Shown here piece by piece: positions 1-64,000 of a DNA stretch of 64,000 nucleotides. The translations under genes and the position numbers were made by a program. The first letter of the stretch is position 1; each line of letters begins with the position of its first letter. The stretch comes from Octopus vulgaris (taxonomy: Eukaryota): positions 60,760,001 to 60,824,000 of the forward strand of contig OX597828.1 in NCBI GenBank assembly GCA_951406725.2, given 5' to 3'. The notes below the pieces were generated by a model. The model saw only the letters and a list, made by a program, of their open reading frames with translations, was not told the DNA's origin and did not search any database.

Positions 1-1000
1 GATCTGTTTTGTATTGTTCAAAGGAAGTTGACCAGACAATGTTTGAATATGCTGTATATTTTCTTGATCTGGTCAAGGTAGAACAAGTAATGGTTTAAAG
101 CGTGCTTAGCCATTTGAAGTTTCTTGAATTACAAATTAGCTGCATACTAGCAAGCTAGAAATAATGCTATCACAACTAACGTAATATAATCAGATTTGTA
201 AAAGTTATTTAGAATCAAGTCTTTTTCAGCATAGGTTATTGTCAACAATGAATCTGAATTCTTAATACTATTCGGTAAAAGAAATTCAGGGGTGTATGTC
301 ATTTCTTTTTCAATAACCATTCTCTGTAAATATTTATTTCTATAGTAGTAGCCCTAGTAAGGGGATATTCCTGATAGAACCAACTGTAACTGGAAAAATT
401 GGTGGTATGAATACAAGGTGTTTAGAAGCCAAAGTTACACAATGCGAATTCCCACAAATGTTTTCATCGACATTGATTCTAAATATCTTACTTTATTCAA
501 TGCCATTAAAAGATTTTACGAAGGAACTATGTATAAGGTTATCCTATTTTCGAGATTGATGAAATCAAATCATTGAATTAGTTAATTAATCTGAAAATAA
601 CTGAGGACCTTGGATGTTCGAAAGTTGAAATTATTGGTCAACGTTGTTATCACATTTCATAATATTGACGAGAGATAATCATCACTAGTGATCAATAAAA
701 CAGTATTTGGTAATATAAACCAGAGCTATTTTTTCTCTATCCCTATTATAACGCCTACAGTAATTTTTCACATCAGGTTTTTCATAGGCCCAAAGAAGAA
801 TTTCTTGTGAGCTTATAAACATCCTGGTGTTCAAGCTCTCCATGGAGACTTTTCTTATCGTGACCAGAGGTTACGTCTTTAAACCTACTACGTTTAATAA
901 GATAATTCTCATCCCACATATTTCTCTGTAAGAAATTATTCTATGGCCTAAATTTATGACATATTTCAGCTCCCATCTTTTGACAATTTCATTATTTCTT
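1..1000 (-). mobile_element. Highly decayed LTR-retrotransposon pol (RT-like) remnant
   Basis: Minus-strand fragments resemble the YHQ and FQRM motifs of Gypsy RT. No intact ORF. Confidence 0.3.
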
Positions 1001-1124
1001 GATTCTCGCACATAACCTGCCTATAAAAAAATTGCACATTATGCATATAATTTTTTTTAATCATTAGTGGAGATAATGCTTTCTCTTATTAATTATTCAA
1101 CATGTCAAATATAACACTAACCTA

Positions 1125-2140
1125 CAAATTGGTGACCCTGTCGAACATCCATAGAAGATCCGAACTACACTAATACTACAAAATGGCGAACTTACCTAAC
1201 TAGACTACAAATGGTAAACCCGAACTGGAACAGAGCATATCGTACAGTCGAACACCAACCATAAAATGATGACCCAGCGCGGAAAAGCAGCTTATGGACA
1301 CCCTACGCCAACATCATTAAATTAGCATTGTCTGACTCAAATAATGGAGACAAATATAATAATTGAGAAATTTGCAAACTATGCTGAATTAATAAAAATC
1401 AACGAACAACAATGAAACTAATGCAATTTTAAATAATACGCTGACAAAAGAGACTGCAATGTTACTGTAAATTCTTGTTATTCTTAAAAATATCTTTTGT
1501 TCTCGTAGCTGACACTTTTTTATCACGTCACCTGTTGGATTCATATTTTTGCCGCATTTCTCTGTCACTTTATTTCTTCTCTTCGCTGAAATAGAGAAGC
1601 ATGAAACTTTTATTGACATCCCCGGGTAATTTGGACCCTATTTTACAGAGTAGTGATATTCCGGCGATTCAATCTGTATATCAATATCAACTATCCCACA
1701 CTGGAGTGGTAATCCTATGATATATTTCATTCAATCGCTTACATATTTTGCTGTAGATATTTCTTCTGAAGCACAGCTGTGCGGCATATTGATTAGCATC
1801 CTTCCTCCAACACTTATAGGTGAACTTAAATATCTAACCAAAGCCGCTGGCGGCACTGCCTCCTTATCAGATTGAAGGAGAACATACAATTTGCATCAGA
1901 AATATACAGTGAAGCATTGGGTAATAAGAAGATTTCACAGTGTGCAGAATGAAGAATTATCAGAAAATAATTCTCTTGTACAGTCATACTTAAAGCAATT
2001 ATTTTCATCTCCTTTGCTGTCCAATGTAGAGGCTGTCCTGGCACCTGTAAGATACCGTAGTATAGTGGATCATTTAACTAAGTTAGCAGATGACATTGTT
2101 GCCATCTTCGTATACCAATTTACGGGATACTTCATTTGAT
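1125..2140 (+). mobile_element. Decayed Gypsy-like 5' internal region and gag
   Basis: PBS-like TGGTGACCC near 1130. Gag-like reading IPHWSGNPMIYFIQ..F..L..P.. from about 1693 and LTKLADDI near 2075. Confidence 0.4.
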
Positions 2141-2399
2141 TTGTCTATCGTCGCTGAATTTGCATCCTCTCGCAAGATGATTGGGAAGAAAAAATCCAAC
2201 CCCTCTCTGACAAAAAGGAACGGATTGAAATGTCTCGATTTTCAGTTCGTTCATTCACCTTCTCATTCTTGGAATTCAGTAAGAAAACTCTCGTCTAGCT
2301 CGCTGTAAGAGAGCATAGGCACTATGTTGGTGCCACTTCAAATTACGTATAAATGCTCGCCACTGCATCCAGCTATGTTCCTTTAACGCTACTTCTTTT

Positions 2400-4470
2400 A
2401 AGCTGCAGGAAAACGGCTAAGCTGGGAGTTAACTGCCACTACATTAAATGGCTCTTCTTCTGTTAGTCTCTGTGGGCATCTGCAATAGAGTGGATGAAAC
2501 CATTGCCCCATATCGCAAAAGAATGTCCTTGACTTTCCCAAAACCACATGTTGTAGCGACTCGATGAGGTAGCGAAAGTGCTACGTTGGAAACTGTGCGA
2601 AAAGTTGGGGCTGGAGAGGGGCAAGACGTGATATGAGCACAAACCGCAAAGTATGGGGAGGACCAGCAAAAAAAAAACAAAAAAACAATAGGGAGAAAAG
2701 AAATGAAGAAAAGAAACAGATCAGGGACTAGAGCATAACAGACCGGATCTAGTGGTGATGGATAAGATGCACCACATGTGTCGATGTTGCGTGGCCCTTT
2801 GACCCACAAGAAGGAAGGCGAAAAATAGATGTATACAATCCTCTTAAATATGAAATAGCCCAACCATGGAAAATTAGAAGGTGAAGATAGTGCCAATTAT
2901 TGTTGATTCCTTGGGACATTATCTGGAAGAATCAAGAGGATTATGAAGGAAATTGGAATTGAGTACCCGTAGAACTGTTACAAAATAATCAGGAAAGTGT
3001 TAGATAGTTGAAAAGAACAGAAAGTATGGTACCATAAGCTGCAGGCAACAAGCCTGCTACGTATGCAAGACACCAGGAATTACAAAACATCAGATAAAAA
3101 AGCAAATAACAACAACAACTGCAACAACAATAATAAAAGCCATCCCCATGGACATAGTCCATGGACACACGCTCTCTCCATTCCTTTTATGCTTGTCACT
3201 GACACCTTTATCTGACATGCTAAACAACAGGATATGGATCAACATTTACGGCAAAATAATCGAACATCTCTTGTGTGTGGATGACCTAAAACTGTATGCT
3301 GCAAATGATAAACAAGTGGAAACATTATTAAAGGCAGTGCATGGATTTACCACAGAAATACACATGAAACGTGGACTAGAAAAATGTGCCAAAGCTACCT
3401 TGGACAGAGGAAACTAGTTAAGGGTAACAATATCATACTAGATAGCAAAGGAAATGAGAGAATTTGACCAAAGCCAGACATATAAATACTGCAGAGTTGA
3501 TGAACTAGATACGGTGCAACACACACAAAAGAAAAGGAAGATAACAAAGGAATATTATAGACGAGTTAGATTAATACTTAGAACAGAGCTCAATGCGAAA
3601 AACAAGATAATATGCATCAACAATATAACCGTCGCAATTTTAAGTTATAGCTACAATATTCTTAATTGGAATCTAAATGAAATAACAAAATTAGACAGAG
3701 AAACAAGGAAAATAATGACATAGTTTTGGATGCACCACCCAAAATCTGACATAGAAAGGTTATAATATAAAACGTATTGAAGGTGGTAGAGGTCTTATAC
3801 AACTAAAAAGTTATTATAAAATAACCATCATAGGATTACACAAATATGCCGCAAAAGATATGGGTATAAATGCAGATGAAATGATGGATAAGAGCTAAGG
3901 AGAAGAGAGAAGAAGACCTTGAAAGGAGAAAGCATGGAAAGTTTGAAAGGAATACACAAGTCGATAAGGATAATAAAGCATCGTGGACATGGCTTGAGTG
4001 ATGTAGTTTGAAGCATACTACCGAAAACCTGATCATTGCTGCACAGGGCCAGGCGCTCGCTACCAATTCAGTGAAGTATAACATCTATAAAACTTCTGAC
4101 ATCCAGAACTGCAGACTGTGGAAAGAGGGTGAAATGAAAGAGTGTCATATTGAATAAGAGAGACAAATACGGTCAGATGTAGCCATACCAAATGACATGA
4201 ATGTTGTGAGTAAAAAGGTTGAAAAAAATCACCAAATACTCCGAATTGAAAGTGGAAATGGCAAGATAGTATGGAATGCGAGAGGATAATGTAAAAGTAA
4301 TACCAGTGGTCATCATAGCATTGGGCTCAATCCCATTGAAACTTCAAGACTTCTTAAGGCAAGTGGAAATCCCATGCAAGATTGATCTCTTGCAAAAAGC
4401 AGCCTTATGGGGCACAGCGCACATCATAGGTATTAGCTGTCTGAGGTCCTTGTGACTTGACAGATGATTA
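2400..4470 (+). mobile_element. Mosaic of decayed R4/Dong-like (RLE) non-LTR retrotransposon fragments
   Basis: RT motifs (G.TLSP.L.CL.L.PLS, CVDDLKLY, GLEKCA) at 3148-3417 are homologous to the 37-40 kb copy. RLE-region remnants lie at 2450-3010 and 4030-4430. Many stops. Confidence 0.75.
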
Positions 4471-4486
4471 AAGACTCCGGTGCATT

Positions 4487-4654
4487 ATTACAATAACAAC
4501 AACAACAACAACAACAACAATAATAATAATAATAATAATAATGATAATAATAATAATAATTAAAATATTACAATAATAATAATAACAAAAACAATAACAC
4601 CACCACCACCACCACCACCACCACCACCACCACAACAACAACAACAACAACAAC

Positions 4655-4747
<93 letters not shown>

Positions 4748-4760
4748 TAATAATAATTAT
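4487..4760. repeat. Compound (CAA)/(TAA)/(CAC) microsatellite
   Basis: Direct inspection. One of many: also 7064-7140, 10914-10994, 11538-11707, 13493-13610, 15612-15823, 25999-26117, 31455-31623 and 48324-48431. Confidence 0.95.
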
Positions 4761-4850
4761 AACATCTATAAAACTTCTGACACCCAGAATTGCAGACTAT
4801 GGAAAGAGTGTGGAAAATGTGATCCACTTGCTAAGTGGATGTGAGAGGTT

Positions 4851-6150
4851 ATGAAGCAGATAGAAGAGACGGGCTATAAGAACTTGGGGATTTTGGAAAT
4901 GGATAAATTGATAGAGAAAGAAATGACAGAAAAATTTAAGGTGGAGTACTTACGGTACTTACGCAGACTGAGACTGATCCTTAAGTCGAAATTAAATGGA
5001 CGGAATAAGATCGAAGATGGGCGGTTTCACTCCTTAGATATGGAGCAGGGGTAATCGCATGGACAGTAGACGAACTAAACAGCTTAGACAGAAAGACAAG
5101 GAAGTCGCTATCTAGATATGGGTCACTCCACCCGAAAAGTGACACAGACAGACTGTATGTACCAAGAAAAAGAGGCAAAGTGGACTTATTAGAGCAGAAG
5201 AAAACAACATAGCATGGTATGTAAAGAATGCCACAGAACTGCTATTACTAGAAGGTCAGGCTTGTGTAGGATGAAAGATTGCAAAGATAAAGCACTATAC
5301 ATGAAATTGAAACCGAATGAATCTGAAAATAGGTGGGTAAAGAAAAGAATGCATGGTCAATTTCATAGGTATGTTGAAGACAGACAGAGGAAAAAGATGG
5401 CTGTGGATGACTAAAAGTGATTTAAAACCAGAAACGGAGGCTCTAATCTGTGCTGCCCAAGAGCAAGCACTAAGAATAAACTACATAAAATACAGAATAG
5501 ACAACACATCAGAAAGTGATAAGTGCAGAATATGTGGACAAAACGATGAAACCGTATGGCATATTACCAGCCAATGTACGCCACTAGCCCAGGAGGAATA
5601 TAAGAGACGCCACGACTATATAGCCAGGCTTGTCCATTGGACACTTTGCAACAAGTATAGACATGACAGAGCAAAAAATTTGTACGACAACAAACCTGAC
5701 GGGATTGTCGAAAATAGAAATGCAAAGATCCTATGCGACCATGAGATTGAGAATAGGAAGCCGGACATAGAGTTAATTGAGAAAGAAAAGAAACTATGCT
5801 GGATCATAAACATAGCATGCACAGCTGACAACAAGGTATGTGATAAGGAAGAAAAAAAAGTCGAGAGATATGACAGTTTAGCTTGGGAAGTTAAGCAGGT
5901 GTGGTCGATAAAAAAGGTAGCAGTAGTACCAATAATTGTCGGAGCCCTAGGAACAGTGAGCATAAATCTTGAGAAGTACGTGGAACAAATAGGGGCTGCA
6001 ATAAGGGTGGAGCACTTGCAGAAAACAGCACTGCTTGGAACCGTTCGAATACTCCGGAAGGTGCTCAAAAAGTAGATGTTACCTTAGTTCACTAGTAATG
6101 AACAGCTGACACTGTAGTACATCTCCAGCGTTAGAAGCTGTGCAAAGGAA
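4851..6150 (+). mobile_element. 5'-truncated R4/Dong-like non-LTR retrotransposon (zinc knuckle and restriction-like endonuclease)
   Basis: ORF 5353-6075 contains CRICGQNDETVWHITSQC, RRHD, KPD and PIIVGALG. A CAA/TAA tail follows. Confidence 0.85.
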
Positions 6151-6185
6151 ACAACAACAACAACAACAACAATGATAATAATAAA

Positions 6186-6738
6186 ATGACCTGATGCAGT
6201 ACCTCGCAGTGGTCCTCATGGCTTTTGATCTTAACTGATTGGAAGTGTTATTATGTATTGTTTTGTCTTGTTATAGAAGATGGGCTACAGCAAATATTCT
6301 GCTCAATACCACAGATTTGCCTGTCAGTTGTTTGACTTTAAACAGTTGAGCATGTCCCTTAGTGGCTGACGATATGTGCATCTCTAATCACGAGCAGAAG
6401 TAGTGGAGGAGCATCATAGCCATGTGTTGAAAGGAATTCTTTGGGGTTTGGATAATTCACCTTTGGAAACATAGGTGTTTCATTCAAAATCCTTAAAAAC
6501 CCTTATTCAGGGACGTTTTGAAGGGGATGGGCTACTCGACCGAAAGAAAACTCTAACTGGGCCCCACCTGTAAGATCATGCGCTGTTAATCTTGATATGA
6601 GATCACCATGTGATACACATATGGTTGTGACGCATGTGTCTGGTGTACCCTTATCAGACGGGTAGTCATGGTGGGTATACTGCGCTTCGTATATTTTACT
6701 CCAATGTCACTTTGATGGTGTGCGCTGCTCTTTCACTC
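6186..6738 (+). mobile_element. ~555-bp non-coding (TAA)n-associated interspersed element, copy A
   Basis: Homologous to copies at 11846, 12416, 12936, 30938 and 36648. Flanked by TAA/CAA repeats. Confidence 0.8.
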
Positions 6739-6747
6739 AATAATAAT

Positions 6748-6780
<33 letters not shown>

Positions 6781-6786
6781 AATAAT

Positions 6787-7062
6787 CCTTTGTACAATAG
6801 GCACAAGGCCTTAAATTTGAGGGAGGGGACAAGTCGATTACCTGAGTGTTTCATTGGTACTCAATTTATCGACCTCTGCGGAATTTGAACTCTGAACGTA
6901 GCGAAGGTGAAATACCTATTTCTTTACTACCCACAAAGGGCTAAACACAGAGAGGACAAGCAAGGACAGACAAACGGATTAATGAACTCAGAACGTCACG
7001 CGACGGCGAAATACCGGTAAGTATTTCGCCCAGCGTGCTAACGATTCTGCCAGCTCACCGCC

Positions 7063-7063
<1 letters not shown>
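6787..7063 (-). mobile_element. tRNA-derived SINE with Nin/Deu-like central domain (two nested partial copies)
   Basis: Minus strand reads GAGCTGGCAGAATCGTTAGC (A-box-like) and GAGTTCA (B-box-like). Same family as the copies at 13980, 26880, 35610 and 44668. Confidence 0.7.
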
Positions 7064-7141
<78 letters not shown>

Positions 7142-7786
7142 GTCTGGCCTTGATAGCGGCTGGACGTGTTCTTTGCTGCTCTGATCAGTCAGCAGCCGAA
7201 GACCCAGAAACACTAATACAACCCAGCAGGACAACTGAAAAATAGCTTTTAAAAAATGGAATGTCAACAATTTTCTGGGAATCAATTTAACCTTTCCTTT
7301 CTCACAGACTATTTGAACATGCAAACATCCCTATTATTGTATGAACATTACAGTTTTCTCTGGCTGGACACACAAACGATCACATTTAAAACCTTTAAAA
7401 ACTTTAATATCTACAATTTTCTGTGAATATTTAACCTCTCCTTTCTCCCTGGCTATTAGATCATGTAATCGTTTCTTTTATCGCATATTCTTTTATAGAT
7501 ATCTCCGACTATCTAACTTTAGCAATTTCAAAATAAGTGACTCTCTGTGAGTACATAATCCTTTAATTTCTCCTAGCGTCTCGAACACACAAACAACTTT
7601 CTCATATCCAGGAAATTTTGTAACTTCTCCAACCACTTTCCAGAATTTGATAAAAATGCAGGAGACAAGCAACTGCCAATATTTACAAACTGCACAATTA
7701 CAAAAACTGTAAATCACAGCAAAACTTGTGAAAAGAAAAGAAAATTCAACAGTGTAAATATCAGTGTATGCGTATGTATATATATA

Positions 7787-8115
7787 TATAAACAATTATA
7801 AATAAGGTCAAAAGAAAAAGAAATTTCCCTGCCAATATGCTGCAAAATAGACTTTAGATCGTCTGACCGCATACAACACCTTTCATCACAAATACACAGC
7901 GAGTCGAAACGAGGAAAGCAAGCCAACAGACACTCTAAAAAATTCGTTATCCCCGATTCGGATCGAAACTTTCTGTTGACTTGCTTTCCTCGTTTCGACA
8001 CGCTGTGTATTTGTGGTGAAAGGTGTTGTATGCGGTCAGACGATCTAAAGTCTATTTTGCAGCATATTCGCACAGAAAATGTTTTCTCTTTTGCCCTTAT
8101 TTATAATTGTTTATA
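7787..8115. repeat. Long inverted repeat (144-bp arms, 41-nt loop)
   Basis: 7787-7930 is the reverse complement of 7972-8115, at roughly 90% identity by eye. Confidence 0.9.
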
Positions 8116-9186
8116 ATTTTCACCTTAAAAGGTATTTTAGTAATAATCGGAGGTGAAATATCAATATTAAATGAACTAATGTGTGGAAACGATATAAGAT
8201 CCAAAAAAGGAGAAAGATGAAGAGAAAATATAAATCCTTGCTAAGAGATAGACTGCTTTCAACAAAAGAAAGACTGCAACAAAAAGTTCAAGTAAAATCT
8301 CGAAGAATACGAAGATTTGAGAAGAGAAACAAGCTTTACAAGCACCATAAGCTGTTCATATCCAATGCGAAAACATTCTACAAAAAAATAGGGAAGGAGA
8401 AAATAACCGTTGAAGACTTTGGAAAAATATTTGGAGTTATGAAAAGTCATACAATGCAAACGCAGACTGGATTAGACGCACAGAAGAATCCTACCAAAAT
8501 TTACCAGAATAAGCATGGGAAGGCATTACAATAGTAGACCTAAGGATGACACTTAAGAAGGCTCATAAGTGGAAATCATCTGATAAAGATAGTGCCAAAC
8601 TTTTGGCTCGCATCGCCCCCGTGCGCATACAAAAAGTTAGTTTAGTTATTCAATGAAATTATGAGAGTTCAAAAAAAAAACAAAACATCTGATTGGTTAG
8701 CAAGTGGTATTTCTTACCAACTTCCAAAGAATAATGAAACCAAATTTCCCCCAAAGCTAGCGGACCATGACCTGTTTATTACCACATATAAAATTTCAAC
8801 ATCCACCCTTGTGGAGAAAACATAAGATCAATTCCTAATCAACTCCTAATCAATTGCATGATCCTTGGGAACTGTCATAACAAACGCAGTAAACTAATTT
8901 CTGCATGGATTGGTTATAAAAAAAGCCTTTGACAGTGCACCAGCGCACCGCATTCATGGATCTTGATATCACGAGATATCTTCAAAATTTCTTCTGTGAT
9001 TTCAAACTTCCTGAAGCACAACATGTGTCAGAGTGGAATACGAATCTCCAATTATACCACTCTAATGGAATACTGAATACAAACAATATTAATATCAACT
9101 GTGGTAAATTCCAAGGTGACTCACTGGTACTTCTAATTTTCTGCATAGTCCTAATACCCCTTACAAGTGTACTTAACAGAACAGAA

Positions 9187-10367
9187 TCTTTATATATATA
9201 AAACTGAGAATGTGTGTGTGTCTATCTGTCTGTGTGTTTCCCTAAAACTTAAAAACTACACAACTAATTTCATTCGAATTTTACACATGCCTTACTTAGG
9301 GTCCGGGGAGTGTCATCAGCAAATTTTTTTTAACTTTTTGCCTAGGGCGAGCCCACAGCAATATCATATCTTCTCCACTACGATTCCCTAAAACTTGAGA
9401 ACTACACAACCAATTTCATTCAAATTTGACACATGCCTTACTTAGGGTCCATGTAGTTTCATGGGCAAAAAGAATGTTCAACTTCTTGCCTAGAACGAGC
9501 CCATAGCAATATCATATCTTCTCCACTATTTCAGTATTACGTGTTAAAAGTGAAACAAAATCATTTCTCTATTTTGTCAGATACTTTCACTTTAACAATA
9601 AAAATAATAATAACAATTGAATTATATGTAGTAAGTAATAATTAAAATCAAACTAAAGTATAATACAATCGTAACATAACAAAAGTAAAAATAGCAATTG
9701 GTATAAAATTGCATTAATGACTTGAACTTGAATAAGTGGTTTCACATGAATGGGAATTAATTAAAAATAAAATTAGCGTGCAGAAATGGAATAGTCCAGA
9801 TGGATAATAAAAAATTAAATTAAAGAAAAGACTATTGTCTATAAAGTATACAATATAGAGAAAAAAGATTTGAACACATGAAGGAAAGCACCTTCGAAAA
9901 GTGTCTTGGTGCAACTATGAAAGATATCTAATCAGAGGCGGTAAATTCGCCACAATAGAAGCAAGGTTCGAGTCAACGGAGCGTGCGAGGGAGTACTCAA
10001 CTCGAACTTGCAAAGTGGAAATATTTTAGTTTTACCTTTATATCTGGGATGTAGGACGTCCCAGAAAAAAATTAAAAACGCACCCCCCACCCAGAAGTAG
10101 AGGTAGGATGGATTGTAGCCACACTTCTATACAAGAGGGAGGACAAGATACAATTGATCGAAATTACAAGAGACGGGCTAACAATTCCAGTCCGTTATAT
10201 ATTTTGAGTATTGTTATCACTAGCGATATCAAGATATAACTTTGTATTTTGTATTTTATGTGTAGATGTATATATATATAGATGTACATGTAATATGTAC
10301 ACATATATATACACATATATACATACACTAGCACTATGACCCGGCAACGACGGGTCTTTAATGCTAG
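9187..10367 (+). mobile_element. Non-autonomous Helitron (1181 bp)
   Basis: 5' TC(TTTATATATATAAAA), 3' hairpin GACCCG-gcaacga-CGGGTC (10338-10356) then CTAG. Inserted between A and T with no TSD. Internal ~147-bp tandem duplication at about 9240-9530. Confidence 0.85.
9775..10195 (+). pseudogene. L1/Tx1-like ORF1 fragment inside the Helitron
   Basis: Broken reading KEKTIVYKVYNIEKK..EKCL..RGGKFATIEARFES resembles the ORF1s at 57307 and 62723 (EKMVTYKVYNIKEK..EKCM..RGARSATVEAHFET). Confidence 0.7.
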
Positions 10368-10912
10368 TATGGTTATAAAACTGACAAGAAAATAAGCCGT
10401 CTATTTTACATGGATGACTTAAAACTCTATGATCAAGACGATAATGAGCTTGAAGGTCTACTGCGCACTGTGAAAGCATTTAGTGATAACTTCGGGATGG
10501 AATTTGGTCTTGATAAATGTTCCAAAGCTACTTTCCAGAAGGGGAAATTGAAGACTTCACATTCAGTGGTGTTAGATGTTGACAGTTATAAAAGAACACG
10601 CGCAGTGTCAATGTGTTGAACTGAAATATGAGCGGAATAAGGAAGCTTGACAGGAAAACCCCAAAGACGAATCGGCCAAAGGCAGATGCAGATTGCCTTT
10701 AACTTCGAGGAGGTCGAAGCACGATCCATTTTGAAATCTCTTACAAAACCCACCACAATTGGACTGGCCAGATATCTTGAAACATCGAACGACTAGATAT
10801 TAAAACTTGTTAAAAATCACAAGAGAAGCTTTATTCTGTCATGAAGGAGAACAAAAAAGTTACCGCTAAGCATTTCGTTCACCTTGCTAACGACTCTGCT
10901 AGCTCGCCGCCC

Positions 10913-10995
<83 letters not shown>

Positions 10996-11089
10996 TTTTA
11001 TTATTGTGTGTTAAAAACTCACAGCTTCTTTTGCTGGGTATGATAGAAAGTGTCAGCTGTCCACAGCCAGCTAAGTAAGGTGACACTTG

Positions 11090-11540
11090 TTTACTGGTCA
11101 TGCTTCAAGAACCCTGCAAAGAATTCTTGCAATTCCAAGCAATGCTGATTTTTGTAGGTGTTCTTCCTTCACACTTGCACCAATATTTTTCAGCCACGTT
11201 GGTAGTTGAATGCTGATACTGCTAAGTGCTTCAATTACTATTGAGTATCACGTCTACTCTCTTCATTCACCACAACCTATGCATTTCCCACTTTAAATCA
11301 TCATAGTTGTTTATTTTTTCTTCTTTCACATTGATCCTGTTGTCACCGGGGCATGCTGTTGTCGATTATCATGCATGTTCATTCTTTTTTATTCACCACC
11401 AAAATGTCCGGTTTCCGGTGTCTGGTCACCCTTACATCTCTCTCTTTGTATGTCGTGATTTGCACAGAGCTCCCAATGGATCATTCTCGCCACATTGTCA
11501 TGATGTCCTTTATATTCGCATCTTGCCAATTTCGGAATTC
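11090..11540 (-). mobile_element. R4/Dong-like 3' fragment (RLE)
   Basis: KLARCEYKGHHDNVARMIHWELC and a LQKSALLG-type C-terminus on the minus strand. Confidence 0.7.
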
Positions 11541-11639
11541 TTCTTCTTCTTCTTCTTCTTCTTCTTCTTCTTCTTCTTCTTCTTCTTCTTCTTCTTCTTC
11601 TTCCGAGTTCGATTCCAAGCAGTGACCTGGACAACGACG

Positions 11640-11706
<67 letters not shown>

Positions 11707-11755
11707 CCACGAAAAATACCTTAGGAATGAGAACCCAGGTTCGAAATTTCCCCAA

Positions 11756-11803
11756 GACAGCTGATGAAAGGTGTGGAGGTTATATCAGCAGAAACGTTGT
11801 GTT
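11756..11803 (+). ncRNA. Degenerate minimal hammerhead-like motif (Penelope pLTR type)
   Basis: CTGATGA (11761), imperfect stem II, then GAAACGTT (11791) with a palindromic stem III. Weak stem I gacag/gtgtt. Confidence 0.35.
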
Positions 11804-11845
11804 AACAACAAACAAGACTGTAAATAATGTATTATTATCATTATT

Positions 11846-12874
11846 GACTGAGAGACCAGCGCATGCCATCAAAGTGACACTAAGTGTACAAATATAGGTA
11901 CCCCAATACATCCATCATGACTACCCGTCTGATAAGGGTAGACAGGGACATGCATGACAACCATATGTTCGTGATATGGTGATGTCATATGAAGATAAAC
12001 AGCGCATGACCTTGCAGGAGGGGCCCAGTTAGAATTTTGTTCTAGTTGAGTAGCCCATCCTGCTCAAAAGGTCCCCGAATAACGTTTGTTTAAAGATGAT
12101 GAACAAAACACCCATATTTCCAGAGGTAAATTATACAAACCCCAAAACATTCCTATCGACACATGGCTATGATGCTCCCTCACTACTTCTGCTCGTGGTC
12201 AGGAATGTACATATCCTCAGCCACTAAGGGACATGCTCAACTGGTTAAGGTCAAGCAATTGCCAAGCAAATCTATGGTATTGAGCAGAATATTTGCTGTA
12301 GCCCATCTTTTATAGCAAGACAAAACAATACATAATAACACTTCCAATAATTTAAGATCAAAAGCCATGAGGACCACTGCTAGGTACTGCATCAGGTCAT
12401 TTTATTATTATTATTGAATGAGAGAGCAGTGCAGGCCATCAAAATGACACTGGAGTCAAATATACGACGCCTAGTATACCCATCATGACTACCCGTCTGA
12501 TAAGAGTACACTAGGCATATGCATCACAACCATGTGTGCGCGACATGGTGATCTCATATCAAGATAAACAGCGCATGACCTTGCAGGTGGGGACCAGTTA
12601 GAATTTTCTTCTGGTCGAGTAACCCATCCCGCTCAAAAAGTCCCTGAATAAGGATTGTTTAAGGATGTCGAACGAAACACCCATGTTTCAAGAGGTGAAT
12701 TATTCAAGCCTCTAAGAATTCCTTTCAACACACGGCTATGATGCTCCCCCACTACTTCTGCTCGTGATCAGAGATGCACATATCGTCAGCCACTAAAGGG
12801 CATGCTCAACTGTTTAAGGTCAAACAACTGACAAGCAAATCTGTGGTATTGAGCAGAATATTTGCTGTAGCCCA

Positions 12875-12935
<61 letters not shown>

Positions 12936-13491
12936 GAGTGAGAGAGCAGTGCATGCCATCAAAGTGACACTGGGGTATAATATACGAAGCCCAGTATACC
13001 CATCATGACTACCCGTCTGATAAGGGTACACTAGGCATATGCATCACAACCATATGTGTATCACATGGTGATCTCATATCAAGATAAACAGCACATGACC
13101 TTGCAGGTGGGGAACAGTTAGAATTTTCTTCTGGTCGAGTAGCCCATCCCGCTCAAAAGGTCCCTGAATAAAGGTTGTTTAAGGATGTTGAACGAAACAC
13201 CCCTGTTTCCAAAGGTGAATTATTCAAACCCCAAAGAATCCCTCTCAACACATGGCTATGATGCTCCCCCACTACTTCTTCTCGTGATTAGAGATGCACA
13301 TATCGTCAACCACTAAGGGACATGCTCAACTGTTTAAGGTCAAACAACTGACATGCAAATCTGTGGTATTGAGCAGAATATTTGCTATAGCCCATCTTTT
13401 ATACCAAGACAAAACAATGTACATGATAACACTTGCAATCAGTTAAGATCAGAAGCCATGAGGACCACTGCCTGGTACTGCATCAGGGCAT
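11846..13491 (-). mobile_element. Three head-to-tail copies (B 11846-12400, C 12416-12875, D 12936-13491) of the ~555-bp element
   Basis: Direct homology between copies, which are separated only by (TTA)n. Copy C is 5'-truncated. Confidence 0.85.
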
Positions 13492-13505
13492 TTATTATTA
13501 TTATT

Positions 13506-13612
<107 letters not shown>

Positions 13613-13979
13613 TGGAAGTTGTTAAAATGTATGTGCAATATAATTGGTTAAACTTCTACAACACAATATTTTCGCAGTTTTTTTTAATACAATTCCTAAT
13701 AATATTTAATTGTAATTAATAATCTTTAATTACATGACTTTTGAAAACTTGGAATTACTATGAGGGTCCACCTGAGTAAAATAGGAACCAATGGCTAAGA
13801 ACCACTTATGGTGGATAAGGCTCACTTGTTTGCTCCATGAAAGAATGAAAGTCAAAGTCATCGTTGGCGGGATTTGAACTCACAATCCAAAGAGCCAGAG
13901 AAATTACTGCCAAATATTTTCCCCGATGCTCAAACAGATCTACCAATCCAAAACCTTTGAATAAAACTAAGTATCAGCT

Positions 13980-14200
13980 ATTTATTGCCCACAAGGGGTT
14001 AAACATAGAAGGGACAAACAAAGACAGACAAAAGGATTAAGTCGATTACATCGACCCAGTGCGTAACTGGCACTTAATTTATCGACTCCGAAAAGATGAA
14101 AGGCAAAGTCGACCTCGGCGGAATTTGAACTCAGAAAGTAATGGCAGACGAAATACCGCTGAGCATTTCACCCGGCGCGCTAACATTTCTACCAGCTAAC
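13980..14200 (-). mobile_element. tRNA-derived Nin-like SINE
   Basis: Minus strand reads GAGTTCAAATTCCGCCGAGGTCGACTTTGCCTTTCATC..GTCGATAAAT. A partial + strand copy follows at about 14258-14380. Confidence 0.75.
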
Positions 14201-14378
14201 GTTTCTCCCATTAAGTTTTCTGGCCTTGTACCAAAATTAGAAAGAGTTATTCACTGAGGTCAGCTTTGCCTTTCATCCATTTGGGGTCGATAAAACAAGT
14301 ACCAGTTGAACACTGGGGTTGATTTAATCAGCTCATCCTCTCCACCAAAATTTATGCCCTTGTGGCAAAATTTGAAAC

Positions 14379-14439
<61 letters not shown>

Positions 14440-14443
<4 letters not shown>

Positions 14444-15610
14444 GTTTGACTTTTGATTTGTATTTGTACAACTTGACTCGAAGTCTCACTCAGAGACCTC
14501 AAGAGACAACAATTTAGAAGTTCATATTGGTGTTATGCCTAGGCTGTCATATATTTGGTTTTGCACATAGTATTGTTCAAGAGAATGTTTAAGAAAACAT
14601 AAGAAAATTATAAGTTTGTCTTAAAATTTGAGATTACATAGACAGTATTTTACGTAGGCTATGGGCAGTTCCCATGAGCACTTTGAATTTCTGTCACTTT
14701 GGGGTTTCCTGGTATCTGAGCTAGATAGCAAACAGCCCCTTTTACTATCATTCCTAGTGCACCTATGACAGCAAGTATTGTTTTAGTATTGAGGTTTCAC
14801 ATTTTGCCAATTTCTATTTCAAGATCTTTATACTTGCTCAGTTTTTTGTTAGGTCTTGACAGATACATTTATGCCGATTGGGATAGTCATATCAATGAGA
14901 AGGCATAATTTTTGTCTTTCAATATAATGTCTGGCCTATTCGTATCTATCTTTCTGTCAGTTTGAACGGTGAAGTTCCAGAAGAGTGTGATGTGATCATT
15001 TTCAAGCAGGTGGTTTGTATTCCCATCAGTTTTTATCATGGGGCAAGTCCAGATTTTTGCAAATTACCCAGTGAAATATATTGTGCAGCTCTATCATGCC
15101 TGCTGAGATACTCCGTAGGCATATGGAGACATGATCAATGGTTTCATTTTGTGGTTTACATACATAACATGTTGCGCTACTGCTGTTCTTTAATATGTTA
15201 GCCTGGTAGTTCTTTGTAGGCAGGCATTGATCTTGGGCTGTTATGATAAACCCTTCTGTTTCTGATTTTAAGCCAGGAGACACTAGCCATCGATTGGTAA
15301 GGGCTTTGTCAACATCGGCACTATTAGCTCTCTTTGGGTATTTGTCATAGAGAGGTTTTTCTTGCCATTTATCAGTAAGAATATCTAAGGCAGGCAGCAG
15401 TTTTAGCACGGGTTTTCTGTGCTTGCTTCTAGTTCGTCTAATTCTGGGATTTGTTATATTTGGAATTCACTTCGGATATTCATAGATTCTATGAATATAT
15501 TTCTATTAATATGAGATTCCTTTGCCTTTTTTGTTACTGAGTGTGACACTTTCTTGTTTTCATGCTTTGAGACATCCAGTCATCAGAGTTTTTCAAGTAG
15601 GTGTGGCAAT
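14440..15610 (-). mobile_element. R4/Dong-like retrotransposon 3' portion
   Basis: WQEKPL..GLKSETEGFIITAQDQCLPT..CYVCKPQNETIDH, NRPDII and VIGALG. Ends in a (TAA)n tail at 14381-14440. Confidence 0.8.
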
Positions 15611-16305
15611 CCTCTTCTTCTTCTTCTTCTTCTTCTTCTTTTCCACCTCCTCCTCCTCCTCCTCCTCCTCCTCCTCCTCCTCCTTCTTTTCCTCCTCCTC
15701 CCCCCTCCACCACCTCCATCTTCTTCTTTTCCTCCTCCTCCTCCTTCCTCCTCCTCCTCTTCTTCTTCTTCTTCTTCTTCTTCTTCTTCTTCTTCTTCTT
15801 TGTCGTCGTCGTCGTCGTCGTCGACATTATGCCATGTTTATCGTTGGTTTCCATTAAACTTTACGACTAGCTTAATACTCTTTCTGCTTGTTACTTTTTA
15901 GAATTTGTCACCATCGAAGTCACTCTTTTCTCCATCTACTGTAGCATCATCTCCTCGTATGTAAGTTCGATCAGGTTTCTGTATTGCCGTCTCCGCCTAT
16001 AAATTACTTTCCCTGTTAGTTATTCTAGTATTAAAACAACTATCATAACAAATATTAGTAATAGATTATTGGTGCAATCTCCATTGGCTCTGTAACGATA
16101 TCTTCCACTATAGAACGGAAGCCTATTCTTCGAATTTCTTAGTACCGTTCTATGCACTCTTTTACTCTAAACCTGATGACCTTTAACGACCTTTATGATT
16201 TGCATAAATATGTTGCAGTGTACTAAACTTGACTATGTGCAAGTTATAATAACGCAAACTGTAACGAAACATAGCTTCATGTTTGAGTAAATAACTTACA
16301 AATGC

Positions 16306-16384
<79 letters not shown>

Positions 16385-17349
16385 AACACGTACAAACACG
16401 CACACACAACTACTTTTGGTAATTTTTATCTATGGAACACAAATTCGGGATTTTTAATAAAAAATTGCATATTAAAAATATGTACTTAAAAGACCCAGTA
16501 TTCTCAACCAGTTTGCTTCTAATTCATAAGCTGGATGAAGAAAATATATTCGTAAAAAGTGCATCTTGTCTAGCAAATCTTCGAACATTTTGATCTCAAA
16601 CCTTGAAACACGAAATAAACGCTAACACTGATCACTGTCCTATAAACACCGAAAAATTTTACCCGACACCACAAAAGCTAAAATAAACCAGTACGCGGCA
16701 AACGTTGTACATGAGTACTTGATCAATAAACACAGACTGTATAAGAATAGCCCATACGAAACGCCTGGCATGAAGAGTCGACAAGTTTTTTTAAGAACTG
16801 GCTATTAAGGTTACATACATGCAACTCATAACCGAGCAATCGCCATTAATAAACAGTTGAACTATATTTCCGCTAAAACAAATATTAAGTTTAAGACTTG
16901 ATTGGAAGTCGGATATTCATAGATTCTATGAATATATTTCTATTAATATGAGATTCTAAATATTAGTCAACTTCTATGCTGTTTCATTGGAAAGGGTAAT
17001 TGCAATTTTCAATACATACATACATACATACATACATACATACATACATACATACATACATACATACATACATTCTTACATACATAACCCAACATAGCGA
17101 CCGTTATGGTGAGTCCAATTACCGCTCATATGAACGTAAAATACCAAATATTGGAAAAGTGGAGCTACAGAGTGTGGTTAGATTACATACAAATATTTCT
17201 ACATAAGTGCTTTAAATATTACATATATTTCAGCATGTCTGTATAAATAATACATATATCTTAACATACTTATGTAAACACAGCGCTGTAGCGATACACA
17301 CAAAGTAGTAAGTCAAGTCATGTTTCAAAACAACTTACGAAAAAGACAT

Positions 17350-17650
17350 ATGTATGTTTAAATATAATTGTAGAATTAAAATCAACCTGAAAGGAAAGAT
17401 TACCCAAGTTGTGATCAACTTTACATTTAATTTTGTCAAAACTTTGTCGAAGCTTTTAAAGAAGACCTATTTTGAAAAACAAACATCAGTGGATAGACAA
17501 AATCATCACAAGGTTAGTATAAGTCTCCTTCGACTAAATTGTGGCTACAATAATTACAATAACTCTATACAGTGGATGATCCACGATCTTAACACATATT
17601 TATATGAAGCATATATAACTGCCAGAAGTTCGGTTATATGCAAAGGCTAA
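17350..17650 (+). mobile_element. Possible very decayed Penelope-like fragment
   Basis: Weak similarity (F..LLKK.F...KVS.S) to the PLE RT/endonuclease linker. Not decisive. Confidence 0.25.
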
Positions 17651-18039
17651 AACATTTGTGGAACTCTAAACACCCAGATTTATATTTTTCCCCCAAAACA
17701 TTTAAATGAAAAGGCAAAACGTATCACTGTATCATTAGATATAAATTGATACATCTAACGTACATATCTGATTCAAAACAGGCTGACAACTATAAAGCTA
17801 GCCATTGAAGATAATCATCCCACATCCACTGATGGACAAACAGAACGGTCAGATAACTCTAGTAGTAAATACATCAACAATTTGGCTGAAATCCATCCCA
17901 CTTCCAGTGATGGACAGATAAAACCCTCAGTTAAATATAGCCTAAACTGCGCCAGCTGAAACAACTTACAGCTATAGCTGAAAAACTAAAACATTGGGTC
18001 ATCTCATAAATAATGCCTCTTTTTTTTTACACCTATTTT

Positions 18040-18490
18040 TCAAAACTAAGATAAAGGAAGTTCTTTTTTTGTAATCTAAAATATATTCTCTTTCATTTTC
18101 TGCAATGCTCTTCTGGTAGATTTGCAAGGGACTTCTTCCAAAATTCACTTGTCCGTGACGAAAAATACTCCTCCAGTACAGTTCTGTCCTCGTCTACAGA
18201 ATTCATATTTTTTCCGTCCAAATGATTTTGAAGACTACGAAATACATAATAATAAGATGGGGCAATGTACGGCGAATATGGTGAGTTGGGTATCGTTTCC
18301 CATTCAAACTGCTCCAGCCTTTGGAATGTCACCCTCGCTGTATGTGGCCGTGCATTATCTTGATAGAAGAACACCTTTCATCTTCAAACCAAAGATGGGC
18401 GTTTTTCTTCTAGCGCTGACTTAAGCTGTTCAAGCTGGTCACAGTAGATCTCCTTGTTATCGTTTAGTTTGGGTTTAAAAGGTTTAAAAG
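18040..18490 (-). mobile_element. Mariner transposase 3' fragment
   Basis: YQDNARPHTA..PYSPYIAPSYYY.FRSLQNHL, the DD34D C-terminal motifs. Confidence 0.85.
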
Positions 18491-18499
18491 CTCAAAGAC

Positions 18500-20380
18500 A
18501 CTTCAACAAAAGATCAGCTTGAGCACTGCTGGAGATTGGTATGGGAAACAATTGACCAATTCAACAAACAAGCTGTAGGACTAAATGACTACTGCAGGCA
18601 TGTCAAGCAAAAGTAATATGAAATAGACGGCGAAATACTGGAAACAGTTCTACAGAAAATGTCAAACAGGAAATCCCCAGGCTCAGACTCCATAACAGAC
18701 TATTGGCTGAGGAAATTTCACATTTTATCTGCGAAGATCTTATACGGTTGTATGGAAAAGTATCAAGGGTATACAAGAACTGCCCAATGGTTATCAATTG
18801 CAACTACTCTTCTCATCTTCCAAATAGACAAACCACCCTTGCTAAAAGTTTCCGCCCAATAACCTGCTAGAACATCATGTGCGAATTATGCACTGTGTAC
18901 ATCGATCTATTCTTTGTCCTCTAATTAAGCCTGTTACAAAACTGCTTATAAAACATAGTGACCAGAGAAATGGATCCAGACGTATCTCCTTTCTTTTCTT
19001 TGTCGACGACCTTATAACCCGATTTTCTACAGACATTAGGATGAAATTTGGTGAGTTCAAATGCGAATTTTTATATAAAAAAAAAACGCGGCGAAGTTGT
19101 GTCGTCTGAAAACCTAAAAATGAACGGCTTGACAGTCAGGCAACAATTATAGGTATCTCGGACAAGACGAGAATGTCAGATATGATGGACCCATACATAA
19201 GGAGAGGACCAGGAATTAATGCCTCAGAAGAGTAAACAGAATATTGTCATTTCAGTTTGAAACAAGCATATTGCCCACAATACCTTTGCAAGGCCTGTCC
19301 ACACGCTTACGTTTGATCTTCTGAACTGGTCACTCCAAGAACTCAATGAGATAGATGCTCAAAGTCGCAAGCTGTTCAGTGTTGCAGGAAACTTCAATAT
19401 CAATGTAAATGTAGGCGGGTTACACTTCCTACGCAAAGATGGTGGCCATTGTCTCAAATCTGTAAGGATGTCATATGAAGCACGTATTGCGAAATTGAAA
19501 CATCTGCAACATGGGAAATAGACCATTACTTATCTTTCTGAAGTTTGTGAACCAACAACATAATTAGGATAATTAAAGAACTTGAGGAGAGGTATGAAAT
19601 AAGAGCTGATCTCTCCCTAAGGGGCATTGGTAAAATCTATCAGAGAAACAGGAAAAAATGAGCCAATTCACTAAGAGTACTTCATGGATACTTGACACAT
19701 AAAACAACCAATACAAAGGATTGACTAATCAAAAGCTTAGCCTATAGTACCGGCATGTTTATGAGATCTCAGTTTGAAGGTTACATCCTTGCAATTCAAT
19801 AAAATACCCCACCAAATACCTACAGCATAAAAGGCAGAAAATATCGAAAGACAACAAATGTAGGTTTTGCAAGACCAAGACTGAAGACGTCAACCACAAT
19901 ATTGCCAACTACGAGAAAATGAGGCATGATACGGTGGCCAGAGCAGTCTGGAATAGGCAAACGAAAAAGAAAATAGCTACAAATGGCAGTTGACCATATT
20001 GAGACTGATGAATCCAAATATTGATGGAATTTAAAGATTAAAATAACCACCATCCGGCCAAATATCGTTGTGTGGCAACACAAGGAAAGATATATTCTGT
20101 TGTGGAAATTAGCTGTACACCAATGTGGTTAGGAAAAAGAAGAGAAAGAGGACCTCTGTGGACCATTGATAAGGGGTTTGCAAATACACTTCCAGCTTCA
20201 CACCTAAAATCATTGGAACAACAAGATACACACGAACCCGTCTGGAGCAAAGTGTGGCTGAACTCGGGATCTTATGGAATGAATGCAAATCTTTAATTTA
20301 TATGCTACAAATGATCAAGATATCTGAGACTAGAAATGCCTGCAAGACCTTCTTAAGATTTAAAGGATGGGGGTTAAAAC
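18500..20380 (+). mobile_element. Decayed RLE non-LTR retrotransposon (relative of the 48.4-51 kb family)
   Basis: KSPGSD.I..YW, FLFFVDDL and GNFNIN remnants. A (CATA)n tract follows. Confidence 0.65.
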
Positions 20381-20628
20381 AAGATACTTTTCTTCTCAAC
20401 GTCGCTACACAAAATTAAAAAGAGAAAGAAAACATACGTGCATGCATGCATACATACATACAAACAATAATACCCTGTTGTTGATGTTGAAATTCCAGTG
20501 AAGCGACATTGGATCTAGGTTAGAAACTGTGGTTATTTCTCTATTGGTAAGAAATCTTGAAATAAATTAAATAATGACACACATACATACACACACATAC
20601 ATGCATACATGCATGCATACATACATAT

Positions 20629-20659
<31 letters not shown>

Positions 20660-20684
20660 CATACATACATACATACATATTAAC

Positions 20685-21430
20685 ACCAAGGATACCACTC
20701 ACATCATAAGCAGTTGTCCGAAAATGTCATCACGGTAATATCTGCCGATGAGACAATATGTTTTAGCTAGGACATTCTATAATGAAATCTGTCAGAAGAA
20801 ATAAGAACCCACAGTATAGTAGAAACCATAGCCACTCATGATAAAAAGGAGTACTGTTGGAATGTCCCAGTGAAGACCGCAATAAAATGTAAGGACACCT
20901 GATCTGATAATATGATTTAGGATAGAGAAGAGAAACTGTGCACAGTTGTTGAAATTAGCTGTCCAGCGGATGTTAATATAAAGCTGAAGATCAATGAAAA
21001 AGAGAACATTTATGCTGAACTATTGAAAAATCTGCAGTTACTCTATCCAAATTACGCGTTCAGGTTTATATCTGTAATTATTGGGGCCCTGGGATATGTA
21101 ACACACTGCCTACCAATCATGAAGAATTAGGCTTCTCAAAACCAGAAAGGAGAAAGCTAATTCGAAGACTACAGATCCAATCCATCACTGGAACTGTACA
21201 AATCTGTAAAGCTTACCAGAAGTTTATCATTTAAATATATATGAGCATGTCTAGATATGCAACTATATGCATGAAGATACATACATAAAGCAAAACATAC
21301 AAATCTGCACACATACATACAAACAAATATACAGTTGTTCATGTTGAAGTTCCAATGAAGGAGCCCTGGATCTAGGTTAGAAATCGGCTCTTTCTCTATT
21401 AGCAAGAAATCTTGAAATAAAGCTGAACAG
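20685..21430 (+). mobile_element. 3' fragment of (CATA)n-associated RLE retrotransposon
   Basis: Closely similar to 50395-51030 (VVEISCPAD..K, VIIGALG). Confidence 0.8.
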
Positions 21431-21507
21431 TGACACACACACATATACATGGTGGCTGCCCCCTCGTTATCGAGTATGGCCATTGCACGAAGCTTAATCA
21501 ATGTTGT

Positions 21508-21830
21508 TATCGGATTCAGTCTCGCTGCGCAACATCTTAGGCAAATGTCTTCTGTTATAGCCACAGACCGACTAATACTTTGCGAATAAATTTTCATAGA
21601 GGGAAACTATGTGGAGGATCGCATGTGTGTGTGTGTGTGAGCGTTTCCCCCCTTACAGCTTGACAACTGATGTTCGTTTGTGTACGTCTCCGCACCTTAG
21701 CGGTTCGGCAAAAGAGACCGATAAATTAAACTTAAAAGAATATTTACTCAGGTCAATGTATTCGACAAAACTCTTGAAGACGACACCCCTGCAAGGCCGA
21801 AGTCCAGTGGATGAAGCAATTAAAAGAAAA
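21508..21830 (+). mobile_element. CORE-like tRNA SINE, decayed
   Basis: CATCTTAGGCAAATGTCTTCTGTTATAGCC is homologous to the reverse complement of 41736-42128. Confidence 0.6.
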
Positions 21831-23057
21831 GGTTATTGACAGTTGTGAAATCAGTTGAGAACTGTTCAAGCAGTTTTGGACTGTTGTCAGCCGTTTTGGA
21901 CAATTCATTCAAACTTAGTCACAAAGGAAACATTTCTGGTCCAATACTTTGGACCTAAGTATCTCTACTCAGATTAGTAATTTATTTACATATACTTTGA
22001 CACACTTTATTATGTTACTGAGTGTGAAATAGTATAAAAAGTTGGTGATGTGGGAGGAAGATTTATATGTGAGACGTTTCTGAATTCCAACATCAAACTT
22101 CTACTGTTGTTATGATCTAAATTCCAGTGACGGAGCTTGAAGTATTTTTTATTAGAAACAGCTTCTTTATGGGAATAACTCAAAGAACTTAAAAACAAAA
22201 CAAATGCATACAGCGGAATTCAGGACGTTTAGTCGCCATAATGCATCCAGATATAACGTTTTGAGCCTTATAATTTATCTGAGAATGTGGCATCGCTGCT
22301 TAAGCTGTGACCAAGGAAATGAAGACAGGATTTAAATAGAGGGAGTCGGGGGAAGGCCAAGCCAGAGGCCGTATGGGAGGATTAGAAATCTAGGGTGCAG
22401 GGTGAACGAGAGAGGAGAAATCAAAGAATTACAGAAGGAATGTAGAAAGAGTCAAACGTTACAAAAGGAAATTTGGAAGAGTCTAAGTAAAAAAGAAATG
22501 CAAAGGGAAAGTAGGAGCACTGGCTCAAAGTAATAGTAGCTGGAAATGATAATTAGGCGTAAAGGACCTCATAGACTATTTTTTATTATGAATGAATAAA
22601 ATCTATAGTCAGTAAAAGGATTGTAAACTCACATACACGCATTCACTGAACACGTACACCCACAGTAGAATACACGTACACATATACTTCCATTCGCATA
22701 CATACATATACATGCATAATTTCATTTTAGGAACACTCACACACACACACACACACACACCCTTACATTATCATGTATTTATCACCATCCATATGTGTAT
22801 AATTATTGATAGAGTCAAGGATCTTTTATTTGTTTCAGTATTGCACCATGCTGGGGCCCCGCTTTGAAAGGTTTAGTCAAACAAACTGACTCCAGTATTT
22901 ATTTCTAAGTCTGGTTTATTCCATCAGTTCTTTTTTGCCAAACTGGTAGGCTACTGGGATAAAAACAAACTAACACCAGTAGCCAAGAGGGAACAAACGC
23001 AACACAAAGAGGGAACAAACGCAACACAAAGATACACTCATATATTTATATATATAG

Positions 23058-23117
<60 letters not shown>

Positions 23118-23894
23118 ACACGCACACATATACCAGCTATACTATTCCTACAATTTCCGAGTGCCTTTTGGTTGTGCTGTGTCCAGGACTAAAATCACAC
23201 TACTCTTCGGCAGGCTTCGGCTCAACAATTTCCCTGCATCTCTTTTCCAGACACTTTGTGTAGACTTTACCAGGGAAGTTCAATAAAGATTAGAGTACTC
23301 TTTCTTATTTCCTTTTTTAACAATTGGGGTTATCACTCCGGATTGCCATTGTTTTGGTGTCTATCTTATGGCAAAAGGAGGAAAACAACTGAAAGTCAGT
23401 CTGGCAACATTTCTTTCAATGGCGGTATCCGTCAGAAAATGCTGCCGACACCTAGGGAAGGATAAAAGATATATGCCATTTTGGGACATGTAACAATAAA
23501 CGCGTAACAGGGGATATTACACCGAAGAAAAAAAATCCTGAAAACTATCTATATACAATAAACCAGTGGAATATAACGTATTCGCCGCACATACAAATAC
23601 GTAGGCTACTCGATTGGATGCCAGATAAGATCTATGACACAGTTGTGTCATAAGAAAATTATTAGCCGCCATCAAAAATGTCCTTTCATATTACCACACG
23701 AGTGTACGTGTTTGTCATCCAAGTGCAAAAATTAACAACCTGATGCTTAAGGTGGTTATTGGTATAATGCCAAGATGAGACAACTGATGCAGACTTGTAA
23801 AGGGTAAAAACGAAAATACGGCAAGAGCTTTCCTTTTACAATTCTGAAAATACTGGTTAATATTGATTTCTGTTTGAAAAGGTACAAAGAATAA

Positions 23895-23934
<40 letters not shown>

Positions 23935-24143
23935 AAAAAGCCGATTCGAGAGTTTCTCTGGTGGTGTTTCTCTAACAGAACACCCACCTAAATACATAGC
24001 AAATACATAGACACTATCTTCGGATCTACAATTACTCTTATCATCACCAATGTCATGGTCATTCGTATTGTTATCATCATCGTTATTGTATATGGATCAC
24101 CAGTAATTTCTATTTTATTTTCTCGTATTATTTCTATTTGTAG

Positions 24144-24373
24144 GTTTCTTGGAGTATCCTCAGTGAGTACCCTGCATGGAGACACTTGCAATGAAGTACC
24201 TGGATTAGTGTGGAGGCAAATAGAAGTATGTCGTAACAATCCTCAGACACTCTATTGCATCAGTGAAGGCGCCAGGAAAGGAATTATGGAGTGCAAAGCA
24301 CAGTTTCGTTATGAACGTTGGAACTGTACAACCCAACGGAATCTGTCGGTGTTTGGACAAACTCTAACGAAAG
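24144..24373 (+). CDS. Wnt16: Wnt family ligand (Wnt16-like), internal coding exon
   Basis: Translates (x)FLGVSS..CNEVPGLVWRQIEVCRNNP..CISEGARKGIMECKAQFRYERWNCTT..FGQTLTK(G), a Wnt N-terminal signature (ECxxQFxxxRWNC). Acceptor tttgtag ends at 24143 and donor GTAACA starts at 24374. The phase-1 end matches the next exon. Confidence 0.9.
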
Positions 24374-25094
24374 GTAACATTACTTTCATTATCGTTAAAT
24401 CATCAGACAAAAATACCATGAGGCAATTACGGCTTTTTGCATCCTGAGGTCAAATCGTACTGGAGTCAACACTGATTTCAATCTTTCTGAGTCGATGAAC
24501 TAAATACTACTCAAATGCTGTTGTCAGTACTATCAACTAATCCCTCACACCCAAATTTCTAGGCTTGTGCCCCTGAAAGGAACCATTATTACATATAACT
24601 TCTCCGCAATCCTTCTGAACTTCTCTCCATTAATATCTTTTTAAAAACGTTCTTTATTTTGTTTTTTTTTCCTGTTTTCTTTAATGTCTATTATATTAAT
24701 TGAGTGAACGAATAATTAGTACCGGAATTTATTAATCATGGCACTCTCTAATGTAGTAAACTTTAAAACAATATAACATTTTAAACGGTTTCTTTTGGAC
24801 AGCGTCGGCAGCTTTCTTTGAATATGATTTGATAGGGTCAAAATGTCCTGCTTGGGTCCTGCTATCCGCGTATACAAGCACGTTCTGCCTTTATGGACGA
24901 AGTTGCGAAGTTTAGTGACATATTCGAAATAGGAATACCTTTAACTGTTTACCACCGCATTCAGTTTTCTACCTCTTCTTTTTTGTTTTCGATTTAGTAT
25001 TTCTTAAGTATTTCTTAAGTGTCAGTAAGCCTGATTAGAATTTTCACTTGATCTGTTGATTAATTAACATGTTGCCGCTCGCTTGTTTATTTGG

Positions 25095-25226
25095 TTGGCC
25101 TGATGAGTTGAGAGTTTGCAGCATATTACGTAATCGAATGGATTTGTGTATATTGCATACCTAACTGTATTGTGCTTATGTCACAATAAAACCTCCTAAC
25201 GAAACAAATAACCCATTTGTCTGTTT
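25095..25226 (+). ncRNA. Hammerhead-like motif with branched stem II and full stem III
   Basis: CTGATGA 25100-25106. Stem II GTTG-AGAG-TTT..AAAA-CCTC-C-TAAC encloses two hairpins. GAAA 25201-25204. Stem III ACAAAT/ATTTGT, with GTC ending at 25221. Stem I pairing is poor. Confidence 0.45.
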
Positions 25227-25411
25227 TTTTGTGTGTTTTTCTCTTACGACACGTTTAATGTTCCATTCATCGTTTGATACTTTTGAATAATATTGCAGTC
25301 GTGGATTACATAACGACAGTGAACTTCCCTACATCGAAACATTCCGTGCTATGATAATGGATTTCATAACTTTCTGCTTTGCGTCATTCTGGCTGCGACC
25401 CTTGTAAAACA

Positions 25412-25456
<45 letters not shown>

Positions 25457-25665
25457 TATGTGAAATAGAAAGATGAATAATCTTGTAGTAGATTAATCAA
25501 AAGTTTAACCGATACCTTAGTAGCAAAAATCACAGCAGTAAACAGCACGGTTGGAGGTACAACCATATGGTGTTGCAACCGTGCGTTGGTGCGGATAATT
25601 GAAATTAAAACATTATTGGTGAATTGAAGAAATGGAGCTGAACGCAGATTGAACAGAGATCGTTT

Positions 25666-25759
25666 TATTTCATTCTACACGTGTTTCGAAAGGCACAAAT
25701 TACCAAAATCCGATTGAATAATGGGACCATATTGTGTCTTTCTCTTCAGGAAGAAAATA
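25666..25759 (-). ncRNA. Mirror-copy hammerhead ribozyme motif
   Basis: Reverse complement of 25851-25944, in the left arm. Confidence 0.75.
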
Positions 25760-25850
25760 GGAAATCCGTTGGAAAAACAAAAACAGAACAGAGGCGGAGC
25801 AAAAACAAATCGAACTATGCTCCTAAGCATAGTTTTTCCAACGGATTTCC

Positions 25851-25944
25851 TATTTTCTTCCTGAAGAGAAAGACACAATATGGTCCCATTATTCAATCGG
25901 ATTTTGGTAATTTGTGCCTTTCGAAACACGTGTAGAATGAAATA
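25851..25944 (+). ncRNA. Type I hammerhead ribozyme motif (minimal palindromic stem III)
   Basis: Stem I TATTTTCTTC/GAATGAAATA, CTGAAGA 25861-25867, stem II GAAAGACACAA/TTGTGCCTTTC, GAAA 25923-25926, palindrome ACACGTGT, predicted GTA cleavage after 25934. Confidence 0.75.
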
Positions 25945-25994
25945 AAACGATTTCTGTTCAATCTGCGTTCAGCTCCATTTCTTCAATTCACCAA

Positions 25995-26083
<89 letters not shown>

Positions 26084-26100
26084 GTATATATATATATATG

Positions 26101-26132
<32 letters not shown>

Positions 26133-26350
26133 TATATGCCTGGGGTTAAACTAGTAGTACCATTCAACAGCCAATTTGATGTGACGACTGGCTTTACTGT
26201 TCAGTATAGTTTCTACTCTAGTCTCTTCATGAGATTTTACAACTCGCTATATTTGCTTGTTGCAAATCAGTGACCGATGGTCACTTTGTTTACAATATAT
26301 CGTTAGCTTGTTTACAATATATGTTTACAATATATCGTACGCTTTGGCGT

Positions 26351-26416
26351 AGGTGCTCCCGACTGAGGAGAGGCCAAATAGCTCGAAACCGAGCCAGTCT
26401 CGCGATCTTGATACCT
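26351..26416 (+). ncRNA. Type I hammerhead-like motif
   Basis: cccga-CTGAGGA (26363)-GAG..CTC-GAAA (26385)-C cgagcca G-TC (26399)-tcgcg. Stem I cga/tcg, with outer aggt/acct. Confidence 0.55.
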
Positions 26417-26459
26417 GCTATAGCGTGATAGGGGTTCTCTCCCCATCTTTTTTCCCCCT

Positions 26460-26676
26460 TTTACTCTTTTACTTGTTTCAGTCATTTGAATGAGGCCATG
26501 CTGGAGCACCGCCCTTTAGTCTAGCTATATTGCTGGACTAAATCGACCCCAGGACTTATTCTTTGTCAGCCTAGCACTTATTCTATCGGTCTCTTTTGCC
26601 GAACCGCTAAGTTACGGGGACGTAAACACACCAGCATTGGTGGTCAAGCGGTGTTGGGGGACAAACACAGACACAG

Positions 26677-26725
<49 letters not shown>

Positions 26726-26820
26726 CTTATATACGACTGGCTTCTTTCAGTTTCCGTCTACCAAATCCACTCACAAGGCTTTGGTTGGCCCGAAGCTATA
26801 GTAGAAGACACTTGCCCAAG
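26460..26820 (-). mobile_element. CORE-like tRNA SINE, head truncated
   Basis: Homologous to 41736-42128. Confidence 0.75.
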
Positions 26821-26879
26821 TAGTAGTAACATTCAACAACCACACTGATGTGGCAACTGGCTTTACTGTATATATATAT

Positions 26880-27110
26880 ATTTCTTTATTGCCCACAGGA
26901 GGCTAAACACAGAGGGGCCAAACAAGGACAGACAAAGTGATTAAGTCGATTATATCGACCCCAGTGCGTAACTGATACTTATTTAATCGACCTCGAAAGG
27001 ATGAAAGGTAAAGTCGACCTCGGCGGAATTTGAACTCAGAACGTAGCAGCAAACGAAATACCGCTAAGCAATTTGCCCGGCGTGCTAACGATTCTGCCAG
27101 CTCGCCACCC
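26880..27110 (-). mobile_element. tRNA-derived Nin-like SINE, near full length
   Basis: A-box- and B-box-like motifs and the GCCTTTCATCCTTTCGAGGTCGA-type core on the minus strand. Confidence 0.8.
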
Positions 27111-27239
27111 TATGCCAGCTCGCCGGTTGAGTAAAAGTAAGCAACGTTTTGAAACATGAAGAATTTGTACCGTTGCAGAGTTTCGAAATGATTTTAAACA
27201 TTTTTTTAGCAATTGTCTGATAATACCAACATACACTTA

Positions 27240-27782
27240 CCCAAATGCATCAACAAATTAACATTGGTCTTTTATTCACCGTTGTTACATAAAAGGAAAT
27301 GAAAACGCAATATTCCATCCAACTTAAAAGTATTTTAAAAGCTCAAAAGGTATGACTGTGAGATAACAGTTTACTCAAAGCAGCCAGCCTCAGCTTCCAC
27401 TATAGTTTCAAGACGGCTCCGAAACCTGGTGCATCCGTTCCCTACTGTGTCCCTGGAAAGATCATTGAATATCTCCTTGATTTTGGCCACTAGCTCGGCC
27501 TTGGTGTTGTGGGCAGAGCGGTTGGTGTCTTTCTCAACCGCGCCTCACATATAGTAATCTAAGGAATTACAATCGGGGGAATATGGGAGGCCAGACATTG
27601 AGGCTGGTGAAGTGATAGAAAATTTCCGACAACCACTTCTGACTCTTTCCGAAGGTGTGGTAAAGAGCCAAATCCTGCAGCTACATATATAGCCTTCTTG
27701 CGGCAATCCTCCCAAGACAGCGGTTGAACATAGTCTCCAGAAGTTTCATATGGCTGTTGAAATTGAGCCTAAGGCCTTGTTC
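27240..27782 (-). mobile_element. Tc1/mariner-superfamily (maT/DD37D-like) transposase 3' fragment
   Basis: Minus strand SPDCNSLDYY..GAVEKDTNRSAHNTKAELVAKI.. Confidence 0.65.
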
Positions 27783-27825
27783 TTGACAAAAGAGACATTA
27801 AGTCGTCAAATCTAGCCCGAACACT

Positions 27826-27998
27826 ATATATACGGCGGGCTTCTTTCAGTTTCCGTCTACCAAATCCACTAACGAGACTTTAGTCGGCCCAAGGCTATAG
27901 AAGAAGACACTTGTCCAAGGTACTAAACAGTACGACAGAATCTGGAAGCATGTGGTTGGGAAGCAAGCTTCTTATCACGTATCAATGCCCTGTGCCTG
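27826..27998 (-). mobile_element. CORE-like SINE head fragment
   Basis: Homologous to about 41960-42128. Confidence 0.65.
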
Positions 27999-28010
27999 CA
28001 CACACCCACG

Positions 28011-28046
<36 letters not shown>

Positions 28047-28051
<5 letters not shown>

Positions 28052-28852
28052 AGGGAGTCCACAAAGGAGACCGGAATTTTGCATTATTATTTTATTCACT
28101 TAGTTTTACATCTTTAAACTCTTATAGAGTTCAAAGTAATCTCCATTTGAAAAGCGTCTTCTACTGTTCGAAGCAGTTCTAGAACTCTTGCGAAGTGATG
28201 CTTTTAACACCTCCATCGTTTTTTTCTTCACCTCTTTCACATCTGCAAAACATTTTCCTTTAAGTACTTTTTTTTCATTCGGGTGAACAAAAACAAGTTG
28301 CAGTGATCAAGATCGGGTGAATAGGGAGGGTGGGTAAACGGGGTGATGCCATTTTTGGTCAAAAACTGTCTCACAGTGAAGACGGTGCATTGTCGTGATG
28401 AAACCACCACTGTCCACTTTACCACTGGTCGGAGTGTTTTCGTCTCGCTTCAGAACTGTCAAGTAAAAATGTGTGGTTAACAGTTTGATCAGGAGGAACA
28501 AATATTGTGTGGAGAATTCCTTTCGCATCAAATCAGCATCGTTTTCACATTGGACTTCACTTGATACACTTTTGGTGGGCGTGGTGACATTGAATGTTTC
28601 AATGGACTTGATCGCTGCTTCGTTTTCGGGTCTTAACCGTAGCACCAGCTTTCGTCACCAGTGATGACCTTCGAAAAAAGTTCACGACACTAATTCAGTC
28701 GTGATTGCTTTTGATCTTCTGTGAGCAAGCGAGGTACAAATTTTGCTGCAACTCTTCTCATTCGCAATTCCTTGCTCAGAATTCGTTGGCAGTTGCTCCA
28801 AAATACACCAGTCATACCAACAAGTTCGTCAATTGTTCGATGATGGTCCTCC
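28047..28852 (-). mobile_element. Mariner transposase fragment (irritans-like), decayed
   Basis: VITGDE.W, HHDNA and HPPYSPDLDHCNLFLF on the minus strand. End resembles a TA-GAGGG TIR near 28047. Confidence 0.75.
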
Positions 28853-28854
28853 AA

Positions 28855-29975
28855 GGTCCGAAGCTGGATATTGTATTAGCTGCAGATGCGAGTAATTATG
28901 GTGTAGGAGCAGTGCTTCTGCACAAATGTAACAATGAGAGCAAAAAGGCTACAGGTCATGCGACACGATCATTATTACCAGCAGAAAGGAACTATAGTCA
29001 AATAGAAAATGAAGCGTTAGCGATCATATTCGATGGGGAAAATTGCATAGATTTATTCATGGAAAATGTTTCAGTCTATAAATGGATCATCGCTATCTAC
29101 GGTCAATATACGGTTAAAAAAAGTCATAGCTACACACAGCAAATAGACTACAGTGATGGGGGCACTACGTTATTGAATTATGATTGCAAAATGGAATATT
29201 TACTGTAAAAAAACTGCGGCATACAGATGGCTTGTCCAGACTAACACCGAAACACTGCAAGCCATTCGAAGATAAGGTAATCGCAGCATTAAGATCAGAA
29301 GGAAAAATAAAAAATGTAATGTGGAATGTAGTACGCGAATTACCTCTGATCCTTGAAGACATAAAACGAAATGCAGAAAACGACAAATTCATAACAGAAA
29401 TGTTAAGAATACCGTGGACAAGAAAAGTAAATAGGAACAGGATTGGTGTGAAACGAAACCAAGACGTGAACCTATACTCAGTTTGTGATGGCGTACTGAT
29501 GTATGCACAGACAGTAGTAATACCTGAAACACTGCAAAAGAAAATTTTGAGGGAATTCCATTTTGGACATACTGGTATTTCGAGGATGAAAGCTTTAATG
29601 CGTTGCTACGTGTACTAGTCAGAAATTAGTAGAGAAATCGAAAATTTAGTGAAAGGCTGCAGCGGATGTGCTCTAGCGGCAAAATTATTGACGATAAAAA
29701 GTGAAACTTGGCCAAAAGTAGATGTTTCATGGTCGAGGCTACACATCGATTTCGCTGATCCCTTAAACGGTTCATACTGTTTAGTGGTAGAAGATAGTTT
29801 CTCTAAATGGCCAGAAATTTGTAAGTGTAAAAAGCCAGCCTCCTCAACTACGACAAACTTTCTACCATCAGCTGCTGTTTGCGAGATCTGGCGTCCCACA
29901 CATGATAGAGTCTTGTCCCATAGAACGCAATTTGTGTCTTTTGAGTTTAAAAAGTTTTGTAAAACGTGCTTTGCT
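28855..29975 (+). mobile_element. Gypsy/Ty3 pol fragment (RNase H and integrase)
   Basis: LAADASNYGVGAVL..ERNYSQIENEALAIIF, ILREFHFGHTGISRMKALMR, C..C and WSRLHIDFA..VVEDSFSKWPE. Frameshifted. Confidence 0.9.
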
Positions 29976-30808
29976 TCTTTGTCCTTCCTTTTCTTTAAAC
30001 AGTCCCATCTTGTCTGTGATGACATAAGCAAGGAATTTAACTCAGTGGTATCCTTAATTGGAATTCTCGTAACAACTTCATTTGGTTTCCTGAGTTCTGA
30101 TCTTAAATTTGCTCTGTCACATCATTTCAATGATATTAAGCTTTTCCTTTCCTCAAGGAAAGGAAAAGTTTAATTTCCGAATTCTGTGACGGAGAGTAGC
30201 TAGTTCTGGACTAATTTCTTAGTTTGAGGTACACTATTATCTTCTATATATTGTAGATTCCCTCCTTCCATGTCACAGATTTGTAGATTTTTCTTTTCTA
30301 TGGGTATTTCTTCTGGACTAGTAGTTCCTTTCTCACTTCCATTATGATATTCTCTCGCTACGTTTCCTCTAAGCCACATTTTGATCTTAGTTCGTCTAAT
30401 CTGATCGACCAATCTTTGTTCATTCACATCCTTCAGCTCTTCACATACATAATATTTTTTTCAGAGCACTAGTACCCTTTTCTTATAGCCTCTTTTCTCA
30501 GGCTCACTCTTAATATAACATTCTAACAACAATTTGTTGTTATTTTTTGCCTATTTTAATCTCCTTCGCTACTATGGTTCAGTGATAGACTGATTACCAC
30601 TAGACCTGCGCTTCTGTTCCATAGGACAATTACTGGACGTAACACCTTCGCTAAAAACCCATTCATCCTCGTTGACGCTGTTTGGATTACTTTTCCTTAT
30701 TGACATTTCTCTCATAATTGAGGTATGTGTTTTGAGGTTACTACCAACTAGTAAATATATCGTGTTACCATTATTAGGCAGGTTGTCAGCCTAGACTTCT
30801 GGGAGGCC
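29975..30808 (-). mobile_element. 5' portion (UTR and N-terminus) of an R4/Dong-like element
   Basis: ECYIKSEPEKRGY and NEQRLVDQIR..WL, typical of the R4/Dong N-terminal region. Confidence 0.6.
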
Positions 30809-30937
30809 TCAAATTCCACCGAGGTTGACTTTGCCTTTCATCCTTTCGAGGTCGAGCACTGGAGTCGATGTAATCGACTTATCAACTCCTCCGAAATTAT
30901 TGACCTTGTTTCAAAATTTGAAACTATTATTATTATT

Positions 30938-31453
30938 GAGTGCGAGAGTAACACATGCCATCAAAGTGACACTAGGGTACAAATATACGAATACAGTATA
31001 CCCATCATGACTACCCGTCTGTTAAGGGAACACCAGGCGCATAAGTACAACCATATGTGCGCGACATGATGATGTAATATCGAGATAAACAGCGCATGAA
31101 CTTGCAGATGGGATCCAGTTAGAATTTTCATCAGGTCGAGTAGCCCATTCCGCTCAAAAGGTGCTTAAATAAGGTTTCTTTAAGGATGTTGAACGAAATA
31201 CCCATCTTTCCAGAGGTGAATTATTCAAACCCCAAATAATTCCTCTCAACACATGGTTATCAAGCACCCCACTCCACTACTTCTGCTCATGATCAGAAAT
31301 GCACATATTGTCAGCCACCAAGAGACATGATCAACTGATAAGCAAATCTGTGGTATTGAGTAGAATATTTGCAATAGCCAATCTTTTGTACCAAGACAAA
31401 ACATGTTCATGATAAAACTTCTAATTAGTTAAGATACGAAACCATTAGGGCAT
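30938..31453 (-). mobile_element. ~555-bp (TAA)n-associated element, copy E
   Basis: Homology to copies A-D. Confidence 0.8.
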
Positions 31454-31465
31454 GATATTATTATT

Positions 31466-31499
<34 letters not shown>

Positions 31500-31521
31500 C
31501 CATCATCACCATCATCATCAC

Positions 31522-31596
<75 letters not shown>

Positions 31597-31624
31597 TACT
31601 ATTATTATTATTATTATTATTATT

Positions 31625-31910
31625 CAGTAGTTTTATTTTTATAGCGTGCTTTCACTTCACTGCCGAGCGCAGCTCTGTGTGCCTTAGGTATGTGCTGTGA
31701 TTTGTTGTGATGCTCTGATGGTTATTGTATGGAAAGCGTTCTGCGTAGGATGTGTGCAGTGCCTAGTAGTGCAAGTTTCTGTATGTTATATGTGTTTGTA
31801 AGTCCTGGTGTTTTTGTTATGTATTTGTCTGAATATTTTTTTATCATGCCTAATGCACCTACTATGATAGGAATTGTTTCTGTTTTTAGATTCCACATTC
31901 TGGTTACCTC
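31625..31910 (-). mobile_element. 3' end of R4/Dong-like element (near identical to 40415-40696)
   Basis: ORF 31729 matches antisense ORF 40170. (TAA)n on both sides. Confidence 0.9.
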
Positions 31911-31912
31911 TG

Positions 31913-31976
<64 letters not shown>

Positions 31977-32039
31977 TTATTCATATACACACAACAGGTT
32001 AAACTGTAGGAAAAGAAAAGAATCGTGCTACAACAAATA

Positions 32040-33429
32040 ACTTTAGATGTCAAGAACCTTCCTAAATATATTAGATGTCCTTATTAACACTGTTTTCTGG
32101 AGCTGTAATAAACTGTGTTTATGCCTATTTCCCCTATCCATCAGTTCAAATCTTTGGAGATAGTTCCCAATGCACCTATAACTACTGGAACATATTTTAC
32201 CCACACTTTCCATAGTCTCTGTAATTCAATGGCTAGGTTCCGGTACTTTGCTATTTTTTCTATATCTCTCCTTCTATTTATCTACTACCACTAAATCGGG
32301 CCTTCTAGATTCTATTACTCTGTCAGTCTGAATGTTAAAGTCCCACAACATCTTATAATTCTTACTTTCTCGTATTTTACTAGGTTCATGTTCATACCAT
32401 TTATCAGTATATTCAAATCCTAGCTATCTACATAACTTCCAGTGGATTGCTCTCCCTAGATTGTCATGTCCTTCCTTGTATACTTTCGGTGCTAACATGC
32501 TACATTCACTTACTATATGAGTAACAATTTCCTCTTTTGATTTGCATAACCTACATTGGGAATCTACTTAGATTTTGTCTATCTTGGCTTTTATCCAATT
32601 AGTCCTTAATCCTTGATCTTGTGCTGCCACTAACAATTTTTCTGTTTCCCTTTTTAGCCTTCCTTTCTACAACCACAACCATGTCTCACTACTACTATTT
32701 ACTGCAACTATCTTTAGGAATCTACCATGCAAAGCCTTCTCCTGCCAGTCACATAACTTTTGTTCTTTTTTCTGGTTTTTAACTTCGTTTTTTGTTTGGG
32801 GGGGGGTCCCTATGTCATACTGTGACTCTAGCAGTTTTTAATAAACTTCGTTCACTATTACCTACATCGGAGTCTATATCTACTCTATCTAACTCTACAC
32901 AGTCTTCTACTGATATTAGCCCACTCCCACCTTCCTTTCTAGATAAATATAATTTTTCTACTCCCGCTGTTGGGTGGAATCCTCCATTCATATTGAATTC
33001 CTTCCTAATTCTTCTGTCTAGCTTTGCTAATTCAGTTTTGTCCAATCTACAAAAGCTGCTGAGTATCTAAATAATGACACTGCCCAAGTATTTACAGCCT
33101 TCACTAGATTCAGACCATTTACCTTTGACTTCATTAGCTTCCTCACCCTTCTTCATTCTCGTTTTCGTTAATACTCTGTCAGATTCTAATACTTCCAGAT
33201 ACTTATAAATCTCTCCTCGTTTCAATGATTTTAATGTCTGGTCATCTGGTAATTGGATGCCTTCACTCTTAACTACCTGTCCCCTTCTCATGATTAATAT
33301 TGCACATTTATCTATGCCAAATTCTGTACCTATATATTTGCTGAAGAGTCTTACAGTCTGCGTTAATGATTCTATCTCTTTTTCATTCTTACTAAAAAGC
33401 TTCAAATCATCCATGTAGAGCATGGCTGG

Positions 33430-33430
<1 letters not shown>
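32040..33430 (-). mobile_element. 5'-truncated R4/Dong-like retrotransposon
   Basis: LYMDDLKLF..FGIDKC, LYLSRKEGGSGL, LKRETE, CRLCK, RHDNL and RRPD. Confidence 0.85.
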
Positions 33431-33483
<53 letters not shown>

Positions 33484-33569
33484 GTTGCTGTTGTTGTTGT
33501 TATTATTGTTGTTGTTGTTGTTAAAGACTCTCGGATAGTTCTTAATTACCATTTATTCTTTACTGGAAA

Positions 33570-34675
33570 GCAAGCAATAACAAATCACCAAAGGTTTCAA
33601 GTAGTGCCTTCTCCTGTGACCCAAAGAGACAATTTTCTCCTTAGAATGCGAGCTGCACCCAACAACGCTGTTTTCTGAATCACTTCGAGCCTGACAGCAG
33701 CTCCAATATTCTTAATATGTTTTTCAAAGCCCTTGGAAACTGCTCCTAATGCTCCAATTACCACCGGTGTCACCATAACTTTCCTATCTTCTCCCGCAGT
33801 GGCTGGTATTTCATCCTACAGGTCCTATTCCAGTCAATCTCATTTTTATTCTTTAAGAACTGACTGTGCATTTTCTTGTCCTCCCAAATTTTCTTCATCT
33901 GCTCTCCCTGGTCTTTCTTAAATTGTGTTCACTTTTAAGGTTCCCTGCATTTTCATTGATTCAATAATTTCTTCTTTAATCCGCATGACATACCAAGCTA
34001 GGCTATTATCCTCTTCCCTTCACAACACACTAATCCTTGTGCCCCTTCCCTCCTCTTTACATACATCGCTCTTGGCATGTAGTTCCTTGTTCATTGTTAT
34101 TAATTTACGTGTTTTCTGGTCTATCTCTTGTAATTCATGCTTCTTCCAAGATACTATTCTTGCCCCTTATCTCATCTTGTTAATTGCTCTAATCATATAG
34201 CGGCCATTTAGCTTCGACTGGAACACAAGCAGAGTTCTCCTCAAATACTCTTTCCTGTACATTTCTTTCATCTTGTGTTCATTCATCTTATCTCTTTCAA
34301 TGATACCCAGGTACTTATAACCTTCCTCTCCGTCTTCCTTTATAGTTTCACCACTTTCCAGCTTGATCCCATGGCTTTTATTGATTTACCCTCTTTTGAG
34401 AATCATTACACCACATTTCTCGATCCTAAATTCCATGCCAATATCTTTGCTAATCATCTGCACAGTTGCCGTGAAACTCTCAATTTCTGTCTCAGTCTTA
34501 ACGAATAGCTTTAGGTCATCCATAAACCACAGGTTGTTTGACTTCACCCTGTTTAGCATGTACCCCACATGCATCTTTTTTAAAACGCTCGTTAGTGGAA
34601 GTATGCAGACAACAAATAATAGTGGCGACAGACTGTCCTCTTGAAAGATTCCTCTTTTGATATTTACCTCTCCCA
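33570..34675 (-). mobile_element. R4/Dong-like fragment with internal deletions
   Basis: RGIFQEDSLSPL, FMDDLKLF and VIGALG..QKTALLG. Confidence 0.8.
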
Positions 34676-34679
34676 GCTA

Positions 34680-35545
34680 CGGTGTCAGCTGTTCAATATC
34701 AGTGAACCAAGGTAACACTACTTATTTTTCGAGCACCTTCCGGAGTATTCGAGCGGTTCCAAGCAGTGCTACTTTCTGCAAGTGTTCCACCCTTATTGCA
34801 GCCACTATTTGTTCCATGTACTTCTCAAGATTTTTACTCACTGTTCCCAGGGCTCGGATAATTATTGGTACTACTACCGCCTTTTTCATCGACCACAACT
34901 GCTCAACCTCCCAAGCTAACCTGTCATATCTGTTGACTTTTCTTTCTTCCTTTTCGCATACCTTGTTGTCAGCTGGGCAAGCTATATCTATAATCCAGCA
35001 TAGTTTGCTTTCTTTCTCAATTAACTCTATGTCTGGCTTCCTATTCTCTATCGCATGGTCGCACTGAATTATAAAATCCTACAGGATCTTTGCATTATCA
35101 TTTTCGATTATGTCTTCGGGTTTGTAGTCGTACAAATGTCTATACTTGTTGCAAAGTGTCCAATGGACAAGCCTGGCTATATAGTCGTGGCGTCGCTTAT
35201 ATTCCTTCTGGGCTAGTGGCATACATTGGCTGGTAATATGCCATACGGTTTCACCATTTTATTCATTTCCGATGCGTTGTCTATTCTGTATTTTATGTAG
35301 TTTGTTCTTAGTGCTTGCTCTTGGGCAGCACAGTTTAGAGTCTTCGTTTCCGGTTTTAAATCACTTTTAGTCATCCACAACCATCTTTTTTCTCTGTCTT
35401 ATCTTCAACATCCCTGTGAAATTATCCAAGCATTCTTTTCTTTACCCATCTATTTTCAGTTTCATATCTTTGCAATCCTCCATCCTACACAGGCCTGACC
35501 TTACTTCTAATAACAGCGGTTCTGTGGCATTTTTTACATACCATG
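34680..35545 (-). mobile_element. R4/Dong-like 3' fragment, same subfamily as 5200-6120
   Basis: Antisense ORF 34657 matches antisense ORF 5616. RRHDY, KPD and QKVALL. Confidence 0.85.
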
Positions 35546-35559
35546 AATTGGAAAAGATA

Positions 35560-35606
<47 letters not shown>

Positions 35607-35809
35607 TGCTACAAGGGCAGCCATTTTGGGAGAGGTGATGAGTCAATTACATCGACCCTAGTGTTCAACTGGTACTTATTTTATTGACTCCGAAAGGATG
35701 AAAGGTAAAGTTCATCTCGGCAGAATTTGAACTCAGAACGTGGGGACGGGCGAAATACCGCGGCGCATTTCATCCAGCGGGCTAATGCCTCGGCAAGCTC
35801 GCAGCCTCA

Positions 35810-36420
35810 GACAAGGATCAAGAGATATGACCAAAGAATTGAACTATGTAAAATCGACAGATTGTTCCAACAAGACCAGATAAGAGTTTATCAACAGCTG
35901 AATGGAAAGGTTAAGATCAGTGAGAGACGAGACGCTGAAGAAAGTAAAAGGTTTTGAAGTAACATCTGGGATAATGGAAGAAAGCATAATAAAGAAGCTA
36001 CATGGTTGAAGGAATTAAGATCGGAAAAATATGAAGTGAAACGGCAACATTAGAATAACGATTGGAATGGTAATCGAACAGACTGGAAAGATCCCTAACT
36101 AGAAATGCCCAGACCCAGAAGGAGGTCAAGGATATTGACTGAAAAATTTCCCAGCACTACATTGAAGAATAGCCACGAAATGGATAAAATAATCAACAAC
36201 AATGGGGCGCAAACCCCAAAGTAGCTGACCAGAGGTAAAACAATTCTTTGCCAAAAGGACCTCAGTGAAGGTAATGCAGTGGATAATCACCTGCATGCTC
36301 CTGATGTGGAAGCCGATGACAGCTATAATATACAATTATGTGTATAAATTGCTAGAAATGAATGACAAATTGCCAGTGGAACAGAAAGGATGCAGAAGGA
36401 AAAGCCAAGGAACAAAAGAC
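35810..36420 (+). mobile_element. R4/Dong-like pre-RT fragment
   Basis: RIKRYDQR..FQQDQ.RVYQQL and [18 protein letters not shown]. Confidence 0.7.
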
Positions 36421-36647
36421 CAACGTAGTGATGGGCGAAATATCGCATTTCATCCAGCGCACTACTATTCTGCCATCTCACCACCGTAATAATAAAGAAA
36501 AATAATAATTCTTTCTACTATAGTCACAAGGCCTTAAATTTTGGGGGCGGGGGCTAGTCGATTACATCGACCCCAGTGCGTAACTGGTACTTATTTTGCC
36601 GACCCCGAAAAGATGAAAATAATAATGATAATAACAATTGTAATAAT

Positions 36648-37145
36648 TGGCTCTCAGCTTTTGTTCTTAACTGACTGAAAGTGTTATCATGTACATTGGT
36701 TTGTCTTTGTATAAAAGATAGTCTACAGCGATTCTGCTGTTTTGCTTGTCAGTTGGTTAAGTTGAGCATGTCCCTTAGTGGTTGACGATATGTGCATCTC
36801 TGATCACGAGCAGAAGTAATGGGAGAGCATCATAGCCATGTATTGAGAGGAATTCTTCAGGGTTTGGATAATTCCCCTCTGGATACATGGGTGTTTCGTT
36901 CAACATCCTTATTCAAGGACATTTTGAGCTGGATGGACTACTTGACTTGAAGAAAATTCTAACTGGGCCCCATCTGCAAGATCATGCGGTGTTTATCTTG
37001 ATATGAGATCACCATATCACGCACATATAGTTGCGGTGCACGTTCCCGGTGCACATTTATCAGACGGGTAGTCATGATGGGTAAACTGGGCTTCGTATAA
37101 TTGTACCCCAGTGTTACTTTGATGGCATGCACTGCTCTCTCGCTC
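36648..37145 (+). mobile_element. ~555-bp (TAA)n-associated element, copy F
   Basis: Homology to copy A. (TAA)n tail at 37146-37220. Confidence 0.8.
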
Positions 37146-37220
<75 letters not shown>

Positions 37221-37222
<2 letters not shown>

Positions 37223-40200
37223 TAATACAGTAATGAACTCTAATAAACTAGCTAACGTACGAAGATACATTCTCAACGCAAAAAAAATAATATCAGAAAT
37301 AGAAATAGAACATCTAAAAGAAAAAATACACCAGGAAAATGTAGATAGAAGCCACACAACAATGCCCAATAATATAAACACTGAAACAGTAAAACACGAA
37401 GACAAACGTAACATTCCCAACAAACACGATGTAAACAAAAAACAACAAACCCAGACCGTAAGGATGCATAATAATACACGACAAACAGCAAGCCAAAACA
37501 CGACAAACAAACATATAAATAAGAAAGAAAGCGACACAAATCTAAAACCTGGAAACAACGAAGGGGAGCCTAATGATTATGATGATATAAAAAGTAAAAT
37601 AATCAAAGAACTGAAAACCACAGAGCTCAAAATGGACCACCGACCATACCTCCCAAAAATCAAAATAGACGAAACAACAACACCAATTATAAACAGCATA
37701 AACCTAGCCGTCACGGAACTAATAGCCACTGAAACAAAAAGCGATATCACTGAGCTAAATGACTTAGTATACGCAGCAGCCACTGCAGCCACAAAAGAAG
37801 CTGGATACTCACTCAAACCCATCCAAACAGGAGTACCACCACCCAAACAAATCCCCGTTGATAAATAACATCCAAAACAAAATACAAAAAATGAGAAAAG
37901 ATCTGTCGATTCTTAATGAAATCAGTAGACAATCAACGCTACTGAGCAACAAAAAAGAAAACAAAAATACTCCGCAAATATAACATCACAGAAAAAGATT
38001 TACCTGAGATAAAAGAAAAGCTGAAGCAAGATATCCTTGCCAAAGCACGAAGGATCCGCCGGTACGAGAAACGCCAGCGCTTCTTTGAACAAAACAAAAA
38101 GTTTAACTCCAACCCCAAAAAGTTCTACCAAGAACTTGGCAAAAATAAAATAGAAATCCCTGCAGCACCAACGGCAGAAGAAGTGGAAGAATTCTGGAGA
38201 GAAATATGGTCGGCGAACGAACAACAAAAAAAAGGAGTATTAAAACAACAAACTCAGCATCTGAGCAACTTTGGACCCCCATAACAACTGAAGAGGTCAC
38301 CCAGGCACTGCAAAAGACTAAGCAACTGGAAGGCACCTGGGCATAACAAGATCCCCAACTTCTGGTTGAAATATCTAACAGGAATGCACAAAAAGCTGGC
38401 TGAAAACTTTAACAACATACTAGCAGAGCCAGAGACAATGCCTGAATGGCTCACGAAGGGGAAAACCATCTTAATTCCCAAATCAAATGAGACAGCAAAA
38501 CCAGAAAACTACAGACCAATAACCTGTCTCCCTACAATGTACAAGGCATTTACTGCAGTGATATCGCAAAGGTTGAACAAGCACCTGGACGAAAACAACC
38601 TGTTTCCAGAAGAGCAGAAAGGATGCCGCAAAGGCTCATATGGCTGTAAAGATCAACTAATGATTAATAAAGCCATAACTGAAGACAGCCACAGAAAGAA
38701 GAAAGGCCTCAGTATGGCCTGGATCGACTACAAAAAGGCGTTTGATAGCATCCCCCACACATGGATCCTCGAAACACTAGCCATTAACAAAGTAGCACCA
38801 ACAATTATAAAATTCATAGGACACTCTATGAATAAATGACAAACAGTGCTACAGCTCCAAACAAAAGAGGGACTCATGAAAACCAAAGCCATCCCCATTA
38901 GAAGAGGAATATTCCAGGGAGACACGCTCTCTCCACTCCTTTTCTGCTTGGCACTGTCACCTCTATCTGATATGCTAAATAGAACTGGATGCGGATATAA
39001 ATGTTACGGCAAAACGATCAGCCACCTTTTATATATGGATGACCTAAAACTATACGCTGCAAATGACAAACAGCTGGAAACACTATTAAAGACAGTTCAT
39101 GGATTTACCAAAGAAATAGATATGAAATTTGGATTAGAAAAATGCGCCAAAGTAACCCTGAAAAGAAGAAAACTAGTTAAGAGTAGCAACATCACACTTG
39201 ATAAAACCAATGAAATAAAAGAATTAGACCAAAGCCAAACTTACAAATACTTAGGAATCCATGAACTAGATAAGACACAACACACACAAACGAAAGAGAA
39301 AATAAAAAAGAATATTATAGACGAGTTAGATCAATACTAAAAACAGAGCTCAATGCTAAAAACAAGTTACAGCTACAATATCCTTAACTGGACACTAAAT
39401 AATCTGACCAAAATAGGTAGGAAAACAAGAAAAATAATGACAGGATCTAGGATGCATCACCCAAAATCTGACATAGAAAGACTATATATACAACGTATAG
39501 AAGGTGGTAGAGGCCTTATACAGCTAGAAAACTACTATAAAATAACCACCTAGGACTGCAAAAATATCTACTTCAGAAGGAAGGAAAACTGATACAAATA
39601 GCGGCAAAACACGAGCAAAACAAAAAACTGTTCTCAGTATTTAAAGAAGCTGACAAATACAAACAAGAAATCATACCACATAATAATTATGAAGAAGAAG
39701 AAGAAGAAGAAGAAGAAGAAGAAGAAGAAGAAGAAGAAGAAGAAGAAGAAGAAGAAGAAGAAGAAGAAGAAGAAGGTGAAGAAACAACAAAAGCTATAAA
39801 ACAAATGAAATCTAAACTAAAAATAGAACAGCAACGAACCATGATAAAACGATGGCAAGAAAAGCCCCTTCATGGTAAATACTGGACTAAACTAAACGCA
39901 AAAGAAATAGACAAAGAAAAATCCCAGCAATGGTTGAGAAGCTCAGGACTCAAAGCAGAGACAGAGGGATTTTTAATTGCAACCAAGACCAAAGCCTCCC
40001 CACCAGAAATTACCAAAAACAAGTAATGAAAAGAAATATAACAAGTAACTGCAGAATATGTGGAGATGGACAAGAAACAATAAATCATATTATCTCTGGC
40101 TGCCCAGTCCTGGCTAAGAAGGAATATATTCACAGACATGACAGAGTTGGAACCTACATACACTGGAAGCTATGCCAACATTATGGAATAACAACAGAAA

Positions 40201-40693
40201 AAAGATGGTATAGGCACACACCAGAAAGCAACCATACTCTGGGATATGCCGATACACACAGATAGAGAAATTAAGGCCAACAGACCAGATATAGTTGTCA
40301 GAGACCATGAAGAAAAAAAATGCTTTCTAATTGATGTATCAATGCCGGCAGATGACAACGTGGCTCTAAAAGAAATGGAGAAACTTTCAAAATACAAAGA
40401 CCTGGAAATAGGGGTAACCAGAATGTGGAATCTAAAAACAGAAACAATTCCTATCATAGTAGGTGCATTAGGCATGATAAAAAAATATTCAGACAAATAC
40501 ATAACAAAAACACCAGGACTTACAAACACATATAACATACAGAAAATTGCACTACTAGGCACTGCACACATCCTACGCAGAACGCTTTCCATACAATAAC
40601 CATCAGAGCATCACAACAAATCACAGCACACACCTAAGGCACACAGAGCTGCGCTCGGTAGTGAAGTGAAAGCACGCTATAAAAATAAAACTA

Positions 40694-40696
<3 letters not shown>
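37221..40696 (+). mobile_element. Near-complete defective R4/Dong-like non-LTR retrotransposon (RT, CCHC, RLE)
   Basis: ENYRPITCL, WIDYKKAFDS, RGIFQGDTLSPLLF, YMDDLKLY, CRICGDGQETINHIISGC, HRHD and RPDIVV..IDVS. Several stops and frameshifts. Flanked by (TAA)n at 37146-37220 and 40697-40786. Confidence 0.95.
39691..39774 (+). repeat. (GAA)28 in frame within the R4-like ORF
   Basis: Direct count. The reading frame is continuous with ORF 39805. Confidence 0.9.
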
Positions 40697-40780
<84 letters not shown>

Positions 40781-40937
40781 TAATAAAGAAAGCACTCTCC
40801 ATCTAAAATGGAACAAATGTGGTAATAATTTTAGTATGCATAGCAAAATAAAAGTTCCCTTACTACTCTTGGCCTCCGGAGGATACCCGTTACTTAAGCA
40901 GCTGAAAGAAAGTTATAATGAAAGGAAACCATAAATT

Positions 40938-41002
<65 letters not shown>

Positions 41003-41277
41003 GCTTTCATTTATTTGCCACATGAGCGAAGGATGAGGGGGACAATACAAAGACATAAAGTGTGGGCTTTTACATATAATGTGAAAAAAAGGGGTTAAGA
41101 ATACACTCTATACACTGACAAAGAAGGGACATATACATAGTATATGAAGGTTTAATAATAATATTGAGTAAGCTCAGAAATATTTGGTTATCTGACTTCC
41201 AAATATCCTATCCTTCAGCAAAGCAGTTCCTCACCTTGCCCGCATACATACATACATACATACATACATACATACAT

Positions 41278-41318
<41 letters not shown>

Positions 41319-41321
41319 TGT

Positions 41322-41712
41322 GGAGGTGCAATAGCCCAGTGGATAGGGCAGCGGACTCGCGGTCGTGGGATCGCGGTTTCTGTTCCCAGACCGGGCGTTG
41401 TGAGTGTTTATTGAGCGAAAACGCCTAAAGTTCCACGAGGCTTCGGCAGGGGGGGGGGTGAACCCTGCTATACTCTTTCACCACAACTTTCACTCTTTCT
41501 TCCTGTTCCTGTTTTTGTTGTACCTGTGTTGTACCTGTATTTCAAAAGGCCAGCCTTGTCAAGCACTGTATCACGCCGATCTCCCTGAGAACTACGTTAA
41601 GAGTACACGTGTCTGTGGAGTTCTCAGCCACTTACACGTTAATTCTACAAGCAGGCTGTTCCGTTGATTGGATCAACTGGATCCCTCGTCGTCGTAGCCG
41701 ACGGTGTGCCAC
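41322..41712 (+). mobile_element. tRNA-derived SINE (third family)
   Basis: Head GGAGGTGCAATAGCCCAGTGGATAGGGCAGCGGACTCGCGGTCG..GGTTTC.GTTCC (A-box- and B-box-like) followed by a non-tRNA body. Lies between (TG)n and (TA)n. Confidence 0.75.
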
Positions 41713-41735
41713 GTCATATATATATATATCTTTTT

Positions 41736-41904
41736 TTACTCTTTTACTTGTTTCAGTCATTTGAAAATCGACTCCAGGACTTATTCTTTGTAAGCCTAGT
41801 ACTTATTCTATCGGGCTATTTTGCCGAACCGGTAAGTTACGGGAACGTAAGCACACCAGCATCGGTTGTCAAGCGATGTTGGGGGGACAAACACAGACAC
41901 ACAA

Positions 41905-41963
<59 letters not shown>

Positions 41964-42128
41964 CGACGGGATTCCTTCAGTTTCCGTCTACCAAATCCAC
42001 TCACAAGGCTTTGGTAGGCCCGAGGCTATAGTAGAAGACACTTGCCCAAGGTGCCATGCAGTGGGACTGAACCCAGAACCATGTGTTTGGTAAGCAAGCT
42101 ACTTACCACACAGCCACTCCTGCGCCTA
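41736..42128 (-). mobile_element. CORE-like tRNA-derived SINE, near full length
   Basis: Minus strand GGCGCAGGAGTGGCTGTGTGGTAAG (A-box-like), GGTTCAGTCCC (B-box-like) and ACCTTGGGCAAGT (CORE-like). Internal microsatellite. Confidence 0.8.
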
Positions 42129-42132
42129 TATA

Positions 42133-43416
42133 TTGGGTTGTCCGGAAAGTCCTTGCCGATTTATAGTAGCTTACCTTTTGACTTATTTTAGAACATGGTT
42201 GAGTCCATAAAATAGGATTTGACTACACCTCCATTTAGAGCACAGTTTAAGCTATCTTTTTGTGGAAGAAGCTTTATGTTCTTATAACCTCTGTTAATTC
42301 TGTAACCCTTTAAAATGGAAGATAAGACAGTTCATTTTCGGTACTTGATGATTTTTTTTTCCGTAAAGGGAAAAATGTCTCACAAGCAACGAAAGAAATA
42401 TGCGCAGTTTACGGTGATGTTTCTTTATCCGAAAGAACAGTACGAAAGTGGTTCGCAAGGTTCCGAGCAGGAGATTGTAGCCTTATTGATAAAGAGCAAT
42501 CAGGCAAATCATCCACTACGGATGATGACCAAATCAAGTCATTAATTGAGAACAACCCACATTGCTCAACCCGAGAATTGGCAGAAAGCCTCAGCCTGTC
42601 AAAATCTGTCGTTCATAAGCACCTGGTAAACCTTGGATACACAAATCGCTACGATGTTTGGGTACCACATGAGTTGAGTGAGAAGAACCTTTTGGATCAC
42701 ATTTCCATCTGTGATTCGCTTTATAAACGGAATTAAAACGCGCCTTTTTTAAAGCAAATTGTGACAGGTGATGAGAAATGGATTATCTACCGAAATGTTC
42801 AGAGAAAGCGATCCTGAGGAAAGCTACATGAGCCACCCTTAGCCACCCCAAAAGCGGGTCTTCACCCTAAAAAAGTCTTGCTTTGTGTCTTGTGGGATTG
42901 GAAAGGAATTCTGTACTATGAGCTTCTCCCAAGTAACCAGACAATTAATTCTGAGAAATAATGCACACAACTGGACAAGTTAAAAGCAGCAATTCAAGAG
43001 AAACATCCAGAATTGGCCAACAGGAATAGTGTTGTTTCCCAACATGATAATGCAAGACCGCACGTTTCTTTGGGAACCAGACAAAAATTGCTGCAGCTTG
43101 GCTGGGATGTGTTAACCCACCCTCCTTATTCACCAGATATTGCTCCTTCGGATTTCTACTTATTCACGTCTCTGCAGAATAGTCTTAATGGTAAAAATTT
43201 CAATTCCTTGGATGACGTAAAAAGATACCTTGATGAATTATTTGCCATGAAACCACTTCAATTCTGGGAAGAGGGTATTTTCAAGTTAAAGGAAAGATGG
43301 AGACACATTGTGCAACAAAATGGTTCATAAAATGGTTGATTAAAAATGTAATGGTAAGTATTTATTGACCTTTTTCTTTCCTTTAAAAATCGGTACGAAC
43401 TTTCCGGACAACCCAA
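42133..43416 (+). mobile_element. Full-length defective mariner (1284 bp)
   Basis: 30-bp TIRs TTGGGTTGTCCGGAAAGT..CCGATTT (3 mismatches) with TA on both sides. Transposase 42315-43330 has WVPHEL, TGDEKW, HDNARPH and YSPDIAPSDF, with stops and frameshifts. Confidence 0.95.
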
Positions 43417-43430
43417 TACACACACCCATA

Positions 43431-43496
<66 letters not shown>

Positions 43497-43497
<1 letters not shown>

Positions 43498-43700
43498 TAG
43501 CAGAGATACCCGGCATTGCCAGTATTACATGCAATTGAAGAATTAGACTTTTATGTTATATTTTCTGTAATGAACTGGAATATCTATGTTTCGAATTTCA
43601 TCAAAATTGCAGATGAGAGTTATTTCCCTCTTTACACATCCTAAAAAAATTGTAATCGTGCCACATTTATCCCATACTACTGATTTTTATGCACATATTC
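43497..43700 (-). mobile_element. Helitron-like 3' terminus
   Basis: Minus strand ATACTGGCAATGCCGGGTAT hairpin followed by CTAG-T. The extent of the element is uncertain. Confidence 0.45.
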
Positions 43701-44667
43701 CAACATTCCAGTCTTATTGAACCTGTTAAAAGGATTTTGCACCTGAAAAATGAAGGTTCTGGAGCTCTAAAATGTGAAAGTTAAGGCCCCTGTTGAGGGT
43801 GGGTGTCTTAATGTCAAGCAGAGAAGTTGAATTGTTGAGAATCTTTTTAACTTGGGTCTTATATCTATTGTTTGAATTCCTTTGAAATAGGAAATATATG
43901 TTTACTGGGTTTGTAAAAGAGACCAAAGCTACAGGAAACAAAAAGACGAATGATCACATTGCGTATGTGCGTGTATGTGTTTATATCTTCCATTGTATAT
44001 TGGCGAATTATATAAACACCGATGAAAGAATGGTTGCTCCTCTAAAAATCTTCATCATGTTACAGATACTCTGTTCACTAGAAATGCGGTAAACTTGTGG
44101 TTTTCACCTTTTACAAATCAAAATTATAAGTGTATAAATCTCGGCTAATAGCGACACACATTACAAGAAAAATGCGTCAACTAGAAGAATTTTGTTGAGT
44201 TTAACACAAAACAAAGCTACCAATACCAATATTTTGTACATATATTGAATGAAAGTAACGGGACTGTGCTAATATATGTGTGAATTTTTTTTTTTTAAAA
44301 GCAAATGGCTTGTCGAAATATATATCCAGATGTAGAGTTAAAATGTCCATGTCTTCTATGGTGTGTTAAAGAAATGGGAAATTTTTGGATTATTCATGTT
44401 GTATGATACGAAATTATTGTGACATTAAGAGGTACGAGACGTCGCAATCCGATCGAAAAGGAAAAAGAAAGCACGCAAACGCAAGCACCCATACTCACAT
44501 TCGCACGCACAAACTTATACACAAGGGAGATATACTACGTGTAACTTCAAAGAATATATTGGGTTTTGTACAAAAAGTTTATTTAAAATAATTCGAAGTA
44601 TATGTGGCAGTTTTAGTTTAAGACATGGTACACGCATTTTCAAGTAAATAGCTACCCAATCATCGGT

Positions 44668-44866
44668 TTAAAATTTTGGCACAAGGCCAGCGATTTCGGC
44701 AGTGGGGTAAGTTGATTATATCGATCCAGAAAGGACAAATTTATTATTCTAGCGATCCCGAAAGGATGAAATGCAAAACCGACTGCTGTACAATTTGAAC
44801 TCAGACGGATAAGCAACCACCAAGTATTTTGCCCGGAGTGCAAATGATTCTGCCAGCGGGCCGCCT
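44668..44866 (-). mobile_element. Decayed Nin-like SINE
   Basis: Homology to 26880-27110. Confidence 0.6.
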
Positions 44867-45250
44867 TGGATAATCACGTACTTATTAACAACTTTTGTTA
44901 TGTTTTTTGGGCTCAAGAAATTAAACTTCTTAACTGGGTTGTGAACACATTCTTGAATACATATTACCACAAAATTGTTAAAAGTTTTACAGCAGAAGAA
45001 ATTTTCTCTGGCGAGATTTCGACCGTGATGGAGAAATTATTATCATAGTAATGCCACTAACGTTTGACACACTTTCCTTTTAAACGAGCATTTTTTGTAA
45101 CTTGTACCTCAATGAACTTAACGCGTTATTTTTATATGCATTAAACTTATTAAGTTTGTTTATTTTAATTGTTGTTGTCGTGATGACTAGTCCGAAACAG
45201 AACTGTTTGCTTTGTCTTTATCATGATGCTGTTTTTGATTCTCCTTTCAG

Positions 45251-45525
45251 GAAGCAAAGAAACAGCTTTCATTTATGCTATTTTGAGCGCTGGCGTTGTA
45301 CACGCCGTGACCCAGTCCTGTAGTGCAGGCAATTTAACTGACTGTAGTTGTGACATGAACCGATATGGCGAAAAGGATGGTGAGGGCTGGGAATGGGGAG
45401 GATGCAGCGACAATATTCATTATGGCACCTGGTTCTGTAAGATGTTTGTGGATGCGCCCGATGCAAATTCCAAGCGTGACACACGTAACCTCATGAATAT
45501 TCACAATAATGAAGTCGGCAGAAGG
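45251..45525 (+). CDS. Wnt16: Wnt family ligand (Wnt16-like), next internal coding exon
   Basis: (G)SKETAFIYAILSAGVVHAVTQSCSAGNLTDCSCD..GWEWGGCSDNIHYG..F..FVD..RNLMNIHNNEVGRR. KETAFIYA, SCSAGN and EGWxWGGCSD are Wnt16-like. Acceptor ctcctttcag ends at 45250 and donor GTAAGT starts at 45526. The split codon G|GA joins in frame with the previous exon. Subfamily assigned from recalled motifs, not from a phylogeny. Confidence 0.9.
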
Positions 45526-46104
45526 GTAAGTAAAGCAATCAAGAGTTTGCATGTTCGTAAATGTTGATCTTGCTCGATTCCCTCACGCTCTTTTGAGGAT
45601 TTGCTTACTCTTCATCTCACCAGTTATTTATTTCAGTTTGTCAGAGTATTGGGTGTCAGATTCCGAAAGACAGAGAAAGACAAAAGATATGTATATAAAT
45701 CGATGTGTGTGTGTGTGTGTGTGTATTGTGTGCGCTCGCGCGCTCACAAGGTCAGAGAATAAAAGAAAAAAGTATATCATAGATAAAGAGGCAAACACAC
45801 ATAAATAGTTATTTACATATATCTATAAATATATTTGTATATATATTTATATATGTGTTTATATATACATGCATATAAATTATGGGAATTGGCAATATCT
45901 AACAATGATCCGTGACTTCATTCCAGACAGGGAATCTGCGGACTAGGACTTGGGAAATGTGTGCTGCTGGGCATTTGATTCTATTTGTGCGTAAATGCAT
46001 ATTATATACTTACATTCATGTTTATACATACTTGCGGACATATCTATATGTTTGTCTGTCAGTTTTCTATCAGTCTGTAGGTGGATTTGTGTGTCTGTTT
46101 ATGA

Positions 46105-46142
<38 letters not shown>

Positions 46143-46143
<1 letters not shown>

Positions 46144-47940
46144 GGCTGTACCCTCGTTATCGAGTATGGCCATTGCACGAAGCTTAACAGTTACTGGTGC
46201 TGTGATCGAATGTGACTTTTTAGCCCAGCTAAAGATCTACAATGTCTTGTACAGAATTGGCAACTAAAACCTTTACCGGTAATAGCCGGCTGTAGTTGTA
46301 ACTGGGCTTCATGTACCTTTGCATGTTTAAGTCCTCCTGCCGAATTACACTCTCTTCCACATGCCCGACAGATATGATTAGTATGGTGTGTTACACAACC
46401 ACCAGTGGCCAGGTTGTCACTCATCTATCTCGCTTTATGACTACGAAGATGACTCTTGAGTCCAGCTTTACTGAGGCAGGGTCTTGCACAGACATTGCAT
46501 GTCAGCATCAAAGGAAGACCCTTCCCATCTGGAAGTGTAACAGCGATGCCCTTCCTGACATCCCTCCTTACTTTCTCATGTGCAACTCGCGATTTCTCAA
46601 AAGTGGCTGTCCCCTCGTGCACAATCCTTCTCCACCAGCTACGATCAATAGCTATGCCTTCCCATGTGTCAGGAGAGATGCAAGCATCTCTTAAGGAAGC
46701 CTTCATCAATCCTTATACCTCTTTTTTGGTTTATGTGGAGGTCGTTCTCCTTTAGCTAACTCTCCATAAAAGAGTTGTTTTGGCATCCTTGAATCCTTCA
46801 TCCTGACCAGATGACCACTCCATCTGAGCCTTTGCTTTAACACAAGAGCTTCTATACTTTCACACCGAAAGCCTTCCAATATTTCAAGATCACTGATGTG
46901 GTCCTTCAACTTAATGCCATAGATCCGTCTGAGGCATATCTGATGGAAATGTTCCAGTTGTTTAAGGTGGTATCGATATGTGACCCACGTCTTGCAGGCA
47001 TAGAGAAGAGAAGGGAGCACACATGCCTTGTACACCTTTATCTTTGTCTTTCTGCATATGTCTCGCAGACTCCAGAGGCGCTTTTCTAGCCTTCCGAAAG
47101 CAAGACTTGCTTTCCTAATTCTATATGGAATTTCATCATCCACATTGCCATATCTATTAATAGTGCTTCCCAGGTAGACAAACTGATCAACTACATCAAG
47201 TCGTTTTCCATACACATAGATATTTGGTACACTATACTGCTTACCAGGCGCAGGTTGGTGCATGACAACAGTTTTCTTGAGATTGACTGTCAATCCTAAG
47301 GCAGTGCAAGCATCAGAGAATGCATTCAAAATGTGTTGCATATCAATCTCTGTGTGTGCTACTAGCTCACAATCATCTGCATACAAAAGGTCTCTTATGA
47401 TAGAGGTAAATACCTTTGTTTTTGCAGCAAGGCGCCTGATATTAAATATGCTGCCAGAGGCAAACACACATAAATAGTTATTTATAAATGGACGTAAATA
47501 AATAGTTATTTACAAATGGTCAGGATAAATGGACGTAAACACCGTATCTGCAGTTTCTGAATGCATCGCAAAATATATAGAAAATAGGGTCGGTGCCAGA
47601 ATATCTCCCTGTTTCACTCCATTTTGTATTGAAATGGGCTCCGACATTTTCCCTCTAACATTCACCCTACCATTCATGTCTTCATGAAAAGACCTAACCA
47701 AAGCAAGGAACTTTTCAGGACACCCAAGTTTCTGAAGGACTTTCCACAATGCTTTTCTATTGACGGTATCAAAGGCTTTTGTCAGATCGACAAAAGCCTG
47801 ATACAAATCCAGACCCTGTTCCACACACTTCTCCTGAAGCTGTCTAGCTGAAAAGATCATATCAGCAGTGCGACGTCCCACACGAAAGCCAGATTGACTT
47901 TCCGGAAGAACACAATCTGCAATTTATTTCAACAGACGGT
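46143..47940 (-). mobile_element. 5'-truncated RTE-clade non-LTR retrotransposon
   Basis: DLTKAFDTV, GVKQGDILAPTLF, LLYADD and RLRWSGHLVRM..RMPKQLFYGEL. Three C2H2-like fingers at the C-terminus. Short 3' UTR ending in (TA)n. Confidence 0.92.
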
Positions 47941-48068
47941 CCAGAAGTATCGTAAAGAATATGCATGAGATATACACATATATATACATAGTAAAAAGGT
48001 AATAAAATAAGTTATTATTACCGGCAATGGTCTTAAAATGTCTAACATATATATACATATATATATAC

Positions 48069-48122
<54 letters not shown>

Positions 48123-48326
48123 TCATAAACACACAGGCACATATGTGTGCTTACTCAGATAATTTTGAAATTATGAGAGTGGCTGATGATTTCGAAATTC
48201 GAAAGCAAGATGACAAATCAAAGTATCTCTCAATATACAAGTATTTCCACTCTGCTAAATGGAGTTAAGTACCTTATCTTAAAGTGAGATTTTCTAATTA
48301 TTTGAATGGCTATTTTGCTAGATACA

Positions 48327-48416
<90 letters not shown>

Positions 48417-48431
48417 CACGCACACACACAC

Positions 48432-51035
48432 AGGGAAAAACTCCGACATCAGGAGAGAATAACCGAGAGAAGAACAATAAACAAAAAATGTAACCGCAAC
48501 CAGGCAGCAGTACACAGAGACATGAGAGGAGGAGCAGTAAACATCACGGAAGCTCCTTCACGAGAAGACATAGACTCCTTCTGGTGGAAAATCTGAAGGG
48601 AAGAGAAGGAATTTGACTCTGTGGCTGGAAGAAATCCGAAAAAGTTATTGCTCCTGCGTTACATCCAAGACAGAACATTGATGGTGAAACTCTTACAGCT
48701 GTGATCCAGCAACCCCAAGATAGAAAAGCACCTGGAAGAGACTTGATTGTTGGATATTGGTACAAGAAACTGACATTCAACCGACCTGATCTTATCAATC
48801 TGTACCAGCAAGCTTTCATTGGGAACAGTAGCATACTACACTGGTTAGCTCTGACAGAGACAAAATTGATCCCAAAATGCAGAACCACCCATAGGGCAAA
48901 ATCTACCGGCCAATTGCATGCCAGAACTTAATGTATAAGATATATACAGCATGTTTAAACCTCTTCCTCTAAGACCATTGTGAAACCAATAATATCATCA
49001 CAGTAGGACAAGCAGCTGAGAAGACGGGAGTCTGGGGATATGCCGAGAAATTGTTAATCAACAAAACTGTGATGTCAGAGGTGCGAGAGCATAGGAGGGA
49101 CCTAGTTTCAATGTGGCTAGACTACAAGAAAGCCTTTGACTCCGTTCCTGGATGCTTGAAGCCCTTCAGCTTGCTAAAGTTCCAGTGGGAATAGTCGAAG
49201 CCATAGCTGACCTGACTTCATCGTGGGCCACCGTCTTGAAATTAAACACAGAGAGTGACTGTATTATCACCGATAGAATACAGTATCGCAAAGGCATATT
49301 CCAAGGAGACAGCCTCTCTGGGATGTTGTTTATACTTTCTGTAAACTCCTTGTCATTAATGTTAAGGAAGTCTGAAGGATATCTCACCGGTTCACAAGGA
49401 AATCGAAATACCATAATTACACACTGTTTCTTTGTGGATGATTTAAAAAACGTAAAGAATATGCATGAGATGAAAAAGAGCCTTGACCTAGTTACAACAT
49501 TCTCAAAAGATTTAGGGTTGGATTTTGGTCAGGATAAATGTTGTTATATGGTCGTAAAAAGGGAGGCGACTATAAACCAGACTAGAAACATCTTCATCAA
49601 TGATTTAACTGTTTGCCCTGTATCTGACTAGGAATGTTACAGGTATCTAGGGGTGGATGAAGATATATCTTACAATGGCACCTGTAACAAAACACGTTTC
49701 ACCAAAGAATATTACAGCCGAATAAAGAAAATTTGGATATCAGAACTTGCTGCATTCAATAAAACAGTGGCCCACAATGTGCTTGCAGTCATACCAACAT
49801 TTGGACTACTCGATTGGGCGCTTGATGAAACCCGAGCCATTGAGGTAAAAACTCGAAAAATACTAACAAGCACACATAATTTCCACATAAACAGTGATGT
49901 AGACGGCCTCTACCTAAAACGAAAACAAAGCGGAAGAAGCTTAACATCGATCCAAACTGCTTTTGAATGTCGTATCATATCCCTTCGGCAACATGTTTTA
50001 ACCACCAAGTGTCGAAGTGCATCCCTTGACCAAGTTTGCATACATGAGGCTGATAACATCATAAGATTTGGAAGGCAGCTCCTTGAGTAATACTCTTTGT
50101 CTGACAACCTGGAATACGTGCCCAAAGAAGTCGCATAGATTTGGAAGTATGAGCCTATAAGAGCAGAAGACTATGCGTGGATATGTTAGTAGAAAGCTCC
50201 GTGATGATAGTGACATCGATTATCAAAGAAGTTTATCCTGGACCAATAACCGGATTGCTATCTCCCACTTTGAAGGGAATGCGTGTGCAATCGAGGAACA
50301 GGAAATATCAACCAAGTATCTGATGCACAAAAGGGATAGAGATGCAGGAAAAGCAGTAAAATGTGACAACCGATGCAGACTTTGTGGAGTTCACACTGAA
50401 GATATCACCCACATCACAAGCAGTTGTCCGAAAATGTCATTCACGGTATTATCTACCGATAAGACATGACGTAGCTAGGACACTCTATAATGAAATCCGT
50501 CGGAAAGATAATTCCGAGGACAAAGAAATAAGAACCCACAATATGGTAGAGCCATAGCCACTCATAATAAGAAGGAATACTGGCGGAATGTACCAGTGAA
50601 GACCTCAATAGAATATAAGTACACCAGATCTGATAATATGATTTAGGATAGAGAAGAGAAACTGTGCACAGTTGTTGAAATTAGCTGTCCAGCGGATGTT
50701 AACATAAAGCTGAAGATCAGTGAAAAAGAGAACACCTATGCTGAACTATTGAGAAATCTGCAGTTACTCTATCCAAATTACACGTTCAGGTTTATATCTG
50801 TAATTATTGGGGCCCTGGGATATGTAACACACTGCCCAAAATACAAATCTTGAGAAATTAGGCTTCTCAAAACCAGAAAGGAGAAAGCTAATTCGAAGAC
50901 TACAGATCCAATCCATCACTAGAACTGTAAAAATATGTAAAGCTTACCAGAAGTTTATCATTTAAATATATGTTATCATGTCTAGATATGCAACTATATG
51001 CATGAAGATACGTACATAAAACATACAAATCAGCA
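48432..51035 (+). mobile_element. Defective RLE non-LTR retrotransposon between (CA)n and (CATA)n
   Basis: WLDYKKAFDSV, KGIFQGDSLS, FFVDDLK, CRLCGVHTEDITHITSSC, RHD and VEISCPAD. Many stops. Confidence 0.9.
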
Positions 51036-51100
51036 CATACATACATACATACATACATACATACATACATACATACATACATACATACATACATACATAC

Positions 51101-51553
51101 ATGGTGGCTGCCCCCTCGTTATCGAGTATGGCCATTGCACGAAGCTTAATCAATGTTGTTATTGTGCAATGCCTGTGCAAGAAGATTTTTTTTAAAGTGA
51201 GGAAAGGCTGTGCACCGAGTCAATCCCACTCACTAAGCAACAGCAACCATAATCCGAAAAGAAGGACAAGTCAACATCATCGGTAACCACTGAGCCGCAG
51301 GTTTTAATCGCGCGATCGGGTATTCAGTCCGATTATTTCTGTCACCGCGCATGATACAGCCTTAAGACATTTATTGGATGACCGTTGACTCTCAAGAGTT
51401 CCTCTGCCCTTTGACAGGTTTTGTTTTTCATCCCGCAGGGTGTCCAATGAACACCCTCCTCACCTAGCAAGCTTGGTGGGGTTGCCGGTTTAGTCACCGA
51501 CGACCCGACCATGCAACAGGTTGTACTGGGTTACATGTTACCAGTAACATTCA
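51101..51553 (-). mobile_element. Non-autonomous RTE-tail element (~450 bp) inserted in (CATA)n
   Basis: 3' end TAAGCTTCGTGCAATGGCCATACTCGATAACGAGGG is shared with the RTE at 46143-46187 and a stub at 21449-21510. No ORF. Confidence 0.75.
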
Positions 51554-52339
51554 TACATACATACATACATACATACATACATACATACATACATACATAC
51601 ATACATACATACAAACAAAAATACCCTGTTGTTGATCTTGAAATTCCATTGAAGGAACCTTGGATCTAGGTTAGAGACCGCTTCTTTCTTTATTGGCAAG
51701 AAATCTTGAAATAAACTGAATAATGACATACATACATACATGCATACATACATACATACTTACATACAAATTACCTGGTGAACAAAAGAGACAGTGACGC
51801 TCTTGTAATCCCAAGGTGCAACCGCATGTGTAGGTTGTATCATGTTTCTGTGGAAGACATCACGTATGTGATTAGCAGCTACTTCGACAGCTCCAGCTTC
51901 TATATCTAGACTATGAATTCATATTCATATCAATAATGATTGGAGCACTAGGTTATATCAGTAAATGCTTAAAAGAGAATTTAGATAAAATGAGATTTTG
52001 AGAAAGAGAAATCGACCGGCTTATTCGTAAATTACAAGTGCAAGCTGAGTGAAACAGTAAAAGTATGCAAGACTTTTCTCAAGTTCCAAATGTGAATTTG
52101 TCTGTGTTAACTACACCCCAAAGATGGAGCCTTGTATCTTTCTCAGAAACCGGCTTCGTCCTCAGTGGAAAATTTATAATAATTAAAAAATAGAAGAGAC
52201 ATACATACACACACACACACATACATACATACATACATACATACATACATACATACATACATACATACATACATACATACATACATACATACATACATAC
52301 ATACGTACGTACGTACGAACATATATACATACATATATA

Positions 52340-53619
52340 TTAGGTCGTCATGTAGGAAATTTGTAGAAAAGAGAAAAGTTTGCTAATGTTTTATAAATAC
52401 AAGTAATAGTTTTATTCATCAAAGTATGCACCCATATTGCCAATACACTTTTGCAATTTCAGCGCTAGCTTGTCCAGCCCGACACTGTAAAAGCCTGGCA
52501 ATCTAGAGTCAATAAAATCGTGGAAGGCCTGTTTTACAGCATCATCGGAATTAAAAAATTTTTCCTATCAAAAGTTATCCAAATTCTGGAAGAACTGGTG
52601 GTCAGTGGGGACAAGATCATGTGAGTATGGTGGATGATGGAGAACTTCCAACTTCAACTCCTGTAGTTTCGCCAATGTCATTTTTGTGATGTGTGGTCTG
52701 GTGTTGCCTTGCAATAAAATAGGAGTGGATCTGTTGACTAATCTAAGCTGTTTTTTTGATAAGTTTCTGCATCATTTGGTCCAGTTGGCTGCAGTATACT
52801 TCGGCCGTGATTGATGAGTCAGGTTTAATGAAATCATAATGGATTACACCTGCGCTAGACCACCAAACGCACACCATCAGCTTGTTTTGATGAATTTTGC
52901 TTTTTGGACTGATTTGGTGGCTCGTCTTTGTCCAACCATTGTGCTGAACGTTTAGGGTTGTTGTATTAGATCCATTTCTCCACACGTTACAATTCGATTC
53001 AAAAATTACTAATTTCTGTGTCGAGAAAGTAGCATAATGCAGACTTTCAAATGTTGCTGTTTCTGATTTTCATTGAGTTCATGTGGAACCCACCTATCCA
53101 ACTTTTTCCCTTTACCGATTTGAACTAGGTGAATCAATATTGTTTGCTTGCTAACACCAAACAACTGCCATAACTCACGAGCACTTTGAAATGGATCTGA
53201 CTCGACCGTGGCTTTCAGTTCGTCTTTATCCGCCTTTGTTTCTAGTCGACCACGTTACTCATTTGTAAGGTCAAAGTTACTACAGCGAAATTTTGCAAAC
53301 CAATTTGATACTGTCTGCTGTGTAATAACATTAGAATGAAATACTCCATTAATATCCGAGCTGTCTGTGATGCTGTATTTCCATGAAAGAACTCATATTT
53401 CAAAACTGTACAAATTTCCGAATTATCCATCTCTAAACAAAAATAGCAGAAGCGATTTATAAATACTTTATAAAGCGCTAAATGAGTTAGAATAAAGAAA
53501 TAGATATGTCAGCTTTCTAACAAAAAATAAAGATTGTCAAAATATAATAATGGCGCAAAATGAGCAGCTGTCAAAGTTTACCATATACCTTACTACAAAT
53601 TTCATATTTGACGACCTAA
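52340..53619 (-). mobile_element. Full-length defective mariner (1280 bp)
   Basis: 27-bp TIRs TTAGGTCGTCA..A.GAAATTTGTAG (3 mismatches) with TA on both sides. Transposase from 53430 (MDNSEICTVLKYEF) with WVPHEL, KLMVCVWW and HPPYSHDL. Disrupted. Confidence 0.93.
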
Positions 53620-53649
53620 TACACACATACAGATAGATACAAATATACT

Positions 53650-53696
<47 letters not shown>

Positions 53697-54713
53697 CACC
53701 AAGTAAGTTTGGGGTTGTGGATCCAACCCACTAAGGGATAATACTTATCCAATATACTGTTGGTATAATACCCAAATTATTAATACACAAGTGTTTTAAT
53801 TGCAATGCAATTAACTTACTTGTTGTATTAAATGGGTGAAAGTAAAGAAATATTTTACCATTAATTTATAATACAAATAAGGAGATGGAGAAACAATTTA
53901 GTTGGTTTATCAGCTTTAGGATATTAGAATGTTGACTTATTTATTTAACAAAACGAGAACATACATATATACATTAAAATTCAATACATATAAGATAAGA
54001 ATACAATTTAAAAAACATTAATATAAATTATCGAAGATTAATTTGAAACAAATTTTGTTATTTATCACAGATTTACCTTTAGAAATAAATATAGGAAAAA
54101 TTCTACAGGGTTGAGTACATATATATGGGAACTTAAAGATAAAATAATTAATTATAATTTACAATGAAAGTTACTAATATCGGCACCTGCGTATAACAAT
54201 AAAAATAGAAAATGTTCATTATGCATTAATGAAATTTTCTTTCTAATTAGGGCTAAATTATCGCTCATTAACAATTTTACAGAACGTAATGCATCATGTC
54301 TTCATAAAATTGGGCATACTTTCTCCAGATACAAATAGAACATATTCTAATTTACCCATTGAATCCAATGTATTGAGTTTGAGTGAACAATTACTACTTT
54401 AATATATCTTATTAGTTAAATTGTAATAAGTTGTAGATACATGTGTAGAAAATAGAAAAGAGTAAAAAACTACAGAAGGCTTGTTTTAGAATGTTATAAA
54501 ATTTTGCATATAGTAACATAGTTTTTGGAGAAATTACCGGGTTCGTGTTAACTTTTAAAATTTCTCAAATGTCTTTACCTTTATCGTGTCATGTCTTCGT
54601 TATACAGTGCAAAGAAGAGTTCCAGGCAGGGGGAGGCAATAAGCGATTTCTTCCGGTATAAGGGAGATAATCGCTTTATATTTCTTTTCCCCTTTTTTAA
54701 TGGGATGAGTTTC

Positions 54714-54972
54714 TCTGTATAAGAATGTTAGGATGGTTAAGTTCAGGCTTATACTTTTCAATGAAGAATGTTTCCTTTTTTAATCTAATTTGTGTTGGTG
54801 TTCCAATAGCACATTGATAGAATGGAAAGATTAAAACTACTACCGCAATTTTTAATCTTTCCATTCTATCAATGTGCTATTGGAACACCAACACGAATTA
54901 GATTAAACAAGGAAACATTCTTCATTGAAAAGTATAAGCCTGAACTTAACCATCCTAACATTCTTATACAGA
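54714..54972. repeat. Inverted repeat (123-bp arms, 13-nt loop) containing a GIY-YIG endonuclease C-terminus (Penelope-like)
   Basis: 54714-54836 pairs with 54850-54972 with about 2 mismatches. The right arm reads FLIFPFYQCAIGTPTRIRLNKETFFIEKYKPELN. Confidence 0.85.
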
Positions 54973-54974
54973 TA

Positions 54975-55276
54975 TATACGATATATAAATAGATTTGTGT
55001 ATGTATTTATAAATGTATGTATGTATGGATGTATAGGTGCGTAGGTCTATTTACTTTTGCATATGTATATATGTATAGGGGGTATGTATATGTGTGTTTG
55101 TATTTGTATATTTGTTTGTATGTATATATATCTATGCATGTATGTATGTATAGGTCTAAATGTATGTATGTGTAGATATATATGCGTGTATATCTGCATA
55201 TATGTATGAATGGATGTATAAATAATGTCATGGGTATATATATGGGCATATGTAAATTTGAATGTAGTGATGATTG

Positions 55277-55319
<43 letters not shown>

Positions 55320-56381
55320 GTATTTAGTGTATTTAGTGTATTTGTACACATGCAGATATTAGATTTGGACTTGTTTGAGAAATATGTATGTATATATATA
55401 TACATATGTGTGTGTTTGTATGTGTATACATGTGCATGTATGTGTGTATGAGTACATATATGTGTGAGTGGATGTATGTCATGTGTATATGTATACGCAT
55501 ATGCATATGTATGTGTGGGTATATATGTGTGTACATACACATGTATATATATGTATATGGGTATGTATGTGTGCAGATCTATATGGGTATGTATGTATAT
55601 AAATTAATATTGTATATATGCAGATTTACATATAAATGTATTGTAATTGTCTATATCAATGTATTTATAGACATAGTTAAGTTTTTTTTTATGAACGTAA
55701 TGTCTATATAAAATTATTTAACTAATAATAAGTTTATTTGGCCGATTGTAGAATCTATTAAGTGTATATAGGTATATAGATATGCATGTGTTTGTATATA
55801 TTGATCTATATGTTGATGTATAAGTGTATGTGTATGTACTTGTATATATATTAATATAGATATAACTGTATATTTGTATCTGTGGCTTTGTGGACGAATA
55901 TATTAGTTTATCTGTGCATGTGTATATTGTTGTATGTGTGTGTATGTATATGTACGTATATATCTGTATATTTCAACATATATATGTTTATGCTATGTAA
56001 TGTATATATATAAAATCTTTATAACATAAGTTTGGATTATATATTTGTTTCTTTAGTTAACTAATCAATTAATCCACAATAACTAATGATTTTGTGGGCT
56101 TTATTAATTATTGTAGATAAATAAGCATGAATTACTTCTTTTCGTTTAACTTATACAGGTATAGCTAATTATAAGAATTTATTGTTTACGTTGAATAATA
56201 TGTAAGTAAATTTTCGATTTACATTGTAATATCGGGACATAAATACTGTGTATCTATTTAGTACACATTTTAGTTACTAAGAAAATATACATAAACATTA
56301 CATAGTTTTTACTTTATTTACTTTACTAGTGGTTATAACATATATTAGTACGTGCATATATATGTATATATGTGTGTGTGC

Positions 56382-56444
<63 letters not shown>

Positions 56445-56450
56445 TATATA
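54975..56450. repeat. Degenerate (TA)/(TATG)/(TG) low-complexity tract
   Basis: Direct inspection. Confidence 0.85.
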
Positions 56451-56925
56451 GGCATTATTAAATCTTAGAACGAGATGTAAACAGTAATCGCTCGAAAATG
56501 TAATGTATAATAGCCATCTCAACATGGCTAACCACAAAGGGGGGGTGTTACTGTAGCTTTTTAGCCCCAGGAGATCATCGTCTCCAGCTGGCTTTAGGCA
56601 CACTATCTGTGCCCTTATAGTATTTGCAAAGGGAGACCATCCCTTTCTCGTAAGTCTAACTGATACGCACCGGACCGCAGTTTCGAGGTTATTGCCTCTT
56701 ATCAATGGGCTTTAGGCACACTATCTTTGAAAGGGATGGTCTCCCTTTGCAAATACCATAAGGGCACAGATAGTGTGCCTAAAGCCAGCTGGAGACGATG
56801 ATCTCCTGGGACTAAAAAGCTACAGTAACACCCCACTTTGTGGTTAGCCATATTGAGATGGCTATTATACTTTACATTGTCGAGCGATTACTTTTTACAT
56901 CTCTTTCTGAGATTTAATAATGCTT
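56451..56925. repeat. Inverted repeat (~197-bp arms, ~81-nt loop) with hammerhead remnant in the loop
   Basis: 56451-56647 pairs with 56729-56925. The loop on the minus strand reads tTGATAA-GAGG..CCTC-GAAA-C tgcg G-TC. Confidence 0.9.
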
Positions 56926-57019
56926 ATAGACAGTTTTTCGAAATCAGTGACAGAAGTCACTGGAAAAACTCTTATATATTTGCAAACAGGCCTTTTCTTT
57001 CATCGAAAACCGGTGTTTT

Positions 57020-60000
57020 TTTAATTTTTCCTCGGAGTATAACAAATATTTTTCTGTTGCTGCAAATCGTTGTGTGAGTTCGTTTCCGTTTGTCTACTTT
57101 GTTGTGTTACACGTAATATAATTGTTGAACTGTTTTTGACCCAGTAATTTTCGCCCTTCGGGGTAGAAAATTTCTGTGTGTTTTTTTTGTGTGAACTCTT
57201 AACCTGTATAGGTTATTTTTGAAAAAAATTCTCTTGTCATTTGTGCCAAGTTTGTGTTGTCTAATATGGAATTAGACTTAAGTTCAAAAAAAAAGACTTT
57301 CCCAAGATGGGAGAAGGTATAACAACTGTTAAACAAAAGGAAACACAGGCAAAACCCAGTTTTTCAGACGCCGTAGGTGGCGAAGTGGAAGAAATGGAGG
57401 TGTCAATGGAAAGACTATTCAAGCTCAGACCGCTAGTGCAAAAAAGTGGTGAAGAAACACGATTGGTACCGCCCCCTGAGACTATACAGGCAATAAGGGA
57501 AAAAATGGTCACCTATAAGGTGTACAACATAAAAGAAAAACGAATGACCGACGTAAAAAACGAAATGGTCGAAAAGTGTATGGCACCAATATGGAGTAAA
57601 GTTAGTCATGTCAACCGAGGTGCAAGAAGCGCTACAGTGGAGGCGCATTTTGAGACGGCGGAAGAAGCAAGGCAAATTTCGACGCAAACGTTGAAAAACG
57701 AGAATATAATACTGTTACCCTTATATATGGGGTGCAGAACAGCAAAAGTGACAATGGAAGATATACCAAGGGGCTACGACGTGATGTGGGCGGCAACAGC
57801 GGTCATTTTTGATGTTGAATCAAAATTGACAATTTTGAGTATGAAGAGGAAAATTGCAAAACACTGGAGAGGTCAGCAGCTGGAGATGATCATCCAGGCG
57901 GAAAATGCAACGCTGGAAAGCCTACCAGAGTCTTCGTGGGGGAGGGGCACTCCATACGAGTTTCGGTGGAAGGACGCAGGCCCAGATGTTTTAAGTGCGG
58001 GCAAAAGGGCCACGTGCACTCCGTTTGCACAAAAAAAAATAATACGGGCAACGCCCCCCTCCCCCACAAAACGCTGTGAAGAACGCAGAAAGCAGCAAAG
58101 TGGAGAACAAAGCAAGGAAGAAAAAAAAACAGGTCGAACTCCAAAAAGGAGGAAGACAAGAACGGAAGGCAAAATGAGAAAGGAAAGGAGGAGGAAATTA
58201 ATACAACAAAAACAAATATACAAGAAAAGATGGGTTTCACGAACGTGTCAAACAAAAGAAAGAATCCATCACCCCTGACTCCCCACCCGTAACAAAAAAA
58301 AAATAACACAGACGAACAAATTAAAAATATTCTCCATTCCCACCCCGGCGGTACTACATTTATAGGCCAGCACTTTAACAAACCCCACCCCCCAACTGTA
58401 AAAGGGTTTAAACCCAACGAAAAAATTATAACATACACCACAAGGAACGAGAGAGTAGTAAGATTTGTGCAAGCAAGTCCGCAGATCAGGTGCTACAAAG
58501 CGACCGAGAAGGAAGCGGAGTGGCGATATGCAAGGGTCGGCGAAGAAGGATGGAAAGAAAAAAACTTACAAGACCACGTAAAAGTCGGCTTCATCAAGGA
58601 TGTCACCCAGGAGGTGAAAACTGGGAAATTATACGTCAGCCCGGCAGCCACACCAACACAGAGCCCGGTGGCAACGCCGGTGAAACGCCCAGCAGCAACG
58701 GCGAGTGGGGGAGGGGAGACAGGCAGAAGGAATCTGTCAGGCTCCCTCTCGCAACCGTGAGTAAACAATTTTCATTTTTCGATGATTAAGTTAGGTTGTA
58801 TAAATGTGCGTGGAATGGGGTCGAAATGGAAACAGGCTTGTTTTCGGGACGACCTCATTTCACATAGAATCGATGTAGCTATTGTTACCGAGTCCAAGAT
58901 GAAAGGACCCCAAGCGTTCTCACCACTTCTCAATGGTTACGAGAAATTTATTTCTCCTAGCCGGGGGGGAGGTGCAGGCGTGGCAGTTCTTTTCAGGAAG
59001 AACTTGGACTTACAGGTAAGTACTGTCTTTCTGGACCCAGAAGGTAGGCTGGTTGTCCTAGATGTGACGCACGCGAGTAAGCAGTCCTTCAGGTTGGTGG
59101 CTGTCTACGCTCCTAATGGACGTGGGCAGACCGGTTTTTTTCGGGAACTGGAGCACTTTCTAGTGACGTCCAAAACGGTAGTCTTGGTAGGGGGTTTCAA
59201 CACCATTCTCGATGCGCGGGTGGATGGTGTAGGCTCGAGCGATAGGAAGGGGAATCCTGGCCTCAAGGCTCTACTAGCGAGCTTTTATCTAGTAGACCGT
59301 TTTCGACTGGATGAGCCGAACGTTCCACAGTGGACGTGGAGTAATAACGACGGCTCACGCAGATCGTACATAGATAGAGTATTCGTTAAGGAACGAGATA
59401 AGAATAGTGTTAGCTGTCCACAATTCTCTGTTGTGCCTTACACGGATCACAAACTTGTGACCTGTGAGGTACAAGTAGATAAATGCCATAGACAAGGTCC
59501 CGGGTACTGGAAAATGAACAAGCCTATTTTGACTTGTGAAGCTTTCCGTACCCGGATTAAGGAATTAGTACAGAGGGCATTATGTGGCACCATCATTAAT
59601 AATAGATGGTGGCTCGTCCTCAAAAGAGCCATCCGTTTGGAGTCCATTAGATTTAGCAAGCAGCTAAGTTTAGATAGGACTAGAATAGAGGGCGAATTAG
59701 TTAAGAACTTAGACGAGGCTATGGAATCTGGCTGTGCATCCGGAGTGTTGGCAGCGAGAGCAGTATTGTACCGTCACCTCAACGCCAAGCACGAGGGGTG
59801 TAGAGTCAGAGCTAAGTTACGTGCAGGAAAACGAGAAGGTATTAACGTTGCCGGATGAGCCCGTCGTGAGGAGAGTCAGAAGGGCAAAAAGTCCTGTATT
59901 ATGTCCTTAACTAACGAGCAGGACCGCAAGATCTATGGAGAGGTGGAGATGCAGAAGGTCCTTCACCAGCATTTCGCACGGCTGTTTGGGGACGGTGGTC

Positions 60001-62473
60001 CGCTCGAGCGAGGGGAGACCTTAAAGGACTTCCTAGCCGGTGGGCCTCGATCTCTCCCGCGGAGGTAAGAGGGGTTTTGGCCGAGTGCGCCGGGGAAAAG
60101 TCGCCGGGGTTGGATGGTCTGCCCTATGAATTTTATTGTTGTATGCCGGACTTGTTCGGGAACATACTGGCAAGCGTCTATGCAAACTGGCAACAGAATG
60201 GGAGGATTCCCAGCTCTGTGAGTCGGGGAGTTGTGACGCTGGTCTAGAAAGACCCCAGCAAGGGGGACAGTATTAGTAATTACAGGCCCATAACTCTACT
60301 TAATGTAGAGTTTAAGATTTTGGCCAAGGTGTTAGCAAAAAGGTTGACGGCTGTCGTGGAGAAACTTGTCGGGAAGGTACAGACATGTGCAATCCCAGGC
60401 AGGTCGATCCAGGATAATCTTCACCTTCTCCGCTACACTATAGATAGGATCGGGAAATTAGACGGCAAAGGAGGGGCATTGGTCCATTTAGACCAAAGTA
60501 AAGCGTTTGATAGGGTAGACCATCGGTACTTGGCGGCGGTCCTCGAAGCGGCTGGGCTGGGCCCTGGCTTCTGCGGGGGGATCTCAGCTATGTACAGCGG
60601 CATCAAGTCCACAGTCCAGATAAACGGTTACATAACGGAGCCGTTTTCGATCAAGCGTTCAGTTCGTCAAGGGTGCCCCTTGTCCCCGCTCCTGTATGTT
60701 TTGGCTCTCGAGCCATTGCTACGGAAGCTGGAGAATTTGGGAGGCAACCCTAATGAAATCGGATGCGGTAAGTCTGTTTCTGCCTATGCGGATGACGTCA
60801 CCCTCATCGTGTCCAACGGAACACAGCTACCTCGGGTAGCAGGTGCTCTCCATAGATACGAAGCGGTGGCAGGGGCAAAAGTTAACAAGGACAAATCCAT
60901 CGGTTTGCGCCTCGGCACCTGGAGGAACAAGCCGATACCGTCCAGTGTTGTTTGACACTGGACGGATGGTCCTGTTAAATTGCTCGGAGTCTGGTTTGGT
61001 CCAGACTCCCAGACGGAGAAGAATTGGAGCGAGGTAACGAGCAAGGTGGATGCCATAGTACGGACGTGGTCCGGAAGGCATCTTTCCTTGAAAGGGAGGG
61101 CGGAGGTGGCACAGATGTTTATAGCCTCTGTCGTCACCTACCGCCTGACCGTCGTGCCTTGCCCCGATTCGTGGTTAAATAAGTTGGAACGACTCCTTTT
61201 CCGCTTTTTGTGGAAAGGAGGAAAGCCACTTGTGAGACGCTCCGTGTGTTGCCAGGAACCGCTAAAGGGTGGACTGGGGATGCCTTGGCTAATGATGCGC
61301 AAGCATGCGTTGAGGCTGAGACACCTCTGGTGTTACCTGGAGGATGATAAGGTGTGGAGTTCGCTGGCAGAGGAATTCTTCCCGCGACCGGCCTCTATGG
61401 AGGGATTTACACCCGGTCTCATTAAAGGACGTAACCTGACTTCATGGCAGAAGGAGTGCCGACAGGCACTCTGGCTGATCCACAAGATGGGCAAGGCCGG
61501 CAGCGGGAATACCACCTCGGTGTTCTATAAAGGGCTGGTAGAGGGAAAAAATGACGACGTCCTAGGAAGGGCTCTGGGGTTCGATGAGGATCAACTCTCC
61601 AACCTGTTTAAGAAGACTTTCAGGCCGGGGTATTTGGATACTTACCAAAAATCCCTGACCAGGCAGTGCTATAGGAATGCATTACCTGTTCGCGAGAAGT
61701 TATCCAGGCACGGAATGTCAGTGTCACCGACGTGTCCAAGATGTGGGTTGGACGATGAAACCGTTCAACACGCTTTTGTACGATGTCGGGAGCTGTCAGG
61801 CTTGATAAGTTACGTGGAACACGTGTTGTCGCATCTGGGACGAGTACAGCTGTCGGCTGGATCTATGATTAAGATGATACCGCCAACTGGACTCTCAAAG
61901 GAAGGTAAGGCTTGTTTTTACTGTACGGTGGCAGTATTGAAAGAGTGTGTATGGAGAACTAGAATGGAAGGTCTTGTGAAAGGGTCCTTTATCTCTGGCC
62001 CCGGTTTGTTAAAATACTTCGGATATCATCTGAAGAGCAAGATGGGGTTGGAGAAGAGGAGCCTGCCACAGAAAGAGTATATGGAACGTTGGAAGGATGT
62101 GATGAGGAAGGTGGGTGAGAGTAACCCAGCTTAATCATCGAGGAAAGGAAAAGTCAGCTGCTGGGATTTATAGGCTGCCGGGTTCAAAATTGAAACTGGT
62201 ACCTCCCATTCCTTTTCACTGTACATAACTGTGTAAAATAAAGAAATTAAAAAAAAAAGAAAACATACGCACTAAAAGTTCTCGTGATAAAGGTAAAAGT
62301 AAGCCAAGGTTTCGTTTCAAGGCAAAGTAAGCCAAGTTTTCGTTCAAGTTACATAAAATTTTATTTTTGTAAATTTTTATAATTTCATTCGAACTCGCAT
62401 AGCATTTTTGTAATTGTTTTGTCCTGTAATGTCCCAATTCTATGTTAGATCACTTGATCATAATAAAGATAAA
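57020..62473 (+). mobile_element. Full-length defective L1/Tx1-like LINE (copy 1)
   Basis: ORF1 about 57266-58760 with CFKCGQKGHVHSVC knuckle (frameshifted). ORF2 58782-62134 has APE (NVRG, VYAP, GGFN, IDR, TDH), RT (LDQSKAFDRV, RQGCPLSP, YADD) and CPRC..ETVQHAFVRC. AATAAA at 62462. Flanked by a 21-bp direct repeat. Confidence 0.93.
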
Positions 62474-62494
62474 TTCATCGAAAACCGGTGTTTT

Positions 62495-64000
62495 GACTCG
62501 TCTAGGGACCCCTCTTTCATCTGCGTATTGAGAAGTTAGCTGCCTATTTTGTTGAGTGAGTTCGTTTTTTGTTCGTCGTCGTTTGTGTTTGCTCGTGAAT
62601 TGAACAGTTATCCGTTGTGTGACAGTAATTTTTGCCCTACAGGGCTGAAAATTCTGTGTATAAACATTGTTATTACCTTCGGGGTAATTTTTTTTGAAAA
62701 ATTGGTTCTCATAATTTGAGAAATGGAGTTCGACTTGGCGTCGAGGAGCGACTTTCCCGTGATGGGAAAAGGCGAACAGAAGGATATCGAGGTTAGAAAA
62801 CAGTCTTTTTCGGCCGCAGTGGGCGGAACCGTAACGGAAGTGGAATTCAAAATAGAACAGTTGTTCGAATACCGGAACTTGGTCAAAAAGGAAGGCAACG
62901 AAATAAAACTGGTACCGCCGCAAGCGATATTACAGGAAATAAAGGCCAAGACAGTTGTATACAAGGTTTACAGTAACAAAGAGAAAAAAATAATGGACGT
63001 GAAGAACGAAATAGTAGAGAAGTGCTTGTCCCCGGTGTGGAACAAAATTCGCTACGTCGGTCGAGGTGCCCGCAGCGCTACCGTTGAAGCACATTTCGAC
63101 TCGGCTGATGTGGCAAGAGAGATTTCATCGATGACCTTAAAAAGTGAGGACATCATGTTACTACCTACCTATATGGGAAAAAGAACTGCGAAACTATATG
63201 TGGAAGACTTTCCAAGAGGATATGATATAATGTGGGTAGCAGCGGCGGTTCTGCACGACGTAGAGCAGAAAGTCTCAATTCTGCAGATGAAAAGGAAAGA
63301 GGAGGTAAACTGGAAGGGACAAGCGCTCGACTCCTCGTTCAAGCAGAAAATAATGTGCTAGAAAACTTACCCGATAGGGTATTTATTGAGGAGGGAATTA
63401 CAATCAGAGTGTCAGTGGAGGGGCGCAGACTTAGGTGTTTCAAATGTGGTGAAAAGGGTCACGTCCGCTCGAACTGCATAAAAAAAAAAGAAAAACAGCG
63501 AAGCCCCTCCTCAAAGTGCTTCAAACACAGAAAAAGAAAAGGCGGAAAAAGACCCCAAGACTGCGACAAGGAAGGGAATCGAAACGGAAGATAAACATGA
63601 ACAAATGGAATTTACACAGGTGACACACAAAAAGAAAAAAGAAAATACCCTGGACTCCCCTCCCCAAACAAAGAAAAAAATCAGCAAACACCGCAGAGAT
63701 ACATACAAAACAAATTCCCCAGCCCTACCCCCACGGCACTGTATTCATTGGAACACAGTTCGCCAAGCCCCTCCCCATAAAACAAGATTGGAAAAAATTG
63801 ATTAAAAAAAATGAAAAGATTGTAGCATTCGACGAGAGGAACGATAGAGTGTTTAAGTATTTAAAATTTTCAAAACTGAAATTATTCCGTAAGTCTGCAG
63901 ACACTAAGTCGACGACTCGTTTTGCAAAAATAAAGGAAGACGAGTGGAAGGAAAAAACACTCCAAGAACATTTAAAAATTAACCTTATCAGAGACGTAAC
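62495..64000 (+). mobile_element. Second L1/Tx1-like LINE (5' UTR and ORF1, runs off the window)
   Basis: ORF1 from 62723 is paralogous to copy 1 (VVYKVY..EKCL..RGARSATVEAHF, CFKCGEKGHVRSNC). Frameshifted. Confidence 0.9.

Follow-up and report, generated by a model that had tools for sequence, protein, structure and literature searches.

Layout of the insertion in the Wnt intron

The window, the whole 64-kb stretch of octopus DNA analyzed here, carries part of a Wnt-family gene on the plus strand. The Pfam-matched part of the upstream coding exon lies at 24193..24373, with a donor GT at 24374, and the next coding exon lies at 45251..45525, behind an acceptor AG that ends at 45250. These exons match Pfam wnt 2-61 and 63-146, respectively, and the intron between them, with its GT and AG ends read, is 24374-45250. 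The intron contains a 540-nt insertion (25459..25998) comprised of two 5'-truncated copies of an apparent Hydra-type Penelope-like element (PLE), joined head-to-head within a (TA)n target whose left part lies at 25416..25458 and whose right part lies at 25999..26137.

In element coordinates, where 0 is the 3' end of the element, the main arm (25459..25827, minus strand) is the last 369 nt (-368 to 0), and the inverted arm (25832..25998, plus strand) is -319 to -153. They meet at a junction (25826..25834, plus strand) of 9 nt templated from element -362 to -354, with a 2- to 3-nt overlap with each arm. Only the main arm carries the 3' tail of ~150 nt (here 153 nt; 25459..25611, minus strand). 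The inverted repeat is formed by 25612-25778 and 25832-25998, each 167 nt, with one mismatch (25658/25952) and a 53-nt spacer; this spacer, the hairpin loop (25779..25831), consists of the junction and the 5' portion of the main arm that stays unpaired. The original prediction of 167-nt arms with one mismatch inside a Wnt intron was thus borne out by the inverted-repeat coordinates and the flanking Wnt exons. It had presented the whole of 25459..25998 as self-complementary; this stands for the inverted repeat, but the first 153 nt, although part of the same element, are present in one arm only. A recent origin, also proposed, is supported by the identity of the main and inverted arms (99.7% and 100%, respectively) to L031, a full-length copy whose ORF is intact.

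Each arm of the inverted repeat carries a type I hammerhead motif. That of the left arm (25612..25778) is at 25666..25759, sense on the minus strand and antisense in the Wnt transcript, with its core at 25749-25743 and a predicted cut at 25676/25675. Its mirror on the plus strand, in Wnt sense, is at 25851..25944. Here stem I pairs 25851-25860 with 25935-25944 (10 positions, of which one is a mismatch and another a wobble), followed by CUGAAGA (25861-25867), a stem II region of 55 nt (25868-25922), GAAA (25923-25926), and the palindrome ACACGUGU (25926-25933) before GUA, with a predicted cut at 25934/25935. The arm motif shows the type I core pattern (CUGANGA, GAAA, UH, and three helices), and in the element the core sits 291 nt from the 3' end, within the pLTR. 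A 26-nt word from the core has 1,823 exact copies in the genome and its reversed control has 0, so the motif is not a chance occurrence.

The motif had been described as a complete hammerhead on each arm, to be checked by a covariance-model search. Rfam returned no hammerhead at either arm at the gathering score, which nothing in the window reached, or at E<=10, probably because of the long helix II. At the latter threshold there were just generic miRNA-hairpin matches across the palindrome, which we dismissed as shape matches. The isolated arm folded no better than shuffled sequences (z -0.49). Given these two results, "complete hammerhead" is read here as a motif with predicted stems, and that part of the claim stands. 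For covariation, 130 copies fell into 48 variants that are 85-100% alike; the family is young, with too little variation in the helices. Helix III is predicted to have 2 pairs in the monomer, whereas in a dimer the palindrome is predicted to form an 8-bp self-duplex (-10.3 kcal/mol). The earlier assignment to the dimer-dependent hammerheads of PLEs was accordingly judged right.

A second type I hammerhead motif, with CUGAGGA at 26363 and a GUC site, was found at 26349-26411 on the plus strand, in Wnt sense and with no antisense partner. It scored 20.1 bits against Rfam Hammerhead_1 (cutoff, 34) and has a stem I mismatch. It belongs to an older repeat unrelated to the PLE insertion (578 candidates at ~75% identity), in which a CUGAGGA/CUGACGA core was present in 5/12 loci.

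Long foldbacks are common in the window. Three other hairpin-type inverted repeats (7787-8115, 54714-54972, and 56537-56839), unrelated to the PLE insertion, have arms of 111-144 nt that are 92-98% complementary. The segment at 57265-62131 (plus strand) is, we take it, a nearly intact non-LTR retrotransposon with ORF1-like, endonuclease, and RT frames and few breaks; it is followed at 62720-64000 by what is presumably a second ORF1-like copy.

The element family and its two-arm insertions

A genome search with the 540 nt (2.8 Gb, 227 contigs) gave 1,630 candidates. Among the 40 that were scored, 16 match nearly the whole query and 24 match its first 369 nt at 99-100%. A 24-nt word from the tail has 1,574 exact copies, compared with 0 for its control. 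In the full-length copy L031, the unit spans 3,626 nt and its ORF encodes 895 aa; it is accompanied by a partial copy in tandem and by a truncated copy inverted upstream of it, and the whole lies in (TA)n. Tandem pLTRs, inverted copies truncated at the 5' end, and tails confined to one end all occur in the family. Intact 895-aa ORFs numbered 4, at 3 loci, among the regions fetched.

Pfam and PDB sequence searches with the ORF and its alignment returned nothing relevant. The predicted structure of the ORF (mean pLDDT, 71.6) has telomerase RTs as its top three structural matches (E 2e-9). At the C terminus is a GIY-YIG core (VYQC..YVG) whose R, H, E, and N align to homologs and to published Hydra rows; in the nearest Atlas clusters, GIY-YIG (PF01541) occurs in 26-50% of members where shown. 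Further marks of the Hydra clade are RW(L), DKT, CxxC-E..N-CxH, no CCHH, and no CxxC inside the GIY-YIG core. The linker CxCX5C knuckle was absent from all 9 ORF pieces spanning the linker, which has one Cys in 154-163 aa, whereas CxC is kept in 10/11 aligned homologs; the octopus ORF has a 154-aa low-complexity stretch in its place. Comparing these motifs by eye with the published rows, we classify the element as Hydra-type Penelope-like and, because the linker CxCX5C is missing, do not file it as a typical member.

In the ORF of the full-length copy (L031:3591-6290, minus strand) the stretch that replaces the linker zinc knuckle is N/S/G-rich and disordered. Nearly all loci viewed have a TA run after the 3' end, and the family still inserts in (TA)n despite the loss of a knuckle that has been proposed to direct (TA)n targeting. 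These features bear on the proposal that the linker sets target choice. One copy of the family is adjoined by a 629-aa ORF with a DKT motif (L082:725, minus strand) that belongs to another Penelope-like family.

The first 100 core matches fall at 70 loci. Neighboring pairs were divergent in 24 cases and convergent in 0, at spacings of 62-5,416 nt. An unselected census covered the first 118 Mb of contig C1, where the exact tail word has 63 matches at 60 consecutive loci; an inverted arm was counted by script if adjacent and at least 22 nt long. Such an arm was present at 43/60 loci. Its 3' end fell at -147 to -167, never at 0 and never with a tail. No inverted arm was called by script at the other 17 loci, one of which (L070) shows one by eye. 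The arms meet with an overlap of 1-8 nt at 29 of the 43 loci, bluntly at 2, and with inserted bases at 12, and arm lengths range from ~30 nt to 3.6 kb. The two-arm layout is the normal insertion product of this family. A whole hammerhead on both arms was found at 18/60 loci, from which, together with the core matches, we estimated ~400-450 double-hammerhead cassettes in the genome.

Arm divergence was determined for 60 loci whose two arms overlap by 60 nt or more, a set partly different from the census that includes loci selected by similarity. Arms within a locus differed by 0.5% on average and copies at different loci by 2.5%, with the within-locus value lower in 57/60 cases; the value for the window is 0.6%. 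The same allele at diagnostic site -256 was shared in 50/51 arm pairs.

Palindromes this close to perfect, flanked by simple repeats, typically cause trouble, and the locus could in principle be an assembly or long-read fold-back artefact. We consider this highly improbable in view of the asymmetric fixed ends, the one private mismatch, the templated junction, and the regularity across the family. Moreover, short-read contigs from public runs contain head-to-head joints as well as (TA)n attached at 25606-25610, which corresponds to the -150 end; the pattern is thus seen outside this assembly too. No listed contig of public runs X1, X2, and X6 spans the junction 25827/25832, a gap in cover that proves nothing. 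It is similarly hard to credit that the 540-nt hairpin moves as a unit, be it a non-autonomous foldback element or a retrozyme. The 16 places that match nearly the whole hairpin would fit such a unit, but their breakpoints differ, the ranking of the search favors sequences like the query, and arms in the family vary across the whole range given above. Tandem monomer arrays like those of retrozymes, with short head-to-tail units each bearing a hammerhead, were not seen; the tandem copies seen are 3.6-kb units with the ORF.

The arms have fixed 3' ends, one at 0 and one at ~ -150, whereas their 5' breakpoints are independent and the junctions vary. An inverted arm lacking the last ~150 nt, together with variants common to both arms, suggests that one RNA source was copied twice from two start sites. 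Conversion between the arms could likewise account for these variants. In the mechanism that we propose, the GIY-YIG nuclease of the element would nick both strands of (TA)n, and the two resulting 3' ends would each prime reverse transcription of RNA from a single source, with one start at the end of the element and the second ~150 nt internal to it. Both cDNAs would stop early and be joined via 1-8 nt of microhomology or short templated inserts. This proposal extends an in vitro result for an Anolis PLE in which, according to the available text, two internal RT start sites delimit the tail and both target strands are cut and extended (Frangieh 2024, PMC11167929). Within our best explanation of the cassette, we hold this double target-primed route to be reasonably probable.

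The priming step could also differ: the same family might produce the inverted arm by fold-back self-priming, as proposed in the part of Arkhipova 2013 (PMC3846280) available to us. The variants shared by the arms would be expected under that reading, and the junction in the window (-368/-362, with 35 nt deleted) is close to symmetric. In addition, the 5' stops lie within 10 nt of each other in 11/43 pairs (permutation mean, 2.0; 0/20,000 permutations reached 11). However, these symmetric pairs fit run-off from one broken RNA or later trimming of the palindrome as well as they fit self-priming. There is no regular nesting of one arm within the other: at 24/43 loci the tail-less arm extends past the tailed arm on the 5' side by more than 10 nt, and at 8/43 the tailed arm extends past the tail-less one. 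The arms of 10/43 pairs, moreover, have no overlap on the template. A simple fold-back would not give these results, and we regard self-priming as unlikely, though far from negligible.

Other candidate influences on the arm ends were considered. Several breakpoints hinted at a transcript start or strong stop at ~ -384, but counts of exact words are level on either side (541 versus 536). In vivo cleavage footprints are likewise unsupported, with 2/86 arm ends within -214 to -218 of the cut. Hammerhead dimerization was ruled out as the cause of inverted arms, since Naiads without canonical hammerheads also have them (PMC8557442, available part). The 5' ends of arms were somewhat enriched over the hammerhead (-200 to -239; census loci L045-L116), as if RT stalls at the fold. 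The count was 17/52, or 12/42 after symmetric pairs were merged, and is not significant (p ~0.09 after correction for 7 windows).

To the full picture we would give a little less than even credence. It holds that one RNA is copied twice from fixed starts ~150 nt apart, primed by different nicked (TA)n strands, to give mostly asymmetric head-to-head hairpins; that this is done by an element with no linker zinc knuckle; and that several hundred near-perfect double-hammerhead dsRNA hairpins have thereby been seeded in a heavily RNA-editing genome.

The hammerhead in the Wnt pre-mRNA

The arm order bears out the earlier statement that the antisense arm is met first on the Wnt (plus) strand. The geometry is always divergent, so the same holds for any transcript through any two-armed copy, on both strands. 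The hairpin (25606-26004) is predicted to fold at -302 kcal/mol, and forcing the catalytic core is predicted to cost 126 kcal/mol in the hairpin, 6.8 kcal/mol in the whole arm, and 2.9 kcal/mol in the minimal arm. Sequestration of the ribozyme by the antisense arm therefore holds up as a prediction, and on these folding models it is credible in the Wnt pre-mRNA. Pairing of the arms would give a duplex of 167 bp in which the ribozyme stays unfolded, and this duplex is a potential ADAR substrate.

The hammerhead would be expected to do its job where the element is transcribed in tandem, so that two same-sense copies could pair their palindromic helix III. An array of three full 3.6-kb units and a partial one, arranged head to tail with two intact ORFs (L043/L044, G000:C1:119.51-119.53 Mb), offers a setting in which dimers of same-sense hammerheads could form. 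No second same-sense copy of the family was found within the window. Since stem III of the monomer has just 2 pairs and no such partner is present there, the lone motif is likely a weak cutter with little cleavage to prevent. In the available text of Cervera and De la Pena 2014 (PMC4209133), single min-HHR motifs did not cleave in vitro and dimers cleaved poorly, and the Anolis ribozyme required protein in that of Frangieh 2024 (PMC11167929).

It was further suggested that the cassette protects the intron and that unwinding or editing of the duplex could release the ribozyme. A purposeful Wnt cassette is not supported by the family data, in which the layout is the usual insertion product and neighboring pairs are divergent, never convergent; the antisense arm would come first in all such insertions, whether inside genes or outside them. 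Release by editing fares no better, because A-to-I changes would strike the conserved core adenosines, and we infer that damage is more likely than release. Five core adenosines are conserved in hammerheads; as an illustration, if 30% editing is assumed per site, 17% of molecules keep all five.

A co-opted, regulated ribozyme switch, with the antisense arm shielding the Wnt pre-mRNA until unwinding or editing releases cleavage, is consistent with the arm order and the predicted sequestration. It also fits the wide editing of repeat-derived RNA in introns and 3' UTRs of cephalopods (Albertin 2022, as far as available). Nevertheless, we judge it very unlikely. Whole hammerheads on both arms are a regular outcome in the consecutive census, and the near identity of this copy to an intact element, with an arm divergence at the family average, gives no sign of long retention. 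The published failure of single motifs to cleave also speaks against it, as does the unshielded, decayed same-sense hammerhead of another family 430 nt downstream in the same intron. The cassette is very probably a recent 5'-truncated insertion of a Hydra-type PLE in (TA)n, made of two head-to-head 3' ends, with a self-complementarity that is likely a by-product of integration and would have no selected role in Wnt. Co-option at a later stage would be compatible with a neutral origin. For the regulation of Wnt the cassette is most likely unimportant, being one of an estimated several hundred of its kind.

Comparison with known elements

The statements below on published systems refer to the available parts of the papers cited. 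The layout itself is already known, since PLE copies that are inverted and truncated, with a hammerhead on each strand, have been described (PMC8557442, PMC4209133). Inverted 5'-truncated copies with a tail at one end are standard for PLEs (Craig 2021, Fig. 2 legend, PMC8557442); Penelope-13_HM has such a copy with a hammerhead on each strand (Craig 2021, PMC8557442), and dual hammerhead motifs lie 100-700 bp apart on opposite strands in Schistosoma (Cervera and De la Pena 2014, PMC4209133).

Like the EN+ PLEs of the Hydra clade (Craig 2021, PMC8557442; e.g., Hydra-1_Obim and Penelope-13_HM), the octopus element has a C-terminal GIY-YIG, RW, and DKT, and no CCHH. CxxC and CxH around E and N, the (TA)n target, and a type I hammerhead near the 3' end are common to both (PMC8557442). 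It departs from the described Hydra elements, which are generally under 3 kb (PMC8557442), in its 3.6-kb unit with an 895-aa ORF and in its tail of ~150 nt, compared with a published 30-40 nt. It further differs in having a 154-aa low-complexity stretch instead of the CxCX5C linker Zn knuckle and more than 1,500 young copies (PMC8557442). It is distinct from the published Hydra-1_Obim, which is 2,507 bp long and has a different, short hammerhead (PMC8557442), in contrast to the 55-nt helix II region of the octopus motif. With the minimal hammerheads of PLEs (PMC4209133) this motif shares a type I core, an unstable palindromic helix III, and a predicted dimer requirement, but its predicted form has a much longer helix II, a 10-bp helix I, and a GUA site.

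PAc Poseidon of Anolis (PMC11167929) is similar in its hammerhead near the pLTR-ORF junction, its AT-rich target, and its two-site tail. That tail is 30-40 nt long and lies inside the ORF, whereas the octopus tail, of ~150 nt, ends 48 nt before the ATG; in the available text on the Anolis element, the two start sites are not linked to inverted arms. The Penelope elements of Adineta vaga (Arkhipova 2013, PMC3846280) likewise have head-to-head inverted pLTRs, a tail on one end, microhomology joins, and N-rich inserts between RT and EN; they have a low copy number and a 31-bp tail and were accounted for by self-priming with an antisense template. Metazoan non-LTR retrozymes (bioRxiv 10.64898/2026.07.22.740005) are also short, non-coding, PLE-related sequences with a type I hammerhead, but they consist of head-to-tail tandem units, whereas the cassette consists of the head-to-head truncated ends of an autonomous element.

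Against this background, the octopus family offers a test case for the inverted ends of PLEs, with its more than 1,500 near-identical copies, intact sources, long tail, and strict rule of a tail on one arm. With it, the competing models for such ends become testable both in silico and in vitro.
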